Shown here: positions 1 through 64,000 of the stretch, in pieces
How positions within the stretch are numbered: the stretch's first letter is position 1
Layout of the letters: each line of letters starts with the position of its first letter
NCBI GenBank assembly: GCA_963799755.1
Contig: CAWCYQ010000015.1
Coordinates: 11,139 to 75,138, forward strand
DNA from: Terriglobia bacterium
Lineage (GTDB): Bacteria > Acidobacteriota > Terriglobia > Bryobacterales > Bryobacteraceae
DNA: 64,000 nucleotides
Reading direction: 5' to 3'
Position numbers and translations under genes: made by a program
The notes under the pieces: generated by a model
Database searches by the model: none
Told to the model about the DNA's origin: nothing
Seen by the model: only the letters and a program-made list of their open reading frames with translations

Positions 1-239
1 GATCGCGGGCCAGAATTTCTACCGGGCGATGCCGCCGTCACAACGCCGCGTGCCGAAGCAAGCGTTGTCACATTCGTAAAGATCGATCGCGCGCTCGATT
101 AGCTCGTCAGATAACGATCAGCGACAAACAGGCCCCGCCTGCCAGAAGATATCGGTTCGGTGAATGCGGCCGGTTGAAAAAGATAGAATCCCGGTCCCAT
201 ACAATGCGCAACGGAACCTAAGTAGATGGCACGAAAAGA

Positions 240-560
240 TTAATTTACGCGCGGGCGGTACTTCTCTTTGAGGATTAGCTCGTCGAAAATGGCCAGCACT
301 CGTTTCCGGTACGTGTACATCTGGCGCAGAGAGTTTCTAAAGCCCGCTTCGTAACGCCGGGGATGCAGCCATTTGTTCAGCAGCGGCCTGGGCACGTCTA
401 TATCCCGTCGCAAATCTTCGGCTGAGTGGCCGCGCAAAAAAAGGCCGTAGAAGATGGCTGCTTCCCTCTGCGGAGCCAGTGGATCGAATTCGTCGCGGCC
501 AATCATACTGCAAGGTGCTGAATCCGTATCGTACACCCAAAAACGTGGACTCAAAAGCAA
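240..560 (-). CDS. small hypothetical protein, possibly a sigma-70 region-4-like HTH
   Basis: ORF track 240..560. The segment LAPQREAAIFYGLFLRGHSAEDLRRDIDVPRPLLNKWL resembles a region-4 type HTH. The start is unresolved (TTG 560 or ATG 506). It is divergent from the FHA operon. Confidence 0.35.
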   Translation of the reverse strand: MLLSPRFWVYDTDSAPCSMIGRDEFDPLAPQREAAIFYGLFLRGHSAEDLRRDIDVPRPLLNKWLHPRRYEAGFRNSLRQMYTYRKRVLAIFDELILKEKYRPRVN

Positions 561-740
561 AAAGCGGACTCGAAAGCCTCCTAAGTAGTCAGTCTAACAA
601 TGCTGTCAAGTGCCTCACATTTCCGTAAATACCGATGCCGATTCCGACCCGATAACGGTCGGCTCGCGTAAACTGAGGTACGATTTGTCCACGGCCACTA
701 GCGGCGTCTAACAGATAGACTCCAAAGAAAGGAAGAACGC

Positions 741-1560
741 TTGGCGCAAGGCAACCGCAGTCTCGACGAGCACATCGGGCCGCCTAGACTGAACGGCAAC
801 ATTGTTGTCAGCGAGCTGATCCGGAACATGGAGGTCGGCCGGTTTGAGATGGCCTTCGCCGTTCTCTTGCCCTGTGTCTTCACTGTCTATCTAAATCCTG
901 CCGATTATTCGACGCTGAGCGGAGTGCTGGATCTCGTCGTCGACGATGCCCGCAAAGCGCTGCGGGCCCGGGTGGCTGAATTGAACCACGTGTCGGTGCC
1001 TTTCACCCAACGTCGCCGCGGCGGCGTTCCTCAAAGAACATAAAATTGCCTGCCGGGAGTGGGATATCGAATTTCTACCGGATGCCGAGGTGCCGCCGGG
1101 CGATGTAGAGATCCATTCCGAACTGAACGAAGCTCCGCCGCCCGGTTTCCGCGGCACAAAAACAACTTTGATCGGCCGCGAACCATCCGCAACCCAACGT
1201 ATCAGCGAGCGCCGCAAAGCTCAGCAGCACTTGGCAGAGCCTGTTTACGCGGTCATCCATTATCAGGACGACTCAGGTCCCCAGACCTACCTGGTTACGA
1301 GAAATCAGGTGAGAATAGGGCGGGGCGGGGAAGGCCAGCAGGTGGATCTCGCGCTCCATACAACGGATGAGATCTCTCGTGAGCACGTGATCCTGAGGCG
1401 TGATCCGGCCACAGGAGCGTTTTCTATTCTGGATGCTAGTACCAACGGCACCTGGCTGAATGGCAAACGGCTGCGCAAGGGAGTTGAGGACCCTCTCCCG
1501 CAGCGCGCGCGCATCGTTCTCGGTGAAGTACTCAATTTGGCTTTCGAAGTACGCGTATGA
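741..1560 (+). pseudogene. FhaA-like protein (DUF3662-type N-domain + C-terminal FHA domain), with one frame break near 1005-1030
   Basis: ORF 741..1043 shows the FhaA N-domain pattern (LLPCVFTVYLNPADYSTLSGVLDLVVDDARKALRARVAEL). The next frame is open from 985 and reads FLKEHKIACREWDIEFLPDAEVPPGDVEIHSEL into ORF 1090..1560. That ORF ends in an FHA domain (VRIGRG...ISREHVIL...ILDASTNGTWLNGKRL). It looks like a single gene split by one indel. Confidence 0.6.
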
Positions 1561-1653
1561 AATTTGTTTATCTGGCACACATCCCGTTTGTAGTGCTGTT
1601 TCTGCTCTTCGTGGCAGGCTTCGCTTGCGCTAACTTAGCCCAAAGGAGATAGC

Positions 1654-2628
1654 GTGAACACCACCACCGCTCTGCGAGCGGCGAGCGTAAGCCATGTCGG
1701 GCTCCGGCGCGATATCAACGAAGATCGCGTGCTCGCCGATGTTGCGAACGGCATATTTCTCGTGGTGGACGGCATGGGTGGGCACGTAGCCGGCGCCACT
1801 GCCGCAGAGACTGCCCTGAACGCGATTCATGACGCACTGCTACATACGAAAGAGGATCTGCCCCGGGCCATTCGCTCCGCCATCACAGAGGCGAATAATC
1901 TTATTCTCTCGGCGGCTCGAGAGAATCCCGCCTGGCAAGGTATGTCCTGTGTGCTCACCGTCGCCGTAATCCAGGCGGATTGCGTGACCTGGGGACATGT
2001 CGGAGATTCTCGTCTTTATCTGTTCGAACACGGAGTTCTCCACAAGCTGACTGCCGACCATTCTCCCGTTGGCGAACAGGAAGATCTTGGGTCCCTCGAC
2101 GAATACGAAGCCATGCGCCACCCGCGCCGGCACGAGGTTTTTCGCGACGTCGGTTCCCTCTGGCGTTCTATTGACGATCCGGAATTCGTACAGATCGGCA
2201 GCCGCGTCTTCCTGCCCGACGACGCGCTCCTCCTGTGTACGGACGGCATGAGCGACGCTTTGAGTTCCGCCGAGATCTCGGCCATCGCCGGACAATTCAA
2301 AGGCGATCCTGAAAAGACGGCTAACGAGCTGGTGTCCGCCGCCATCGAACGAAGCGGTGAGGATAATGTGAGCGTGGTTTTCGTCGCTGGCCCCGAGTTC
2401 GCAGGATTCCGCCATCTGCCGTCCGACCCTACGATTTCGCGGCATGCCATCACCCGCGTCCGCAAACATCGCCCGAAACCTTTGATAGCACTACGGAGCC
2501 TGGTGTGGCTTCTGATCGGGGTCATTCTGGGCGCGCTTCTGGTTGTCTCCTGGGAACGGAGAGCCGAGTTCGTAACGGAATTCTCCAATCTGGTAGCGGG
2601 CCATCATTTCAGCTCTGATCGCAAGTAA
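1654..2628 (+). CDS. PP2C-family Ser/Thr protein phosphatase with C-terminal membrane anchor
   Basis: PP2C motifs GLRRDINEDR, FLVVDGMGGH and LLLCTDGMSD. Hydrophobic segment LVWLLIGVILGALLVV near the C-terminus. AAGGAG precedes the GTG start. Confidence 0.85.
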   Translation: MNTTTALRAASVSHVGLRRDINEDRVLADVANGIFLVVDGMGGHVAGATAAETALNAIHDALLHTKEDLPRAIRSAITEANNLILSAARENPAWQGMSCVLTVAVIQADCVTWGHVGDSRLYLFEHGVLHKLTADHSPVGEQEDLGSLDEYEAMRHPRRHEVFRDVGSLWRSIDDPEFVQIGSRVFLPDDALLLCTDGMSDALSSAEISAIAGQFKGDPEKTANELVSAAIERSGEDNVSVVFVAGPEFAGFRHLPSDPTISRHAITRVRKHRPKPLIALRSLVWLLIGVILGALLVVSWERRAEFVTEFSNLVAGHHFSSDRK

Positions 2629-2641
2629 GGAGGCGACCGGC

Positions 2642-4570
2642 GTGACTGAGAAAGAACGATTCGGCAGATACGAGATCATCCGCAAGCTCGGCGGCGGCAT
2701 GTCGGATGTCTATCTCGCCCGCGATTCAGTTCTCGGCCGTCCGGTGGTCCTCAAAACCATAAAGAACTCGGATGATGTCTCGACGCAAATGGTCATCGAA
2801 GCCGAGAAGCGGGGTGTCCGCATTCAACGGCAGCTTGCCGGCTGCGAGCGCATACTCGATATCTACGAATCGGGTGAGCAGGACGGCAGCTTCTTCGCAG
2901 TGATGGAGTATTTTCCGGGCCGCACACTGGCGCAGATCCTGGCAGTCGAACGACGGCTTGACGCCAGACGCGCCGCGCGTTATGCCGCGGAAATTTGTAG
3001 CCAGTTGCGCATCCTGCATGGATTCGTGTCCCCGGAAGATGCGCGCAAGACGGCGGTCGTCCACGGCGACATCAAGCCCTCTAACATTCAGATCGGCGCA
3101 AACGACCAACTGAGAATCCTCGATTTCGGAATCGCCAAATTGATCACCTCGGGCCGTGACCTGACACGTCATCAGTTAGGTAGCCCCGGCTACTGCTCGC
3201 CCGAGCGATTGCGCGATTCCCAGGTGGATGTACACGCGGATATCTGGGCAACAGGCGTCTGCCTCTATGAAATGCTCGCCGGTTCGCCGCCTTTCGAGGC
3301 GCAAGATACCCGTAAACTCGAAGAACTGATCCAGTCTCGAAAGCCGGTGCCCGTTCTGCCGGATGATTGTCCGGTCGAGCTGAATCAGATCGTCGCCAAG
3401 GCTTTAGCACCCAACCTGAGCTGCCGTTACTCATCGGCCGAAGCCCTCGAAGCGGATCTGCTGGCCTTTCTGGAGAACCGGGTCACGCAAGCTGCACAAG
3501 AGAAAACCCCGCACAGGAAAGCGAATGCCACGATTTTCCGCCGCCCCGCTCTGCTGCCTCTGAAGCCTGCGGCGTCCGCTCCTGCCAGGCGAGTGCGTCT
3601 GCGATTCAGCAAGAAGAATGCTCCCTCTGATGTGACGAATCTCGCGATTGCGCTTCTCGCCGGCGTTCTCTGCGGTCTGGTGTTGTTTCTCCCGGCTACA
3701 CGGTATTTCGAGTTGCGAGAAATCCGGCGGAGCCTGGTGCAGCGTAAGGACTACATATTGCTGCCCGCCTCCGTCCTCGCGGCCGACTGGCAGAATTACC
3801 AGACTGTCAAGCATCGTGGCCTCTGGTGGCCTCGCTTGTCGCCCAACGATGACATGGAGGACGCTTTTCGGGCCAATCTCCTCGATTCCGCCAACAACCT
3901 GATTGGCCGCTTCCGGCGCAGTTCAGACGACCAGCCCGCAAATTTCGACTGGTCCCGCGCGCGCTTGTGCCTGCTCTATGCTCTCGAGATCGATTCGCTG
4001 AACACGCGAGCCCGCGGCCAACTGCATCTCTGCGACGGCTATCTCAGCCTTGAGAATGTTCACCAGGCGACCCCTGCTTACACCATTGAAGCTTTTCATC
4101 GTGCCTCGGCCCTGATCCCTCGTTCACCCGATCCTCACCTCGGACTGGCACGCGCTTATGTATATACCGTTCGGAACGTGGGTATGGCGCTCGCCGAGTT
4201 CCATCAAGCCGCGCAGCTTGGCTATACGCTCGGCCCCCGCGAGAGGGAGCAGGAAGCCGACGGATACCTGGGACGCGCTGAAGCGGAGCTCAATCTTGCC
4301 AGGCGTGCTCCGCCAGATGCCAGGCCGGACGCCGCCCGTTGGCTCCGTCTGGCTCGAGGAGATATGGATCGGGCGCAAAATTTATATGAGCCTATCGCCG
4401 GCTTCAGCCACGTCGAAGTAAGTTTGGAGCAGGTTTACCGCGATCAAGACGATCAGGCGAAGCTGGAGCAGGCGCTTTTCACTCCGGCGCCAACTCCGGC
4501 TCCGAAAACACACCTCGTCTTGCTCAAGGCGCGTTTCATTAAACGGCCGGTTTCTTTCCGATGGCGGTAA
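2642..4570 (+). CDS. Hanks-type Ser/Thr protein kinase with a TM segment and a TPR-like C-terminal domain
   Basis: Motifs GGGMSDVYLA (P-loop), VVLK, HGDIKPSNI (catalytic loop), DFGIAK and SPGYCSPE. TM segment LAIALLAGVLCGLVLFL. AAGGAGG lies 8 nt upstream of the GTG start. Confidence 0.85.
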   Translation: MTEKERFGRYEIIRKLGGGMSDVYLARDSVLGRPVVLKTIKNSDDVSTQMVIEAEKRGVRIQRQLAGCERILDIYESGEQDGSFFAVMEYFPGRTLAQILAVERRLDARRAARYAAEICSQLRILHGFVSPEDARKTAVVHGDIKPSNIQIGANDQLRILDFGIAKLITSGRDLTRHQLGSPGYCSPERLRDSQVDVHADIWATGVCLYEMLAGSPPFEAQDTRKLEELIQSRKPVPVLPDDCPVELNQIVAKALAPNLSCRYSSAEALEADLLAFLENRVTQAAQEKTPHRKANATIFRRPALLPLKPAASAPARRVRLRFSKKNAPSDVTNLAIALLAGVLCGLVLFLPATRYFELREIRRSLVQRKDYILLPASVLAADWQNYQTVKHRGLWWPRLSPNDDMEDAFRANLLDSANNLIGRFRRSSDDQPANFDWSRARLCLLYALEIDSLNTRARGQLHLCDGYLSLENVHQATPAYTIEAFHRASALIPRSPDPHLGLARAYVYTVRNVGMALAEFHQAAQLGYTLGPREREQEADGYLGRAEAELNLARRAPPDARPDAARWLRLARGDMDRAQNLYEPIAGFSHVEVSLEQVYRDQDDQAKLEQALFTPAPTPAPKTHLVLLKARFIKRPVSFRWR

Positions 4571-7500
4571 CCAGGAGTGGTGAAAGCAGCCTGGTGCTGC
4601 AACTGGAGATCTCGGGCGGCGCTACTCCCTCCGAGCGCCGCAAGGAGTTCTGGTGGCTGCTCGGAGCATCCGTGCTCGTCGCGAGCGGCCTCTTGCTGGT
4701 CCTGACCGCGAAAACTCAGGACTTCCCCGAGCTGCAGAACAAACTGAGCTCTGGCGAACTGCTGAACATAAATGCCGATCCCTCGCCCCAGCAACTCGCC
4801 TCCGTTCTGCGGACCGTATTGAGCAACTCGCAGGATAGCGAGCTCGTTACGGATCGGGTCGAAGAGTTCCTTGCGAAAAACCGTCCCTTACCGAACATCG
4901 GAGCGCTGGCGCGTCTCCGCCTGAGCAAGAACGAGATAGAAAACGATCCGCGCTGGAGTGCCTGGCGCACAAGGCTGTCCGCTCCCGGAAAATCGTCCAC
5001 GAGCGTTTCGCTTCTCCCTTTGGCGAAATTGAAGCCGCTATTAGTGGTTCGCGCTCCTCAGGACTTCGTACGGCTCTGTGCGCTATGGATAGTCCTCTAT
5101 TTGGCCGCATTTTGGAGCGTCCATCTGATCTGGCGCTGGCGGAAGTTTCGCGGCGATCCCGCCATTCTGCCCGCCCTGCACTTGCTCACAGGTATCGGCC
5201 TCATTCTGATGGTCAGTCTCCGCGATCCTCTGCGCGACACGCTTGAATTCCACAAATTCGCCTGGGGAGTAATCGCCGGCTGCATCATGCTTCTGCTGCC
5301 GCTTCTGAAGGTTTTCGACTACAACAATTTTGCGCGCTGGACCTATACGCCATTATTCACCGCTTTGGCCCTCTTTATTGCTCTTCTCCGCTTTGGATCG
5401 GGTCCCACCGGAAGCGACGCCCGCGTCAACCTGGGTCCTTTCCAGCCGGTCGAATTGATTAAGCTGCTATTGGTATTTTTCCTGGCCGGCTACTTTTCGC
5501 AGAACTGGGAGCGTCTGCGAGAGCTCCGGCAAAAGCAGTTTGTGCCTCGTTGGCTCGCCTGGCTGGAGCTCCCGAGAATCGGTCACGCTTTGCCCGTCAT
5601 GAATGCCGTAGCCTGCGCTCTCGTTTTATTTTTTGTCCTGAAAGATATGGGCCCGGCGCTGGTAACCGGCATTCTCTTCCTGGTAATCTTCGCCGTGGCG
5701 CGGCGTCGGGTAGGTCTTGCGCTGCTCGGCGTTGCCATCTTGGTCGCCGGCGTTGTCGTGGGCTATCACATCGGTACGCCGCATACCGTAGTGGAACGCG
5801 TATCCATGTGGCTCTCGCCCTGGAACAATGACATTCGCGGCGGCGATCAACTTGCCCACTCGCTCTGGGCTTTTGCCACCGGTGGCCCTTGGGGATCCGG
5901 ACCGGGCTGGGGCGATCCGGGAGTGATTCCCGCCGGTCACACCGATCTGGTTCTTCCAGCCATCGCCGAAGAATGGGGTTTTCCGGGCGTTGCCGCGATC
6001 TGCATTCTTTTTGCCCTCCTGATTGCCCGGTCATTCCGCATCGCGCTTCGTGCAACCAGTGAGTATGGAGTATTTCTCGCCGCCGGATGCGGTACTCTCA
6101 TTGCCCTCGAAATGCTGTTGATCTCGGGAGGCGCCTTAGGTGCCATTCCGCTCTCCGGAGTTGTTTCGCCATTTTTGAGCTCCGGCAACACTGCGATGCT
6201 CTGCAATTTCCTGATCTTTGCCATTCTGCTGGGCGTCTCAAATCAATCCGCGCGCGCCGAAACTGCTGCTCTCTCTGAGCCGGCAGATCCGCGATTCGCC
6301 GACCTTTTCGCGAAACCACTCAAAGCAGTTTCGGTCGTGCTCGGTTTGTGCGCCTTTGCTCTTCTTGCCAAAGCCGCTTACCTCCAGATCTGGCAGGACC
6401 AGGATCTGCTCTCGAGAGACGCCCTCGTCTTTGCGAGCGATGGGGTCAAGCGGCCCGAGCGCAATCCGCGCCTCAATCTGCTCGCGGCGTCCATTCCGCG
6501 CGGCGATATTTATGATCGAAATGGCGTTCTGCTGGCTTCGAGCAACTGGGCCGAGGTCGAGCGTCATCGCGGCCAATACGAAACCCTCGGTGTACCGGCC
6601 GATCAAATCGGCTCGCCCAGCGATAGCCGTCATTATCCGTTTGGCGCTGCTACGCTTCATCTGCTCGGCGATCTCCGCACCGGCGAGCGCTTCCATGCAA
6701 GCAATGCCTCGCTCGTCGAGCATGATTCCAATCGGAAGCTGCAGGGCTACAGCGATTATCGCGATCTGGCCGCCGTAGTGCGTTATCGTCACCAGCGCGA
6801 CAATCCTGCTCTCAAGGCTCTGCTGAACCGCGAGCGCGATGTACATACCACGCTCGATGTCAGACTCCAGCTCAAGGCCATCGACATCCTGAAGAAGCAT
6901 CTGGCGAAAGGCTCGCACAAAGGCGCGGCGCTGATCATGAATGCGCAAACCGGAGACGTACTCGCTCTGGTAAGCTGGCCCATGCCCGCCGCGACTGAAG
7001 GGACCGACGACGAACTGCTCGATCGCGCCCGGTACGCCGAATATCCTCCCGGCTCGACCTTTAAGCTGGTCACGGCCATGGCGGCGCTCAAACTCGATCC
7101 GAATGCGCAAAACCGAACCTTCTCGTGCAAGCGTCTCAGCGATGGACGCGCCGGTACCGTCATTCCCGGCTGGCGTCGGCCCATCCGCGACGATATCGGC
7201 GACCGTGTTCACGGGAAGTTGAATCTTCGCCAGGCCATTACGGTTTCCTGCAACGCCTACTTTGCGCAATTGGGCGTCTACGCTGTCGGCGCTCCAGCTT
7301 TGCGTGAGACTGCCGGTTTACTTGGCATCGATGCAGGCACTCCCGCTCAAGTCAAAGAAATGCTTCCCTTCGCCGCTTACGGCCAGGGGTCAGTAGTCAC
7401 GACACCGATGAAGATGGCCCGAGTTGCTGCGACCATCGCCTCTGGTGGAATGATGCCCCAAGGCCGGTGGGTCCTTGATGGCAGTGACGGACGGACCGCT

Positions 7501-7830
7501 GCTCCGATAAGTGTAATTCCCGCCGCTTCGGCGGCGTTTCTCGCCACAGCCATGCGCGACGTCGTTACCAGTGGCACGGCGCGCACAGCGATGGCAGCTT
7601 CAAACATTCCGATCGCGGGCAAAACCGGCACCGCTCAACTCGATCAAGGCCAGCCCCATTCCTGGTTTGCCGGATTTGCTCCTTATAATGCTCCTCCGCA
7701 GCAACAGATCGCGTTCGCGGTTGTCGTGGAGCACGGAGGATACGGAGCGAAAGTGGCTGCGCCAGTTGCTCGCGAGCTGGTCGAAGCAGCCGCCGGCCTC
7801 GGCATCATACAAGGTTCGGAGGAGAGGTAA
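4561..7830 (+). CDS. fused SEDS (FtsW/RodA-type) peptidoglycan polymerase and class-B penicillin-binding protein transpeptidase
   Basis: One uninterrupted 1089-aa ORF. The N-terminal half is a polytopic FtsW/RodA-like protein (GPFQPVELIKLLLVFFLAGY, TDLVLPAIAEEWGF). After a linker there is a new TM segment (AVSVVLGLCAFALLAKAAY). A PBP2-type module follows: RGDIYDRNGVLLA, STFK (7054-7065), SCN and KTGTAQ. The ATG overlaps the kinase stop by 10 nt. Confidence 0.85.
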   Translation: MAVTRSGESSLVLQLEISGGATPSERRKEFWWLLGASVLVASGLLLVLTAKTQDFPELQNKLSSGELLNINADPSPQQLASVLRTVLSNSQDSELVTDRVEEFLAKNRPLPNIGALARLRLSKNEIENDPRWSAWRTRLSAPGKSSTSVSLLPLAKLKPLLVVRAPQDFVRLCALWIVLYLAAFWSVHLIWRWRKFRGDPAILPALHLLTGIGLILMVSLRDPLRDTLEFHKFAWGVIAGCIMLLLPLLKVFDYNNFARWTYTPLFTALALFIALLRFGSGPTGSDARVNLGPFQPVELIKLLLVFFLAGYFSQNWERLRELRQKQFVPRWLAWLELPRIGHALPVMNAVACALVLFFVLKDMGPALVTGILFLVIFAVARRRVGLALLGVAILVAGVVVGYHIGTPHTVVERVSMWLSPWNNDIRGGDQLAHSLWAFATGGPWGSGPGWGDPGVIPAGHTDLVLPAIAEEWGFPGVAAICILFALLIARSFRIALRATSEYGVFLAAGCGTLIALEMLLISGGALGAIPLSGVVSPFLSSGNTAMLCNFLIFAILLGVSNQSARAETAALSEPADPRFADLFAKPLKAVSVVLGLCAFALLAKAAYLQIWQDQDLLSRDALVFASDGVKRPERNPRLNLLAASIPRGDIYDRNGVLLASSNWAEVERHRGQYETLGVPADQIGSPSDSRHYPFGAATLHLLGDLRTGERFHASNASLVEHDSNRKLQGYSDYRDLAAVVRYRHQRDNPALKALLNRERDVHTTLDVRLQLKAIDILKKHLAKGSHKGAALIMNAQTGDVLALVSWPMPAATEGTDDELLDRARYAEYPPGSTFKLVTAMAALKLDPNAQNRTFSCKRLSDGRAGTVIPGWRRPIRDDIGDRVHGKLNLRQAITVSCNAYFAQLGVYAVGAPALRETAGLLGIDAGTPAQVKEMLPFAAYGQGSVVTTPMKMARVAATIASGGMMPQGRWVLDGSDGRTAAPISVIPAASAAFLATAMRDVVTSGTARTAMAASNIPIAGKTGTAQLDQGQPHSWFAGFAPYNAPPQQQIAFAVVVEHGGYGAKVAAPVARELVEAAAGLGIIQGSEER

Positions 7831-7834
7831 GTCG

Positions 7835-8638
7835 ATGGCCATATCTAACGTCTTCGAGAAACTCGGACGCGCCGTTTTCGAGTCTCCGTTCAGTGCAAAC
7901 CGGCTCGCCAAGGACGCCCCGGAATTCGCTGAAATTCGTCTCGCGGCGCTCGACGTCATTAAAGAGCGCAGTCACCGTTTGAGCGGAAAAAACGTCTTCC
8001 CCCACGACCTGATTCGAATCGAGCTGCTGGGCATTCCCGAAGAGCAGGCGCCGGTATTTCAAAGCGAGTTTGTCACCAACTACTTCGCCGAGGAGCTCAA
8101 GCGGGCATTGACGCGTTCGAGCTATCGGTTCCCTGGCGATTTGGCCGTCGAGTTTCATACTTCCTCTAGACTTCCTGAGAAGGGTGAGTCGTGGCTCTCT
8201 GTTGAAAGCTCCATGCGCCCTCGGGTTGTCGATTCTCCGGCACAGCCGGCCTCGACGGCTACTTTGACCGTTCTCAATGGTTCGGCGAACCAGATGAAAA
8301 TTGCCTTGAAAAAGATACGCACGAATATCGGGCGGACTGCCGAAGTTTTTAAGACCGCCGGACCCTCGCGTCGTAACGATCTCGTCTTCCTGGACGAAGA
8401 TGAAACCGGCAAAACCGTTTCGCGCGAGCATGCTCATATCGTCAGATCGTCCGCCAAAGGAGAGTACCGATTGTTCAACGATCGCAGCTATCGCGGTGAG
8501 AGCAACTGTGGCTTATGGATTGTCCGGGATGGCCTCAGCTACCCCGTTCATCGGAGTTCCCGCGGCACGCTGCTCCAGGCCGGCGATGAAATTCACGTCG
8601 GTACCGCGGTGATCCGCTTTTCGCTCGAGAAACGCTGA
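7835..8638 (+). CDS. FhaA-like protein (DUF3662-type N-domain + FHA domain)
   Basis: The ATG at 7835 lies 5 nt after the PBP stop and is preceded by GGAGGAGAGG. N-domain: MAISNVFEKLGRAVFESPF...FPGDLAVEFHTSS. FHA domain: TNIGRT...SREHAHI...LFNDRS...GLWI. Confidence 0.75.
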   Translation: MAISNVFEKLGRAVFESPFSANRLAKDAPEFAEIRLAALDVIKERSHRLSGKNVFPHDLIRIELLGIPEEQAPVFQSEFVTNYFAEELKRALTRSSYRFPGDLAVEFHTSSRLPEKGESWLSVESSMRPRVVDSPAQPASTATLTVLNGSANQMKIALKKIRTNIGRTAEVFKTAGPSRRNDLVFLDEDETGKTVSREHAHIVRSSAKGEYRLFNDRSYRGESNCGLWIVRDGLSYPVHRSSRGTLLQAGDEIHVGTAVIRFSLEKR

Positions 8639-8652
8639 CCCCCGAAACTCAA

Positions 8653-9951
8653 ATGATCAAAGGCGACAAAACATCCCGTCGAACTATTCTGCAGATTGCA
8701 GGCACGGCAAGCCTCTTCCCGCTCGTCCGGAGTTCTCGGCTGGCAGCCCGGGAGGCTCCGAAACAAAGCTCGCTTCCGCCTTCGATTGCCGCCCTGCAGT
8801 CGATGCGCGAACAGGCCACCCCAATCACGGCCGAGGAGCGGCGCGCGCGTATTGCGCGAGCCCGGGAATTGATGGCGCAGAACCAGATCGATGCCATTCT
8901 GCTCGCTGGCGGAACCTCTTTGCTTTATTTCACAGGCGTGCGCTGGGGCAACAGTGAGCGCCTGTTTGCCGCCGTCATCCCGGCCAGCGGCAAGGCTTTC
9001 TGTGTCTGTCCCTCATTTGAGGAAGACCGCGCGCGCGAACAGTTGAATCGCGGCCCTCTCGAGAGTGTCGACCTGCTTACTTGGCACGAAGACGAAAGCC
9101 CATACAACCTGATAGCCGCCGGGCTTCGTTCTCTCGGCAAATCCACCGGCACGCTCGGCGTCGAAGAGAAGACACCTTGGGTTTTTAGCGATGGAATCTC
9201 AAGGAGCGCCCCGGGCCTTCATCTGACATCGGCCACTCCCATCACCGCCGGTTGCCGGATGATCAAGAGCGCCCACGAACTCCAGCTGATGGGCATCGCG
9301 AATAAGGCCACGCTCAAAGTGTATGAGGCCGTTTATCGCGCCCTTGAGCCTGGCATGACGCAGGCCGATGCATCGCGCCTGATCGATATCGCATACGGCC
9401 GTGTCGGCTTTCGCGGTGAGGCGAGCGTCGAGGTGGGCCCGTACAGCGCCAATCCGCACGGTTCCATGACGCCTCAGACGATCCACGAAAATACGATTGT
9501 GATGATCGATGACGGTTGCCTCGCGGAAGGTTACCAATCCGATATCACCAGAACCTTTGTCCTTGGCAAGCCCACGGACAAAATGAAACGCGTTTTCGAT
9601 ATTGTCCATCGTGCGCAGAAAGCCGGGCTCGACGCAGCTCGTCCCGGCGTCGAGTGTCAGGCCGTGGATGCAGCCGCGCGAAAGGTGATCTCTGACGCTG
9701 GCTACGGGCCGGACTATAAATTCTTCAGTCACCGGCTCGGTCACGGCATCGGTATGGATATGCACGAGTGGCCCTACCTTGTGCGCGGTAATAAACTGCC
9801 GCTCGAAGCGAACATGACCTTCAGCGATGAACCCGGAATCTACATCCCCGGTGAATTTGGGATGCGTCTCGAAGACGACATGCACATTACCGCAAATGGG
9901 GCCGAGCTTTTTACTCCGCAGAGCCCGTCGCTCGAACATCCTTTCGGCTGA
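8653..9951 (+). CDS. M24-family Xaa-Pro peptidase with a Tat-type signal
   Basis: N-terminal TSRRTILQIAGTASL twin-arginine motif. Creatinase/prolidase N-domain followed by the M24 pita-bread fold (HRLGHGIGMDMHEWP, EPGIYIPGEFGMRLED). Confidence 0.8.
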   Translation: MIKGDKTSRRTILQIAGTASLFPLVRSSRLAAREAPKQSSLPPSIAALQSMREQATPITAEERRARIARARELMAQNQIDAILLAGGTSLLYFTGVRWGNSERLFAAVIPASGKAFCVCPSFEEDRAREQLNRGPLESVDLLTWHEDESPYNLIAAGLRSLGKSTGTLGVEEKTPWVFSDGISRSAPGLHLTSATPITAGCRMIKSAHELQLMGIANKATLKVYEAVYRALEPGMTQADASRLIDIAYGRVGFRGEASVEVGPYSANPHGSMTPQTIHENTIVMIDDGCLAEGYQSDITRTFVLGKPTDKMKRVFDIVHRAQKAGLDAARPGVECQAVDAAARKVISDAGYGPDYKFFSHRLGHGIGMDMHEWPYLVRGNKLPLEANMTFSDEPGIYIPGEFGMRLEDDMHITANGAELFTPQSPSLEHPFG

Positions 9952-10220
9952 AATCACTTAGCTGAAGTTCGTCACAACCACTCCCTTCCGGTCGCGGCCC
10001 CGAAAGCGCTTCCGGCGTTTTCAACAGCTTGCAGAGCCGTGACCAGAGGGAGCGGTCTTGCAACGTTCGATATGACGAACTTCGGTTAATACTGGCATTC
10101 GGAATTTCGGCGACGTATGGTCGAGGTACGCCACGCCGGGCGGAAGCCCGGCGGCAGCCATGAAGGGCCGGCCCAACGGTGTGAAAATCGTCTTTGTATT
10201 TCCGGCTGCAGCTACCTGGC

Positions 10221-13200
10221 TTACCGGCCGTCGACGGAGAAGGCGAGCAGGACGTTGTCGGAGCTTCCGCCGAGGACGCCGTGATACCCGGACATGAGGA
10301 AGAGCATCCCGTTGGCGAGTGAGCCTGAACTGACGTCGATGGCGCCGCCGGACGGGCGTCCGGTATTGAAATCCCATAGGACATGCCCATCGGCTGCGGC
10401 GTAGGCCCGCTCGTGGCCGTCGGTGGTTCCGGCGAAGACGACGCCGGGGATGGCGAAGGGCGCGGCGGACTGCGCGTTGAAACAGGGCGCGCCGGATGTC
10501 CAACTGCATGGGACTTTTGGCGCGGGCGCATACCAGATGTCCTTGCCGGTCGCGGGGTTTAAGGCGAAGAGGCCGGGGCGTCCATTGCCGGCAACCACGG
10601 TATCGGCATTGGCCACGTAGAGGTAGCGCGCATCGGCCGCCATCCCCCATAGGATGCCGCCTAGGAAACCGCCGGCGCCGACCTGGGTGCGCCAGAGGAT
10701 GGCGCCCGAGACGGGATCGATGCCGAAGACCGTGCCCGACTTCTGTCCTGCCGCGAGGATGTCCCGGCCCCCCGGCAGTGGCAGGAGAATCGGCGAGGCG
10801 CCGAAATCGTAATCGTGGCCGCGCGTGGCTGGGCAGTTGACGAGCTTGCGCCCCGAAGTGCAGCCGGAAAGGTCGTCGTCGTTTGCCGTGACCTGGCGGC
10901 GCCAGATCGTGCGGCCCGTTCCGAGGTCCACCGCAATCACGGCATCCGATCCGTCTTCCTTTGCGTCGGTGTAGGAATTGCCGGTTGCGAAGTAGAGACG
11001 GCGGCGTTTGGCATCGACGGTCGGGGCGGACCACACGGCTGCGCCCGCGGGACCGTACATCTGCGTGCCGGCGCTGTTCTTTTTTGTCGGGGCGGGGCTC
11101 CGATCGATGGCGAAGGCTTTCCAGACGGTTTTGCCGGTGGCGGCGTCCAAGGCGACCACATTGCCGCGGAAGGTGCAGCAGGAGTAATCGGCGAGAGTTG
11201 AAGTTAACTCTTCGTAAGACGAGACGGGCACGTAGAGGCGATCGCGAAAGAGAACCGGCGAGCCGGTGAGGATGGCGCGGGGATGGGAATCGACGCGGGT
11301 TTTCCAGAGAAGATCGCCGCTGGCTGCATCGACAGCATAGACGTTGGCGGCGGTGTCGCCGAAGTACGCGGCGTAGCCGCTTCGAGCGACGCCGGGCAGC
11401 GGCCCGATCGAGATGGTCGTGCGCGAGGGGGTGGGTTGCTTGAACCGCCAGTAGAGGCAACCGGTCCGGGCGTCAAGAGAGTAGATTGCGCCGCCCCGGC
11501 TGGTGAGAAAGACGCGGCCTCCGGCTACGGTTGGCTGGCCGTAGCTATCTCCCGGGTAAGCAAAGGACCATTTCACTTTGAGCCGGGGGATTTCATCGAG
11601 GGAAAGGCCGGGCTCGGGCTGAAAGCGCGAGTTGCGCGGGTCGGTACTCCAACCGCTCCAGCCGCCTGGTGTAATGCTGAACGTCCCCGGATTCGGGCAT
11701 GGCGGAGGGTCTATGGCGGCGGCAAGCGTGGCCTTGGGCTGTCGGCCGGTGAGGTAGAGCGCGAGCGCGTTGCTGTCCGCGCTGCCGAGGCCGGCCGCCA
11801 TGGGTTTCATGGTGCCGACAGTGAGGGACTTGACGACCTCCGCGGGCGAGAGGGATGCGAGCTGTTGGCGGCCGGGCGCCCGTCCAATAGCGGGGTCATG
11901 GCATTTGGCGCAGTCCGCGCGGAAGAGCCTCTCGCCGCGGGAGCGTAGTGCGGAAGATTGATCGGCTGGGTGGGATGGGGCGCGGCTGCGACGTACGGTA
12001 ACAACGACGGCGACTGTGATCGCCAACGCTACCGCCACGATACGACGCCGGCTGGCCGGGATCTGAAAGCCGCGGCCGGTCTGAATGAGATTGGTTTCGA
12101 AGAGGCGCCCCAGCACGAGCAGTTCTACGACGCCGAACAAGACGAGCACAGCCGCCGTGCCGAAGAGATCGAGGGAGGAGACGCCGCTTCGGAGGCGCGC
12201 CAGCATAACCACGGGAGTGTAGATGGGTATCCAGGAGAAGATGCGCGGGAGCAGTCCATTGGGGTCGCGGCGGATGACGGATGCCAGCGCCACGGAGGGC
12301 ACGGCAATCAGCAGCATGATCGGCATGAGGTAGGCCTGGGCTTCCTGCATGCTGTCGCGAACCAGGGCGACGGCGAGGAAGATCATGCCGATGGTCAGGA
12401 ATCCGGCCAGAAAGTAGAAAAGCATGGCAGCCGCGATTCCCGGGGTTTGCCACAAGGAGGCGAGCGCAGGAATTAGGAAGCCGAGAGGAGAAGACGGGTT
12501 GACTCGGACAATCGCGACGGTCGCGAGCACCCAGATGGCGACGATGGAGAGTCCGGTGGCGGAGATTCCCACGAGTTTGCCGATCATCAATTCGCGAGGG
12601 CTGACGCATGCCAGGACGGCCTCTAAGAGTTTGTTGGCGCGCTCTTCGACGAGTCCCTGGAGCATCATGGAGCCGGTGATGATCATGGACACGACCAGCA
12701 GATAGGCGAACGCGAGGGGCAGCACGGAATGGGCGAGGGCCGGGCTCCCGGTTGCGTGTGTCTCGGGGGCCGCGATGGAAACGGGTGCGGCGAGGGTCTC
12801 GATGCGGGCGGCGGATAGAGGATCGACGCCGGCGGCCTGGAGAGCTTTGAGGCGCAGGCTGCCGGTGAGTTCGAGCTTGACGTCCTGCACCAGGCCCGCG
12901 CCGGCCGAGCCGCTGGTCCAGACGCGGACCTGACCACCGGAGTCCACATCGGCGGGGATGTAGACGGCAACGGCGACGACTGCGCTGCCGGAGGAGGTGC
13001 CGATGGATTGCTGAAAGTGGGGTCCGATGGTAGCGCCAAAGCGATCGGCGCTGGCGGTATCGATGCCTTGCGGGAGCGGCAGTTCAACGAGTGGGCGAGG
13101 CGGCGGTCGAAAGGGCGGTGCGCCCGGCGACAGCCTGGGCTTCAGGTTCCGCAGCGCGGCCGTCGCCCCGCCCGCCGAGACGAAAGCTTCGACCAGCGAA

Positions 13201-13523
13201 TCGCTCGAAGAGGCTCCGGCTTGGAGCGACGTTTGAACGTTTGGGGGCGCGCTGCCGGCCGTGCGCCATTCTTCGGCATAGGCCAACAGTTGCACCAGCA
13301 CCTGGCGTTGATAGTCGAGCTCGACACGCCGATTGATCTGCGCGCGGTAGCGGCCGGATTGGTCCAGGAGCACGTAGCCGGCGGTTTCCAACCTGCCGGA
13401 GAACTTTTGCGCGAGGGGCGCGACGATCACGAGCACGGGCACGATGAGCGCGACGATCCAGAATGCGGGCAACGTGACCATGCGGCGATATTCGCGCGCG
13501 GTGACGAGCAGGATGCGTCTCAT
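10221..13523 (-). CDS. ABC-2 (NatB-like) permease fused in frame to a cytochrome c domain and a PQQ-type beta-propeller (PVA-dehydrogenase-like)
   Basis: The ATG at 13523 overlaps the ATPase stop (ATGA). The first ~540 aa form a polytopic ABC-2 permease with a large loop after TM1. Then comes an extra TM segment RRRIVAVALAITVAVVVTV, CAKCH (11898-11912), and repeated propeller blades (GRVFLTSRGGAIYSLDARTGCLYW, GDLLWKT, GKTVWK, GAILWRT). No stop codon separates the parts. Confidence 0.75.
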   Translation of the reverse strand: MRRILLVTAREYRRMVTLPAFWIVALIVPVLVIVAPLAQKFSGRLETAGYVLLDQSGRYRAQINRRVELDYQRQVLVQLLAYAEEWRTAGSAPPNVQTSLQAGASSSDSLVEAFVSAGGATAALRNLKPRLSPGAPPFRPPPRPLVELPLPQGIDTASADRFGATIGPHFQQSIGTSSGSAVVAVAVYIPADVDSGGQVRVWTSGSAGAGLVQDVKLELTGSLRLKALQAAGVDPLSAARIETLAAPVSIAAPETHATGSPALAHSVLPLAFAYLLVVSMIITGSMMLQGLVEERANKLLEAVLACVSPRELMIGKLVGISATGLSIVAIWVLATVAIVRVNPSSPLGFLIPALASLWQTPGIAAAMLFYFLAGFLTIGMIFLAVALVRDSMQEAQAYLMPIMLLIAVPSVALASVIRRDPNGLLPRIFSWIPIYTPVVMLARLRSGVSSLDLFGTAAVLVLFGVVELLVLGRLFETNLIQTGRGFQIPASRRRIVAVALAITVAVVVTVRRSRAPSHPADQSSALRSRGERLFRADCAKCHDPAIGRAPGRQQLASLSPAEVVKSLTVGTMKPMAAGLGSADSNALALYLTGRQPKATLAAAIDPPPCPNPGTFSITPGGWSGWSTDPRNSRFQPEPGLSLDEIPRLKVKWSFAYPGDSYGQPTVAGGRVFLTSRGGAIYSLDARTGCLYWRFKQPTPSRTTISIGPLPGVARSGYAAYFGDTAANVYAVDAASGDLLWKTRVDSHPRAILTGSPVLFRDRLYVPVSSYEELTSTLADYSCCTFRGNVVALDAATGKTVWKAFAIDRSPAPTKKNSAGTQMYGPAGAAVWSAPTVDAKRRRLYFATGNSYTDAKEDGSDAVIAVDLGTGRTIWRRQVTANDDDLSGCTSGRKLVNCPATRGHDYDFGASPILLPLPGGRDILAAGQKSGTVFGIDPVSGAILWRTQVGAGGFLGGILWGMAADARYLYVANADTVVAGNGRPGLFALNPATGKDIWYAPAPKVPCSWTSGAPCFNAQSAAPFAIPGVVFAGTTDGHERAYAAADGHVLWDFNTGRPSGGAIDVSSGSLANGMLFLMSGYHGVLGGSSDNVLLAFSVDGR

Positions 13524-14440
13524 CGGCGAAGCTCCGGCTGCGGCCCGGCCAGATGGAGGAAGACATCGTGCAGGGTGGCTCCGTGGGCTTCGAAGTCCCG
13601 GAGGGCGAAGCCGCGGGCGACGCAAGCCTGAAGGAGATCGCCCGGCTCGCTGCCCGGGGACAGGATGACCTGCCAGTCCGTCCAGCCGTCTTCGGTTGCG
13701 GGAAGGGGTTCGGCGCGGGCGACGCCGGGCAGATGGGACGGATCGGCTTGGGCGCGCAGGCGGACGCGGCCCGGCAGTAGGGACCTGGCTTGCTCCTGAT
13801 CGCCATCGAAAACTTTCGCGCCGCGCGCGAGCATGATGAGCCGCGTGCAGAGCCTTTCGGCGTGCTCCATCACATGGGTGGAGAAGACGATAGTGACGCC
13901 GCGACGGGCGGCGGCGAGGATTTCATCCTGGAGCACGGTCTGGTTGACGGGATCGAGGCCGGAAAAGGGCTCATCGAGCAGGAGCAATTTTGGAGCATTG
14001 ACGAGGGCGGTGGCGAGCTGGACTTTCTGGGCCATGCCCTTTGACAGGCGATCCACGCGGGCGCGGGCGAAGGGGGCGAGGCCGAAGCGTTCGAGCAACG
14101 GGCTGGCGGCCTGGCGGGCGGTTTGACGGGACAGACCTTTGAGCCGTCCGAAATAGGCGACGATATCGAATACGGTCACGCCGCGATAGAGCCCGCGCTC
14201 CTCGGGCAGGAACCCGATTTCCGGGGCCTTCGCGCGTCCGGGCGGTCCGCCCAATACCTCGATTGTGCCGGAAGTGGGGCGAAGGATATCGAGGATCATC
14301 CGCAAGGTGGTGGTCTTGCCGGCTCCGTTAGCGCCGAGGAAGCCGACCAGCTCGCCTTCGGCGATGGAGAAGCTCAGATGGTTGACGGCGACAAAATCGC
14401 CGAAGTATCTGGTCACATCTTCGAGGTGGAGAACATTCAT
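13520..14440 (-). CDS. ABC transporter ATP-binding protein (NatA-like)
   Basis: Walker A GANGAGKTTT, signature LSKGMAQK and Walker B LLLLDEP. The start is taken at MNVLHLEDVTRYF (ATG 14440). The longer ORF upstream overlaps a transposase relic. Confidence 0.85.
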   Translation of the reverse strand: MNVLHLEDVTRYFGDFVAVNHLSFSIAEGELVGFLGANGAGKTTTLRMILDILRPTSGTIEVLGGPPGRAKAPEIGFLPEERGLYRGVTVFDIVAYFGRLKGLSRQTARQAASPLLERFGLAPFARARVDRLSKGMAQKVQLATALVNAPKLLLLDEPFSGLDPVNQTVLQDEILAAARRGVTIVFSTHVMEHAERLCTRLIMLARGAKVFDGDQEQARSLLPGRVRLRAQADPSHLPGVARAEPLPATEDGWTDWQVILSPGSEPGDLLQACVARGFALRDFEAHGATLHDVFLHLAGPQPELRR

Positions 14441-14476
14441 ATCGCCACGATTACCAGTTTTGCAGAAGCCCAAAAC

Positions 14477-14635
14477 TTTCCTGATCTCGATGAAGTTCTT
14501 ACGTCGCGTCGCGTCTTCTGGATCATGGGTAACTGCTCTGCCCACAGTGGCCACAAAGCCGCCCAACGCCTGTGCGACAATTGGCCCAACGCCATCCTAA
14601 TCCACACCCCAGTCCACGCCAGTTGCCTCAACCAC
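14477..14635 (+). pseudogene. relic of a DDE (IS630/Tc1-like) transposase C-terminus
   Basis: The intergenic translation FPDLDEVLTSRRVFWIMGNCSAHSGHKAAQRLCDNWPNAILIHTPVHASCLNH matches the ...lvlDN.s.H.......l......i.l.ftP.haSWLNq.E pattern. The DN motif is degraded to GN and there is no N-terminal part. Confidence 0.4.
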
Positions 14636-14736
14636 CCTTCTCGCCAAGCTCGCCGCCAAACGTCTGGCTGTTCAGCCTGACGAAATACGTCACCGTAATT
14701 CCGAACGTGAGTACGTAGCTCAAACCGGGTTCTCTA

Positions 14737-16401
14737 ATGATCAACGACCTCTGGTACAAGAACGCAATCGTATACTGCCTCTCGGTCGCTACCTATATGG
14801 ATGCGGACGGCGATGGCGTTGGAGACTTCAAGGGGCTGATGGGAAGGCTCGATTATCTCCAGGGCCTCGGAGTAACCGCGCTCTGGCTGATGCCTTTTCA
14901 GCCATCTCCGGGACGCGACGGCGGCTACGATGTCGCCGATTATTACAATGTTGACCCCCGATACGGCACTCTCGGCGATTTCGTCGAGTTCGCGCACGGA
15001 TGCCAGCAGCGCGGCATGCGTGTTCTGATCGATCTTGTCGTAAACCACACTTCGAACGAGCACTCCTGGTTCCGCGAAGCGCGCCGCGACCCAGCCTCCA
15101 AGTATCGGGATTGGTACGTCTGGTCAAAGAAGAAGCCCAAAAACGCCAAGGATGGGGTTGTTTTCCCCGGCGTCCAGAAGTCGACCTGGAGCCATGATGA
15201 TGCTGCGAAATGCTGGTACTTCCACCGCTTTTACGAGTTCCAACCCGACCTGAACACAAGCCATCCGGAAGTGCAGGCCGAGATTTTGAAAGTCATGGGT
15301 TTTTGGCTTCAGCTCGGAGTGTCCGGATTCCGCATGGATGCCGTTCCGTTTGTAATCGCCAAAAAAGGTCCTGAGGTCGCGAAGCCCGTGGAGCAATACG
15401 AGATGCTGCGCGAGCTGAGAGAGTTCCTGAGCTGGCGTGAGGGGGAGGCCATTGTCTTGGGAGAAGCCAATGTGTTAGCGAATACCGACATGGAGTATTT
15501 CGGTGCCAACAGTGAGCGGTTGCACATGATGTTCAACTTCCAAGTGAATCAGAATCTCTTCTACGCTCTCGCTACGTCCGATAGCCGCCCGCTGGTAAAA
15601 GCACTGAAAGCCACCAAGCCTCGCCCTGCAACAGCACAGTGGGGCCAGTTTCTTCGAAATCATGACGAGCTCGACCTGGGGCGCCTGACAGAGGAGGAAC
15701 GCCAGGCGGTCTTCGCCGCTTTCGCGCCCGAGCCGGACATGCAGCTATACGGACGAGGTATTCGCCGGCGGCTGGCTCCGATGCTCCAAGGCGACAGGAG
15801 AAAGCTCGAACTCTCCTACAGCTTGATGATGACCCTGCCCGGAACTCCTGTAATCCGGTACGGCGATGAAATTGGTATGGGAGATGATCTGCATCTTCCC
15901 GAACGCCAGTCCGCACGCACTCCGATGCAATGGTCCACCGAACCGCAGGGAGGTTTCTCGACCTGCGCCAAAACTATCCTGCCGGTGATCGGCGATGGCC
16001 CTTACGGTTATGAGCACGTCAATGTCGCCGAGCAGCGCCGCGACCCGAATTCACTATTGAACTGGATGGAGCGCATCATTCGCATGCGCAAAGAAGTCCC
16101 GGAAATCGGGTGGGGCGATTTCGAGGTGCTGCGCACCGGCACTCCCGAGATCCTGGCTATCCGCTATGACTGGCGAGATAACTCCGTGGTGGTTGTGCAT
16201 AATCTGAGCGCTAAAGCCATGTGAAATCCGGCTCAGCGTCGGACTCGAAGGTCAAGAGGGCCGTCGGCTTGTGAACGTTCTTTCCACAGATCACAGCTTT
16301 GCAGATGAATCGGGCAAGCACCGCATTCTGCTGGAGCCTTATGGGTACCGCTGGTATCGCGCCGGCGGTTCGAGCTACCTTCTGAGGCGAACGGATACTT
16401 G
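14737..16401 (+). pseudogene. treS: GH13 trehalose synthase-like enzyme, with a frame break at the AAA run 16213-16215
   Basis: Motifs LWYKNAIVY...DGDGVGDFKGL..LDYLQGLGVTALWLMPF...GGYDVADYY, DLVVNHTSNEH and GFRMDAVPF. ORF 14737..16224 stops at HNLSAKAM*. Removing one A gives AKPCEIRLSVGLEG...HRILLEPYGYRWYRAGG, ending at 16401. Confidence 0.75.
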
Positions 16402-16442
16402 AAGCATCACTCGCATGACCGCTGTTTCGGTAACATGCCTGG

Positions 16443-17171
16443 ATGCCGAGTTCGAAGGAAGAGCCATTGGGGGCCATCGGTGTTCAAGTTGACGCGACGC
16501 CGGCGCAGCCTCCGCAGCGTGTCATCTTAACCGGAAGATTTGTCACTCTATGTCCGCTGGATGTGGCGCGTCATGGAAAGCGGCTGTACGCGCAATCCCA
16601 CGGTCCGGGCAGGGAAGCACTCTGGCGTTATCTGTCGGATGGCCCGTTTGAGGATTTTAGTTCGTTTTTAGCAGCGCTCTCGGCGAAGGCCGCTTCAGTT
16701 GACCCGCTATTTTTTGCAATTCTCGACACTGCCTCGGAAGAACCAGTTGGATACGCGGCTTTTCTCCGCATCGATCCCCTGAATCGAGTGATCGAAGTTG
16801 GCAGCATTCTGTATACTCCGGCGTTTCAGAAAACAGCCGGAGCGACCGAAGCCATGTACCTGATGGCGCGCTACGCGTTCGAGGAATTAAAGTACCGGCG
16901 CTATGAATGGAAATGCAATGCGCTGCACGAGGGATCGCGGCGGGCTGCCCTGCGCTTGGGATTCAAATTTGAAGGCACCTTCCGGCAACACATGATCGTC
17001 AAAGGGCGGAATCGAGATACGGCCTGGTTCTCCATGCTCGATACCGAATGGCCGACGCGCAAAGCGGCATTCGAGCGCTGGTTGGACCCTGCCAACTTCG
17101 ACTCCGCTGGAAAACAAAAGGAGCCTTTGGTCTGGCTCGGACATCCTGGTCAGGACAGCACGTCCTCATAA
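16443..17171 (+). CDS. GNAT-family N-acetyltransferase (RimJ/RimL-like)
   Basis: Motifs GYAAFLRIDPLNRVIEVGSILYTPAFQKTAGATEAMYLMARYAFEELKYRRYEWKCNALHEGSRRAALRLGFKFEG. Confidence 0.8.
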   Translation: MPSSKEEPLGAIGVQVDATPAQPPQRVILTGRFVTLCPLDVARHGKRLYAQSHGPGREALWRYLSDGPFEDFSSFLAALSAKAASVDPLFFAILDTASEEPVGYAAFLRIDPLNRVIEVGSILYTPAFQKTAGATEAMYLMARYAFEELKYRRYEWKCNALHEGSRRAALRLGFKFEGTFRQHMIVKGRNRDTAWFSMLDTEWPTRKAAFERWLDPANFDSAGKQKEPLVWLGHPGQDSTSS

Positions 17172-17177
17172 AATCCA

Positions 17178-17198
17178 CTTGCAAAACCCTGGGGAGTC
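17178..17198. repeat. left copy of a perfect 21-bp direct repeat, cttgcaaaaccctggggagtc
   Basis: Letter-by-letter identity with 21551-21571. The flanking bases differ on both sides. Confidence 0.9.
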
Positions 17199-17700
17199 AA
17201 ATTGTGTGTTGTTCTTGGTGGGGTGGTGAGGGGAAGTGAATAGAATAGAGTGTGTATGTTGTGATAGAGGAGCAGGTAAGTAGAGAGGCAGGGGATGATA
17301 AGGTTTGAACATTGTAGAGTTGATGTTGCAGTTATGAGGCAATAACTGACGCTAAGTGCTCCTCAGCTGGGATCACCAACTTAAGTGAGAGACTGATGAT
17401 GGAGTTTTTTTCTAAGGAGAAGTTAGTACTTAGGGTTCTAAGCTAACAGTTAGAGTCTAACTAAGGGAGAGAGAGGGTCATAGACAAGATCGGTCGAAAT
17501 ACACAATCAGCGGTGTCCTTCAGAAGGTATCTTCCTTGTACTAAAGGAGAAGAAGACATAACTAGCGGTAAAAGTGATCTGGGAATAGCTAAGAAGATAT
17601 ACTGAACTATAAAGCAATAAACGGGTAAAGGATATACTAGAGAGAAGAAGGGGAGAGGAGATACTGATAGAGAGTAGACTCAAAGATGAGGGAGATGATG
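17199..17700. other. strand-asymmetric C-depleted (G/A/T-rich) non-coding tract
   Basis: Hand count: 4 C in 17201-17320 and about 56 C in 17201-17700. Stop codons occur in all three + frames. The only - strand ORF is low-complexity. Confidence 0.8.
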
Positions 17701-17827
17701 CACACAAGAGCAAATCCGCGAAGCAGGTTAAGCTCTCTACGCAATGATCTGCTGACGCTTTCCTAGCACCGCAGCTTGTGCGCGTACATCCAGATTTCGC
17801 AGTCTTAGGTAGCACCTCTGAAGGTAT

Positions 17828-18262
17828 TCACATGCGCACATTCCCGCGTTCGTTTCGATATGGGCACATTTCAAAGTGCACGCTGCGCAAGTGCTTTTAG
17901 GCAAAGGGTTTAAGATTTTTGTGAGCTAGGAATAAGGGGATAGGGGCACTGGCCTCTTTTCTTCGCACAGACAAAGCTGCGCTGAGATACATCCCCATCG
18001 CTTCCATGAACTTACTCTCTGAGATTATTCGTGTTTCATCCTCCAAAACGGAGCATTCAAGCTCGATCTCGCCTATCCGTAACGGGGCCGTGCTTTCAGC
18101 AAGGGTAGGCAATTTTGGTCTACCGCCGGCGCGGACTTTGCGCTTGGCGTTGATCTCCGCGTAATATTCAGGGCCACGTTCTGCGGTTTTTGGCCTCCTA
18201 ACTTCCCGAGCTCGACAGCGGCGGAATTTTTTTGCTCTTCCGTCATAAATGTAATCTACCAC
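17828..18262 (-). pseudogene. P63C-domain-family (phage-type) protein, N-terminal part only, ended by in-frame stops
   Basis: GGRPKLPTLAESTAPLRIGEIELECSVLEDETRIISESKFMEAMG...APIPLFLAHKNLKPF matches the conserved N-terminal region of P63C proteins. There is a TAA at 17897 and a TGA at 17828. The same frame continues as ORF 17507..17815. Confidence 0.5.
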
Positions 18263-18571
18263 AACCGGTTCTTGTTAGAAAGTATCTGATTTACTTTCTT
18301 TAAAAACTACAACCGAATGTCGTATCGTCAGTCATGAAGCAAAAAGCCCCGATAGGGGTTGCTGCCGTCACCGGGGCTAGAACGGCACAGCCGAAGCCAC
18401 ACACATCCTACGACCCCGGTATCCAGCTTTGCTGCGAATCACAAGGAGATTCACAGTGACATGTCACACCCGCCCGCGAGAATCAAAGCGCTTCGGTAAA
18501 GGCCGCAAGGGTAACCATCTTTTCCGCTGCAATCAACGTTCAAAGGCGTTTGGCGAAGCCCGCTGGACGGC

Positions 18572-18714
18572 ATGTATCTACCCGTCGAGAAAGCAGAGAT
18601 GCTTCTCAAGCTCTTGCGCGAAGGCAATAGCGTATCGAGCGCAATGAAGCGGGGATTGCTAATCACGTGTGGTCGATTGCGGAATCGCTTTCAAAGCCCA
18701 TTTCAAGGGGATAA
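18572..18714 (+). pseudogene. possible internally deleted transposase relic
   Basis: MYLPVEKAEMLLKLLREGNSVSS is an HTH-like N-terminus. After a frame change comes GIANHVWSIAESL, which resembles the ...tdHVWs.eEl C-terminal tail of some DDE transposases. The fragment is very short. Confidence 0.25.
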
Positions 18715-18803
18715 TTCTTGTGCTGCGCCCAAAGGGGTGTAGTATGAGCGGCGATTCGCAACAGTCTGCGATGATGTCGTTAAGCCTCCACGCTTGACCG
18801 ACT

Positions 18804-20078
18804 ATGACAGTTATCGACCTGTTTTGTGGGGCGGGGGGCATGTCCCTCGGCTTCAAGAGTGCTGGATTCCACTGCTTGTACGCTGCGGACAACAATGATT
18901 CGGCGGTTCAGACTTATCGGGCGAACGTCGGCAACGAGGCGCTATCCGCTGAGATTACGGAGTTTATCGACCTTCCATCGGCAGACGTCATCATCGGCGG
19001 CCCCCCCTGTCAAGGCTTTTCGTCTGCCGGAATGCGAAAGAATGGCGACCGCCGCAATAGCCTTGTATCTTGCTTCACAAAGCTAGTAGTAAAGCATCGC
19101 CCCAAGGCGTTTGTATTTGAAAATGTTGAGGGCTTTCTAACAGCTGAGGATGGCAGGCGCGTGTTTGAACTGCTGATACCTCTGATCGACGCCGGATACC
19201 GCATACACTTCAGAAAAATCAACGCCGCGAATTTCGGTGTGCCTCAACTTCGAAAGCGCGTTATCGCCACAGGCGGACTTGGATGGGACCCAACCTTCCC
19301 GGATTTCACGCACGCGGCATTTGGCGCACCAGGGGCGCGATTAGCTTCTCGGCACCTGTCGCCAACACCAACCCTGAGCGACGCGCTATTCGGACTACCA
19401 ACGCCAGCCACTGTGTCCCCTGGTGTGCCCCAGGGGCATTGGTACAAACCTCTCGCCGGTGTTGACCTGGAGCGGGCAATTGCGCTTTCCGAGGGTCATA
19501 GCATGCGTGATTTGCCGGAATCGTTGCAGCACCCAAGCTTCCGACGACGAGCGCTACGGCGGGTCATGGACGGCACCCCAACAGAGAACCGCGGCGGCCC
19601 ACCGTCAGGTGTCAGAAGGTTAATTGCTGACGAGCCATCAAAGGCAATAACCAGCTCAGCCATCACCGAATTTCTGCATCCGGCTGAGCATCGGGCTCTC
19701 ACAATCCGTGAATGTGCTCGGCTGCAGACCTTCCCTGATGATTTCGTATTTTGCGGAAGCATTGCTGAGCAAATCCAATTGATCGGCAATGCCGTTCCTC
19801 CGAGACTCGCCGAAAAAATTGCAAATACGTTAGCGCACGACCTTACCGTTGTGACAAGTGCTCCTGCTCAGGGCTCGCTTCTCTCATTTGTCCCGACGCT
19901 TTCTTCGGGTTTCAGTCCTGCGCTAAGGCAGGTGACCGATCTTGTAAACTCTACTTTTTGTGCGTCTGTGGTTGTGCAGAACACACTTCTGAATGACAGT
20001 ATGGCTCTATCTAAGATGCAGGAAAACCTCCTGACAAAAGCCTCACGGGTGGCGGTTCCGATTTGGCCGTTCCATTGA
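18804..20078 (+). CDS. dcm: DNA (cytosine-5)-methyltransferase
   Basis: Motif I DLFCGAGGMSLGF, motif IV GGPPCQGFS, motif VI FENVEGF, QLRKRV, and motif X GNAVPP. Confidence 0.9.
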   Translation: MTVIDLFCGAGGMSLGFKSAGFHCLYAADNNDSAVQTYRANVGNEALSAEITEFIDLPSADVIIGGPPCQGFSSAGMRKNGDRRNSLVSCFTKLVVKHRPKAFVFENVEGFLTAEDGRRVFELLIPLIDAGYRIHFRKINAANFGVPQLRKRVIATGGLGWDPTFPDFTHAAFGAPGARLASRHLSPTPTLSDALFGLPTPATVSPGVPQGHWYKPLAGVDLERAIALSEGHSMRDLPESLQHPSFRRRALRRVMDGTPTENRGGPPSGVRRLIADEPSKAITSSAITEFLHPAEHRALTIRECARLQTFPDDFVFCGSIAEQIQLIGNAVPPRLAEKIANTLAHDLTVVTSAPAQGSLLSFVPTLSSGFSPALRQVTDLVNSTFCASVVVQNTLLNDSMALSKMQENLLTKASRVAVPIWPFH

Positions 20079-21061
20079 ATCACGCCGCTGCTTTGTATTT
20101 GGTAGCTGTGACTGCCGACGACCTCGGCATCCGTCCCCATTTCCCAGAACTGCCAAAGACCGTGCCGTCATTTTTTGGAAAGCAGCCGCTCTCCGATCTG
20201 CGCATAGATGGCCAAGAATTTCGACCACTCTATGAGAGGCTGGTGCGATTATGCCGCGATGCGGATAGCTATTTCTTCTGCCTGGCAACGCTACACAAAG
20301 CTCGGTTAAAATACGAACGAATATTAGAATTGCAGTCCGTTCCGGTGATAGATCACGTGGGACCTCGCGGTCTGCTGCAATTCGGCGCTCTGAGTCCCCG
20401 TGCTTTGGCGGGTTTTCTATTCTGGCGCAAGTGGATGTACGATATCGACAACCGCGCCGCGCAAGAGACCGGGTATGTGTTCGAGCCGATATTAGCTCAC
20501 TCGATTGGGGGCGTTCCCTTCGGGGCGACGAGAAGTCCAATAAAGAGGCGCAAAGATGGTAGGGGCAGGCAGGTAGATTGCGTATGCGAACATGACAGGC
20601 TTGCCTATGAGTTCAAACTGCGGGTCACAATTGCCGCATCGGGTCAGGGTAGATGGGCCGAGGAGATCGACTTTCCCGGCGACTGCAAGGAAGCTGGTTA
20701 TAAACCTGTCCTGATCGTTCTGGACCCCACGCGAAATCCGAAGCTTGCCGAACTGTCGAAAGCTTTTCAATCGGCAGGCGGCGAATCCCACATAGGCGAG
20801 AAGGCATGGGAACACCTGCATGCCGCCGCAGGGAATACAATGTCCACGTTCCTGGAGCGATACGTCCACAAGCCAATTGATGCCCTTCTGAGCGAAGCAC
20901 CAAGCGAGCTGCCGGATATCCTTCTCCAAATGTCTGAGAGCGAGTTCCGCGTAACTGTTGGCGGCGAACTTTTTAGGGTTGGACGGGCAGGCAGCGACAG
21001 CAAACTTCCTTCGGAGCCAGATGCTCTCCCGGAAGATGTTGACGAACAACTTCCGGGTTGA
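20063..21061 (+). CDS. putative type II restriction endonuclease (PD-(D/E)XK candidate), family not recognised
   Basis: It sits between dcm and vsr and overlaps the dcm stop by 16 nt. The segment QVDCVCEHDRLAYEFKLR fits D-x10-E-x-K. Confidence 0.5.
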   Translation: MAVPLNHAAALYLVAVTADDLGIRPHFPELPKTVPSFFGKQPLSDLRIDGQEFRPLYERLVRLCRDADSYFFCLATLHKARLKYERILELQSVPVIDHVGPRGLLQFGALSPRALAGFLFWRKWMYDIDNRAAQETGYVFEPILAHSIGGVPFGATRSPIKRRKDGRGRQVDCVCEHDRLAYEFKLRVTIAASGQGRWAEEIDFPGDCKEAGYKPVLIVLDPTRNPKLAELSKAFQSAGGESHIGEKAWEHLHAAAGNTMSTFLERYVHKPIDALLSEAPSELPDILLQMSESEFRVTVGGELFRVGRAGSDSKLPSEPDALPEDVDEQLPG

Positions 21062-21066
21062 CAGAG

Positions 21067-21546
21067 ATGGCTGGGCGTTCAATACGGTCCCGAGCGCCGA
21101 AGGCTTCTAGCGAACTCGTACGCCATGTCATGCTGGCGAACTTCGGAACGACCAAGCCGGAACGCCGTTTGCGGAGCGCCTTACACCGCGCGGGCATCCG
21201 CTTTCGAGTAGACTGCAGGCCAATACCTGAGATAAGGTGCGCCGCTGATGTTGTGTTCCCACGGCAGCGGGTTTGTATTTTTGTAGACGGTTGCTTTTGG
21301 CACGGTTGCCCCATGCATTTTAGAGTGCCGAACACAAACGCTGACTGGTGGGCCGAAAAGATTCGGGATAATGCACGCCGAGATTCCGTGCAGACTCTGG
21401 CTCTCCAAAGGGCGGGCTGGGAAGTGGTGCGAATTTGGGAGCATGAATTGCGTACCGACGCTGGCATATGCAAAGTCGTATCCATGATTATGGTTAGAGT
21501 GACTCCACATCGCTCTTCGACGCATCGCACAGCAACACAGATTTAG
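21067..21546 (+). CDS. vsr: very-short-patch repair endonuclease
   Basis: Motifs TKPERRLRSALHRAGIRFRVD, VVFPRQRVCIFVDGCFWHGCP, NADWWAEKI..N..RD and GWEVVRIWEHE. An alternative TTG start at 21058 overlaps the upstream stop. Confidence 0.85.
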   Translation: MAGRSIRSRAPKASSELVRHVMLANFGTTKPERRLRSALHRAGIRFRVDCRPIPEIRCAADVVFPRQRVCIFVDGCFWHGCPMHFRVPNTNADWWAEKIRDNARRDSVQTLALQRAGWEVVRIWEHELRTDAGICKVVSMIMVRVTPHRSSTHRTATQI

Positions 21547-21550
21547 CGCC

Positions 21551-21571
21551 CTTGCAAAACCCTGGGGAGTC
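21551..21571. repeat. right copy of the perfect 21-bp direct repeat
   Basis: Identical to 17178-17198. Confidence 0.9.
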
Positions 21572-21842
21572 CTCACGGCCAAGCCGGCCTTTTTTACCGT
21601 TTCAAGCACCTCGGGAAGCACCTCCCTGCACTCGACCGATTCACACCTGTCGAGCAGATCGAATCGAGCGCGAAATTTCCAAGCGGCTCTGACGATCTGG
21701 CGCCGGTCTGAAAAAGTCCCACGCGCGAGAGCGAAAGTAGTCACGGCTAACCGAATTTTTTCACTTGAGCAATAACAGTGCTTTAGCGCTCTCGAGCGTG
21801 AAGAGCCGCTATCTTCAAATCGCAAAAGACCCGTAGTTACAG

Positions 21843-21860
21843 ATGTTCCACGTGGAACAT
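21843..21860. promoter_or_regulatory. perfect 18-bp palindrome atgttccacgtggaacat (candidate operator)
   Basis: Exact self-complementarity read from the sequence. It is intergenic, about 160 bp upstream of the VOC gene. Confidence 0.3.
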
Positions 21861-22018
21861 ATCACGTTTTCGCAGCACCGGACTGCCTCGAATCCTAAGC
21901 CCTTTTTACCGTGTCTCCAGCGCGCCGGAATTACTACCGCCGGTTCCTTTTATAGACGGTAAAAACCCACCCACCTTTTCACGAAGACAACCAGCATCAC
22001 TGCTACAATCCCGGATGA

Positions 22019-22414
22019 ATGTTTACCGGTATTGAGCACTTTGCAATTGCGTCGCCGAATCCGAAACGGCTTGCGGAATGGTACGTGGCGGCGCTTGGCT
22101 TCGAAATCACCTACGAATATGCGGGCAACTACTTTGTAGAGGCGCAGAACGGGGCGCTCATCGAGATCATTCCCGCCGAAGGCGAGCGCGCGGAGAGTAC
22201 CGCCCGATCACCCGGAATGAGACACATCGCCATTTGTGTCCAAGACTTTGATGGAGCCCGCGACCTGCTAGCCTCCCGAGGAGTGAAGTTCGATGCGGAG
22301 CCGTATTCGAACCAGGGCAATCGTCTTCAGTTTTTCAAAGATCCGGACGGTAATCTTCTTCATCTCATCCAACGCGAAAAGTCGCTGGCGTCTTTCAAAA
22401 CCTCCAGGCAATAA
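22019..22414 (+). CDS. VOC (glyoxalase/bleomycin-resistance) family protein
   Basis: Motifs IEHFAIASPNPKRLAEWYVAALGF, HIAICVQDFD and FFKDPDGNLLHLIQ. Confidence 0.8.
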   Translation: MFTGIEHFAIASPNPKRLAEWYVAALGFEITYEYAGNYFVEAQNGALIEIIPAEGERAESTARSPGMRHIAICVQDFDGARDLLASRGVKFDAEPYSNQGNRLQFFKDPDGNLLHLIQREKSLASFKTSRQ

Positions 22415-22477
22415 GGGCGCAACACGCTTGCGCTTGAATATCCAGATCAAGGCGACACCGACCCGGGGAAGCAGCGC

Positions 22478-23683
22478 TTGCTGAACCGAGTCTTTCGCGC
22501 ATTCCGTTATCCCGATTTCCGGCTGATGTGGCTTGGCGCCTGTACCTCGAGTATCGGCACCTGGATGCAGATTCTGGCGCAGAGCTGGCTGGTTTATCAG
22601 CTCTCAAATTCTTCGCTATATCTCGGTCTCGACACTTTTTTCGCGCAGGTTCCAGTCTTCCTGCTCTCGCTTTTCGGTGGCGTGTTTGCGGATCGCAAGA
22701 GCCGGCGTAGTCTGTTGCTTATTTCTCAGGTAATTCAGCTCGCGTCCGCGTTTATTCTGGCCCTGCTGTTTTATACGCACGTAGTGCGCGTCTGGCAGAT
22801 CTGGTGCCTGTCCTTCACGGTGGGAGTGGCCCAGGCCTTCGGCGGCCCGGCATACTCGGCGCTGATCCCGACGCTGGTGCCGAAAGAGGATCTGCAAAAT
22901 GCGATTGCCTTGAACTCGATTCAGTTCAATCTCGCCCGAGTGGTTGGACCGGCGCTCGGGGGCATTGCTCTGGTGAAGCTCGGCGCGACTTGGTGCTTCT
23001 CCATAAACGGCCTCTCATTCCTTGCTGTCATTGCGTCCTTGCTCATGATCCACCCTACTTTCGTGCCCGCCAAGACGGATCAGTCGGTGATCAGAAGCAT
23101 GCGTGAAGGAATCGAATTCCTTTTGAAACGGGAGGGGATGGGCAGCCTGGTCCTCCTGGCATTCCTGGCAACTTTGCTTTCGTATCCTCTGATTACGTTT
23201 CTGCCCGTGATGGCGCGCGATGTATTTCATGGGGGTCCAAACACATTCACATTGTTCCTTTGCCTCTCTGGAGCGGGATCTGTGACGGGGGCATTAGTCG
23301 TGGCGGGAAGCAGCACGCACGCGGGCCAGGCCAAAAGATCATTGGTCGTCATGTTGCTGCTTGGAATTCTGATAGCCGGGTTCGGGGTTTCGAGAAACCT
23401 CGCGATCAGTTCAGCTCTTGTGTTGGCGGCCGGTGCTGCCTTGATGGTTGTCTTCGCCTTGAACTCTTCCCTGGTGCAGATTTACGTGAGTGACGAAATG
23501 CGCGGCCGCGTCATGAGCGTTTACAACATGGCTTTTCGTGGCGGTATACCTATCGGGAGCTTGATGTCGGGTTTGCTCATCAAGCAGGCCTCCGCTCCGG
23601 CGATTATGACGGGCAACGGATTGCTGTTGGTGGTCATGGCCGCCTATTTCTTACTTACACAGCGCAAACTAACAAGGCTTTAG
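22478..23683 (+). CDS. MFS transporter (EntS/MFS_3-like)
   Basis: About 12 hydrophobic segments. N-terminal FRAFRYPDFRLMWLGACTSSIGTWMQILAQSWLVYQLS and loop motif GGVFADRKSRR. The TTG start is tentative. Confidence 0.8.
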   Translation: MLNRVFRAFRYPDFRLMWLGACTSSIGTWMQILAQSWLVYQLSNSSLYLGLDTFFAQVPVFLLSLFGGVFADRKSRRSLLLISQVIQLASAFILALLFYTHVVRVWQIWCLSFTVGVAQAFGGPAYSALIPTLVPKEDLQNAIALNSIQFNLARVVGPALGGIALVKLGATWCFSINGLSFLAVIASLLMIHPTFVPAKTDQSVIRSMREGIEFLLKREGMGSLVLLAFLATLLSYPLITFLPVMARDVFHGGPNTFTLFLCLSGAGSVTGALVVAGSSTHAGQAKRSLVVMLLLGILIAGFGVSRNLAISSALVLAAGAALMVVFALNSSLVQIYVSDEMRGRVMSVYNMAFRGGIPIGSLMSGLLIKQASAPAIMTGNGLLLVVMAAYFLLTQRKLTRL

Positions 23684-23710
23684 AACAACATACCCGGTTA
23701 GAATCGTGGT

Positions 23711-24430
23711 TTGAGAATCTATCGTCTAAAGTTTCTGCGCCGTTTCACCGGCTGGATCGCGCTTAGTTTTTTTGTGCTAGAGGGAGCACCTCCCGATCGG
23801 GAACTGCTGAAAGCCCGCGATCAGCAGAACCTTCAGGCACTTGACACTCTGATTGCACGCTACAAGAAAGCTGCCGACGCGGGCAGCAACTCCGCCGACG
23901 CACAATATAACTCCGCGCTGGCCTACTCCTTTGCAGCGGAAGTAGCCATGGAACTGCGCGATAAGCGGAAAGCGGAGTCGTATGCAGTGGCTGGTCTCGA
24001 CCCTGCGAAAAAGGCCGTCGCGGAAAACGGCTCGAACGCGGAATACCACCGTTTGCTCGGCGCGCTCTGCGGCCAGGTGATTCCAGCTAACCCGATCATG
24101 GGAGCTTTGAGTTATGGAAGCTGCGCGCGCGATGAGATCAATAAGGCCATCAGTTTGGATAGCCACTTGGCCCTCGCCTACGTCACACGCGGTATCGGAA
24201 ACTTCTATTTGCCTTCCCAGATGGGAGGCGGCCTGGATCTGGCACTGAAAGATATCGACGAGGCCATCTCGCTTGACCCGAATTTGGCAGACGCTTACAT
24301 CTGGAAGGGTGTCATTCTGCGCAAAGCGAACAGAAACAATGACGCGCGTCAGGCCTTTTCAGAGGCTCTGAAGCTTGATCCCGATCGGCTTTGGGCGAAG
24401 CAGCAGCTAGAGAAAACGCCGCCCCGGTAA
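23711..24430 (+). CDS. TPR-repeat protein with N-terminal signal/anchor
   Basis: Repeated A..Y...G......A..D...AI.LDP patterns (AISLDSHLALAYVTRG, AISLDPNLADAYIWKG, ALKLDPDRLWA). Confidence 0.7.
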   Translation: MRIYRLKFLRRFTGWIALSFFVLEGAPPDRELLKARDQQNLQALDTLIARYKKAADAGSNSADAQYNSALAYSFAAEVAMELRDKRKAESYAVAGLDPAKKAVAENGSNAEYHRLLGALCGQVIPANPIMGALSYGSCARDEINKAISLDSHLALAYVTRGIGNFYLPSQMGGGLDLALKDIDEAISLDPNLADAYIWKGVILRKANRNNDARQAFSEALKLDPDRLWAKQQLEKTPPR

Positions 24431-25983
24431 TGTGGCGCGCTCTGGCGGTCTTTCTAGGATTTCTGGCGGTCGCCTGGCTCGAGTTCGAGGTCTTTCCGGG
24501 ACACACTTATCTGGCATCATCCAGCCAGCTTTACGTGCCGATGATCCAGCACCTCGCTACGCCCGGTTATCTCTCGCGTGACTTGGTTGCTACGCACCCT
24601 AATTTGACTTACACCGTGTACGACGAGCTAACTCTCTTCTTGCATGCTGCGGGTAGGATGGATTTCCGCGAAGCGCTGGCTGCGCAGCAGGCCGCATGCC
24701 GCTTGGCGGGTTTGCTTGGCATATTTCTCCTGGCGCGCTCTGCCGGATTGAAGCCCTTCTTCGCGCTCGCTACAACCGCCTTGCTAAACCTGGGAACATT
24801 TCTGCCGGGGCCAGATATCTGGCTTATCGATCGCGAGCCTGTGCCCCGCGCCTTCGCCTTCGGCTTGATTTTTCTAGCGATGGGATGCCTGGCCCGAGAA
24901 AAGCCGCTCCTCGCAGCCCTGTTTGGCGGCTTGGCGCTCTTGTACGACCCGGCCATTTCCGGGCCCTTCTGGCTTACGGTTCTGATTGCCTTCATAGCTG
25001 ACCGGCAAATGAGAAGACTGGTGAAGCCGATGCTGCCGGTGCTCCTCGTGTTCATTCTCATGCTGGCAAACCTGGCGCAGTTACAGCCGGGAACCCCGGA
25101 TTCACAGCCTTTTTTCAGCCAATTCTCCCGCCAGGTAGGCGCATTGGAGAAGCTTCGAACGCCCGAACTTTGGATCTCGCTCTGGCCGCGGGGAGCTGTC
25201 TACCTCTCTGTGGCAATTTTTGTAATCGGCGTCTGGGCGACAGCTCGAATCTGGCTGCTTCTCAACCGGCAACTCAGATGGATGCTCGTGCTTATCCCCT
25301 TGATGGCGCTGGGCACCCTTCCTTTCTCCCGTATTCTGTTACAGCACTACCGGTGGTCTGCTATTCTCCGTCTCCAACCGGCGCAGACGCTCGTTTACTT
25401 GTTTGCTCTATCTTGGCTGGTCTGTGCGGCCGCGGCGGTGCAGGCGATAAAGCAACGCTCGCAAACCGAAGCGTTGATTTGGTGCGTACTCTGCATTTTG
25501 GCGCTATCATTCAACATCGGAAGACTGCAAAAGCAACGCGCAGATCCGGAACTTCAGGAACTCGCCGCGTGGGCAGAGAACAGCACCTGGGGAAGCTCTA
25601 TGTTCTTGTTTCCGGACGCTGGCCGCGATCGCTATCCAGGTGTGTTTCGCGCCGAATCCCGCCGTTCTTTGTGGGTCGATTGGGAAAGTGGACGTCTGAT
25701 GAATTACTACACGGCGACCGCCGGCGAGTGGTGGATGCGTTGGAAGAATACCATGCAAACTCCTCTCTCGGGCGACCACCTGCAGCAGATGTTGTCGCTG
25801 CCGATCGATTACTATGTGTTCAATCGTCGCAATGTTGTGGGAGCGAGCACCGAGAGTGGCTGGTTGCGCGCAAAGCCGGTTTTCAGCAACAGCGAATTCG
25901 TAGTGTATGACGCTAGCGCTTTGCGAATTTTACCGGGCCATCTTACGCTGACCTCTCGCGCGAATATCAGCTATGTAAATTGA
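24430..25983 (+). CDS. polytopic membrane protein of unknown function
   Basis: Many hydrophobic segments. The ATG at 24430 shares one base with the TPR gene stop (TAATG). The C-terminal ~150 aa are soluble. Confidence 0.65.
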   Translation: MWRALAVFLGFLAVAWLEFEVFPGHTYLASSSQLYVPMIQHLATPGYLSRDLVATHPNLTYTVYDELTLFLHAAGRMDFREALAAQQAACRLAGLLGIFLLARSAGLKPFFALATTALLNLGTFLPGPDIWLIDREPVPRAFAFGLIFLAMGCLAREKPLLAALFGGLALLYDPAISGPFWLTVLIAFIADRQMRRLVKPMLPVLLVFILMLANLAQLQPGTPDSQPFFSQFSRQVGALEKLRTPELWISLWPRGAVYLSVAIFVIGVWATARIWLLLNRQLRWMLVLIPLMALGTLPFSRILLQHYRWSAILRLQPAQTLVYLFALSWLVCAAAAVQAIKQRSQTEALIWCVLCILALSFNIGRLQKQRADPELQELAAWAENSTWGSSMFLFPDAGRDRYPGVFRAESRRSLWVDWESGRLMNYYTATAGEWWMRWKNTMQTPLSGDHLQQMLSLPIDYYVFNRRNVVGASTESGWLRAKPVFSNSEFVVYDASALRILPGHLTLTSRANISYVN

Positions 25984-26554
25984 TGCCCAGTTTTTTCAGC
26001 TCTTCGGCGTAGTAGCGTCTGTGAAGAATATCGTATTCTTCGCCGCCCTCTGCGATTTCCCGTTTCTGGGTGCGGATCTTGGCGCGAGCTGCCTTGTCCA
26101 CGCGATCCTCCATCTGGAGCACATCGGTCATTTCCTTCAGAAGCGCGAGCCGCAGTTCATTCTGATCTTTGCGCACTCGGAAATCTCGGGACCTGCGCAA
26201 TGCGGTGACGATCTTGTGAGATAGGTCGTTTACTTTATCTCGCGAGAGCTTCATCGGATCGCCGGTATCGCGGCCTGACGCTCGAATAACCTTCCGTTGC
26301 GCGAGTAACTGGTTCTTGATTTTGCGAAACATCTCCTGATAGGAAACGTTCTCCCGCCGCATATATTCGCTGTAATCGTCCAGCAAGTCTCGAACTTCGT
26401 CATTCAATTGGTCTTCGACAGAGAGATCCTGCTCGATAATCTCGCTGATAACGCCCGCAGCGACTACCGGATTGGAAGTTTCAAAGTAGGCAGGACTGAG
26501 CCGATCCACGAGCTGCCGAGACAAATAACCGATAAATTCCCGGGCCAATAGCAT
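25967..26554 (-). CDS. DUF507-family protein
   Basis: Full-length ORF with the pattern REFIGYLSRQLVDRL... and two similar halves rich in charged helices (LSVEDQLNDEVRDLL, MEDRVDKAARAKIR). Confidence 0.65.
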   Translation of the reverse strand: MLLAREFIGYLSRQLVDRLSPAYFETSNPVVAAGVISEIIEQDLSVEDQLNDEVRDLLDDYSEYMRRENVSYQEMFRKIKNQLLAQRKVIRASGRDTGDPMKLSRDKVNDLSHKIVTALRRSRDFRVRKDQNELRLALLKEMTDVLQMEDRVDKAARAKIRTQKREIAEGGEEYDILHRRYYAEELKKLGINLHS

Positions 26555-26612
26555 CCGAGCGTTAGTTTAACAATTCCGCGGCTCCTAACCGGAATAACGC
26601 TTGCTTCACGGG

Positions 26613-27047
26613 CTAGGATTCTCCCCGGTGTTGAGCCAAGAACTCACCGTCAATGGGCTGGCGGCCAGGAAATCCAGCTTCGATTTGGTGCCAGTAAGCA
26701 ATATTTGCCTCGCCCAATTTCCAGCATAAGTAGACTTCCTTGCCACGGTAAAGAGTAGGAAAATCCACCAGGCCGGTTTCAATGTCTTTCAGCAGGCAAC
26801 CGATCTCCTCGAGTTTTTTGAGGGATGTTCCGAGCCCTCGCGCCGCGGCATCTTTCCGGTTTCGAAGCTGGCTGATTTTGTCGCGCGGCGGAATCATGCC
26901 TCCCGTGATGGAGATGCGCTGGAGAAATCGATGGAGTTCGGTCTCGGTCCGCTGATAGTCTTCTTTCAGTTGAAGCAAGCTACGTAGCAGACCCTCCACT
27001 TCTGGAAGGAAACGTTCGGCTTCGAGCAAGTTGAAGAAGCGGGGCAT
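26613..27047 (-). CDS. DUF2203-family protein
   Basis: Motifs FNLLEAERFLPEV...GCLLKDIETGLVDFP....GKEVYLCWKLGE..I.YWH. The start is taken at MPRFFNL so that it does not overlap nfo. Confidence 0.6.
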   Translation of the reverse strand: MPRFFNLLEAERFLPEVEGLLRSLLQLKEDYQRTETELHRFLQRISITGGMIPPRDKISQLRNRKDAAARGLGTSLKKLEEIGCLLKDIETGLVDFPTLYRGKEVYLCWKLGEANIAYWHQIEAGFPGRQPIDGEFLAQHRGES

Positions 27048-27117
27048 CTGATAATTGATGGCTTCAGGCGCGAGTATAGCAGTGAATCGCTTGCCGCCAG
27101 TTGCATAAGCTAGTGAC

Positions 27118-28038
27118 TTGCGCATCGGCATTCATACCTCTACTGCAGGCGCGCTGGAGCGTTCGGCAATAAAAGCGGCCGCATTGGGTGCCAACACATT
27201 CCAGATCTTCTCCGCGAGCCCGCGCATGTGGAAGACCAGGCGGCCCGATCCCGAGCAGATCCGGCTTCTGAACCAGGAACGCGAAAAAGGAGACCTGACT
27301 CCGCTAGTTATCCACGATAGTTACCTGATCAATCTGGCGGCGCCAACCTCTGAGATTCGTGAGAAGTCGATTGAGGGATTTCGAGGAGAGATTGAACGAG
27401 CGCTCCTGATTGGCGCCGAGTACCTCGTAGCGCATCCCGGAAGCTACAAGGGCCTGACACCCGAGCAAGGTCTGCTAAACGTGACGGCAGCGCTCGCGCT
27501 CGCCTGGCGGTCGGTCGATGCAAGTCTTAGAACACGGCCCAGATTGAAGATTCTGCTTGAAAATACGGCTGGAGCTGGAGCGCAACTCGGAGGGAAACTG
27601 GAAGAACTCGCCTTCATTCGTGCTCTGGCCGAGCCCTATCTGGGTATTCCGGTTGGCTTCTGCCTGGACACCTGTCATTGTTACGTCAACGGCTTCGACA
27701 TTTCGCAGGAGAAAGGCCTGGCTGATTTCCTGCTCCTTGCTTCAGAGACGCTTGGCCTTGAAAATGTACCTGTCATTCATACCAACGACACTAAAATGAA
27801 CCTCAGTTCGCACTGTGACCGGCACGCCAATATCGGAGAAGGCAATATCGGACGTGAGGGCTTTCGCCGTATCTTGAATCATCCCAGCTTGCTTGAGAAA
27901 GCGTTCATTCTCGAAACGCCTGTCGACAAACCGGGCGACGATCTTCGCAACATTCGTGCGCTGCAAGCATTAGTAGCCACGAAGAAGCGTGTAAATCGAA
28001 AGAAGGCAAGAGCCGCTGGATCGGTGCTTGCCGGCTAG
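27118..28038 (+). CDS. nfo: endonuclease IV (deoxyribonuclease IV)
   Basis: Motifs MRIGIHTS.AG, FQIFSASPRMW, IHDSYLINLA, HPGS, LENTAG, CLDTCH and HTND. Confidence 0.85.
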   Translation: MRIGIHTSTAGALERSAIKAAALGANTFQIFSASPRMWKTRRPDPEQIRLLNQEREKGDLTPLVIHDSYLINLAAPTSEIREKSIEGFRGEIERALLIGAEYLVAHPGSYKGLTPEQGLLNVTAALALAWRSVDASLRTRPRLKILLENTAGAGAQLGGKLEELAFIRALAEPYLGIPVGFCLDTCHCYVNGFDISQEKGLADFLLLASETLGLENVPVIHTNDTKMNLSSHCDRHANIGEGNIGREGFRRILNHPSLLEKAFILETPVDKPGDDLRNIRALQALVATKKRVNRKKARAAGSVLAG

Positions 28039-28979
28039 ACTTTTTTCAGGACACTCACGAGGCCATCCATCGATTCGACACTGGAGGTATACGGATCGTG
28101 CTGTGCGTTTCTGTAATGCGTCTCGAGAGAGAGTGTTCCGGAGTATTTCATGCGCTTCAGCGCCTGAAACTGGCCGACGAAATCAATCTCGCCGCCACCG
28201 ATCGGCTTCCATGATTTACCCGCCGCATCTTTCAGATGGATGTGCGTTATCCGGCTGTGATCCAGCTGATCCCAAGCTTTGGGAAAAGGCTGCTCTCCTG
28301 CCTCGTAACAGTTGCCGGGGTCCCAATTGTGCATGAGACGCCTATCGGGGATTATTTTGAATAACCTTGCTGTCTCGCCGCCCGTACCGACGTTGCAATC
28401 GAATTCGTTCTCCACCACAAGCGTGATGTTCTGCTGTTTCGCGACATCTATCGCCTTGTGCAGATTTTCTACAACACGCTCGAAGATAGAGGCTGGATCT
28501 GCTATCCGCTTGAACGTGAAGATGCGGATTCGATCCGTTCCCAGCGTGTGCGCGGCATCAGCAGCCCGTTTCAGATCTTCCATCTGCCGGCCGTACTCGC
28601 CTTGTGACGGGTTGAGATCGGCCGCGTTTTCTCCTATCGGATGAGTGCCAGGCAAAGCAATCTTATAAATCCCCGTATCGAGAACAGACAGCTTGACCTG
28701 GGCCTCATCCAGTTGCTGTTTGATGTGCTTCAGTTGATCCGGTGTGGCGGAGTTGTAAACATAGCGATTTGCTCCATTCAACTCGAGATTGCGAATCTCC
28801 GCCCAACGCAGTTGGTATTTGGGATAGAAGCTGCTCAGCACGTGGCTGAGATCGAGCGCAACCTCATCAGTGATGACGCCAAGCTTCCAGGGATAGTCGA
28901 ACTCTGCGGCAAAAGCCTGGCGGGCAGCGAAGCCGAGCGCCGCCAATGCCGGCAGCCGGTTGAAGTCTCTTCTGTTCAA
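28035..28979 (-). CDS. Tat-exported sugar-phosphate isomerase/epimerase (xylose-isomerase-like TIM barrel)
   Basis: N-terminal MNRRDFNRLPALAALGFAA. Motifs LVVENEFD, HNWDPGN and HIHLKD. Confidence 0.8.
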   Translation of the reverse strand: MNRRDFNRLPALAALGFAARQAFAAEFDYPWKLGVITDEVALDLSHVLSSFYPKYQLRWAEIRNLELNGANRYVYNSATPDQLKHIKQQLDEAQVKLSVLDTGIYKIALPGTHPIGENAADLNPSQGEYGRQMEDLKRAADAAHTLGTDRIRIFTFKRIADPASIFERVVENLHKAIDVAKQQNITLVVENEFDCNVGTGGETARLFKIIPDRRLMHNWDPGNCYEAGEQPFPKAWDQLDHSRITHIHLKDAAGKSWKPIGGGEIDFVGQFQALKRMKYSGTLSLETHYRNAQHDPYTSSVESMDGLVSVLKKV

Positions 28980-29052
28980 TTTGTGGCTCCTCGACCAGAG
29001 TAGCGGTAAGCAAGTTGTCCCGCAGCATGATATTCCTGTTTAGGCATTCTCT

Positions 29053-29820
29053 ATGGTCAATTATCTGGATCTGAGCGGCCGGGTCGCGCTCATTACTGGC
29101 GGATCTTCAGGCATCGGAGCGGAGACGGCGCGAGTTTTCGCGGAACTCGGCGCAGCCATCGCAATTGGATTTCATCGGAATCGCGAAGGCGCATTTCAGG
29201 TTCGGGACAGTGTCTCGAAGACCGGAGGAAAGATCGTCGCGCTCGAGGCGAATCTGGAGGAACCGGATCAGGCACGCGCCCTCGTTCGAGAAACAGAGAA
29301 TCTACTGGGCCCGATAGACATTCTTGTGAATAATGCGGGCTCGCTGATCGAACGAAAGCAGATTCTGGCAATGAGTGACGAAACCTGGAGCAGTGTGATG
29401 CGACTGAACCTGGACAGCGCTTTTGTATGTTCGCGGGCAGTGGCGCCTTCCATGGTTGCGCGCCGGACTGGGTCGATTATCAACGTTGTCTCGATCGCCG
29501 GCCGTAACGGCGGCGGTCCTGGGTCGGGTGCCTATTCCACGGCCAAGGGCGGATTGATCACTTTCACGAAAGCACTCGCTAAAGAACTGGCGCCTGAGGG
29601 CGTCCGTGTGAACGGCGTCTCTCCCGGGGTGATCGACACACCCTTTCACGAGGTGTTCTCTACTCCCGAAATGATCGCGAACTTCGTGAAGTCAATTCCC
29701 ATGGGTCGCGTCGGCACCTCGCCCGAGATCGCAAAGGTCATCGCATTTCTCGCATCCGACGCGGCCAGCTATATTACCGGCGAGACAATCGAGGTGAACG
29801 GCGGACAGTTGATGCTTTAA
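29053..29820 (+). CDS. SDR-family oxidoreductase (FabG-like)
   Basis: Motifs TGGSSGIG, NNAG, YSTAKGG and PGVIDTP. Confidence 0.85.
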   Translation: MVNYLDLSGRVALITGGSSGIGAETARVFAELGAAIAIGFHRNREGAFQVRDSVSKTGGKIVALEANLEEPDQARALVRETENLLGPIDILVNNAGSLIERKQILAMSDETWSSVMRLNLDSAFVCSRAVAPSMVARRTGSIINVVSIAGRNGGGPGSGAYSTAKGGLITFTKALAKELAPEGVRVNGVSPGVIDTPFHEVFSTPEMIANFVKSIPMGRVGTSPEIAKVIAFLASDAASYITGETIEVNGGQLML

Positions 29821-29842
29821 GTGCATTCATTAGAATGGCCCC

Positions 29843-30139
29843 ATGGCAACGCAAAAGCTGAATGATCACGATCTGAAACTCGCAGTTGAAAAGCTTTCGG
29901 GTTGGACAGTAAAGAATGAGAAACTTCACCGCGAATACAAGTTCCCCGACTTTGCGCATGCATTTGGATTTATGGCGACGGCGGCAGTGCTCATCGAGAA
30001 GATGAACCACCATCCGGAATGGTCGAACGTCTATAACCGGGTTTCCGTTGATTTGACTACACACGATACCGGAGGCATCACGGAGCGAGATGTGAAGCTC
30101 GCCGGTGTGCTCGAGGAAATCGCGCAGAAGCTAAGCTGA
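29843..30139 (+). CDS. 4a-hydroxytetrahydrobiopterin dehydratase (PCD/DCoH family)
   Basis: Motif REYKFPDFAHAFGFMATAAVLIEKMNHHPEWSNVYNRVSVDLTTHD. Confidence 0.85.
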   Translation: MATQKLNDHDLKLAVEKLSGWTVKNEKLHREYKFPDFAHAFGFMATAAVLIEKMNHHPEWSNVYNRVSVDLTTHDTGGITERDVKLAGVLEEIAQKLS

Positions 30140-32329
30140 TGCCCCGGGTGAATCGTTGGTTTTATCGGGCGCTACCGCTTACCTGCATCTTCTCTGGCTG
30201 CTTATTAGGCCAGTTCACGAAATATCATCCCGAGGACAAGCTGTTCCTTCCGGCCGGCAACATTCCGGATCAACCTCAGTGGATGACGGAAGATCTCGAA
30301 GCCCGCAATCCGCGTCTGGTCAGCGATGCCGAGTATGAGGAGTGGCTCCAAGGCATACATCAGTGGCGTCATGAGAAGCTCATCCGCATCGGCTACGACG
30401 ATTCGCAGTACAAGCGGCCGGATCTTCTTTGGACGCAGCGCGATTTCATTGCGCCCCAGATGATGGTGGAAGATCGCTTTTTTTACGATCCTAAGACCGG
30501 CCGGTACACCTCCGATCGATATCTCGATGACGTTGACGCGCGCTACGGCGGAATCGACGGTGTATTGATCTGGCCTGTTTATCCGAATATCGGTATCGAT
30601 AACCGCAATCAGTTTGACCTTTTGCGCGATCTGCCTGGAGGCATTCCGGCGCTCCGTCAGCTCGTTGGCGATTTCCATCGCCGGAATGTCCGCGTCTTCT
30701 TTCCGATGATGCCCTGGGACACGGGAACGAAAGACGAGGGGCTCCCTTTCTGGGACGCCGTCGCCAAACTGATGGCTGCAGTAGGCGCCGATGGGGTGAA
30801 CGGAGATACATTTCAGGGAATCCCACGGGCCTACCGCGTGGCCTCCGACGAAACCGGCCACCCGATTGCCTTTCAGCCCGAAGTCGGCATGGACACCGAC
30901 GAGTTTTTGATGTGGGATCAACAATCCTGGGGCTACTGGCATTATCCTTTCGAGCCGCTGGTGAGCGAACTGAAGATTCTCGAGCCGCGTCACATGGTGA
31001 ACGTCTGCGATCGCTGGGCCCTCAATAGAACCGACAACCTGCAGGCGGCTTTCTTCAACGGAGCCGGCTACGTCAGTTGGGAAAACGTGTGGGGCATCTG
31101 GAACGGCATTACACCACGAGACGGAGAAGCCCTGCGGCGCATATCTGCCATCTACCGGCAATTCGCCCCTCTCTTCGTGAGCCAGGAATGGCGGCCCGGC
31201 GTACCCACTCTGCAATTTGGCGTATTCGCGAGCGCGTTTCCCAGTGAGAACGAAACGCTGTGGACGATCGTGAACCGAAATAAATACGATGTCGATGGCC
31301 AGATGCTTTCGGTCAAGCACGTCGATGGAGTGAAATATTACGATCTGATGGCCGGACACGAACTGGAAATTTCCGCAAGCAACGGCCAGGACATTTTGAA
31401 GCTGCCGCTGGAAGCGCGCGGTTATGGAGCGGTGCTCATGACCCGCAAATCATCTTCGGCGCTGGAATCCTTTCTGAAACGAATGCAGCAAATGACCGCG
31501 CAGCCGCTCCATAATTACTCGGATGAGTGGCATGTGTTACCTCAGAAGCTGGTCGACATCCCGAAGACGCCTCTTCATCAGACGGTGCCCGATGGTATGG
31601 TCTCCATTCCCGCAGCTCACTATGACTTCCAGGTTTCAGGCATCGAGATTGAAGGCGAGAACAACCGCGGAGTCGACGTGCAATACCCTTGGGAGAATTC
31701 GCCGCGCCGCCAGCACCATCACATTCTGGATATCGCCGGCTTCTATCTGGACAAGTATCCGGTGACCAACGCACAATTTGCGGAATTTCTAAAGCGCAGC
31801 CACTATCATCCGAAGGACGATCATAATTTTCTCAGGGACTGGAAAGGCGGCAGCTACCCAGATGGCGTGGGCCAACAAGCCGGTGACATGGGTCTCTCTC
31901 GAAGACGCCCGTGCTTACGCCGCCGAGGCAGGCAAGCGCCTCCCGCACGAGTGGGAATGGCAATACGCGGCTCAGGGCTTGGATGGACGCCACTATCCGT
32001 GGGGCAATCAACCCAAGAGCGATGCGACACCTGCGCCCCAGACGGGTCGAGTCCTAACCGGCCCGAGCGATGTGAACGCTCATCCCTCGGGCGGAAGTCC
32101 GTTCGGAGTGATGGACATGATCGGAAATGTTTTCGAATGGACAGATGAATACGTCGACGATCACACTCGAGCGGCCGTCCTGCGGGGAGACGGCTACTAT
32201 CACCCTCAGGGCTCGCAATGGTATTTCCCGCACCCACAACGTTTATCGGAACACGCCAAGTATTTGCTTATGGCGCCGAGCAAGGACAGATCAGGAGCGC
32301 TTGGTTTTCGCTGCGCGGCGGATCGCTAG
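30139..32329 (+). pseudogene. large protein with C-terminal FGE-sulfatase (SUMF1/EgtB-like) domain, frame break near 31864-31868
   Basis: ORF 30139..32148 carries FYLDKYPVTNAQFAEFL...RDWKGGSYPDG and then goes out of frame. ORF 31862..32329 continues with WANKPVTWVSLEDARAYAAEAGKRLPHEWEWQYAAQG...GNVFEWT...GFRCA. Removing one base restores DGWANKPV. Confidence 0.7.
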
Positions 32330-32345
32330 GGCAGCCCCGCCCTTT

Positions 32346-33011
32346 TCAATGAGGCGCGGAGGCATTTAGCAGAGGCGCACTGCGGCGACTAATGCGATAG
32401 GCCGCCGCGGGAGGGACGTTCGCTAGCGCGCTGCCCATTCTTACCGCCCGTAACCCGAGCCGATCGAGGATTTCACGCGGTACGGGACATCTTGGAATAT
32501 AGGTGAACTGGTAGAGTGCGCCGCCGGGCCGCAAATAGCGGAATGCCCCGGAGAGAATTGCCATTATTTTCCTTGGCGACATGGAGAGAAGCGGCAGGCC
32601 GCTGACAACGGCGCCCACCGGCGCTCCGGAGAAAAGAGCAGCCTGGTTCAGACGAGCCGCGTCTGAACGCAGTACACGCGCTTCAGGAAAGCGACGATCG
32701 AGAATACGCGCGAAAGCCGGGCCACACTCGACCAATGTCAGATCTCGTTCTCTGACACCACGCGCGAGCAAAGCATGTGTAAAAACACCGGTGCCCGGCC
32801 CAAGTTCAATGACCAGCCCAGTCTCGGAAGAGATCTCGGAGGTCATGAGATCCGCGAGCGCCGCGCCCGAAGGCCGGATACAACCGACGCGCAAGGGATT
32901 CGCGATCCAGGCTCGCAAAAAGGGAGCGACGTCGCAGCTTCTCACTTCAAATCCTTGAACATGTGAGGAGTAGATGCGTGAAGATGTTTTACCAACAGCA
33001 CTCTCCGACAT
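32346..33011 (-). CDS. class I SAM-dependent methyltransferase (COG3963 phospholipid N-methyltransferase-like)
   Basis: Motifs FLRAWIANPLRVGCIRPSGAALADLM and VIELGPGTGVFT. The start is taken at MSESAV (33011) to avoid overlapping PadR. Confidence 0.7.
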   Translation of the reverse strand: MSESAVGKTSSRIYSSHVQGFEVRSCDVAPFLRAWIANPLRVGCIRPSGAALADLMTSEISSETGLVIELGPGTGVFTHALLARGVRERDLTLVECGPAFARILDRRFPEARVLRSDAARLNQAALFSGAPVGAVVSGLPLLSMSPRKIMAILSGAFRYLRPGGALYQFTYIPRCPVPREILDRLGLRAVRMGSALANVPPAAAYRISRRSAPLLNASAPH

Positions 33012-33063
33012 GGTAACTCTCCAGTGGTCCGCCTTGATGGATCGGGCAGCACGCCGCCATACC

Positions 33064-33393
33064 TCAGGCCATTCGAACAACCAGGCCCACAGCGTTCGAA
33101 AGCCGTTCCCACTGCCGCAGCTCTTTCTCAAGCTGCACTTTCCCCGCGCGCGTCAGCGAATAAAACTTCGCCTCACGTCCGCTTTCCGATAAGCGCCACT
33201 CCGAATTGAGCCATCCCTGCTGTTCGAGACGATGTAGCGCCGGGTAGAGCGCGCCCTGAGTAACCTGCAGAACTTCATCCGTCGCCTGCTCAATTCGTTT
33301 CGCGATTGCCCACCCGTGTTTCGGCTCTATCGAAATGGTCTTGAGGATCAGCAGATCAAGCGTCCCCTGGATCAGATCGGAAGGTTTGCTCAT
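33064..33393 (-). CDS. PadR-family transcriptional regulator
   Basis: Motif GTLDLLILKTISIEPKHGWAIAKRIEQ......QGALYPALHRLEQQGWL.....SESGREAKFYSLT.AG. Confidence 0.85.
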   Translation of the reverse strand: MSKPSDLIQGTLDLLILKTISIEPKHGWAIAKRIEQATDEVLQVTQGALYPALHRLEQQGWLNSEWRLSESGREAKFYSLTRAGKVQLEKELRQWERLSNAVGLVVRMA

Positions 33394-33532
33394 AAAAGTG
33401 GTTCACTGGGGCGCGACTGCAAACTGCCACACCCAATTAGTTTACAGACTGAGCGATCGCTTCCGGTGTCGGTGCGGTCTGCCTCGGTGAGAGACATATT
33501 CAACAGTCTCCACTCGTATATAGACCCCCAAA

Positions 33533-35863
33533 ATGCTTTTCTATCGAGACTTTTTGCACCGAAAGCCCTTCTTTTTCTCTGGCGTGCTACTGCTTGGGGG
33601 CGTCCTCAGTGCAGGTGGTCAAAACCTGGTTGTAACTCCGGCCACGGGTGCTGTTTACCAGGGGCAGACACAGACATTTAAAACCAACCAACCAGTAACT
33701 TGGTCCCTGATGAAGGGGAGCGCGGGAACCCTCCAGGTAAACTCGAGCACTTCGGCTACTTACACGGCGCCCTCCTGGGTGATTCCCACCCACACGCGCG
33801 GCGGATGCCAGGCAACGCCCGAAGATTCAGTGTTCAACACACGAATCGACAAGCTTCCGGTACTTACCAGCGTTAATGGGAACACGAATCAAAACTCCGC
33901 TAAGTGGATCGCCGGTATGAATTCCAGCTCGATTGGCATAGGTCCGGATTTCGGCGTGAATTTAGTGAACCCGGCCACACCGTCAGTGAATGAAGTGTTC
34001 GACTATACCCCGTCTCACGATGGTCCTTTTTCATCGCCGCCGCAGCCCACTCAAACGCGCCAAGGGGGTGCCTACCAAACAGATCTGAACAATACCGACC
34101 ACCACCTGATTTCGGTGAACACAAGCAACTGCCAGTTCTATGAGGTATACAAGAACTACTTCTCCCCGCGCACTTGCCTCAATGGCTCAGCGGGATGCAC
34201 CGCCAGAAGCGGAGTTTCCTACGCTTGGAGTTCGTATGCGCTACCAGCCGCAAGTACCCAAGCCTCGAACCTGTTGTACGGACCGACGCTCCTGCATCTC
34301 TCCGAGATCAAGGCGGGAGCCATCCGGCACGCCCTGTCGTTCACGTTGAGTGAGTACACTCTCCAGAGGCTGGCGTATTGGCCGGCAAACAGCACCAACA
34401 CGGTATACAACAATCCAAGTGCGCCGCCCTATGGCGCCCGCCTCCGCCTGAAGGCGAGTTTCGATATCAGCAGCTTCAGCCCGGCAGCGCAAACGATTCT
34501 CACTGCACTGAAGCAATATGGGATGTTTCTCTCCGACGCAGGCGGCCACGGGCCGGCGATCTTCGCCGACAGCGACGTGTCCGGGGATGCGGCTGTAATG
34601 GCCGGAATCTACCAAATCGACGGCGCTGGGATTTCCGCCCTGGATTTCGATGTAGTAGATGAATCAAGTTTCATCGTCAGCCCCAATTCAATGGAAGTGA
34701 ACCCGGCAAATGGATATGAAACGCCGAACACGTTCGCGGTACTGACGGCAACTCCGGCGTCCGGAGCCGCGATTACAGTTCCCATCGCGCTCGGGTCAGA
34801 TGTGCCGGCCGTGCCGTCTCCGACGCTTTACATCATCGCAGGCACCCCATCCTATAGCCTGACGAACTGGACGAGGTCGGGCCTCCCGTATCAGCCCGTA
34901 CGCTGGACCTTAATCAGCGGCGTAGGCGTGGTGACCCCGAACGGGCTTTACATTCCGCCAGCCTCAGTGGCTGGGCCGGTAAGTGCAGTGCTGCAAGTCG
35001 CGCTGTTGAACAATCCGGATTTATTCGACAACGTCTATGTCACGGTCCTTCCTGCGGGCGCCAACCCTGCGGGCAGTATCCGAATCGACGTCGGTAGCAA
35101 CGTCAGCACGACAGACCAGTCGGGGAATGTTTGGCTGGCGGACACCGCATTCGAATCCGCAGACAGCTACGCGCGCAAAGACTATCCAAGTTGGACAAGC
35201 CCGGGGAATACCGAGATCAACATTTACAACACCTTCAGGTACACCGAAGACGACGATCTGACTTACACGCTTGGTGTCCCGAATGGCAATTACAAGGTTC
35301 GCTTGATGATGGGGGCGCCTTATAACGGTCACTCTTGCCCGCAGCCCTGCACGTACAATGTGCTCGAATTTCCCACTGATTGGGGCCCGTATCACTTAAT
35401 TGCAAACGGTCAGGTTGCGGTGCACAATTTTGATTTCGGTCTTCCGATTTCGCATAAGGGTGCGACGCCATCGGATGCATTCATTCCTGCTCAGGTGACG
35501 AACAACCAATTGTCGATATCGGTGCGAGGCAATCGGCCGGACTCGATGGCAGGTTACGCGCCGGTGCTGCCGGTTCTGGAGGGCATCGAGATCCTGCCGG
35601 ATACTACAGCTCCTCATCTGACGATAGACGCACAGCAACAAACATCGGTAGCTCCCGGAAATCAACTTCAACTCTATTCCGTGGGCTGGTATATGGGCAA
35701 TGCGGTTACGTGGTCCGTGATATCGGGTCCGGGATCAATCGATCAGACTGGATTGTATAGTGCGCCAGCGATCGCTCCTCCGTCCGCCGAGACTGTTACC
35801 ATCCGCGCTACGAGTACAGCGAATAACGCGATCTCTGCTAGCTTAGCGCTGAGCATTCCGTAG
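33533..35863 (+). CDS. secreted multidomain protein with a malectin-like carbohydrate-binding region
   Basis: Signal-like N-terminus FFFSGVLLLGGVLSAGG. The segment IRIDVGSNVSTTDQSGNVWLADTAF.....Y...NGNYKVRLMM resembles a malectin domain. Ig-like segments flank it. Confidence 0.65.
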   Translation: MLFYRDFLHRKPFFFSGVLLLGGVLSAGGQNLVVTPATGAVYQGQTQTFKTNQPVTWSLMKGSAGTLQVNSSTSATYTAPSWVIPTHTRGGCQATPEDSVFNTRIDKLPVLTSVNGNTNQNSAKWIAGMNSSSIGIGPDFGVNLVNPATPSVNEVFDYTPSHDGPFSSPPQPTQTRQGGAYQTDLNNTDHHLISVNTSNCQFYEVYKNYFSPRTCLNGSAGCTARSGVSYAWSSYALPAASTQASNLLYGPTLLHLSEIKAGAIRHALSFTLSEYTLQRLAYWPANSTNTVYNNPSAPPYGARLRLKASFDISSFSPAAQTILTALKQYGMFLSDAGGHGPAIFADSDVSGDAAVMAGIYQIDGAGISALDFDVVDESSFIVSPNSMEVNPANGYETPNTFAVLTATPASGAAITVPIALGSDVPAVPSPTLYIIAGTPSYSLTNWTRSGLPYQPVRWTLISGVGVVTPNGLYIPPASVAGPVSAVLQVALLNNPDLFDNVYVTVLPAGANPAGSIRIDVGSNVSTTDQSGNVWLADTAFESADSYARKDYPSWTSPGNTEINIYNTFRYTEDDDLTYTLGVPNGNYKVRLMMGAPYNGHSCPQPCTYNVLEFPTDWGPYHLIANGQVAVHNFDFGLPISHKGATPSDAFIPAQVTNNQLSISVRGNRPDSMAGYAPVLPVLEGIEILPDTTAPHLTIDAQQQTSVAPGNQLQLYSVGWYMGNAVTWSVISGPGSIDQTGLYSAPAIAPPSAETVTIRATSTANNAISASLALSIP

Positions 35864-35866
35864 CCC

Positions 35867-36202
35867 TCACTGGCCTGAATCGAGCACAGATTTATCAAAC
35901 ATCCTGTGCGCCAGGCGGCGCACAGTGGAAAGTTGTTCCGATTCGTCTTGCCCATGGGATTCCCGCTCGATCCACTGCTCGACGGCCGCCAGGAATTCGT
36001 CGAGCAGCGGATTGCCAGCAATGGGATCGCCTTCGGGTCCTCTGTCGTCTTCAATGATTGAATGACAGACAACGATGCATTGGTCGCAGATGAAGGCTCG
36101 TGAGTCGTCGCTTGGGCTGGAGATGAGTTTTCCGACGGTATCCTGGCTCTTGCGGCAAAAAGAACACCTAAGCTCATTATTCGACTGTCCGCGGCCAAGC
36201 AT
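35867..36202 (-). CDS. stand-alone ClpX-type C4 zinc-finger protein
   Basis: LRCSFCRKSQDTVGKLISSP......ICDQCIVVCHSII is the ClpX N-terminal zinc-binding domain pattern. No AAA+ module follows. Confidence 0.7.
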   Translation of the reverse strand: MLGRGQSNNELRCSFCRKSQDTVGKLISSPSDDSRAFICDQCIVVCHSIIEDDRGPEGDPIAGNPLLDEFLAAVEQWIERESHGQDESEQLSTVRRLAHRMFDKSVLDSGQ

Positions 36203-36292
36203 CAGCGCCTCCTAAGAAGATTGTAGGCTGGATTTCGCGTCCCGCTATATTGAATTAAGTCTCCGTGACGTAACGGCATCCAAGGAGCTGCT

Positions 36293-38740
36293 ATCCCCGA
36301 AAAAGCGTTCGACCCTAAAGAAATTGAGCCGAAGTGGCATCAGCGGTGGACTGCGGACCCTTCGCTTTACACTGCCAATTCTCCGGACCGGCCAAAATAT
36401 TACGTGCTCGAAATGCTGCCTTATCCGAGCGGCAAGCTGCACATGGGACACGTGCGCGTTTACTCCATCGGAGACGCTCTGGCACGTTACATGTGGATGC
36501 GAGGCTACGATGTACTGCATCCGATGGGTTGGGATGCGTTCGGCCTGCCTGCCGAGAACGCGGCGCTCAAGGAAAACCGAGATCCGCGCGAATGGACCAT
36601 TGGCAATACGGTCCATATGAAGGCGCAGATGCAGCGGCTCGGCTTCGGCTTCGATTGGAGCCGAGAGGTAACTACCTGCGAGCCTGAGTATTATCGCTGG
36701 AACCAGTGGTTCTTTTTGAAGATGTTCGAGCGCGGCCTGGCGTATCGCAAAGAAGCGCTGTTGAACTGGTGTCCCGAATGCGCGACGGTTCTCGCCAACG
36801 AGCAGGTAGTGGACGGCTGTTGCTGGCGTCACGAGACCACTCCCGTTGAGCAGCGCGCGATGCAGCAATGGTTTCTGAAAACCACTGCTTATGCAGCGGA
36901 TCTGCTCGACGACATGAAACGACTGGAAGGCGGCTGGCCCGAACGAGTTCTGGTGATGCAGCGCAACTGGATCGGTCGTTCGGAGGGCGCTGAAGTAGAC
37001 TTCTGCCTGGAAGCTTCGCGCAAGAGAATACGCGTGTTTACCACGCGAATCGATACGATCTACGGCGCAACTTGCCTGATTCTGGCACCCGAGCATCCTT
37101 TGGTCGAAACGCTTGTCACGCAAGCGAGCGAGCGTCTGAAAGTCAAGGAAATGATCGATTCGACTGCCCGACAGGAACCCGGCAAGGAAGAGAAGCTGGG
37201 CTTGTTTACGGGTGGATATGCGATCCATCCTTTCAGCGGTGAACGGATTCCAGTCTGGATCGGCAACTTTGTCTTGCTGAGTTATGGTACCGGCGCAATC
37301 ATGGCGGTTCCTGCACACGACGAGCGGGACTTCGAGTTTTGCCGCGCATACGGTATTCCGATTGTGCCTGTGATTCGGCCGGCAGATGGCGTTCTTGCGG
37401 ATGTTTCCACTATGGACAAGCCGTTCACTGCATACGGCGTCGTCGAAAATTCCGGCGATTGGTCGGGACTGTCAAGTGAACAGGCGCGCAGGAAAATGAC
37501 CGCCTTTGCATCCGAAAATGCTTTCGGCGCATCTTCCATTACGTATCGGCTTAAGGATTGGGGTATTTCACGGCAGCGCTACTGGGGCACTCCGATCCCG
37601 ATCATTTACTGTCCCCATTGCGGCGCAGTTCCGGTGCCCGAAAAAGATCTGCCGGTGCGCCTGCCGGACAGCGTGAAGATTACCGGGGAGGGGCGCTCGC
37701 CATTGGAGCGTGTCGATTCCTTCATCAATGTTGCCTGCCCCAAGTGCGGCGAACCGGCCAAGCGGGAGAGCGACACCATGGATACGTTCGTCGACTCCTC
37801 CTGGTATTTCTATCGCTACTGCGATGCGCGGAACGATCAGGCGCCCTTCAGTTCTGAAGCCATCGCGCAGTGGTTTCCGATCGACCAATACATTGGCGGC
37901 GTCGAACACGCGATTCTGCATCTCATCTATTCGCGGTTTTGGACAAAGATGATGCGCGACGTAGGGCTAATCAGCAATGATGAGCCGATCAAGCGTTTGT
38001 TCACGCAGGGCATGGTGATTAAAGACGGCGCAAAGATGTCAAAGAGCCTGGGGAACGTTGTTTCACCGGATGACATGATTGAGCGCTACGGCGCAGACTC
38101 GGCGCGCATGTATTCCCTGTTTGCCGCCCCGCCCGAGCGCGATCTCGATTGGCAGGAGGACGGCGTTTCGGGCATCAGCAAATTTCTGAGCCGCATTTAT
38201 CGCTTTGTCACGCGCAATGCGGAGCGCCAAGATGCAGACGAGCACGGCGAGGCAGACCGTCAGGCGCTTCGCGCTCTTCATCAGACTATTCGCAAAATCA
38301 CGAACGACTTCGACAGCCGTTGGCACTTCAATACTTCCATTGCTTCGCTGATGGAGCTGACCAACACCTTGCTCGAGCTGGAGAACCGGCTTTCAGCGGG
38401 GGCCGCAAAGACGATCTGCCGGGACGTGACTCTGTTGTTAGCTCCTTTTGCGCCGTATACAGCCCAAGATCTCTGGGATTTTCAAGGCCATAACACCCCG
38501 GTTTTCAGAGAAGCATGGCCTTCTTACGATCCGGAGCTGGCGAAGGAAGACGAAGTCGAGATTCCGGTGCAGGTGAACGGTAAGCTACGCGGGCATATCC
38601 GCGTAGCACATGGAACGGCAGCCAGCGACTTGGAGCGACGGGCGCTCGCTGACGAAAAAATCACGGCGTTTCTGACCGGCAAACAAACCGTTAAAGTCAT
38701 TGTGGTTCCGGACCGTTTGGTGAATATCGTAGTGAAGTAA
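36293..38740 (+). CDS. leuS: leucine--tRNA ligase
   Basis: Motifs [13 protein letters not shown] and KMSKSLGN, plus the CP1 editing region. The conserved N-terminus [14 protein letters not shown]...KYYVLEM lies in frame upstream of the first GTG (36404). The only plausible start is ATC 36293, 5 nt after AAGGAG (36282-36287). Confidence 0.9.
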
Positions 38741-38749
38741 ACGCCAGGC

Positions 38750-40234
38750 TTATCTAAGCGTCACTGCAGCTACTTCGAAACCCTTCAACTGAACTTTGCC
38801 GCCCGAGCCGCTCTCCTTTTTCGGCGGGTCGCCCTTCGTGTCTTGATTGACGAATTCGATTTGCCCTGCCGCTTGGGGCAGCTTCAAATCGATGTCACGG
38901 TTTCGCTTGTTAATCAGGAGCAGTTTGTGTTTTCCGTTGCGACCGATAAAGCCGAGCGCGTAGACATATGGTGAACTGCTCGTGGTCTCCACGATCTTGT
39001 CGCCCGGACCGAAGTTATTCTTCAGAAGCTCAAGAATACGCAACCGGGCGTTCGGCAAGCCTGTGTTCCAGTCGAGCAGGGAGACGCTCGGGAACTGCGT
39101 CGGATAGCCGACCAGCTGCGACTCGCCTGCGACATCGATTCCCATCGAAGCTAGATTGCCAAAGACGTAAGCATAGGTCGCACCGCACAGATTCCAATAG
39201 GAGTTCGGAATCGGTTTCGTGACGTGATGCGGATCATTCTGCCCGGAGTCGTCGGCCGAGATGCAGCCGAGCTCATCTACAGTCGTTCCCGTCTGCGGTG
39301 ACAAACGCTTCCGAATGGCTTCGATATAGCGAACACTGTTGAGAAAACCGTCCGCCTGTGCAAAGAACGTGTACTGCTGAATGTCCGGCGTTTCGTCCGC
39401 GGACGGGCTCGCATAGAAATGGTAAGAGATCATGTCGAGCGGAATGCCCGGCTTGTGATTCTTGTGGTCAAGAAAGAAGTCGAACATCTGAGGAGTGTTG
39501 GACGGCATAGCGAGTGCGAGTCCAACAAATTTCATTCCCGGAGCGACCTTACGAATTCCCGAGACGATCGCGTCATAGCGAGCGGTGTATTGCTCAGGCG
39601 ACATCTTGTGTTCGAAGTCTACTTCGTTGAGAATCTCCCAGTAGGGAATCTTGAAATGATGCCCGGATTCGTGTCTCTTTCCGTACTCGTCCGTAAACCC
39701 GCCATTGACGTACCAGCTCACGAGGCGGCCATAATAGTCACCCAATTCCTTGCCGCTGGGGTCACGCAACTCTGTGCCCTGTGTGTAGTCCCATGTGACG
39801 GTATTGGGGTCCTGCGGATAGGGAACGGGTTTCGGCGTTTTGAAGAGCCAGGCTGGAATCGTGCTGAAGTTCAGAATTACCGAGTGCCCCTGGGTCGCGT
39901 TCAGGAAGTCGATGGTCATCGGATCGATCAATGAAAAATCCCAAGACGTCTTCCCGTTAGCCGGCGGTTCCAGTTCCGCAACGCCCAGCTTTGGATAGGG
40001 AAGCCATGGCACATAGCGGACATACTCAGCGCCGAGATTTTTCAAGCTCGCGAAAGCATTGTCGTGAATTGGTGAACCGCGCCGCAGGGGAGGGTTCACG
40101 ACGACTTGCAGCGTCGCGGTTGTTTTGGATACGCGCTCTATTTTGTCCCAGGAGATCTTAACTTCCTGAGCCGCACTCGAAGCCGCGCCCCCGCTTAAAA
40201 CAAGAAGTACCAGACTTAACTTTAGAAGCGACAA
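38750..40234 (-). CDS. secreted glycoside hydrolase (clan GH-A TIM-barrel-like)
   Basis: Signal peptide MSLLKLSLVLLVLSGGAASSAAQ. YWEILNEVD is a candidate acid/base NE motif. It lies downstream of the TonB receptor and isomerase on the same strand. Confidence 0.6.
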   Translation of the reverse strand: MSLLKLSLVLLVLSGGAASSAAQEVKISWDKIERVSKTTATLQVVVNPPLRRGSPIHDNAFASLKNLGAEYVRYVPWLPYPKLGVAELEPPANGKTSWDFSLIDPMTIDFLNATQGHSVILNFSTIPAWLFKTPKPVPYPQDPNTVTWDYTQGTELRDPSGKELGDYYGRLVSWYVNGGFTDEYGKRHESGHHFKIPYWEILNEVDFEHKMSPEQYTARYDAIVSGIRKVAPGMKFVGLALAMPSNTPQMFDFFLDHKNHKPGIPLDMISYHFYASPSADETPDIQQYTFFAQADGFLNSVRYIEAIRKRLSPQTGTTVDELGCISADDSGQNDPHHVTKPIPNSYWNLCGATYAYVFGNLASMGIDVAGESQLVGYPTQFPSVSLLDWNTGLPNARLRILELLKNNFGPGDKIVETTSSSPYVYALGFIGRNGKHKLLLINKRNRDIDLKLPQAAGQIEFVNQDTKGDPPKKESGSGGKVQLKGFEVAAVTLR

Positions 40235-40253
40235 AATACCCCCTTATTGGCTG

Positions 40254-41684
40254 TTAACAAACACGTTTGACTTCCAACCCGAGCAAACTTCCCAGTTTTT
40301 CGATCTTTGAACCGATGTGTCCGACGCCGACCGCGCAATGATGGGCGGGACCTTCTGCGTTCCAATTCTCAATAAACTTGCGCGCGCCCAGGGTAAAGCG
40401 GTAGCGGCTGTTTGTGTTTCCTATTTCGAGAATCGGTCCGGGAACCGATTCACCCTCAGCGATCAGCAGCTTGATCGATCCCTTACCCGTTTCGACGACA
40501 GAGAGCAGCGTCACCGGGCCGTTCCGGACGGACATTTCGACTGAAAGCCCCAAGCCCACTTTCCCGTGATAAACACCCAAGGGACGAACCTTTGTTTTAC
40601 CCTCGGCAATGGCAATGTGGCCCGGCCCATCGTGGCCCATCAGAACTACGTCTTCCTTGAAATCGCTAGCGTAGTATTCCGTGAAAGAACCACCGGCGCC
40701 GAAAGAATCCATGATCTTCATAGCCTGGACGTTCTTCACTTCATATTCGCCGGCGACCGGAATCCCGCGGGCCGTAAGCAGGCTTGTGCCGAGGATGATG
40801 GAGCTGATTGTGTCCTGATTGTCATCGCTTCCGACGCCACGATAGTAATAAGCCAGCGATCCGAGCGAGTGCCGGGCGACCAGGCGATCCAAGGCTATCG
40901 AGGTACGCGCTGCCCTTTGCAATTCATGTTGAGGGCAGTCGTTTTGCACATCGAAGCGTTCATGAAACTCAGCCACTTTGTTCTCTATATCTGACTCCGA
41001 GACTTCGCGCCGCAACGCCGCGAGCTCGTCCACTTCCAGGATTTCTATATGGCCTCCGAAGCTGGCGCACTGCCGGGTCAGGTCCGAGTAGATGTCGAGC
41101 ATCCCTCCGTAGTAGTGGCCCATCAGACCCAGCCGGTTGTGTTCCATGATCTGCGCGGTTCGGGCTGCCGCTACCCAATCAGCGACTTCACTCCAAACTG
41201 ACGGATCGTCATTGATCATGCCCGTCACCTGAAAGAACGGAATCCCGCAGCGGCTGAAAACGTTCGCGATCTCGGGCACTGGGCAGGTCTGGCACCACCC
41301 GAGCCACTCGCCGGTCATGCTGCCACGGTCCTTCGATCGGTTGAAGGCGGTGTAATCGATGGCGGCTCCCGGAGCGAGGTTTAGAACGACGACGGGAACC
41401 TTGGCGCGACGCACGACTGGCAGCACGGTGGAGGAAAGCGCGTACGTTGAAACGTGAAGGAAAATGACGTCCACATCTTCTGTTCGGAAACGATGACCGG
41501 CGGCGACTGCTTTCTCCGGAGTGTCGATCATTCCCAGGTTCACAACGTCGACGCCTTCGCTCTTCAGGCGATCATCGATTTCCTGGTTGTGCGACATCAG
41601 CCGGTCTTGCAAGCCGGCGAATTGAGGCCAGTACGCCTCGAGCCCGATACTGAACAGGCCGAGGCGCAGGTTATAGAGAGTCAT
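40254..41684 (-). CDS. L-fucose/L-arabinose isomerase family protein
   Basis: The N-terminal LGLFSIGLEAYWPQF..L and the overall size and pattern are typical of the arabinose isomerase family. Confidence 0.7.
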   Translation of the reverse strand: MTLYNLRLGLFSIGLEAYWPQFAGLQDRLMSHNQEIDDRLKSEGVDVVNLGMIDTPEKAVAAGHRFRTEDVDVIFLHVSTYALSSTVLPVVRRAKVPVVVLNLAPGAAIDYTAFNRSKDRGSMTGEWLGWCQTCPVPEIANVFSRCGIPFFQVTGMINDDPSVWSEVADWVAAARTAQIMEHNRLGLMGHYYGGMLDIYSDLTRQCASFGGHIEILEVDELAALRREVSESDIENKVAEFHERFDVQNDCPQHELQRAARTSIALDRLVARHSLGSLAYYYRGVGSDDNQDTISSIILGTSLLTARGIPVAGEYEVKNVQAMKIMDSFGAGGSFTEYYASDFKEDVVLMGHDGPGHIAIAEGKTKVRPLGVYHGKVGLGLSVEMSVRNGPVTLLSVVETGKGSIKLLIAEGESVPGPILEIGNTNSRYRFTLGARKFIENWNAEGPAHHCAVGVGHIGSKIEKLGSLLGLEVKRVC

Positions 41685-41690
41685 CGACCG

Positions 41691-44600
41691 CTAGAAGGTC
41701 ACTCGCAATCCGAGCTGGAGACGGCGTGCATCCTCAAGAGTAGAACTGATGGTGCCAAAAGTCGGCGTACCCCAGGTCATATTGGGCGCGGCGAATTGTG
41801 TGTGATTGAAAATGTTGAATGCCTCAACTCGCAGCTGGGCGGCCAAGCGCTCGGTGATATTTGTGTTCTTGAAGAGACTTAAATCCCAGTTGTTTATTCC
41901 GGGTATTTGAAACTGGTTCCGGCCAGCATCGCCTTCGATGTGATTGGGTGGATATGCGAAGGCGGAGGGATCGAGCCATAATCCGCGGGGGTTTTGATTT
42001 GCAGTTGGATCTCCAATCACGTTCGGGACGGACGTGTTGAAGGTCGGGCTGATGTTGGGCCAAAATTGAGATGTCGTCACGCTCTGGTACTGTCCGGCGG
42101 AAAACGTCGCGATCCCGTTGATCTGCCAACCGCCGACGAAGGTGTTTACCAGTCGAGATGCGCTCGAAAGCAGCATCTTGCCACGACCCACCGGCAGTTC
42201 ATAGTTAAAGCTCAAAACCAAACGTTGCGGAACATCATAGTCGGAGTGGCCACGATCGTAAGTCTTGAAGTCGGCGCTGATCATGGAAAAGTCGTCGGTG
42301 TTACCGATGTCGAGTGCCTTCTGATAGGTGTATGCTCCGAGGAAATATAAGCCGGAGTGGAAGCGATGTTCATAGCGGGCGGTGAACGCCTGATAGCTTG
42401 CCCAACCATCGTTATTCGAGAAGAGAATGAACCCGTTGAACTGCGGATAGGGCTCGCGTTGAGAAAGCGGAATGGTATCAGTGGGGTCTATATAGCCCGA
42501 ATCAGGGTTGTATCTTTGGGGAAGCTTCTGTGCGGTGCTTCCTGCGTAACCCAATTCAATGAAGTTATTGCCGGCAAACGTATGCTGGATATCGAACGTC
42601 CATTGTGAGACGTAGGGAGTGCGGCTACGCGGATTGAGCGTAAATGGATTGAATGACGCTCCCACACCGGCGGCCGGGAACAAGTTACTCAAAGATATGG
42701 TCGGCTTGGTGGCATCGGAATTGAGAGTTTGAGAAGAATAAAACGGCGCGCCGACGATCTCGAACTGCAGTTCGTTCGCGTTGTCGGTCGAGTAATAAAT
42801 ACCTCCACCGGCTCGGATGACGGTGCTCTTGTCCACCTGATAAGCAAGGCCGACCCGCGGAGCGAAGTTATTGTAATCGGGATCGACGATCTCCGGCCGG
42901 ACGCCATGGCCCGCGATTACTTCGGTACCGGTAGAGAAGTCGAAGAACTCGGCGCGACCATTGATCTCGCGCGGATAGGGTTGAAATTCATAACGGAGAC
43001 CGAGGTTCAATGTCAGCTTGGGAAGGATATGCCAGTTATCGGTGAGATAGCCGCCATAGTAATTAGAGACCATGTTTTGCGATGAATCACCTATCGACGT
43101 TGTGGCCGTGTAAGGTATGCCGAGTAAAAAGTCCGCAAGCCCGTTACTCATGCCGGTAAACTGCCCGCTGAAGCCGAAGCTCGGAACGCCACCGAAATCC
43201 GTAATCTCGAAATACTTCTCGTGCATGATCTGGAATCCGACTTTGAAATTGTGGTTGCCGCGGGTGATGCTCAGGTTGTCAACATATTGATAGTTCTCTT
43301 CATCTGCGCCAATTGCCTCAGAAAAAGAACCAACCCCTCCGAAACCGGTGATTCCAAAACCCGGAACGCCGAAATCAAACGGATTGGTCGAGGTGTTTTT
43401 CAACCCGAAGGTGGTTGCGGCGTAATTGGGACCGTCGGCTCCCTCTTCCAATTTGTAGGTGGAAGTGTCATTGTGCCCAAAACGGGCTTCGTTGACAATT
43501 GTTGGACTAAAGGTCCGTACCCACGTGCCCGTCCACAACTGATCTTTCAGCGGATTGTTGGTGCCTCCGAGTACGTTTATGGCAGGCACGTAGAGGGGTT
43601 CATTGGAATTCGAGTAACTGCCATAAATTGCGTCTTTGCTACTTAGCTGGTAATCGATTCGCGTATTGTACTGATCGAAATCACTGATCTGTTTTGGCGA
43701 TGCGAAGGTGTTGAAGGTGGGAAAACTGGCTGAGTTGCCGTTAACCGCAATGTTCGGCACGGGCATGAATGGGATTGCCTTCTGAGATACCGGGCTGAGA
43801 CGCGACGCGGGAATCTGGTTCCCTTGAAACGGCAATCCAGTGGTTGGATCGAGCACATTGACGCAATGCTGTGAACCCGGATTTGCGGCACAGAAGGTGG
43901 AGTTTGTCGGGAACAAACCTGTACCCGCGCTGTTGTCGGCGAGATTGCCGGCAAGCTGGGCGGCGGAGGGATACAAGCTCGTGAGATTCAGCCCTTCGCG
44001 TTGCCGGAATCCTTCGTAGTTAAACATGAAAAAGAGCTTGTTCCGGCCGTTGAACAGTTTCGGGATGACGATGGGTCCGGCGGCAGTGGCGCCGAACTGA
44101 TTCTGTGTAAAGGGCGGCGGCGCACTCTGGCCGGCAGCGTTGGCGAAGTAGTTGTTGGCGTCAAAATCCTTGTTGCGGATCAGCTCGAAAGCCACTAGGT
44201 GCAGATCGTTTGTACCGGAGCGGAGCGCTGTATTCACAACGCTCGCGCTGCCACCGAAATCCGGGGTGAAGAAGCCGCGCTGCACGTTGAACTCCTGGAT
44301 GGCATCTGGGTCGGGGCGAATCCCGGCATTTCCGAAACGCGCATTGCGAGTCTCTATTCCGTTTACCAGGTAGCTGGTGTTGCTCTCACGCAGTCCTTCG
44401 ACGGAAACCGTCTGATCGCTTCTGCCCGTCCAGGTAGTCGCGGGAGAAGTCCCCTGTCCTACGGGTGTTACGCCGGCAGAGAGCTGAGCGAGCTGGATGA
44501 AGTTGCGGCCGTTTAACGGGAGATTTTCAATGGTCTGCTGCTGCATGACCTGGCCTTCGGTCGCGCTTTCGGCGTTGAGGAGTGTTTCCGCGCCCGCCGA

Positions 44601-44961
44601 AACGTTCACGGTCTCGGTTACCGTGCCGAGGGTCATTTTCACGCCGACCGCGGCGCGTTGCGCGAGCTGAATCGTGATATCATTCAGGCGCTGCGGCTGG
44701 AATCCCTTCGGCCTTTATGTCGAGCGAGTAAGAGCCCGGCTTTAGCTGGCCGAAGACGTAATTACCAGAACCGTCGGTCCGTCCGGCGCTGGTTGTATTC
44801 TCCTGGACGTTCTTGAGGGTAAGCGTCGCATTAGGAACTGCGGCGCCGTTTGGATCGGCGACATTAACCGCCAGGTCGCCGGTGACGCCCTGGGCATAGA
44901 TGCTCCCGGCCAACGCCAACGTCAACAGGCAGATATAAAGAAAACGGCACTTGGTTTTCAT
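41691..44961 (-). pseudogene. TonB-dependent receptor with CarboxypepD_reg N-domain, frame break at the CCC run 44704-44706
   Basis: ORF 44680..44961 has a signal peptide and the CarboxypepD_reg fold (NATLTLKNV....GRTDGSGNYVFGQLKPGSYSL) and ends at AEGIPAAAPE*. Removing one G on the coding strand gives AEGFQPQRLNDITIQLAQRAAVGVKMTLGTV..., which runs into ORF 41691..44642. That ORF ends with the beta-barrel terminal F. Confidence 0.8.
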
Positions 44962-45184
44962 GTAAACCCCTATTCAAAGCAAAGAACGACTTGACCGCTA
45001 TAGTACTGGCGATTTTAGAAGTGCTCAAGATGCAAGCTGCCCATCGCCAAAGTTTTACAGAGTGAAACGGTCTCGCCCGTCTCGGCTCTACCGCAAACTG
45101 TTGATAAGCTTTCTGCTAAGAGCTGTTGTGCCCTGGTGACGGCATGAGCTGTCACTGCCCATTCGATCGCGATGGTTTCATACA

Positions 45185-46345
45185 ATGAAAAAAACTGACT
45201 CGTCCTATATCGTGGAATCCATTTCGCGGGCGTGCGATGTCCTGGAGACATTCCGCAGCGATGGCGAGTGCCTCCGCTTGTCGGATGTTGCGGCACGTAC
45301 CGGATTGAGCAAGGCCACAGCTTTCCGCATCCTTTTCACTCTCGAACGGCGCGGACTTCTAGAACAAAACGGCGAGCGCAAATATCGCCTGAGAATACGC
45401 CCGCTCAAGCGCCACAAATACCGGCTCGGTTATGGCGCGCAGAGCACCGAATTCCCTTTTTCGCGCGCGGTATGCGAAAGCATCAAGCGAGTGGCAATCG
45501 AAGAAGGAGTCGAACTTCTGGTGCTCGATAACAAATATTGCGCGCAAGCAGCGATTCGCAATGCCGATCTTTTCGTCCGCGAGCGCGTCGATCTGGTCAT
45601 TGAGTTTCAGACCGACGAGCACTGCGCGTCTATCATTTCCTCGAAGCTGCACGATGCCAATATTCCTTTCATCGCGGTGGACATCCCGCATCCGGGCGCG
45701 ACCTACTATGGAGCTAACAACTACCGAGCCGGCTTGATCGGCGGGCGATATTTAGGCAAATGGGCCCTACAACACTGGAGCGGGAAGGTCGATGACATCC
45801 TGCTGCTTACACTGCCGGTCGCGGGTGCGCTCCCGCATTCGAGACTGACTGGCGCGTTGGCTGGATTGCGCGAGGTTCTTCCGCACCTGAGTGATTCGCA
45901 AGCCATTTTCCTGAATGGCAACGGACAGTATGAGCGCAGCCTTGAAGTCGTACGGAAGTATCTGCGAACTTCGAAAGCGCATCGAGTGCTGGTCTCCTCG
46001 ATCAACGATCCGAGTGCCATCGGCGCGCTGCATGCCTTCGAAGAGGCAGGGCGGATCACCGATTGCGCCATTATGGGCCAGAATGCAAGCTCCGAAGCGC
46101 GCGCCGAGATCGGTGAATCCAACTCGCGTCTAGTCGGCTCGGTAGCTTACTTCCCGGAACGCTATGGCGAGGCTCTCATTCCTTTGGCGATCGACATCAT
46201 CCAGGGAAAAGCAATTCCCCCGGCAATTTTCGTAAAGCATCAGCTCGTCGCCCGAGAGAATTTAAAGCGCATCTACCCGGAGGAGGTGCGTGAGGATTAC
46301 GCCGAGACAGAGGGAGTCACCCGGCTCAGAGCGGCCGCTCCTTAA
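45185..46345 (+). CDS. transcriptional regulator: IclR-type wHTH fused to a periplasmic-binding-protein (LacI/RbsB-like) sugar-binding domain
   Basis: N-terminal SISRACDVLETFRSDGECLRLSDVAARTGLSKATAFRILFTLERRGLLEQ. A PBP type-1 pattern follows (YRLGYGAQSTEFPFS...VELLVLDN......DLVIEFQ). It is divergent from the TonB receptor. Confidence 0.7.
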   Translation: MKKTDSSYIVESISRACDVLETFRSDGECLRLSDVAARTGLSKATAFRILFTLERRGLLEQNGERKYRLRIRPLKRHKYRLGYGAQSTEFPFSRAVCESIKRVAIEEGVELLVLDNKYCAQAAIRNADLFVRERVDLVIEFQTDEHCASIISSKLHDANIPFIAVDIPHPGATYYGANNYRAGLIGGRYLGKWALQHWSGKVDDILLLTLPVAGALPHSRLTGALAGLREVLPHLSDSQAIFLNGNGQYERSLEVVRKYLRTSKAHRVLVSSINDPSAIGALHAFEEAGRITDCAIMGQNASSEARAEIGESNSRLVGSVAYFPERYGEALIPLAIDIIQGKAIPPAIFVKHQLVARENLKRIYPEEVREDYAETEGVTRLRAAAP

Positions 46346-46402
46346 CGGTCGCGGTTCTGCCGGTACACTGTAGTGGGTTATAGAAGGATGCGATAGCGCT
46401 CG

Positions 46403-47083
46403 TTACAGCCGGGGCTCCGAGTGAGCTGTTTCGGCGGCTTGAGCGGCGCCGTCGAGCAGGTTGGAGTGAAGTAGAAAAAACGAAGCCAAGGCGTCCGGGT
46501 TGTCGAATTTCTGTTGGGCCAGCATGCGTTTGAACTGTCCCATATTGCTAGCCTTGGCGGGAGGCTCGGTTTGCGCCTGTTCGGTTTGGCGGCGATCCTC
46601 TTGCAATTCGCGGAGTTCGGCCATGTCCTTCTCGCGCTGGCGCTGCAGGCGGCCTTCCTGGATTTGGAGGTTGCGCAGCGGCTTCTGATATTGCAGGAAA
46701 GTTTCGAGGTCGATGCGGGCGGAGAGGACGGCCGGGTCGAGTTCTTCGAATTGCGGGGCGAATTCGTCACGGCCACGAGCATAGATCGCCATTTCGAGAC
46801 CGGGGATGCGCTGCAGACGCCATTGGATATCGGCGAGGGATTGGACTAACTCGCGTTCGCGAACACCGATGGGGTGAAACTCGCTTTCGTAAGCGAAGAG
46901 ATGCTGCTGGTAAGCCTCGGCGTCATCGGAGGGCAGCAGAACGGTGCGGCCGGTTAAGCCGGTTTTGACGGCATTCATCGAGGAAGTGACTTTACCTTCG
47001 GCGCTGCGCGGGCCGGTAGAGAGTTGGGCATTCGCACGGTTGGCAACGATGCGAGATTCGGAAACAGGCGATTCGGATTTCAT
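46403..47083 (-). CDS. hypothetical protein
   Basis: Clean 226-aa ORF with ordinary composition. I recognise no motif. Confidence 0.5.
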   Translation of the reverse strand: MKSESPVSESRIVANRANAQLSTGPRSAEGKVTSSMNAVKTGLTGRTVLLPSDDAEAYQQHLFAYESEFHPIGVRERELVQSLADIQWRLQRIPGLEMAIYARGRDEFAPQFEELDPAVLSARIDLETFLQYQKPLRNLQIQEGRLQRQREKDMAELRELQEDRRQTEQAQTEPPAKASNMGQFKRMLAQQKFDNPDALASFFLLHSNLLDGAAQAAETAHSEPRL

Positions 47084-47170
47084 GAGTGGGCGGTGCTCCT
47101 GGCCACAGGAGATAGCACACTAAGACTCGAAAACGAACTTTGGCGTAGCGTGAAACAGGGTTAAATCGCA

Positions 47171-47211
47171 TGGAATGAACGAGTAGGCGATATTTCGTCG
47201 AGCTGTGAACT
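47171..47211. repeat. left half of a repeated intergenic element, interrupted by the IS110 element
   Basis: About 33 of 41 positions are identical to 51681-51721 in the same orientation. Confidence 0.6.
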
Positions 47212-47214
47212 TCC

Positions 47215-47452
47215 ATGTCGGGGCGGCGCAACGGGGGATGAAAACGGTATCGAGGAGCGATAGGCTGCTGGATGCCGGGAGCGGACAGAGGCCGTTATCA
47301 GTCTGGAGCTAGCAGCCCGCTTGTGAACTTGGCCCGGGCGCCGCAGTTTGTGCACGGCACAACGGATTGTGGCCTCTGCCGCGAGGCGGAGAGCACGTGA
47401 AGGAAAGTCGACGGTTTTCCAGGCGTCCCTTACTCGCGGCAAAGGAGGCGAT
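47215..47452 (+). ncRNA. candidate IS110 bridge RNA region (left-end non-coding)
   Basis: Its position upstream of the transposase is as in IS110-group elements. It contains tgtgaactt (47322-47330), identical to the 9 nt abutting the insertion point (47204-47212). No fold was computed. Confidence 0.3.
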
Positions 47453-48725
47453 ATGAAATTACTGTACCGCTGCTGTGCCGGATTGGATATTCACCGCGAC
47501 ACAGTCAGCGCGTGTGTGCGACGGCGCGTCCGCGGACAAGCGGAGGCGGCCATCGAAGAACAAGTGTTTGGCACCTTCACGCAAGAGTTGGAGCGCTTGC
47601 GTAACTGGCTGAAGAAGCATAAGGTCCGGCAAGTAGCTATGGAGTCGACGGGTGTGTACTGGATTCCGATCTGGAACGTACTCGAACGGAACAGCAGGTT
47701 CACTCTGACGTTGGTGAACCCAGCAACGGTGCGCGCTCTACAAGGTCAGAAGACCGATCGCATCGATGCGCGACGTATTGCCGAGTATCTGCAATACGGG
47801 CTGTTGCGGGGCAGTTTTATTCCACCGCCGCCCATCCGTCACTTGCGTGAGCTGACACGCATGCGAGTGCATATCCAGCAAGACCGCAACCGAGTGGTGA
47901 ACCGCATCGCGCGGCTACTGGAGACCGTAAACATCAAGCTGGCCTCGGTGGCTTCCCACATCGTGGGCACCAGTGGCATGGCAATGTTGCGGCTGCTGGC
48001 CAGCGGTATGCGCGATCCAGAACGATTGGCCGAATGCGCCCGGGGTCAGATGCGGATCAAGATCCCGCACTGATACTGGCGCTGGACGGCAGGCCGGACG
48101 AGCATTTCCGCTGGATGCTTGCGCAACTACTGGCCAAACTGGATCGCTTAGGCGAGGAACGGGCGCGAGTCGATGCGCGGCTTCAGGAACTGGCACTCCC
48201 CTTTGCCGATGTTGTACGTCGACTCTGCACGATCCCCGGCGTTGATAGCACGACCGCGCTGGTGCTGCTGGCCGAGTTCGGCACGGATATGACCCAGTTC
48301 CCGACAACGGCTCGCTTGGCGAGTTGGGCCGGGCTGTGTGCGGGAAACGCAGAGAGCGCAGGCAAGCGTTTTTCCGGACGGACGCGCAAAGGCGACCGTT
48401 ATGTACGGCGCAGCTTAGTGCAGAGTGCCTGGGCGGCGTCGCGCACCAAGGATTGTTTCCTGGCGCCTTATTCTTTCGCACTGCACAGCGCCGTGGCTTA
48501 AAGAAAGCTGCTGTCGCTGTGGCGCACCGGATATTGATGATTGCCTGGCACATCCTGGCCGAAGAAGGCGTTGAATACTATGAGCGCGGCGGTGATCACT
48601 TCGATCGCGCAACCGGAAGCACCGCGCGCAAATTGACGCGCAGATTGGAGGCATTGGTACCAGGTGACGCTGCTGCGCAAGCTAAATCGCCACGCGTGTC
48701 CGAAACGCTTGGTGTGTACATCTGA
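47453..48725 (+). pseudogene. IS110-family transposase with two frame breaks (CCC 48064-48066, GG 48462-48463)
   Basis: DEDD_Tnp_IS110 N-domain (CAGLDIHRDTVSAC...VAMESTGVYWIPIWNVLE). Transposase_20 region (LCTIPGVDSTTALVLLAEFGTDMTQFPTTARLASWAGLCAGNAESAGKR). The tail RRGLKKAAVAVAHRILMIAWHIL is in a third frame. AAAGGAGG precedes the ATG at 47453. Confidence 0.85.
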
Positions 48726-48845
48726 ATGGAAGTGGTGTTGGAAGTGTATGGAGAAAAAAAAAGAGGAAGTGACCGAACTTCCGGGTTCCTGCGAAATCAA
48801 ACTGCAACGAGAAGTTATTAGGTTAGAGAAGTAGAGTTTTAAAGG

Positions 48846-51665
48846 ATGAACGGAATATGCAGATCGTTAGGACTGGCGTTTGTGGGATTGTCTGTGGGAG
48901 TTTTCGGGCAGACCATCGACCTGCCCACCAGTAAGCAGATTCTCCCTGCGGTTCCCGGCAGCCCACAACGAATCAATAGCCTGCCGATATCCGTGGCAGT
49001 GTCGCCGGACGGACGCTATGTGGTGACCGTGAACGCGGGTTACGGCACATTCGAATCGAAGTACATGCAATCGCTGGCGGTGCTCGATACGCGCACGGGG
49101 ACAATCGAAGATTTCCCGGACGACCGTACTCCGCTGAAGGCAAAGCAGACGTTGTACTCAGGGCTGGCGTTCAGCCTCGATGGCAGTCATGTTTATGCCA
49201 GTATGGCTTCGCTCGCCGATCCACTGGGAAAGCACGAGGGTGACGCTGGCAGCGGAGTAGTCGTGTATGGCTTCCGTGAAGGAAAGATTGCTCCTGAGAG
49301 ATTGATGAAGATTCCCCTGCAGCAGCTTGCGGCAGGGAGGAAGACCCTGGTTGCAGGAGCGGAGAGCGACAAGGGTGTGCCGTATCCGGCAGCGATTGCG
49401 GTCATCGGGGATTCGAGCTCGGAGAAGCTGCTGGTGGCCGATAATCTCTCCGACGACGTGCTGCTGATGAACGCAGAGACAGGCGCGATTGAGCACAGAT
49501 TCGATCTGGCAGAGAATGATGCGGTGCCTTCGACGTATCCCATTGCGCTGAGCGTTGCGCAGGATGAGTCACGGGCGTTTGTGGCGCTGTGGAATGCGTC
49601 CGAAGCGGTTGAACTCGACCTGAAGAAACGGATCGTGGGGCGCAGGCTGGCACTCCTGAAGCCGGAGAGTGCAATTACGGCGGGCTCCCATCCCTGCGCG
49701 ATGGAGATTGCACGAGACGGCAAAACGATGTACATCGCGCTGGCGAACCGCGACGCTGTGGCGGCTGTAAACCTTGCCGGGAACCAGTTTTCGCTAAAAG
49801 GATATTTCGATACCCGGCTGCCGCATCAGAGCTACTTTGGCGCCGAGCCGGAGGCGCTGGCATTGTCCGCGGACGGGGCGCACCTCTACGTAGCCGATGC
49901 AATCACTGACGCGATTGCGGTAATGGATACAAGGAAGCTGACGGCGAAGGCAGCGAAAAAAGGAATGGCGGAGCCGATGGGTTTTGTACCGACCGAGTGG
50001 ATGCCGATGTCGTTGGCGTTCAGCGGAGGCAAACTCTACGTAGCGACGGCTAAGGGCAAAGGAACCGGACCGAACAATCTCGCACAGCGCCAGGCGGACT
50101 GGCAGAAGAAGCAGCGAACGAAGCCGAGTTCGTCGACCTATATCGCCACCCTTCTCTATGGCTCACTGGCGGTGCTCGATACAAAAGCGATGGAGAAGGA
50201 ACTGTCGAAATGGACCGGAGAGGTCGTCGAGTCGAACCGGATGAAAGCGGCGGAGGAGAAGATCCAGTTTGCCGCGGGTGGAGAAAGCCGTATCAAACAT
50301 GTGATCTACATCATCAAGGAGAACCGCACCTACGATCAGGTTTTCGGCGATTTGCGAAAAGATGGAAAGCCGGTGGGTAATGGCGATCCGAGCCTGACCA
50401 TGTACGGTGAGGAGATCACGCCAAACCAACATGCTCTGGCGCTGCGATTCGGCGTGCTCGATAACTTCTATGATTCGGGCGAGGTCTCCGGAGACGGACA
50501 TGTGTGGTCAACTGCAGCGATTGGAACCGACTACCTGGAGAAGACATGGCAACAAGGCTATCGGGGCGGTCAGCGCACCTATGATTACGAAGGCGTAGTA
50601 GCAGAGGGATACCCTCTGTTGCAGAAAATTCCGGACGTCAATGAGCCTGCGAGCGGATATCTGTGGGGCAATCTGGCGCGGCACGGCAAAACCTACTACC
50701 ACTTCGGCGAATTCATCTCCTCAGAGTTCTGCGATGTGAAGAAGAGCACAAGTTCGCAGGAAGGTCCGCTACTCGGGGGATTGCACTGTGACCGGCCGGC
50801 GATTCAGCCGGGAGAGGCGATCCCTGAGCAGTGGGGCGGCGGAGTGAACAAGTGGCCATGGGCGATTCCGCTCTTGGGGAGGAATATCGCAACCAAGTCA
50901 GAATTAGTGGGGCACTTCGCTCCGGAGGCGCCGGACTTCAACCTGCGGGTGCCGGACCAGATTCGGGTAGAGGTTTTTCTGCGGCACCTCAAGGAATGGG
51001 AAGCGAACCGCGAGAGCGGCAGGGACACGATGCCCAACTTCATCATCTTGCGCTTGAGCGACGATCATACGGCGGGAACGAAACCGGGAGGACCCACGCC
51101 ACGGGCGTCGGTTGCGGATAACGATCTTGCGATCGGGCGTGCCGTGGAGGCCGTGTCTCATTCGCCGTATTGGGACGACACGGCGTTCTTTATCCTCGAG
51201 GACGATGCACAGAACGGAGCCGATCACGTGGATGCGCATCGGAGCCTGGCATTGGTGATCAGTAAGTACTCTCCTCGGCGTGCGGATGGCGGCGTCTTTG
51301 TGGACAGCCGCTTTTATTCGACAGTGAGCGTGGTACGAACCATGGAGACGCTGCTCGGCCTGCCTCCGATGAATAACAACGATGCGTTCAGTTCGCTGAT
51401 TGGATCGCTGTTCACCGGGCCGGGAGACCAGGCTCCGTTCCCGGCGGACTACCGGAATCGCGACGATGGGTTGATCTATACAGCAAATCGTGAAAACGCG
51501 CCGGGCGCAAAGGAGTCGAGCAGGATGGACTTTCGTCATGCTGACCGGGCTGACGCGCAGAAGCTGAACGTGATTCTCTGGAAGGATGCAATGGGCGACA
51601 AGCCTGTTCCTCCGATGCTGTTGGAAAAGAGAAAAAAGGCGCGAAAGGATGATGACGGAGATTAA
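48846..51665 (+). CDS. secreted beta-propeller (YncE/lactonase-like repeats) fused to a phosphoesterase (AcpA/PLC family) domain
   Basis: Signal peptide. Repeated SPDGRYVV / SLDGSHVYA / ARDGKTMYIA / SADGAHLYVA blades. Phosphoesterase motifs follow: HVIYIIKENRTYDQVFGDL and EDDAQNGADHVDAHRS. Confidence 0.8.
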   Translation: MNGICRSLGLAFVGLSVGVFGQTIDLPTSKQILPAVPGSPQRINSLPISVAVSPDGRYVVTVNAGYGTFESKYMQSLAVLDTRTGTIEDFPDDRTPLKAKQTLYSGLAFSLDGSHVYASMASLADPLGKHEGDAGSGVVVYGFREGKIAPERLMKIPLQQLAAGRKTLVAGAESDKGVPYPAAIAVIGDSSSEKLLVADNLSDDVLLMNAETGAIEHRFDLAENDAVPSTYPIALSVAQDESRAFVALWNASEAVELDLKKRIVGRRLALLKPESAITAGSHPCAMEIARDGKTMYIALANRDAVAAVNLAGNQFSLKGYFDTRLPHQSYFGAEPEALALSADGAHLYVADAITDAIAVMDTRKLTAKAAKKGMAEPMGFVPTEWMPMSLAFSGGKLYVATAKGKGTGPNNLAQRQADWQKKQRTKPSSSTYIATLLYGSLAVLDTKAMEKELSKWTGEVVESNRMKAAEEKIQFAAGGESRIKHVIYIIKENRTYDQVFGDLRKDGKPVGNGDPSLTMYGEEITPNQHALALRFGVLDNFYDSGEVSGDGHVWSTAAIGTDYLEKTWQQGYRGGQRTYDYEGVVAEGYPLLQKIPDVNEPASGYLWGNLARHGKTYYHFGEFISSEFCDVKKSTSSQEGPLLGGLHCDRPAIQPGEAIPEQWGGGVNKWPWAIPLLGRNIATKSELVGHFAPEAPDFNLRVPDQIRVEVFLRHLKEWEANRESGRDTMPNFIILRLSDDHTAGTKPGGPTPRASVADNDLAIGRAVEAVSHSPYWDDTAFFILEDDAQNGADHVDAHRSLALVISKYSPRRADGGVFVDSRFYSTVSVVRTMETLLGLPPMNNNDAFSSLIGSLFTGPGDQAPFPADYRNRDDGLIYTANRENAPGAKESSRMDFRHADRADAQKLNVILWKDAMGDKPVPPMLLEKRKKARKDDDGD

Positions 51666-51680
51666 AGGGGCCCAAACGTG

Positions 51681-51760
51681 TGGAATGGAGGAGTAGGCGA
51701 TATTTTGCCGAGCCGTGACTATGATTTGCGAAAATCCGGTTTGCCGATGATTTAGGACCT
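51681..51760. repeat. uninterrupted paralogue of the element targeted by the IS110 copy
   Basis: 51681-51721 matches 47171-47211. 51727-51756 resembles 48790-48822, which lies to the right of the IS. Confidence 0.55.
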
Positions 51761-51776
51761 CTCCAATGTGCGCGGT

Positions 51777-53822
51777 TTATGGCCGCGGGAGGTCGACTAG
51801 CGCCACATCCGAGCGCTCCTCGATTCGTTCAAGAACAAGTTGGCGGCCGTCCGGAGAGATGTCGAAGTCGTGAATGTGGAAGTCGGGATTAAGGTTGGTC
51901 AACTGTCGCCCGAAGCCCGTTTCCACGTCGACGAGCCAGAGATTCTTATGTTGAAGGTCTCCTCGCAGCAGCACGACGCTCCGCCCTCCAGGCTGAAAGG
52001 CCACATGTCGAGCGCCCCGAGTCAAGGTCAGGGGCGGCAGAGCATATGCTGCGCCCTCAGCGGTGGCAGCTTTGATCGAAAACATGGTGCCGATATCGGG
52101 TCCCGAATAGACGACGAAATGACCGTCGGGGGCCCATGCGGGATCGACCGAGTACTCTCGGACAAAAGCAGCAGGGGAGCGACCGTCGACGGGCACGCGG
52201 AACAAATGAGGGACGCCGTGATCGTCCGCCGCCGAGGTGATCGACCGGCCGTCGGGCGCCCAGGCTGGAGCGCCCTGCAGGTTGAGCGAATCGGACAGAA
52301 TGCGGGCGTTCGTGCCGTCGGCCTGCATTACATATAGGAGCGATTGGCCGTGTTGCCGAATCGAGAATGCAATATGGCGTCCATCGGGGGAGATTGCCGG
52401 GCCACCAAAGACTCGCGCTGCCTCACCGCTCCACAACTCGGTACTAATTCCGTCAGCGAGCTTCCAAACACTCTGGCCCGCCCCGGTCACAGAAACATAA
52501 AGAAGGAAGTTTGGACCCAGTCGTGGGGAGAACGCCGTGCTGGTCGTCAGCGAGATTGGAACAGGCTCCGAGACTTCCGTGGACGAATCAGGAATCCGCA
52601 TGCTCCAGAGTGTTCTCTTGGGACTGGTGAGCGTGACAACCAGGCGGTGGCCGTCAGCGCTGGCCGACAGCGACGTATACAGGTCCGGTCCAGAGGTCAG
52701 CCGGTGGGGAATGCGGCGCTCGACATCGATGCTATATAGCCACGGACCGGAGCCATCGGGATCAGAAGCGAGATACATCAGCATTCGCCGATTCAACAGG
52801 ACCGGATGACTGACACGCGCATTGTGCGAAGTGATCCGTTCAGGAGTTCCGCCCCGGGAAGAGATGCGCCAGATGTCCAATTTGTCCGGGAGGGACCCAT
52901 GGACGAAGTAGATGAAGGCCGTGTCAGGCGACCACAGGGGAAAGTGAGCATGGAGTCCGGCAGGTGCAGTGAAGATGCGTTGGCCCCGCGATCCCCGGGT
53001 GCGGTCTGACACAAATAGCGGGTCTCCGGGTCCGGGCGTGTGGTAAGCGAGCCGGGAGCCGTCGTGCGACCAGTCGAACTCGGCCACGCCCTCAAGATAC
53101 GGCCGCGGCTGTCCTCCGAGTGTTGGCACCGCCCAGACGCTGATATCGCTGCCGGTTGAGCCGTGTTGCTTGCGAAGCCAAAATGTGACGAAGGAGCCAT
53201 CGGGCGAGAACCCCACGGTGCGGACCGATGGATTCGCCAGTTCCCGCGCGCTGCCGCGGGTCAAGTTGTGGAACTCTCCCGAACCCACCTGTGTGACCCA
53301 GACGTCCATCTGTCCGTCCCGGTCCGACAGAAACGCTACGAACTGACCGTCGCGTGAGACCGCGGCGGCCTGTTCCATTCCGTCGAAGTTGCTGACTGTC
53401 TGAAATCGCGCGTTGGCGATTGGGTTCTGCCAGAAGTACTCGGTATTCCGAAACCAGAGAAACGCGGCGATCATCAGCGCCGCCGCTGCGGGCAGCAAGA
53501 GAAACTTCCATCTGATTTGGGGTGCCGACATCGCGTCGGGCGGCAGCGCTACGGGAGGATCGGGCGATCTGGCATTGTTCCCGTTCTCCGGTGCTGCTCG
53601 AAGATTCCGAGCGCGAGCCCACGCGTCCAACTCCGCCCGATAAGCGTAAACCGAACCCATCCTGTCGTGCTGGTGCCGGTGCACGGGCATGCGTTCCCGC
53701 TTCTCCCAGCGTTGGACTGTGGTCACGTCGCGGTTGAGGTATGCCGCGATTTCTTTCCAGGAATCCAGGCGGTCTTCGGATGCCCTCGCGGATGACAGTG
53801 TGCCCGGGGATAGTTCGCCCAA
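51777..53822 (-). CDS. membrane-anchored regulator: N-terminal HTH, TM segment, TolB-like beta-propeller repeats
   Basis: The HTH DSWKEIAAYLNRDVTTVQRWEKRERMPVHR is followed by the TM segment FLLLPAAAALMIAAFLWF and many TolB/WD40-like blades (SRDGQFVAFLSDRDG, SPDGSFVTF, SHDGSRLAY, SPDGRHIAF, APDGRSI, APDGHFVVY, SPDGRQLV). The start is uncertain. The TTG at 53822 was chosen because it is the last start before the HTH. Confidence 0.7.
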   Translation of the reverse strand: MGELSPGTLSSARASEDRLDSWKEIAAYLNRDVTTVQRWEKRERMPVHRHQHDRMGSVYAYRAELDAWARARNLRAAPENGNNARSPDPPVALPPDAMSAPQIRWKFLLLPAAAALMIAAFLWFRNTEYFWQNPIANARFQTVSNFDGMEQAAAVSRDGQFVAFLSDRDGQMDVWVTQVGSGEFHNLTRGSARELANPSVRTVGFSPDGSFVTFWLRKQHGSTGSDISVWAVPTLGGQPRPYLEGVAEFDWSHDGSRLAYHTPGPGDPLFVSDRTRGSRGQRIFTAPAGLHAHFPLWSPDTAFIYFVHGSLPDKLDIWRISSRGGTPERITSHNARVSHPVLLNRRMLMYLASDPDGSGPWLYSIDVERRIPHRLTSGPDLYTSLSASADGHRLVVTLTSPKRTLWSMRIPDSSTEVSEPVPISLTTSTAFSPRLGPNFLLYVSVTGAGQSVWKLADGISTELWSGEAARVFGGPAISPDGRHIAFSIRQHGQSLLYVMQADGTNARILSDSLNLQGAPAWAPDGRSITSAADDHGVPHLFRVPVDGRSPAAFVREYSVDPAWAPDGHFVVYSGPDIGTMFSIKAATAEGAAYALPPLTLTRGARHVAFQPGGRSVVLLRGDLQHKNLWLVDVETGFGRQLTNLNPDFHIHDFDISPDGRQLVLERIEERSDVALVDLPRP

Positions 53823-54027
53823 CGCGCTCTCCTGTTCGCCCGGGCTGCGATGAACCGGGAACCCGAATTGTATCGTGATCGCCCGTCGAAGGCACGGCAA
53901 ACCACAGCATTCGACGGCAAAGTAGGGGAATACGGCGATTCTGCGCACTGCCTTTTGACTCCAGCGGCACTGTGTCCGATCCTGTCGGCACACGTCCTGA
54001 AGGCGTGAATCCCAATTCGAGGTGTTC

Positions 54028-54642
54028 ATGAAAAGCAAAGTTCTCTCTTGGCCGGTATGCAGCATGACGGTCCTGGCGCTGGCGGCGGGCGCGGGCGCTC
54101 TGGCCCAATCTCCGAACCACATTTCGGACCAGATGAGATTGCGCGGGGTAATCAATGACTTTACGCCCGCATCGACTGTTGCGCCGGGCGGCCCGTGGGA
54201 GGTTCGTGGCCATTGGTCATTGGTGCTGAAAAGAAGGTACTGTAAGGAGGATTGCAAGGCCGATTTTTCGGCGGCCCTGACCATGGAGCGCTCCGACCTC
54301 GGGGTAATTCAGAACGGCGGCGGGGACTTGAACAATCCCATGGATCGCATGGCCCATACGCACCACATCACCCTGACTGATGGCGAAGTGACGACGATCG
54401 CAGGCGGAATTCAAGTAACGGGTTTGGCCACGATTACAGCGAACGGAAGTTTCCCGCCGCCCTTTGGGTCAGTTCTCCCCAGACTGACGGTAGAGGTCAC
54501 CGGGGGCACCGGGGAGGACAGCGTTCCCTTCTCGAACGTCACGTTACTCTTCGGGGCTCCGGCAGCTAGCCACTTCGGAACCTCGCCTCTGCACGGCGTG
54601 GTCATTCGAGGTCTGGAAAAGAGTGATGCGGCTGGACATTAG
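54028..54642 (+). CDS. secreted hypothetical protein
   Basis: MKSKVLSWPVCSMTVLALAAGAGALAQS is a signal peptide. The rest has ordinary composition with no recognised motif. Confidence 0.55.
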   Translation: MKSKVLSWPVCSMTVLALAAGAGALAQSPNHISDQMRLRGVINDFTPASTVAPGGPWEVRGHWSLVLKRRYCKEDCKADFSAALTMERSDLGVIQNGGGDLNNPMDRMAHTHHITLTDGEVTTIAGGIQVTGLATITANGSFPPPFGSVLPRLTVEVTGGTGEDSVPFSNVTLLFGAPAASHFGTSPLHGVVIRGLEKSDAAGH

Positions 54643-54723
54643 GATTGCAGCCTCCGCGCGCATTCTTCGCGGTTCGGAACAGGCGCCACGTGTCGATCCG
54701 CATCAGTGGCGCCCTCGCAGGTG

Positions 54724-55350
54724 TTACTCCTTGCTACGGCAGGCCTCGACCACGATGAATTCGCTCCACGTCTCCCCGTCATCAGACTTCTCACCTCGCC
54801 AGGTGAAGTGGTTTTCGGAAATGTTCGTGTAAGTAGCGCGCGTATAAGCGTGGGCGGCCACAGGCTCTTTGAAGGCGTAAATGATGGATTGGTCATCGAA
54901 CCTGACGCCACCGAGCTCCTCCGGCCCGAGGTCCACCCACGTTCCGGCCAATGCGTTTAGCCATTTTATGTTCCAAGTCTGTTTGGCGGCGTCGTACGCG
55001 CGGAGATTCATACCGAGCACCATCAGCTCTCCGGCGGAGCCTGTCATCCTGTATTCGTCCGCGATTGCATAGCCCTCGAGGATGAAGCGACCGAGCCATG
55101 TGGCCTGTAGTGTCTGCCATTCCCCATTGGCTAACCTTACTCTTGCTTCGCACCGCCATCTGCCGATCAGGAACTCGAATCGGGAGAGTGCTGCGGGCGC
55201 ATTGGGGTTGGGACTGCCAAACTCCTGGTCGATTTGGTGCATAGAATGATCTTCCTCCGGTGCGGCTGCTGCTGATCGCGTTGGCCCGATCAGTGGCAAT
55301 CCTGCAGTGAGCAGCATCAGCGGCGGTGCGCTCTCTTGACGCCATTTCAT
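54724..55350 (-). CDS. secreted DUF1579-like protein
   Basis: Signal-like N-terminus MKWRQESAPPLMLLTAGLPLIG. The core FEFLIGRWRCEA....G.......W.GRFILEGYAI.DEY............G.....YD...Q.W...W fits the DUF1579 style. Confidence 0.55.
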   Translation of the reverse strand: MKWRQESAPPLMLLTAGLPLIGPTRSAAAAPEEDHSMHQIDQEFGSPNPNAPAALSRFEFLIGRWRCEARVRLANGEWQTLQATWLGRFILEGYAIADEYRMTGSAGELMVLGMNLRAYDAAKQTWNIKWLNALAGTWVDLGPEELGGVRFDDQSIIYAFKEPVAAHAYTRATYTNISENHFTWRGEKSDDGETWSEFIVVEACRSKE

Positions 55351-55371
55351 ATTTCTGCAATCATGGAAATA
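55336..55371 (+). promoter_or_regulatory. candidate ars promoter with overlapping ArsR operator
   Basis: TTGACG (55336-55341), 17 nt, then AATCAT (55359-55364). Inverted repeat TATTTC-n10-GAAATA at 55350-55371. AAGGAGG precedes the arsR ATG. Confidence 0.3.
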
Positions 55372-55397
55372 GGCATGGGCCATCAAGGAGGGTGTGA

Positions 55398-55745
55398 ATG
55401 GCAAAAGCCAGGAATGAACCGGATGTGGTGCGGTATGCCGACATGTTTTCCGCGATGGGGACGGAGCCGCGCCTTCGCATTATGCGCGTGCTGCTCTCGG
55501 CGCATCCGCAAGGCATGATCGCCGGCGACATTGGCGCCGAGTTGGAGATCCCGCCCTCGACGCTCTCTCATCACCTAGACAAACTGAAGAACGAAGATCT
55601 CGTTAACGTGCGACGGGAGAGCACGTTCCTCTGGTATTCGGCTAACACCGAAACGCTCGAGGAGTTGTTAGGGTTTCTGTACGCGGAATGCTGTACCCGC
55701 AATAAGGCTATCAAGCCGCAAGCCATTGTCCAGCTCTGTAAGTAG
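55398..55745 (+). CDS. arsR: ArsR/SmtB-family metalloregulator
   Basis: Motif FSAMGTEPRLRIMRVLL....MIAGDIGAELEIPPSTLSHHLDKLKNEDLV. C-terminal AECCTRNK cysteine cluster. Confidence 0.85.
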   Translation: MAKARNEPDVVRYADMFSAMGTEPRLRIMRVLLSAHPQGMIAGDIGAELEIPPSTLSHHLDKLKNEDLVNVRRESTFLWYSANTETLEELLGFLYAECCTRNKAIKPQAIVQLCK

Positions 55746-55774
55746 GCGGCATCAATTTTGAGAGGAACGAACGA

Positions 55775-56632
55775 ATGGAACTGAAAGAAATTGTCAAAGA
55801 GCGGTATGGGGAAGCTGCGCGCCGCGTTAGCGCGGGAGAAGGATTGCCAGCGGATTGCTGTTCGACTACATCTTGCTGCAGCGGTTCCGCAGCAGCATCC
55901 TGCGATCCGATCACCTCGAACCTGTACGACGACGGGCAGGCGGGCGAGATTCCGGAAAATGCGCTGAAGGCATCGCTCGGCTGCGGCAATCCGACGGCAC
56001 TCGCCCAGCTCAACGCGGGCGAAACAGTCCTTGATCTGGGATCAGGAGGCGGTATCGATGTGCTGCTCTCTGCGCGCCGTGTCGGTCCGACGGGTAAAGC
56101 GTATGGGCTCGACATGACAGATGACATGCTGGCGCTGGCGCGCGAGAACCAGCGCAAAGCCGGGGTCGAGAACATCGAGTTTCTCAAAGGCGAAATCGAG
56201 CATATTCCGCTGCCCGATAACAGCGTGGATGTGATTATTTCGAACTGTGTGATCAACCTGTCGGGCAACAAGGACCAGGTGCTCCGTGAGGCTTTCCGCG
56301 TGCTCAAACCCGGCGGACGGTTTGCGGTGTCGGATGTCGTCGTACGCGGCGAGATTCCAGCCGAGATCCGCCGCAATGTCGAACTGTGGGTGGGCTGCGT
56401 GGCAGGCGCTCTGCAGGATACGGAATATACGGATAAGCTCGCGGATGCCGGGTTTGCCGGGGTTGAGATTGAGCCTACGCGTATCTATGACATTGAGGAC
56501 GCACGCGCGTTCCTAACCGGTCAGGGCGTAGATGTGGATGCGATTGCGCCGCTCGTGGCGGGCAAATTTATGGGCGCTTTCATCCGCGCCACGAAGCCGG
56601 TTGGTTGCTGCGGGCCAAGCTGCTGCTCGTAA
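55775..56632 (+). CDS. arsM: arsenite S-adenosylmethionine methyltransferase
   Basis: Motifs IVKERYGEAA, a Cys-rich N-region, LGCGNPTALAQL..GETVLDLGSGGGIDV, SNCVINL and the C-terminal CC. Confidence 0.85.
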   Translation: MELKEIVKERYGEAARRVSAGEGLPADCCSTTSCCSGSAAASCDPITSNLYDDGQAGEIPENALKASLGCGNPTALAQLNAGETVLDLGSGGGIDVLLSARRVGPTGKAYGLDMTDDMLALARENQRKAGVENIEFLKGEIEHIPLPDNSVDVIISNCVINLSGNKDQVLREAFRVLKPGGRFAVSDVVVRGEIPAEIRRNVELWVGCVAGALQDTEYTDKLADAGFAGVEIEPTRIYDIEDARAFLTGQGVDVDAIAPLVAGKFMGAFIRATKPVGCCGPSCCS

Positions 56633-56640
56633 GGCAGAGA

Positions 56641-57728
56641 ATGGCAACCACAATCAATACAGCCGTGAGACCTGTCGCAGGCGGTCTGGGATCTTTTGAG
56701 CGCTACTTATCTCTGTGGGTGGCGCTCTGTATGGCAGCCGGCGTCCTTCTCGGAAAACTGCTTCCCGGCCTTACGGGAGGACTGCGAGGGGTTGAGTTCG
56801 GTAAAGGCAGCCAGATCAATGCTCCCATTTGCGGTGCTGATCTGGCTAATGATCACGCCGATGATGATGAAGGTCGATTTTTCTTCGATAAAGAATGTCG
56901 GACGACGTCCGGCCGGCCTGCTCATCACCTTACTCGTGAATTGGGTGATTAAGCCCTTTTCGATGGCGCTGCTCGCCTGGGTCTTTTTCCGCGTTCTCTT
57001 TACATCGTTTATCGCGCCGGCCGAAGCGGATCAATACATTGCCGGCTGTATCATCCTGGCCGCAGCGCCCTGCACGGCCATGGTATTCGTCTGGAGTCAT
57101 CTCACCAGCGGAGACCCGGCTTATACCCTCGTGCAAGTCTCGGTCAACGACCTCATCATGCTCGTGCTCTTCGTGCCGATCGTGCAATTTCTGGTGCATG
57201 GCGCCTCTTCGCTCACGGTACCTTTTCAGGTGTTGCTTACCTCCGTGATCGTCTTCATAGTCGTGCCGCTGGTGGCAGGAACGCTGCTCCGCTCATTGCT
57301 TATCAAGCGGCGTGGCCGAGCCTGGTTTGAAGGCGAGTTGCTACCGAAATTCGCCCCCGTGACCTTCCGGCGCTCTGGCGACCCTGGTGTTGATCTTCGC
57401 CTTTCAGGCCGACAACATTACAAGCCGGCTCTCGCATGTGCTGCTGATCGCCGTGCCGATCACGCTGCAGGTGTATTTCAACGCCGGCATCACTTATACA
57501 TTGATGAAGTGGTTGAAAGTGGAGCATGCTGTAGCGGCTCCGGGCGCGCTGATCGGTGCATCCAACTTCTTTGAGCTGGCGGTCGCAACTGCCATCGCTC
57601 TGTTTGGGCCGGGCTCGGGCGCGGCACTGGCAACCGTTGTCGGCGTTCTGGTTGAAGTTCCGGTGATGCTCTGCGTGTGTGCAGCGTGCAACCGCACCCG
57701 GCACTGGTTCCCCGTTCGAGCGGCATGA
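56641..57728 (+). pseudogene. acr3: ACR3-family arsenite efflux permease with two frame breaks (TTT 56828-56830, CC 57367-57368)
   Basis: Three consecutive ORF pieces read FERYLSLWVALCMAAGVLLGK...SQINAPI | AVLIWLMITPMMMKVDF...AAPCTAMVFVW...KFAPVTF | GALATLVLIFAFQ...GASNFFELAVATAIALFG. Each junction is repaired by removing one base. Confidence 0.85.
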
Positions 57729-57741
57729 GAAGCAGTAAGCC

Positions 57742-58178
57742 ATGGATAAGAAACGAGTGTTGATTCTCTGCACGGGCAATTCGGCGCGGAGCCAAATGGC
57801 CGAGGGGCTGCTGCGACATGATGCGGGTGATGTATTCGAGGTCGAAAGCGCCGGCACCAATCCCGGCACTGTGCGACCCGAAGCCATTGCCGCGATGGAT
57901 GAGCTGGGGATCGACATTGGCAAGCATCGCTCAAAACATGTGAATGAATTTGCTGGTCAGCATTTTGATTACGTCATCACCGTATGCGACAACGCGAAAG
58001 AGAGTTGCCCACATTTCTGGGCGCGGTGGAACGGCTCCACCATAACTTCGATGATCCTCCCCCGGCTTCCCATGGAACGGAGGAAGAACGCATGGAGATC
58101 TTTCGCCGTGTACGCGATGGGCTACGGGCATATTTAGCTCAGTGCGTGCACAGCGTTGACGGCCCACGAACCCCCTGA
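57742..58178 (+). pseudogene. arsC: arsenate reductase (LMW-PTP / thioredoxin-coupled type), frame break at CCC 58008-58010
   Basis: Motifs [17 protein letters not shown] and [14 protein letters not shown]. After adding one C the frame continues as [16 protein letters not shown]...[13 protein letters not shown], ending at 58178. Confidence 0.8.
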
Positions 58179-58293
58179 GTGACAGCAGTACTCGACCCTG
58201 CCATGGTGCGGCTCTCCGGCATTGGGCATAAGCTAACTATTGATTGTCCCCGCTCCTTGACATGCCGATCAGACGCGACTCGCGGGCGAAAAC

Positions 58294-60231
58294 ATGACGC
58301 CTGCTTCCGACGCGGTTTTGCGACCGGCGATTCAGTCTAGTTCGAGACTGAGAGTATCTGCCATACGCTACGCCCTCTCGGTGGCTGCACTGAGCATCCC
58401 GATGGGGATCACGGTTGCCCTGAAAAGCCATCCAAATCTCAATCCAATCATCAGTGCATCGTTCGTGATCGCGGTCTCCGGCGCCGCTTGGTGGGCTGGA
58501 GTTTGGGCAGGAATTCTGCTCAGCTGCCTGACCATACCGGCCCTCACTCTTGCGGCAACCAGTGGCAAGATGTGGCTGCCCCCGCACATCGACTTCATCG
58601 GACTGGCGATCTTCTGGTTCATCTCTTTCCTGGTTGCCCAGGTGGCGAGCCATCGGAGAGAGACAGAACGAGTGCTGCGCGATGCCAATGCAGAGCTTGA
58701 GGCGAAGGTGCAGGAGAGAACTGCCGACCTCCGAAGAGCGAGCAGCATTATTCAAGACCGGCTCGCCGAGCTCGAATTGCTGTATTCGCAGCTCCCGGTC
58801 GGGATCTGCTTCCTCGATAAGAATCTCTGCTATCTGCGAATCAATGGGAAGCTCGCCGCGATTAACCGAACCTCTGTTGCGGATCATCTTGGCCGTTCGC
58901 TAAGGGACGTCATGCCCGGGCCCAGAGCTGACGTACTGGAGCCGCTGTATCGAAGCGTACTTACAACTGGAGCGCCCATGATTGGCTTCGAATTATCGGA
59001 AAGCCAGTCTGACGAGGCCGATCTGGGAACAACATGGCTGATCGATTGTTGTCCTGCGAGAACCGCAGGCGGTTTTATCCTCGGCGTGCAGGTGATCGTG
59101 CAGGACATTACGGAGCGGAAGCGATCTGAACGATCCCTGCTACGGGCACATGTCGAACTTGCAAGACACGAACGGGAGTTCCGTAACGTGGTGAACGCCA
59201 TCCCGCAGATCTGTTGGGTGTCAAACCCGGATGGGTCCGTTGCCTGGTACAACGACCGGTGGTTTGAGTACACGGGAATCAGACACGACCGTCCTAAAGC
59301 TTGGGAGCCGCAAATTCCGGATGAGGTTCTTCCGGCGGTATTACAGAAATGGAAGGACTCAGTGCATGGCCGGCAGGGTTTTGATATGGAAATCCCTATC
59401 CGAGGCGCCAACGGCCAGTATCGATGGTTTTTAACACGAACCGTCGCCATTTATGACGAGTCGGGAGAGATTTGTCAATGGTTCGGCACCTCGACGGATA
59501 TCGATGATCTGAAGCGCTCTCGTGAAGCGCTAATCGCGCGCGAGAAGGAACTGCAGCGTGCAAACGCCGACTTGCAGCAGTTTGCGTACTCGGCATCGCA
59601 TGACCTACAGGAGCCGATCCGAACAGTAGCGGTCTATAGCCAAATGCTCGAGAGGCGTTACGGCTCGCAACTCGAAGGCGATGCCAGCAAGTTTCTCAGT
59701 TTCGTGGAGGGAGGCGCGAAACGCATGGAGAAGCTCGTGAAGGACCTTCTCCTATACCTGGAAACTGCGCATCTCAACGAACGAGTCTCAGAAAGCACCG
59801 AGAGTGGCGATGCGCTAGGCGGCGCGCTGGCAAACTTGAGCGCCACGCTGGAAGCAACGCAAGCGCAGATATCGAAGGATGCGCTCCCGGCAGTGCGAAT
59901 TCGCAGAACGCATTTAGAGCAGGTGTTTCAAAATCTTCTGAGTAACTCCCTCAAATACCGCAGTGCCGAACGCCCGAAGATCCATATTGCCGCGGAAAGA
60001 CAAGACCATCACTGGGTTTTCTCGGTTCAAGACAACGGCATTGGTATCGATCCCGCGTATAAGGAGCGCATCTTTGGCATCTTCAAACGTTTACATACAG
60101 CCGACAAATACTCAGGCACTGGCATTGGATTGTCAATTTGCCAGCGTGTTATTGAGCGATACGGAGGACGAATATGGGTCGACTCCGAATTGGGACGGGG
60201 ATCTACCTTCTTCTTCGCCATCCCGGAGTAA
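58294..60231 (+). CDS. membrane PAS-domain sensor histidine kinase
   Basis: N-terminal TM bundle, two PAS/PAC regions, HisKA FAYSASHDLQEPIRTV, and HATPase motifs QNLLSNSLKY, DNGIGI, GTGIGLSICQ. Confidence 0.85.
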   Translation: MTPASDAVLRPAIQSSSRLRVSAIRYALSVAALSIPMGITVALKSHPNLNPIISASFVIAVSGAAWWAGVWAGILLSCLTIPALTLAATSGKMWLPPHIDFIGLAIFWFISFLVAQVASHRRETERVLRDANAELEAKVQERTADLRRASSIIQDRLAELELLYSQLPVGICFLDKNLCYLRINGKLAAINRTSVADHLGRSLRDVMPGPRADVLEPLYRSVLTTGAPMIGFELSESQSDEADLGTTWLIDCCPARTAGGFILGVQVIVQDITERKRSERSLLRAHVELARHEREFRNVVNAIPQICWVSNPDGSVAWYNDRWFEYTGIRHDRPKAWEPQIPDEVLPAVLQKWKDSVHGRQGFDMEIPIRGANGQYRWFLTRTVAIYDESGEICQWFGTSTDIDDLKRSREALIAREKELQRANADLQQFAYSASHDLQEPIRTVAVYSQMLERRYGSQLEGDASKFLSFVEGGAKRMEKLVKDLLLYLETAHLNERVSESTESGDALGGALANLSATLEATQAQISKDALPAVRIRRTHLEQVFQNLLSNSLKYRSAERPKIHIAAERQDHHWVFSVQDNGIGIDPAYKERIFGIFKRLHTADKYSGTGIGLSICQRVIERYGGRIWVDSELGRGSTFFFAIPE

Positions 60232-60262
60232 AGCTCCTTCCGAGAGACGCCCTTTAATTGTT

Positions 60263-60649
60263 GTGATCGAGGATAATCCGCCCGATGTTCTTCTGGTTGC
60301 GGAGGCCCTTTCGGAACACGGGTTGCAGGTCGAGGTGGAAAACCTCCGGGATGGGGAACAAGCAATTCGCTTCATCGAGATGCTAGATAGCGATGACGGT
60401 ATTCCTTGTCCGGAGTTGTTCCTTGTCGACCTAAATATTCCAACCAGCAACGGCGAGGAAGTTCTCACACAGATTCGACGCAGTAAACGATGCGCGACAA
60501 CGCCGGTGGTCATCATCACATCGTCCAATTCTCTTCGTGATCGGCAGACTGCAGAACGCCTCGGAGCAAATCATTACTTCTGCAAACCCACAGACCTCGA
60601 TGATTTCATGAAGCTGGGTGAAATCGTGCGGAAGCTAATGAGGGGGTGA
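60263..60649 (+). CDS. single-domain CheY-like response regulator (Rcp1-like)
   Basis: Motifs PLIVVIEDNPPDVLL, FLVDLNIP, PVVIITSS and YFCKP. The conserved beta-1 strand begins upstream of the first canonical start (GTG 60263), so the true start is unresolved. Confidence 0.7.
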   Translation: MIEDNPPDVLLVAEALSEHGLQVEVENLRDGEQAIRFIEMLDSDDGIPCPELFLVDLNIPTSNGEEVLTQIRRSKRCATTPVVIITSSNSLRDRQTAERLGANHYFCKPTDLDDFMKLGEIVRKLMRG

Positions 60650-60900
60650 GACCCTGGGGCTTCGTCGAGGCCAAGCGACTGCCGCCCCCCAAACCGGCAC
60701 GCGATCATTCCGGGCATTAGGAGATTCCGGCCGGCCGTAGGCTCGTTTTGCCTCCTACCTGAATAGTCTCCGGAGAGGGTGAGCTTCTTACACTCTGGTC
60801 CGGTGAACGGCATGAGTTTCCTGAAGGGTCCGGTGTCTCTCACCGTACGAAAAACAGAGGCGTCGGCCACTCTGTTTTAAGCTAAGAGTAAGGTTCCATA

Positions 60901-61653
60901 TTGAGCACTACAAGTGCGATCCGGGCTCAGTCTCTGACTAAGAAGTTTCGCTCGGGAGAGGCGGAAGTCACTGTCTTCGATGAGCTTAGTCTGGAGGTGT
61001 GCCGGGGGGAGCGGCTGGCGATCATAGGCGAGTCGGGGGCTGGAAAATCCACGCTTTTGCACCTCCTGGGCGGTTTGGACCGTCCTACTAGTGGGGGAAT
61101 TTACTACGAAGGACGGGATATAGCCGGTCTGGACGAGCAGGCTCTGGCCCGGTTTAGAAACCGTGAACTTGGGTTTGTTTGGCAAAATCCGTCGCTTTTG
61201 CCCGAGTTTTCGGCCTTGGAGAACGTGTCAATGCCGCTGCTGATACGCGGCGTGGAGCCAACACGGGCGGCTAAGACGGCTTTGGAGCGGCTTGAGGAAG
61301 TGGGTTTGGGCGTGCGGGCGAGTCACCGTCCGGGCGAGCTCTCAGGAGGAGAGCAACAGCGCGTGGCGCTGGCCAGGGCCCTGGTGGCGAATCCGAAAGT
61401 ACTGCTGGCAGACGAGCCGACGGGCAGCCTGGATTTTAGAACCGGAGAAATGATAGGGAGCTTGTTGGCCGAGCTACATGAAAGCCACAAGCTGACTTCG
61501 GTGTTTGTTACCCACAATCTTCCTTTCGCAACTCGTTGCGATCGGGTGTTAGAGATGAAAAAGGGATTCCTGCATCAGCCATCGGAGATGGAATTGCAAG
61601 GAATCGGAGTAATGCAGGACGCAACCCGTCCTGGCGGTGGCACTTATGTTTGA
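60901..61653 (+). CDS. lolD: LolD-like ABC transporter ATP-binding protein
   Basis: Motifs GESGAGKSTLLHLLGGLD, FRNRELGFVWQ...LLPEFSALENV, LSGGEQQRVALARAL and LLADEPTG. TTG start. Confidence 0.7.
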   Translation: MSTTSAIRAQSLTKKFRSGEAEVTVFDELSLEVCRGERLAIIGESGAGKSTLLHLLGGLDRPTSGGIYYEGRDIAGLDEQALARFRNRELGFVWQNPSLLPEFSALENVSMPLLIRGVEPTRAAKTALERLEEVGLGVRASHRPGELSGGEQQRVALARALVANPKVLLADEPTGSLDFRTGEMIGSLLAELHESHKLTSVFVTHNLPFATRCDRVLEMKKGFLHQPSEMELQGIGVMQDATRPGGGTYV

Positions 61654-64000
61654 AAGATATACCGAAAAGGCTCGGCGCGTGATCTTCTTCGCAAGGTACG
61701 AAGCGAGCCAGTTCGGAAGTCCCTATATTGAGACCGAGCATCTGCTTTTGGGTCTCTTGCGGGAAGACAAGGCTCTCGCGAATCGCTTCCTGCGATCCCA
61801 CGCCGCGATCGAATCGATTCGTAAGCAGATCGAAGCGCATACGACGGCGCGGGAGAAGGTTTCGACCTCCGTCGATCTGCCGCTTAGCCACGAATGCAAG
61901 CGGGTGCTCGCCTATGGAGCGGAAGAAGCGGAACGGTTGAGCCACAAACATATAGGAACCGAGCATCTGATGCTCGGCCTGCTGCGCGAGGAGAAGAGTT
62001 TTGCCGCCGAGATCCTGCACGAGCGCGGGTTGCGGCTCTCGGCTGTGCGCGAGGAGATAGCCCGCTCCGCCTCGGAAAAGACGTCGACGAGCAGGCCGAA
62101 AGAAAGCTCGCTGCTGGCGGAATTCAGTCGGGATTTGACCCAGGCGGCGGTCGACGGAATGCTCGACCCGCTGATCGGCCGCGATTCGGAATTAGACCGC
62201 GTGGTGCAGATCCTGTGCCGCCGGACCAAGAACAATCCCGTGCTGATCGGTGAGCCCGGCGTAGGCAAAACGGCCATTGTGGAAGGCCTGGCGCAGCGTA
62301 TTGCCGACGGCGATGTGCCTTCTTTTCTTTCTGATAAGCGTATTTTGGCGCTGGATCTTTCGCTCATCGTGGCGGGCACCAAGTATCGCGGGCAGTTCGA
62401 GGAACGGTTGAAAACCATCATGAAGGAGCTGATGGATAACCAGAATGCCATCATCTTCATCGACGAACTGCACACGCTGGTGGGCGCAGGGTCGGCCGAA
62501 GGGTCGCTCGACGCCGCCAACATTCTGAAACCGGCGCTCTCTCGCGGCGAAATTCAGTGTATCGGTGCAACGACACCCTCCGAATACCGCAAGTCGATTG
62601 AAAAGGACCGCTCGCTGGAGCGCCGTTTCCAAGCCGTGAAGGTTCCTCCACCCAGCGAAACCGACGCGATCCGGATTCTTTTCGGGATCAAGGAACGCTA
62701 TGAGAAGTTCCACGCGGTTGCCTACACAGACGAGGCCATCGAATCCGCGGTCTACACCTCTACCAGGTTCATTCCTGACCGTTTCCTGCCGGATAAGGCC
62801 ATCGACCTGATCGATGAAGCCGGCGCGCGGGTCAAACTGCGCCAGACTACCCTGCCGAGCGAAGTGGCGGACATCCAGAAGCGCATCAAGTTCATCGTGC
62901 ACCGCATGGAGAACGCCATTGCCAACCACGAGTTCGAAAAAGCTCGATTCTATTCCGATGAAGAGCGCAAGGAACGCGAAAATCTACGCGTTCTCCGCGA
63001 GAAGTACAACCTCGACGATACGTCTACCGGCGTGGTCTCGAAAGATGACATCGAAGACGTGGTAGCGCGGTGGACCGGGGTCCCGATGACCTCGATTAAG
63101 GAAGAAGAGATTAATAAGCTTCTCCGGATCGAGGAGGAATTGCATAAACGCGTGATCAGCCAGGAAAAGGCTATTTCGGCGCTATCGAGAGCCATTCGCC
63201 GTTCGCGCGCAGGCCTGAAATCGCCCAAACGGCCGGCTGGATCGTTCCTTTTCCTGGGACCGACCGGCGTGGGCAAGACAGAGGTCGCCCGGGCGCTGGC
63301 GGATTTCCTTTTCGGCAGCGAGAAGTCTCTGATTCGATTCGACATGTCGGAGTTTATGGAGAAGCACTCCATCTCGAAGCTGATTGGCTCGCCTCCCGGC
63401 TATGTCGGCTATGAGGAGGGAGGCCAGCTCACCGAGCGTGTGAAACGCGCCCCCTATTCGATCATTCTGCTGGATGAGATCGAAAAGGCGCATCCCGACA
63501 TTTACAACATTCTGCTGCAGGTGTTTGAGGATGGCCAGTTGACGGATGGCCTCGGTAATACGGTCGACTTCAAAAACACGATCATCATCATGACCTCCAA
63601 TTTGGGGGCGAGATTCCTCGATAAGCGCGGCCAGATCGGCTTTTCTTCGGAGCTGACAACCGGCATTCCTCAAAAGGTTGAGGACCAGGTGATGGGAGAG
63701 GTGAAGCGGGCATTTAATCCGGAGTTCCTCAATCGCCTGGACGAAGTCATTCTCTTTACCTCACTGGTCGATGAGGATCTGATCAAGATCATGGAGCTGC
63801 TGGTCGAACAGATCAACGCCAACCTGGTCTCAAAACAGATGCGCATACGCCTGGAACCGGAAGCGGCGAAATACATTCTGGATAAAACCTGCATCGACCG
63901 GAGCTACGGGGCACGACCGTTGCGGCGCGCGCTGCAGAAATATATCGAAGACCCGCTATCGGAAGCTCTGATACAGGGTACGATTCCTCGTCCTGCGGAG
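61646..64000 (+). CDS. clpC: ClpC-type AAA+ chaperone (Clp protease ATP-binding subunit), 3' end beyond the window
   Basis: This gene is not in the ORF track because it has no stop in the window. It has a Clp_N repeat ([16 protein letters not shown]...TEHLLLGLL twice). Walker A motifs are GEPGVGKT and [12 protein letters not shown]-like segment [15 protein letters not shown] is present, and the sensor motif is GARPLRR. The ATG at 61646 overlaps the lolD stop by 8 nt. Confidence 0.9.

Follow-up and report, generated by a model that had tools for sequence, protein, structure and literature searches.

In yeast and in cancer, strand-coordinated mutation clusters of the kataegis type result from damage to a long single-stranded tail that is subsequently refilled in an error-prone manner; in yeast, they form in resected single-stranded DNA at breaks (PMC6786661). 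They affect one base type of one strand and lie next to a DNA end or junction (PMC6786661). Most of the changes are due to cytosine deamination (C->T/G in TpC) or to alkylated C, and they occur at a density of about one per 100-1000 nt. Variable regions of diversity-generating retroelements (DGRs), which originate from mutagenic retrohoming, are likewise sharply bounded tracts at gene 3' ends, in which local substitution is restricted to one base of one strand; the bases that are changed are adenines of a template repeat, and the regions typically span about 100-150 bp. In the repeat-induced point mutation (RIP) of fungi, thus in eukaryotes, both strands of duplicated DNA acquire dense C->T transitions; this base-specific mutation kills genes of mobile elements and leaves a compositional scar. 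Concerning individual lesions, G->T together with G->C, without G->A, is the classical result of oxidised guanine (8-oxoG, hydantoins), of bulky N2-guanine adducts and of abasic-site bypass. Mutagenesis of this type ("A-rule") is known from dispersed, low-frequency events on both strands. Mobile RM units with target duplications are small M+R islands without integrase or transposase, which lie between exact direct repeats, in an intergenic position immediately downstream of a gene (Furuta et al. 2010, PMC2853133). The criterion for a long target duplication in such units is a length of more than 30 bp (PMC2853133).

The locus described here is a 0.5-kb tract, extremely poor in C on the + strand, at the left end of an RM island from a Terriglobia bacterium. 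It was analysed within a stretch of 64 kb of DNA (the window). The tract resembles the kataegis-type clusters in that one base type of one strand is affected directly beside a junction. It differs because it is bacterial, lacks C->T changes and a sequence context, shows more G->T than G->C plus some A->T, and is near-saturated (about 75% of G) rather than sparsely mutated. With DGR variable regions, it shares the sharp boundary, the restriction to one base of one strand and the location in the last ~50% of a gene. However, G (and some A) is changed instead of template adenines, the tract is longer than typical variable regions, and the outcome is a pseudogene full of stops rather than a diversified open frame. 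A DGR was rejected, because neither a template repeat nor, among the ORFs scanned, a reverse transcriptase was found in the 64 kb. As in RIP, a gene of a mobile element has been killed, but by transversions on one strand, in a bacterium and with no duplicate in the window. The changes (G->T, G->C, purine->T, no excess of G->A) are those expected from oxidised guanine and abasic sites, but they are concentrated in a saturated 0.5-kb tract on one strand. The island itself (4352 bp, thus below the 20 kb limit for RM units, encoding R and M but neither integrase nor transposase) conforms to the units of Furuta et al. (PMC2853133), except that its repeat has 21 bp, which falls short of the 30-bp criterion, and that it additionally carries a P63C pseudogene and vsr.

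The island and its P63C pseudogene

It is almost certain that a 4.35-kb island, consisting of the P63C pseudogene and the genes for an m5C methyltransferase, an ApaLI-like endonuclease and Vsr, has been inserted between 21-bp repeats just after a GNAT gene (Table 1). The repeat at the island edge, which was already recognized in the initial annotation, is exact. No integrase, transposase or other mobility gene was detected within the island, and BLAST of the island against phages and plasmids returned nothing beyond one 80-nt match to the methyltransferase. In relatives of the endonuclease (61-63% identity), the M-R pair is present as well, but P63C is not found next to it.

Table 1. Features of the island, of the scar and of the flanking chromosome (positions refer to the window).
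Feature	Position	Strand	Basis or remark
Chromosomal GNAT acetyltransferase flanking the insertion	16443..17171	+	Intact, normal composition
Left 21-bp direct repeat, CTTGCAAAACCCTGGGGAGTC	17178..17198	+	Exact, 100% identical to the right copy
Hypermutated tract	17199..17700	-	3' half of the P63C pseudogene plus ~30-65 nt of 3' flank; composition, homology, base-specific spectrum and controls
Scar shoulder, modest excess of G->T/C	17701..17900	-	Alignment to three homologues
Whole P63C-domain pseudogene (PF10546 / phrog_2384)	17199..18246	-	ATG at 18246; homology by profile, tblastn and nhmmer
C-5 cytosine DNA methyltransferase	18804..20078	+	PF00145, E = 6e-65
Restriction endonuclease, ApaLI-like family	20063..21061	+	Homologues carry PF09499
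Vsr-type very-short-patch mismatch endonuclease	21058..21546	+	Intact ORF
Right 21-bp direct repeat (right end of the 4352-bp island)	21551..21571	+	Exact repeat match

There is hardly any doubt that the C-poor tract corresponds to the 3' half of a phage-type P63C-domain gene, encoded on the - strand and now dead, and that it represents a mutational scar at the left end of the island, with no present function. The neighbouring ORF, which corresponds to the 5' part of the gene, matches positions 32-110 of the 338 positions of phrog_2384 (E = 1e-11). From this match, a full-length gene of about 1.0 kb is expected, which equals the length between 18246 and the end of the island. PF10546 is present in the full-length homologues, which have 343-349 aa. 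Homology continues through the tract, down to ~17264-17277. Residues 170-223 of phage Barco gp34 match 17726-17565 (tblastn, E = 2e-6), residues 150-331 of an intact homologue (P0026) align onto 17801-17277, and the gene for this homologue matches 17719-17264 at the nucleotide level (nhmmer, E = 6e-17), as do many other P63C genes. Every homologue of the tract that was detected by nhmmer is a protein-coding P63C gene. The initial annotation had considered that the tract might be the destroyed 3' two-thirds of the neighbouring P63C-like gene. This is correct, except that about half of the gene is concerned rather than two-thirds. Another proposal, that foreign DNA acts as a stop-rich insulator at the island border, is unsupported with respect to function; the tract is foreign merely as part of the inserted island.

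The reading frame is not intact, so that the gene is classified as a pseudogene. Deletions of 1-2 nt are found near 18191, 17803, 17779 and 17728. Translation would meet its first in-frame stop at 17897-17899; several stops are present in the 5' half, and they are dense in the 3' half. Judging by eye from the alignment, the in-frame stops located in the 5' half originate from G->T changes (GAC/GAG->TAA, GGA->TGA, GAA->TAG and GAG->TAA). The ancestral stop codon was located roughly at 17230-17260.

Loss of G from the coding strand of the tract

Among all 500-nt windows of the 64 kb, the one starting at 17199 has the lowest C content, about 6 SD below the mean (mean C fraction 0.276, SD 0.028), and the same scan revealed no window of similar extremity that is poor in G, A or T. 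C accounts for 54 of the bases in 17201-17700 of the + strand (10.8%), as opposed to 27.7% in 16700-17198 and 26.6% in 17701-18200. Depletion is strongest in 17201-17320 (A 32, C 4, G 49, T 35, corresponding to 26.7/3.3/40.8/29.2%). The GC skew rises to +0.57 at this tract. The hand counts on which the C-poor tract had first been described were thus accurate (4 C in the shorter segment, ~56 estimated in the longer one). All + frames are stop-dense, as had been stated, and the ORF at 17507-17815 of the - strand (102 aa), which had been dismissed as a gene, is without a Pfam family. No tandem repeats were found, and a scan for tRNA and tmRNA was negative.

The C deficit of the + strand reflects a deficit of G on the coding strand. 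In comparison to the consensus of 12 intact homologues, the tract retains G at only 24% of its sites, as opposed to 82% for C, 75% for T and 67% for A. Of 67 consensus G, 16 are kept, while 30 are changed to T, 12 to C and 9 to A. The 5' half of the gene keeps 81% of its G, and in leave-one-out controls with five intact homologues, 68-93% of G were kept, with 0-6 G->T changes. About three-quarters of the coding-strand G in 17199-17700 have been replaced, roughly two-thirds of these by T and one quarter by C, without an excess of G->A. About a quarter of the coding-strand A is changed, mostly to T, whereas C and T are as conserved as in the unaffected 5' half. On the + strand, these changes appear as C->A/G and T->A. 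The same bias is seen at sites dictated by amino acids that at least 90% of the homologues share, where 18 of 19 C are kept but only 6 of 20 G (9 changed to T, 3 to C, 1 to A and 1 deleted). Within the aligned segment, the tract has 53 G, compared to 125-142 in the homologues, but more T (167 versus ~101) and more C (142 versus 113-125). The substitution load amounts to ~80-110 in 500 nt. Mutated G are found in all three codon positions and in no clear sequence context, so that the bias is not due to selection at the protein level.

Two other origins of the skewed composition were rejected. Cytosine deamination (APOBEC/DddA/5mC-type or Dcm-linked) does not fit, because the + strand has C->A/G and no excess of C->T. 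Recombination with a naturally skewed paralogue does not fit either, because stops abound in the homologous frame of the tract and the intact homologues are of normal composition.

Both limits of the scar are sharp. At the inner limit, identity at consensus-G sites falls in the downstream direction from 0.69 (n=158) to 0.22 (n=112), with a change point between 17701 and 17696 (Fisher p = 2e-14). When the gene is divided into 90-nt bins and compared to three homologues, G-site identity drops from 0.57-0.81 to 0.00-0.47 at the bin at 17711, while identity at non-G sites is 0.56-0.79 throughout the gene. Beyond this limit, there is a weak shoulder: at columns with G in all three homologues, transversions are found at 10 of 46 positions in 17701-17900, compared to 5 of 68 further upstream. 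The outer limit coincides exactly with the junction between island and repeat (17199). The left repeat copy is unmutated: it has all six C and is identical to the right copy at 21 of 21 positions. If the process had reached the repeat, the chance that six C survived would be ~0.25^6 = 2e-4.

Within the tract, C is retained preferentially in two patches (~17335-17385 and ~17475-17548), where 12 of 34 G are kept, compared to 13 of 78 outside. This patchiness is weak, the spacing of C being near geometric. The idea that the two patches were protected by pairing with each other was rejected, since the energy of such a duplex is no better than that of shuffled sequences. Outside the patches, a G that is followed by G is always mutated (16/16), but the numbers are small and a context effect was judged not convincing.

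Origin of the scar

The tract is best read, judging from the sequence, as a scar of strand-specific, purine-targeted transversions. We consider it possible, with a probability of roughly 0.4-0.5, that this scar arose at a single-stranded end of the island and was fixed by error-prone refilling. Because the scar ends at the junction and the repeat is untouched, the event would have affected the island DNA before or during its insertion, at a time when 17199 was a DNA end. If this end was resected in the 5'->3' direction, ~0.5-0.7 kb of the - strand would protrude as a single-stranded 3' tail. Purines of the tail, chiefly G, would become miscoding or non-instructive; oxidation products, abasic sites or an enzymatic guanine adduct are candidate lesions. 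A polymerase of low fidelity or of the translesion type would then start at the junction and resynthesize the + strand inward, inserting A, and less often G, opposite the damaged purines ("A-rule"). This would fix G->T/C and A->T on the - strand, equivalent to C->A/G and T->A on the + strand.

Several observations count against this resection and refilling. To our knowledge, the density of the scar (~75% of G) is orders of magnitude above that of any described cluster of single-strand damage, and a strand with so many lesions should break. There is no mirror-image scar at the right end of the island, where vsr is intact. The recurrence of a GATATACT-like word in the tract is left unexplained by random substitution; as had been suspected upon first reading of the sequence, this word is more frequent than expected by chance (two exact copies and one near copy, compared to 0.0-0.3 expected). 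It should also be noted that the sequence would fit purines of the - strand or pyrimidines of the + strand as the target, and lesions or a skewed nucleotide pool as the driver alike.

The best-surviving alternative, which we regard as improbable, is slow strand-asymmetric mutation in situ after the insertion, under convergent transcription by read-through from the GNAT gene (+ strand) and from P63C (- strand). In this view, the island would have separated the GNAT gene from its former terminator, and persistent single-strandedness, R-loops or a bias of transcription-coupled repair could then strip G from the - strand. The - strand is the non-transcribed strand for P63C, and it is on the non-transcribed strand that mutations by purine adducts (G->T) build up when repair is coupled to transcription. 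A sigma70-like pair of hexamers (17147-17174, + strand) is directed into the tract, terminator-like hairpins (17876-17888 and 17942-17957, + strand) lie close to where the G->T shoulder ends, and the shoulder at 17701-17900 could mean that the process was graded. However, such promoter and terminator matches occur at chance frequency, and the inner boundary is a step without gradient. Read-through would also transcribe the 21-bp repeat, yet all its C are retained and the scar ends at the junction. The 5' half, which belongs to the same transcription unit, is unaffected. Sites other than G are no more diverged in the tract than in the 5' half, so that a G-specific rate in situ would need to exceed the background more than 25-fold.

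Less probable still is a retroelement-type event, similar to the mutagenic retrohoming of DGRs but differing in base specificity, by which cDNA made from the 3' end of a P63C transcript replaced the 3' half of the gene, the reverse transcriptase having misread template purines (G >> A). The geometry is suggestive: the altered tract is at the 3' end of the gene, affects one base of one strand and has a sharp 5' limit, and the direction inferred for + strand synthesis, from the 3' end of the gene inward, is that of cDNA. On the other hand, no reverse transcriptase was encountered among the 28 ORFs compared to Pfam (most of the longer ORFs of the window, 200 aa or more) or among the remaining ORFs of at least 100 aa in 14-32 kb, which were inspected by eye. 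The 64 kb do not contain a second, unmutated 3' half of P63C, the target base is G and not A, and a region of this type is absent from intact P63C genes among ~90 related loci. In addition, the product is full of stops, so nothing adaptive has been diversified.

We consider an artefact (due to mis-assembly, to amplification, to the sequencing chemistry or to a subsequent change in the record) to be very unlikely, even though the scar was found only once and exact-match scans detected neither a 22-mer of the tract in the genome contigs searched nor the 21-bp repeat in the genome and metagenome contigs searched. The only further trace of the locus was an 82-kb NCBI contig carrying a 100%-identical endonuclease (P0140). 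Confusion of G and T is a known type of error, which is made by some sequencing chemistries. However, ~100 coordinated substitutions are not something that assemblers invent. The changes concern one base on one strand, are in register with a homologous gene over 450 nt and end at a biological landmark, with intact, normal genes on both flanks. The spectrum (G->T ~2.5 times as frequent as G->C, accompanied by A->T, with C untouched) is unlike simple models of channel failure.

A functional non-coding RNA, which had been proposed as a GGA-rich CsrA/RsmA sponge (+ strand) or a C/U-rich unstructured, anti-Shine-Dalgarno-like RNA (- strand), can practically be discarded: the + strand is purine-rich, as are CsrB/RsmZ-type sponge RNAs with their AGGA-like words, has the many AGGAG-like words that had been pointed out and contains one 8-mer that is commoner than chance, but GGA is not enriched once composition is considered (13 observed, 15.9-16.9 expected; A.GGA 6 versus 5.5-5.7; AGGA also not in excess), hairpin-loop presentation is lacking, the minimum free energy of the + strand is weaker than that of shuffled sequences (z = +1.19), Rfam has no match at the gathering threshold or at E <= 10 (only noise, namely COG3860 with 14.9 bits against a cutoff of 42.5 bits, and HOTTIP_2), the homologues are all coding, and a known ancestral coding sequence that has lost G fully accounts for the composition of the tract.

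Significance and recurrence

If the sequence is real, it represents a type of mutational event that we do not know to be documented in prokaryotes: ~80-110 substitutions at the purines of one strand over 0.5 kb (G->T, G->C and A->T), bounded by the junction of a mobile element. We know of no bacterial precedent for such a one-strand mutation scar. Scars of this type could mark the entry of RM islands, for example via a linear intermediate whose resected end is filled in by an error-prone polymerase, or alternatively a guanine-directed attack on foreign single-stranded DNA. It is a speculative and rather unlikely extension that bacteria, mobile elements or defence systems hypermutate G on one strand to near saturation over ~0.5 kb at the ends of incoming or mobile DNA. 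This may be accomplished by a guanine-targeting modifier of single-stranded DNA (ADP-ribosyltransferase or glycosylase type) combined with translesion refilling, or by a purine-mutagenic reverse transcriptase. If such a process exists, the tract would be the first footprint of it to be recognized in a genome, equivalent in prokaryotes to kataegis or RIP. If the tract results from an artefact or from slow local decay, it is merely an unusual pseudogene.

Hypermutated relics are missed by ordinary BLAST and may be mistaken for ncRNA genes in composition scans. They can be revealed by an alignment in which one base is masked, combined with a determination of per-base identity against intact homologues. 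The scar described here is a single instance, and no comparable P63C-derived tract was found among ~90 related loci. Four other truncated P63C copies (L001, L002, L095 and L096) are of normal composition.

Composition and identity of the C-poor tract

The C depletion of the + strand, which had been counted by hand in the initial annotation, was reproduced by exact counts. There are 4 C in 17201-17320 (G 40.8%, T 29.2%, A 26.7%) and 54 C in 17201-17700 (10.8%), while C makes up 27.7% and 26.6% of the flanks. Of all 500-nt windows in the 64 kb, the one poorest in C starts at 17199, directly after the left 21-bp repeat as had been described, and lies ~6 SD under the mean. GC skew has its maximum (+0.57) at the tract. 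No comparable desert for any other base exists in the 64-kb window.

The desert is very probably (about 95%) the hypermutated 3' half of a P63C pseudogene on the - strand, because P63C homology reaches deep into the tract and a full-length gene would end near the island end. The adjacent 121-aa ORF matches PHROG 2384 (profile positions 32-110 of 338), which is named "P63C domain-containing protein" in RefSeq phage records. Homologues of this ORF extend beyond its stop, and the - strand follows them in broken frames, with the peptides "KPFA*KHLRSVHFEMCPYRNERGNVRM*IPSEVLPK", "CEIWMYA" and "LLRGFALVCIISLIFESTLYQ", the last corresponding to "ILFRGFAHVGIVALIDEATGYQ" of the P63C family. A composite-query search returned many full-length relatives (343-349 aa, PF10546), the closest being from Acidobacteriota-type metagenomes. 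Residues 170-223 of phage Barco gp34 match 17726-17565 (tblastn, E = 2e-6), and residues 150-331 of P0026, an intact homologue, align to 17801-17277. At the nucleotide level, 17719-17264 was aligned to the P0026 gene (nhmmer, E = 6e-17), and many other P63C genes were matched too. The gene truly begins with the ATG at 18246; at full length (~1.03 kb) it is expected to stop around 17230-17260, some tens of bases short of the island end. A destroyed 3' part of the neighbouring P63C-like gene was one of three origins initially considered, and it is the right one.

The 5' half of the pseudogene, otherwise normally composed, has 1-2-nt deletions at 18191, 17803, 17779 and 17728. Relative to three homologues, every internal indel is a deletion in the pseudogene, with 0 insertions.

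Base- and strand-specific substitutions

The composition of the desert results from base-specific, strand-specific substitutions. When the - strand is compared with three homologues in 90-nt bins, identity at non-G positions is 0.56-0.79 over the whole gene. At G positions, it is 0.57-0.81 down to the bin at about 17712 and then 0.00-0.47. In a four-sequence MAFFT alignment, the fraction of consensus-G columns kept is 0.69 upstream (n = 158) versus 0.22 downstream (n = 112), with the maximum-likelihood change point between 17701 and 17696 (Fisher p = 2e-14). Sites were taken as high-confidence where the base is dictated by an amino acid that at least 90% of homologues share. At such sites in the tract, only 6/20 G are kept (9 are now T, 3 C and 1 A, and 1 is deleted), compared to 18/19 C, 12/14 T and 14/18 A (3 to T).

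Against a consensus of twelve homologues, the 3' part of the pseudogene keeps 16/67 G (G->T 30, G->C 12, G->A 9), 43/64 A (A->T 11), 37/45 C and 42/56 T. In leave-one-out controls on the 3' part of five intact homologues, 68-93% of G are kept (G->T 0-6, G->C 0-6, G->A 4-14), as are 78-93% of A, 70-96% of C and 82-98% of T. In the 5' part of the pseudogene itself, 55/68 G are kept. From homologues to pseudogene, the aligned segment goes from 125-142 to 53 G, from ~101 to 167 T and from 113-125 to 142 C. All three codon positions are affected, and no neighbour context of the changed bases stands out. Read on the + strand, C->A is much more frequent than C->G, and T->A is also seen. There is no C->T excess, which excludes cytosine deamination.

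A shoulder with a weaker G->T/C excess extends to about 17900. Here, 10/46 conserved G are transversions, versus 5/68 further upstream. Inspection of the alignment indicates that the in-frame stops of the pseudogene's 5' half are supplied by this shoulder.

Three spaced copies of a recurring word had been noticed in the tract, and these are real: GATATACT occurs in two exact copies and one near copy (GAGATACT), at 17597-17604, 17632-17639 and 17658-17665, versus 0.0-0.3 in shuffles. The copies come from different ancestral codons, and thus the word was not inherited in repeated form, nor is its recurrence explained by random substitution.

Boundaries, timing and possible origin of the scar

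The outer limit of the scar is the island junction, and 17199-17263 holds 1 C in 65 nt. In the adjoining repeat copy, 6 of the 21 nt are C, and its sequence matches that of the second copy, 4.4 kb further on, without a difference. The probability that all six C would have escaped a mutation process extending this far is about 2e-4. The neighbouring GNAT gene is intact, with normal composition. Because the scar stops at the junction and both repeat and GNAT gene are unaltered, we infer that the event hit the island DNA before it was inserted or as it was being inserted, with 17199 a free or just-joined end. A later process at this chromosomal site fits less well.

On the - strand, purines have become pyrimidines. 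Seen from a freshly synthesised + strand, template G was answered mostly by A (about 2/3) and less often by G (about 1/4), and some template A was answered by A, while template pyrimidines were copied correctly. Such a pattern should arise where non-instructive or oxidised purines are copied by a polymerase. Bypass of abasic sites obeys the "A-rule", 8-oxoG leads to G->T, and hydantoins or bulky N2-G adducts lead to G->T and G->C. If a linear island were resected 5'->3' from its end at 17199, precisely the - strand would remain as a 3' single-stranded tail, which may have been damaged or copied from an imbalanced pool. A polymerase refilling it inward from the junction would have made these insertions. 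The inner limit of the scar would then be sharp and lie where resection ended, and its outer limit would coincide with the junction. We tentatively propose such end-associated damage and refill as the origin of the scar, at slightly less than even odds. The near-saturating density is hard to square with survival of the damaged strand, no mirror scar is seen at the right end of the island, and there is one instance, known from assembled sequence.

A slow in-situ asymmetry, caused by transcription over the dead P63C gene, is disfavoured because the scar halts exactly at the junction, its inner edge is step-like, and non-G sites diverged normally. A cDNA patch from a purine-mutagenic retroelement would fit the geometry. 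It is, however, not supported as a DGR: no reverse transcriptase was found among the scanned ORFs, no template copy is present, as the P63C 3' half occurs only once in the window, and the base differs from that of known DGRs. An artefact is unlikely, given that over 450 nt the changes stay in register with a homologous gene, and that they stop at a biological landmark. The initial annotation had also considered a foreign insulator, which is not supported, and an ncRNA (CsrA sponge or anti-SD RNA), which is rejected: the proposed Rfam search of the tract matched no family, the GGA-type words said to be packed there are at or below composition expectation, + strand folding is no better than shuffles (z = +1.19), and neither tRNA nor tandem repeats were detected.

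The scar is strand-coordinated hypermutation. Strand-coordinated clusters from resected breaks are documented in yeast (PMC6786661) but have a far lower density and a cytosine spectrum. In being dense and base-specific, the scar resembles kataegis-type single-strand clusters, DGR variable regions and fungal RIP, but each of these has a defining feature that the scar lacks, be it spectrum, strand symmetry, template or density. New are the guanine-transversion spectrum, the near-saturation and the location at a bacterial mobile-island end. It is a single, functionless instance.

No second P63C-derived scar was found among about 90 related loci. Four other truncated copies from metagenomes (L001, L002, L095, L096) are ordinary frameshift/truncation pseudogenes with normal base composition. 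P63C genes in metagenomic contigs are often truncated or frameshifted, as expected of prophage-remnant decay. Two related loci have biased tracts of their own. In L087, a 400-nt tract (1600-2000; G up to 58%, C 6-10%, internal repeats) lies ~1 kb upstream of the P63C gene in a metagenome contig that is otherwise 41% GC; no homologue of it occurs in the loci retrieved. In L013, a G-poor (10%), C/T-rich tract (1050-1300) with a 25-nt direct repeat starts ~75 nt past the P63C stop codon. Its strand polarity is that of the scar, and no homologue is detectable.

The island and its neighbourhood

Features of the island and its surroundings
Feature	Coordinates	Strand	Remarks
ABC ATPase, alpha-amylase-family enzyme, GNAT acetyltransferase			left flank, ordinary chromosomal
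sigma70-like hexamer pair	17147-17174	+	points into tract; hexamer counts at chance expectation
Direct repeat, left copy	17178-17198		21 bp, exact
C-desert	17199-17700	+	leftmost in island
Terminator-like hairpins	17876-17888, 17942-17957	+	near far limit of G->T shoulder; counts at chance expectation
121-aa ORF	17897-18262	-	
m5C methyltransferase			PF00145
Endonuclease, ApaLI-like	20063-21061		no family in local Pfam scan; homologues precomputed as PF09499 RE_ApaLI
Vsr endonuclease			rightmost in island
Direct repeat, right copy	21551-21571		insert between copies 4352 bp
CTCACGGCCAAGCCGGCCTTTTTT	21572-21600		directly after right repeat; 4-bp GC stem, then T6
Glyoxalase, MFS transporter			right flank, ordinary chromosomal
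LeuRS, RodA/PBP, TonB-dependent receptor			more distant
IS110-family (DEDD_Tnp_IS110) transposase ORF	47348-48073		241 aa; probably truncated
Purine-rich, C-poor stretches	48707-48923, 51614-51735		look like ordinary gene leaders

The insert contains no integrase or transposase. Restriction-modification units without integrase, flanked by target duplications, were described by Furuta et al. (PMC2853133). The island resembles these, but its 21-bp repeat is shorter than their 30-bp criterion. Endonuclease relatives at 61-63% identity keep the M-R pair, without a P63C neighbour. An identical endonuclease is present on a single 82-kb NCBI contig.

The hairpin after the right repeat was not called by a terminator scan requiring at least 5 pairs. 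Possibly, this hairpin originally terminated the GNAT gene, from which 4.4 kb now separate it; if so, its displacement by the island would let GNAT read-through enter the tract.

The ApaLI site GTGCAC occurs 6 times in 64 kb, versus 13.9 +/- 3.8 expected. One copy (17876-17881) is inside the P63C pseudogene, ~175 nt from the hypermutation boundary.

Follow-up and report, generated by a model that had tools for sequence, protein, structure and literature searches.

The question raised by this locus is where an insertion sequence (IS) begins and ends within the window, the whole stretch of 64,000 nucleotides analysed here from contig CAWCYQ010000015.1 of a Terriglobia bacterium, and how it came to lie beside a repeated sequence. 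An earlier note on this DNA had proposed that an IS110-family element was inserted into one copy of a repeated intergenic element, so that both of its ends could be read directly. The left end could indeed be read from the repeat, but not the right one. Our best delimitation of the element is 47209..48772 on the + strand (1564 bp), with a firm left end and a right end that is a best estimate within 48772-48792.

The identity of the element was established from its transposase gene (47453..48725, + strand), which is present in three frame pieces (47453-48073, 48034-48501 and 48324-48725). The encoded protein matched PF01548 (N-terminal DEDD, RuvC-like domain) with E=5e-25 over profile positions 1-153 of 155 and PF02371 (C-terminal Tnp domain, Transposase_20) with E=1.2e-23 over positions 2-86 of 87, which bears out the family assignment of the earlier note. 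Against the NCBIfam model NF033542, "IS110 family RNA-guided transposase", the N-terminal piece of the split gene alone scored 129.3 bits, the cut-off of 140 being set for the whole protein. The first 205 residues exhibited 87-89% amino acid identity with intact relatives of 465-497 aa. The recombinase chain of IS621 (8wt6) was matched by an intact relative with E=1.4e-14, and in this alignment the segment ...NAESAGK of the relative faces ...YESGSS of IS621, which suggests that its serine is the catalytic one, S241. The element is an IS110-family (IS110-group) element, an ordinary RNA-guided insertion sequence. It is single-copy, as found by blastn of 47101-48900 against its own genome (49 contigs, 6.03 Mb). 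The IS110 family is reported in most acidobacterial genomes, with 20 genes in Ca. Solibacter usitatus (PMC3469429). The length of about 1.57 kb previously claimed is close to the 1.56 kb measured, and the long non-coding left end, put at about 240 bp, is real, with 244 nt upstream of the gene (47209-47452). The non-coding part on the right is at most about 50-100 nt.

The sequence on the left of the element leads to P0001 (46403..47083, - strand), an ORF of 226 aa that points away from the IS and belongs to a multi-copy uncharacterised family. P0001 has no match in Pfam, NCBIfam or PHROGs, and its nearest ESM Atlas clusters are named "hypothetical protein". Among further genomes of the genus, 76 of 80 have paralogues, usually with about 6 matches each. 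A conserved element of about 125 bp (47084..47208), delimited by an nhmmer census and alignment, starts at the P0001 start codon. The census of the repeat and of IS copies, which the earlier note had recommended, gave 8 full copies of this element, 1 partial copy and 2 marginal fragments in the window's genome, and one IS. The 8 full copies were seeded from, or found via, similarity to the region directly upstream of the P0001 start codon, and at least 5 of them adjoin a P0001 paralogue detectable at the DNA level. As the element starts at the P0001 start codon and has copies across the genome, what had been called a "repeated intergenic element" is conserved sequence upstream of the genes of a multi-copy family, and the IS lies at its outer edge. 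A REP-like palindromic landing pad, dispersed without a gene family, was considered as well and rejected, the full copies being tied to the P0001 upstream region.

The distal end of the upstream element is GTGA in 9 of 9 copies (8 full and 1 partial), and in the copy next to the IS these last bases (47205-47208) would be the left half of the IS target. GTGA is followed by C or T wherever the copy is empty (8 copies) and by A solely in the one occupied by the IS, and the copies show no conservation past this point. The 108 bases to the left of 47208 matched by blastn 7 further sites of the genome and a copy at 51.7 kb, and none of these 8 other hits extends past query position 108 (47208). The similarity therefore breaks at 47208/47209 and not at about 47212 as had been thought. 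The 51.7-kb copy (51666..51718) sits between convergent genes; it is partial, comprising the distal 53 bp of the upstream element (HMM positions 74-126 of 126, E=1.3e-6), and also ends in GTGA. Positions 47171-47208 are identical to 51681-51718 at 33 of 38 positions, with a Smith-Waterman score of 51 compared to 13.2 ± 2.3 for shuffled sequences, none of which reached it in 2000 trials. The match of "33 of 41" given earlier is exact, the next three bases being mismatches. The IS lies at a repeated sequence, as was claimed, but not inside it, since it directly follows the terminal GTGA.

Relatives of the element were used to read the left junction. A DNA search at the genus level gave matches in 15 of 41 genomes, among them one copy of 84% identity that has lost an internal segment (G019) and likewise adjoins ...CTGTGA. 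A protein-seeded scan of genome contigs added 22 loci and a metagenome scan 80 more. Three MAGs carry 2-5 near-identical copies each, forming families of five (L032-35 and L043), three (L039-41) and two copies (L036-37), with identical parts of 1675-1679, 1672-1676 and 1661 bp. In all three families the constant part starts with (y)yTGT[G/C]A, then A[CT]G.., and ends with GTTTTCGAAGGA, the right ends closing with CGAAGGA. The flank after GTTTTCGAAGGA is variable: CTGG, TCGG, CCGG, AATT and TCGG in the five copies of the first family, CCGGG twice and ATGAC in one of the other two, AAG and GAG in the last. As the constant part of these copies and the empty repeats ending in GTGA agree, the comparison implies a crossover directly after GT[G/C]A, with a 2-nt core, [G/C]A, common to target and element, and the first IS base in the window would therefore be 47209. 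The same core is found at both junctions in the relatives. In the window, GA at 47207..47208 (+ strand) is firm as sequence and probably acts as the left copy of the core, and GA at 48771-72 would be its counterpart on the right. The three families thus give a core of 2 nt in place of a duplication of the 8-bp word gaacttcc that the earlier note had pointed out at both junctions. The note had named copies with different termini as evidence that would speak against it; such copies exist and contradict its exact termini, but not its general idea.

The relatives were also informative on the choice of target. A P0001-like gene is present in 16 of the 56 distinct left flanks that reach 600 nt or more; in 15 of these 16 it is divergent and starts 92-352 nt from the junction. 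With about 8 P0001-type genes per genome, this frequency points to a strong preference of the relatives for the P0001-family upstream element as target.

On the right of the element the repeat gave no such reading. The resemblance of 48790-48822 to 51727-51756, from which the 51.7-kb copy had been taken as an unoccupied target, consists of one 7-mer, and the score of these exact strings was equalled by 77 of 2000 shuffles. The comparison of 48783-48845 with 51721-51776 gave a score of 14 versus 11.7 ± 2.1, reached by 356 of 2000 shuffles, and the 7-mer lies at +9 from GTGA in the 51.7-kb copy and at +18 in the window. Similarity does not resume at about 48790, and the other 7 full repeat copies have nothing in common after GTGA. 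The 51.7-kb sequence is a 53-bp partial copy and no full unoccupied site, and its likeness to the right flank is due to chance. From 48793 the right flank shows homology (81%) with sequence that precedes the orthologue of the 939-aa gene in the closest genome (G041) and lacks the repeat; leftward of 48793 it falls short of significance, with 440 of 2000 shuffles scoring as high. No syntenic empty site was present in the genomes searched, the right-hand gene and the best left-hand match of G041 being on separate contigs.

We then considered how the target could be recognised. The non-coding left end (47209..47452, + strand) is conserved in relatives, as judged from alignments and from RNAalifold on 77 sequences, and is a candidate bridge RNA. 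A search of 46800-49000 against Rfam 15, which may or may not hold a bridge-RNA model, gave no match at E<=1. RNAalifold predicts a target-binding loop at 47290..47334 (+ strand), closed by the stem 47290-94/47330-34 and comprising, on the same strand, a 5' strand X of 9 nt (47295-47303, ..CAGUC), a hairpin (47304-47319), a 3' strand Y (47320-47326, cuuGUGA) and an extension of Y (47327-47329). X is complementary to GA and the flank on the right; Y and its extension are both same-sense, Y with the left flank and GA, the extension with the first IS bases. The closing stem shows compensatory pairs among the 77 distinct sequences, with GC 37, GU 26 and AU 6 at columns 97/141 and CG 69 and UA 6 at columns 98/140.

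The correspondence between guides and flanks was evaluated by permuting the flanks among the elements, the window being excluded. In these tests, where the sequences are related so that the counts overstate independence, Y and the left flank (Y-LT) shared 366 identities compared to 332.2 ± 5.5 (0/5000 permutations, n=63), the extension and the first IS bases (extension-RD) shared 132 compared to 93.6 ± 4.2 (0/5000, n=50), and X and the right flank (X-RT) formed 129 Watson-Crick pairs compared to 110.4 ± 6.7 (20/5000, n=55). Register-shift controls of -2, -1, +1 and +2 were not significant. Moreover, all 7 rows that combine a GTCA junction with a recognised Y guide (L039-41, L087, L088, L093 and L122) carry GUCA in the guide; they represent 4 distinct insertions, with one flank common to L041, L087, L088 and L122. 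The strands of the loop covary with the flanks, which indicates that this predicted internal loop reads both halves of the target. For X and the right flank, the column-by-column covariation gave no clear pair and only the summed permutation test was significant, many rows fitting only after a shift of 1 nt. In the window itself, X predicts the right flank CTGATAA and CCGAACT is observed, with 3 of 7 positions matching, which is against the model. In the window's genome, the unoccupied site that best fits the guides of this element lies on contig C38.

A second, multi-branch loop is predicted by RNAalifold, with the outer stem 47338-42/47422-26 (+ strand). Its 3' strand carries GAAGGA (47399..47404, + strand), which is near-invariant in the 77 sequences and has the same sense as the right terminus of the relatives. 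This motif may be the left-donor guide; both partners are invariant, so the pair is without covariation. A search for the right-donor guide found none, the best antisense column having z=2.5. By eye, the tip of the left end resembles 47340-47360 in the same sense.

These features can be compared with those of IS621 from E. coli. Both systems combine a DEDD/RuvC-like domain with a Tnp domain, and in both the gene is preceded by a long non-coding left end. According to the IS621 work (PMC11208160, PMC11208158), the two also share an internal loop with the order stem-guide-hairpin-guide-stem, whose two strands each read one half of the target and overlap on the 2-nt core, and extra bases beside one guide that match the donor, as handshake guides do. 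The similarity between the recombinases is distant: those of the relatives have 450-497 aa and a Cys-rich C-terminal tail, the IS621 chain having 328 aa. IS621 has a CT core (PMC11208160) and the elements studied here [G/C]A, and the second loop is multi-branched, unlike that of IS621. In IS621, as described by Durrant et al. (PMC11208160) and Hiraizumi et al., the LTG is nt 50-58 and the RTG is nt 77-80 on the 3' strand, followed by the donor-pairing handshake bases. The guide order is reversed with respect to IS621, the same-sense guide for the left flank being here on the 3' strand and the antisense guide for the right flank on the 5' strand. The roles of the strands appear exchanged, as though the recombination site had been flipped with respect to the genes for the RNA and the recombinase. 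Another member of the IS110 group, ISPpu10 of Pseudomonas putida, is described as inserting into copies of one conserved intergenic sequence (10.64898/2026.03.19.712850). Its target is a hairpin-forming repeat of which the DNA stem-loop is needed for recognition, whereas the target here is the edge of a gene-family upstream element.

Taken together, we consider it likely that the locus holds an IS110-group element, from 47209 to about 48772, that was placed at the edge of the P0001 upstream element by bridge-RNA-guided recombination. Integration would have occurred at GT-GA^yyG (^ marks the crossover), formed by the last bases of the ~125-bp upstream element, and the predicted target before insertion is ...GAGCTGTGA^CCGAACTTCC... 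The guide RNA would be encoded by the 244-nt left end. In its first loop, the 3' strand (cuuGUGA, 47320-26) would be a same-sense reading of the left flank and the GA core, the 5' strand (..CAGUC, 47295-303) would pair with GA and the right flank, and the three bases after GUGA would copy the element's own first bases in the fashion of a handshake guide. GAAGGA in the second loop would correspond to the right-end terminus of the family. The recombination chemistry is presumed by analogy with IS621.

The right end is where other explanations have to be weighed. The 3' tail of the element (48672..48772, + strand) is unmatched in local alignments and genome searches, and the window does not contain GTTTTCGAAGGA, with which the relatives end. 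Local alignments of 48672-48772 with the right ends of 5 relatives were mostly within the range of shuffles; the best one, with L033, was equalled by 18 of 500 shuffles and its matched stretch is without the terminus. The tail has no match among about 110 fetched loci, and in 121 other genomes of the genus it gave one marginal 28-nt match (G102), which from its context we judge to be chance. The element is also about 100-110 bp shorter than its relatives (1564 compared to 1661-1679 bp). The missing terminus, the unmatched tail and the reduced length would be expected if a deletion had taken the true right end together with the C-terminal tail of the gene, leaving no terminus in 48672-48792 and only a fragment of an element, a reading that we regard as unlikely. 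Against it, GAAGTGA^CCGA (48766-48776) fits the family terminus and the right-flank consensus bar one extra base, and the read-through frame has a Cys-rich stretch that by eye loosely resembles the C-terminal CxxC...C tail of the relatives. The pattern GAAG.?GA[CT][CT]G[AG], which was framed after seeing the data, occurs once, at 48766, and arose in 567 of 100000 shuffles. On this comparison we place the right end best at 48772, with uncertainty over 48772-48792.

A delimitation along the lines of the earlier note, from about 47212 to 48779-82 with gaacttcc or an inner CT core duplicated and the 51.7-kb copy as the empty site, seems to us very improbable. The word gaacttcc (GAACTTCC) is truly present at both junctions, 47207-47214 and 48775-48782, and such a coincidence is rare, an 8-mer common to the shuffled right region and the 20-nt left junction being found in 1482 of 100000 trials. 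Two further points agree with this delimitation, the CT core of IS621 (PMC11208160) and the identity of the guide at 47322-47330 with the 9-nt tgtgaactt of the left junction. The latter, past GUGA, is however accounted for by the covariation with the element's first bases at 50 other junctions. Also against it, the base after ...GAAGGA differs among relatives (c, t, c, a and t in L032-35 and L043), and a core located 3-4 nt further right would therefore place variable bases inside the donor; the empty repeats continue after GTGA with C or T and without conservation, and the right flank resembles the 51.7-kb copy no more than expected by chance. Under the family model, gaacttcc would not be a target duplication: its left copy consists of the core and the first six IS bases, and its second copy (48775..48782, + strand) lies in the right flank, 3 nt past the element. 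The repeat of this word is left without explanation by our best model. In several relatives (L044, L054, L057, L063, L065, L075 and L086) the right end abuts a left end, and the right gaacttcc is possibly the remnant of such an RE-LE-type junction. As for the hairpin described at the right end, it does contain a perfect 6-bp inverted repeat, ggaagt/acttcc (48765-48770 and 48777-48782), but its fold energy of -8.4 kcal/mol is unremarkable compared to -4.53 ± 2.19 for shuffles, 67 of 1000 being as stable.

A comparison with three intact relatives showed the state of the copy. As assembled, the transposase frame is interrupted by 1-nt deletions near 48062-63, 48463-64, 48607/48612/48618 (net -3) and 48651-57 (net -2), a feature that the earlier note does not mention, and an in-frame 6-nt difference is found at 47688-93. 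All frame-affecting differences are losses of 1 nt, one alignment merging two adjacent losses as 2 nt, and 3 of the 4 indel clusters lie at most 2 nt from GATC or CCWGG, a placement equalled by 61 of 20000 random ones. A further gene of the window, arsC, is interrupted at a C-run. These breaks may be consensus errors of a long-read assembly, with the gene intact in the organism; we see this as a plausible possibility but do not favour it. The exclusive loss of single nucleotides, the proximity to GATC/CCWGG and the similar break of arsC speak for such errors. The pair of large genes flanking the element, of 939 and 835 aa, is nevertheless intact, and the missing right terminus and shortened tail are not attributable to base-calling. 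Since no full-length recombinase is encoded as assembled and the family right terminus is missing, the copy probably cannot move, unless the lost nucleotides are artefacts of the assembly. The association of the indels with GATC and CCWGG is in any case a caution for any "broken gene" call on this assembly.

The window's own copy is of little weight by itself, being one probably dead, or mis-assembled, mobile element of a known kind. More can be drawn from the comparative set, in which about 100 junctions define a natural target motif, yyGT[G/C]A^yyG, and allow the guides of an acidobacterial IS110 clade to be mapped. We put forward tentatively, as somewhat doubtful, that the Terriglobia-type IS110 clade is a distinct bridge-recombinase variant, with a [G/C]A core, a target loop of mirrored guide order, a recombinase of 450-497 aa with a Cys-rich tail and a natural preference for the distal edge of the P0001-family upstream element (16 of 56 flanks). 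If this were true, the P0001 upstream element would be a "safe harbour" for the IS, and the IS would mark a regulon or type of promoter that has gone unrecognised. If neither the mirrored order of the guides nor the GA core has been described before, they would extend the design space known for bridge RNAs.

The 226-aa gene beside the IS110-family element (IS) and its upstream element together span positions 46403-47208 of the window and belong to an uncharacterised gene family with 8 copies in the window's genome, the further places being on contigs C8, C23, C30, C31, C38, C39 and C48, while paralogues are present in 76 of the 80 other genomes of the genus. Upstream of every copy in the window's genome lies a conserved element of ~125 bp with the blocks ATAGCACAC, CGAAAACGAACTT, GGTTAAA, TGGAATGA and GGCGATATTTCG..GTGA, which may serve as a common promoter, as a leader or as the signal of a regulon.

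Among the fetched loci with relatives of the IS, the metagenome contigs L044 (3120-3200), L054, L057, L063, L065, L075 and L086 carry an IS right end directly against the left end of another copy, or close on themselves at ~1.67 kb. These junctions, which are tandem IS copies or assembled circle junctions, read CGAAGGA followed by A[CT]G, i.e. with a single GA common to both ends. In L037 (3880-3930), the right terminus is tandemly duplicated over 21 bp (GAGAGAGAAGTTTTCGAAGGA twice).

By eye, the left-end tip (47209-47225, A[CT]GCCnCAnGGCGG) is similar, in the same sense, to the segment GCGCCCGCAG..GCACGG (47338-47362) of the left-end RNA, and this likeness is also seen in the corresponding left-end regions of the relatives. 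A same-sense likeness does not fit the antisense right-donor guide expected. The left-end alignment also presents an insertion of ~64 nt in the donor-loop region of L042 and L050, both Bryobacteraceae relatives; it separates the second loop's two hairpins.

Each frame-breaking difference in the IS (47453-48675) is the loss of 1 nt, most of them falling at GATC or CCWGG, and arsC, another gene of the window, is broken at a C-run (58005-58015). Together, these features suggest systematic consensus errors in the assembly, in which case other "broken gene" and "missing start" calls on the window would be affected.
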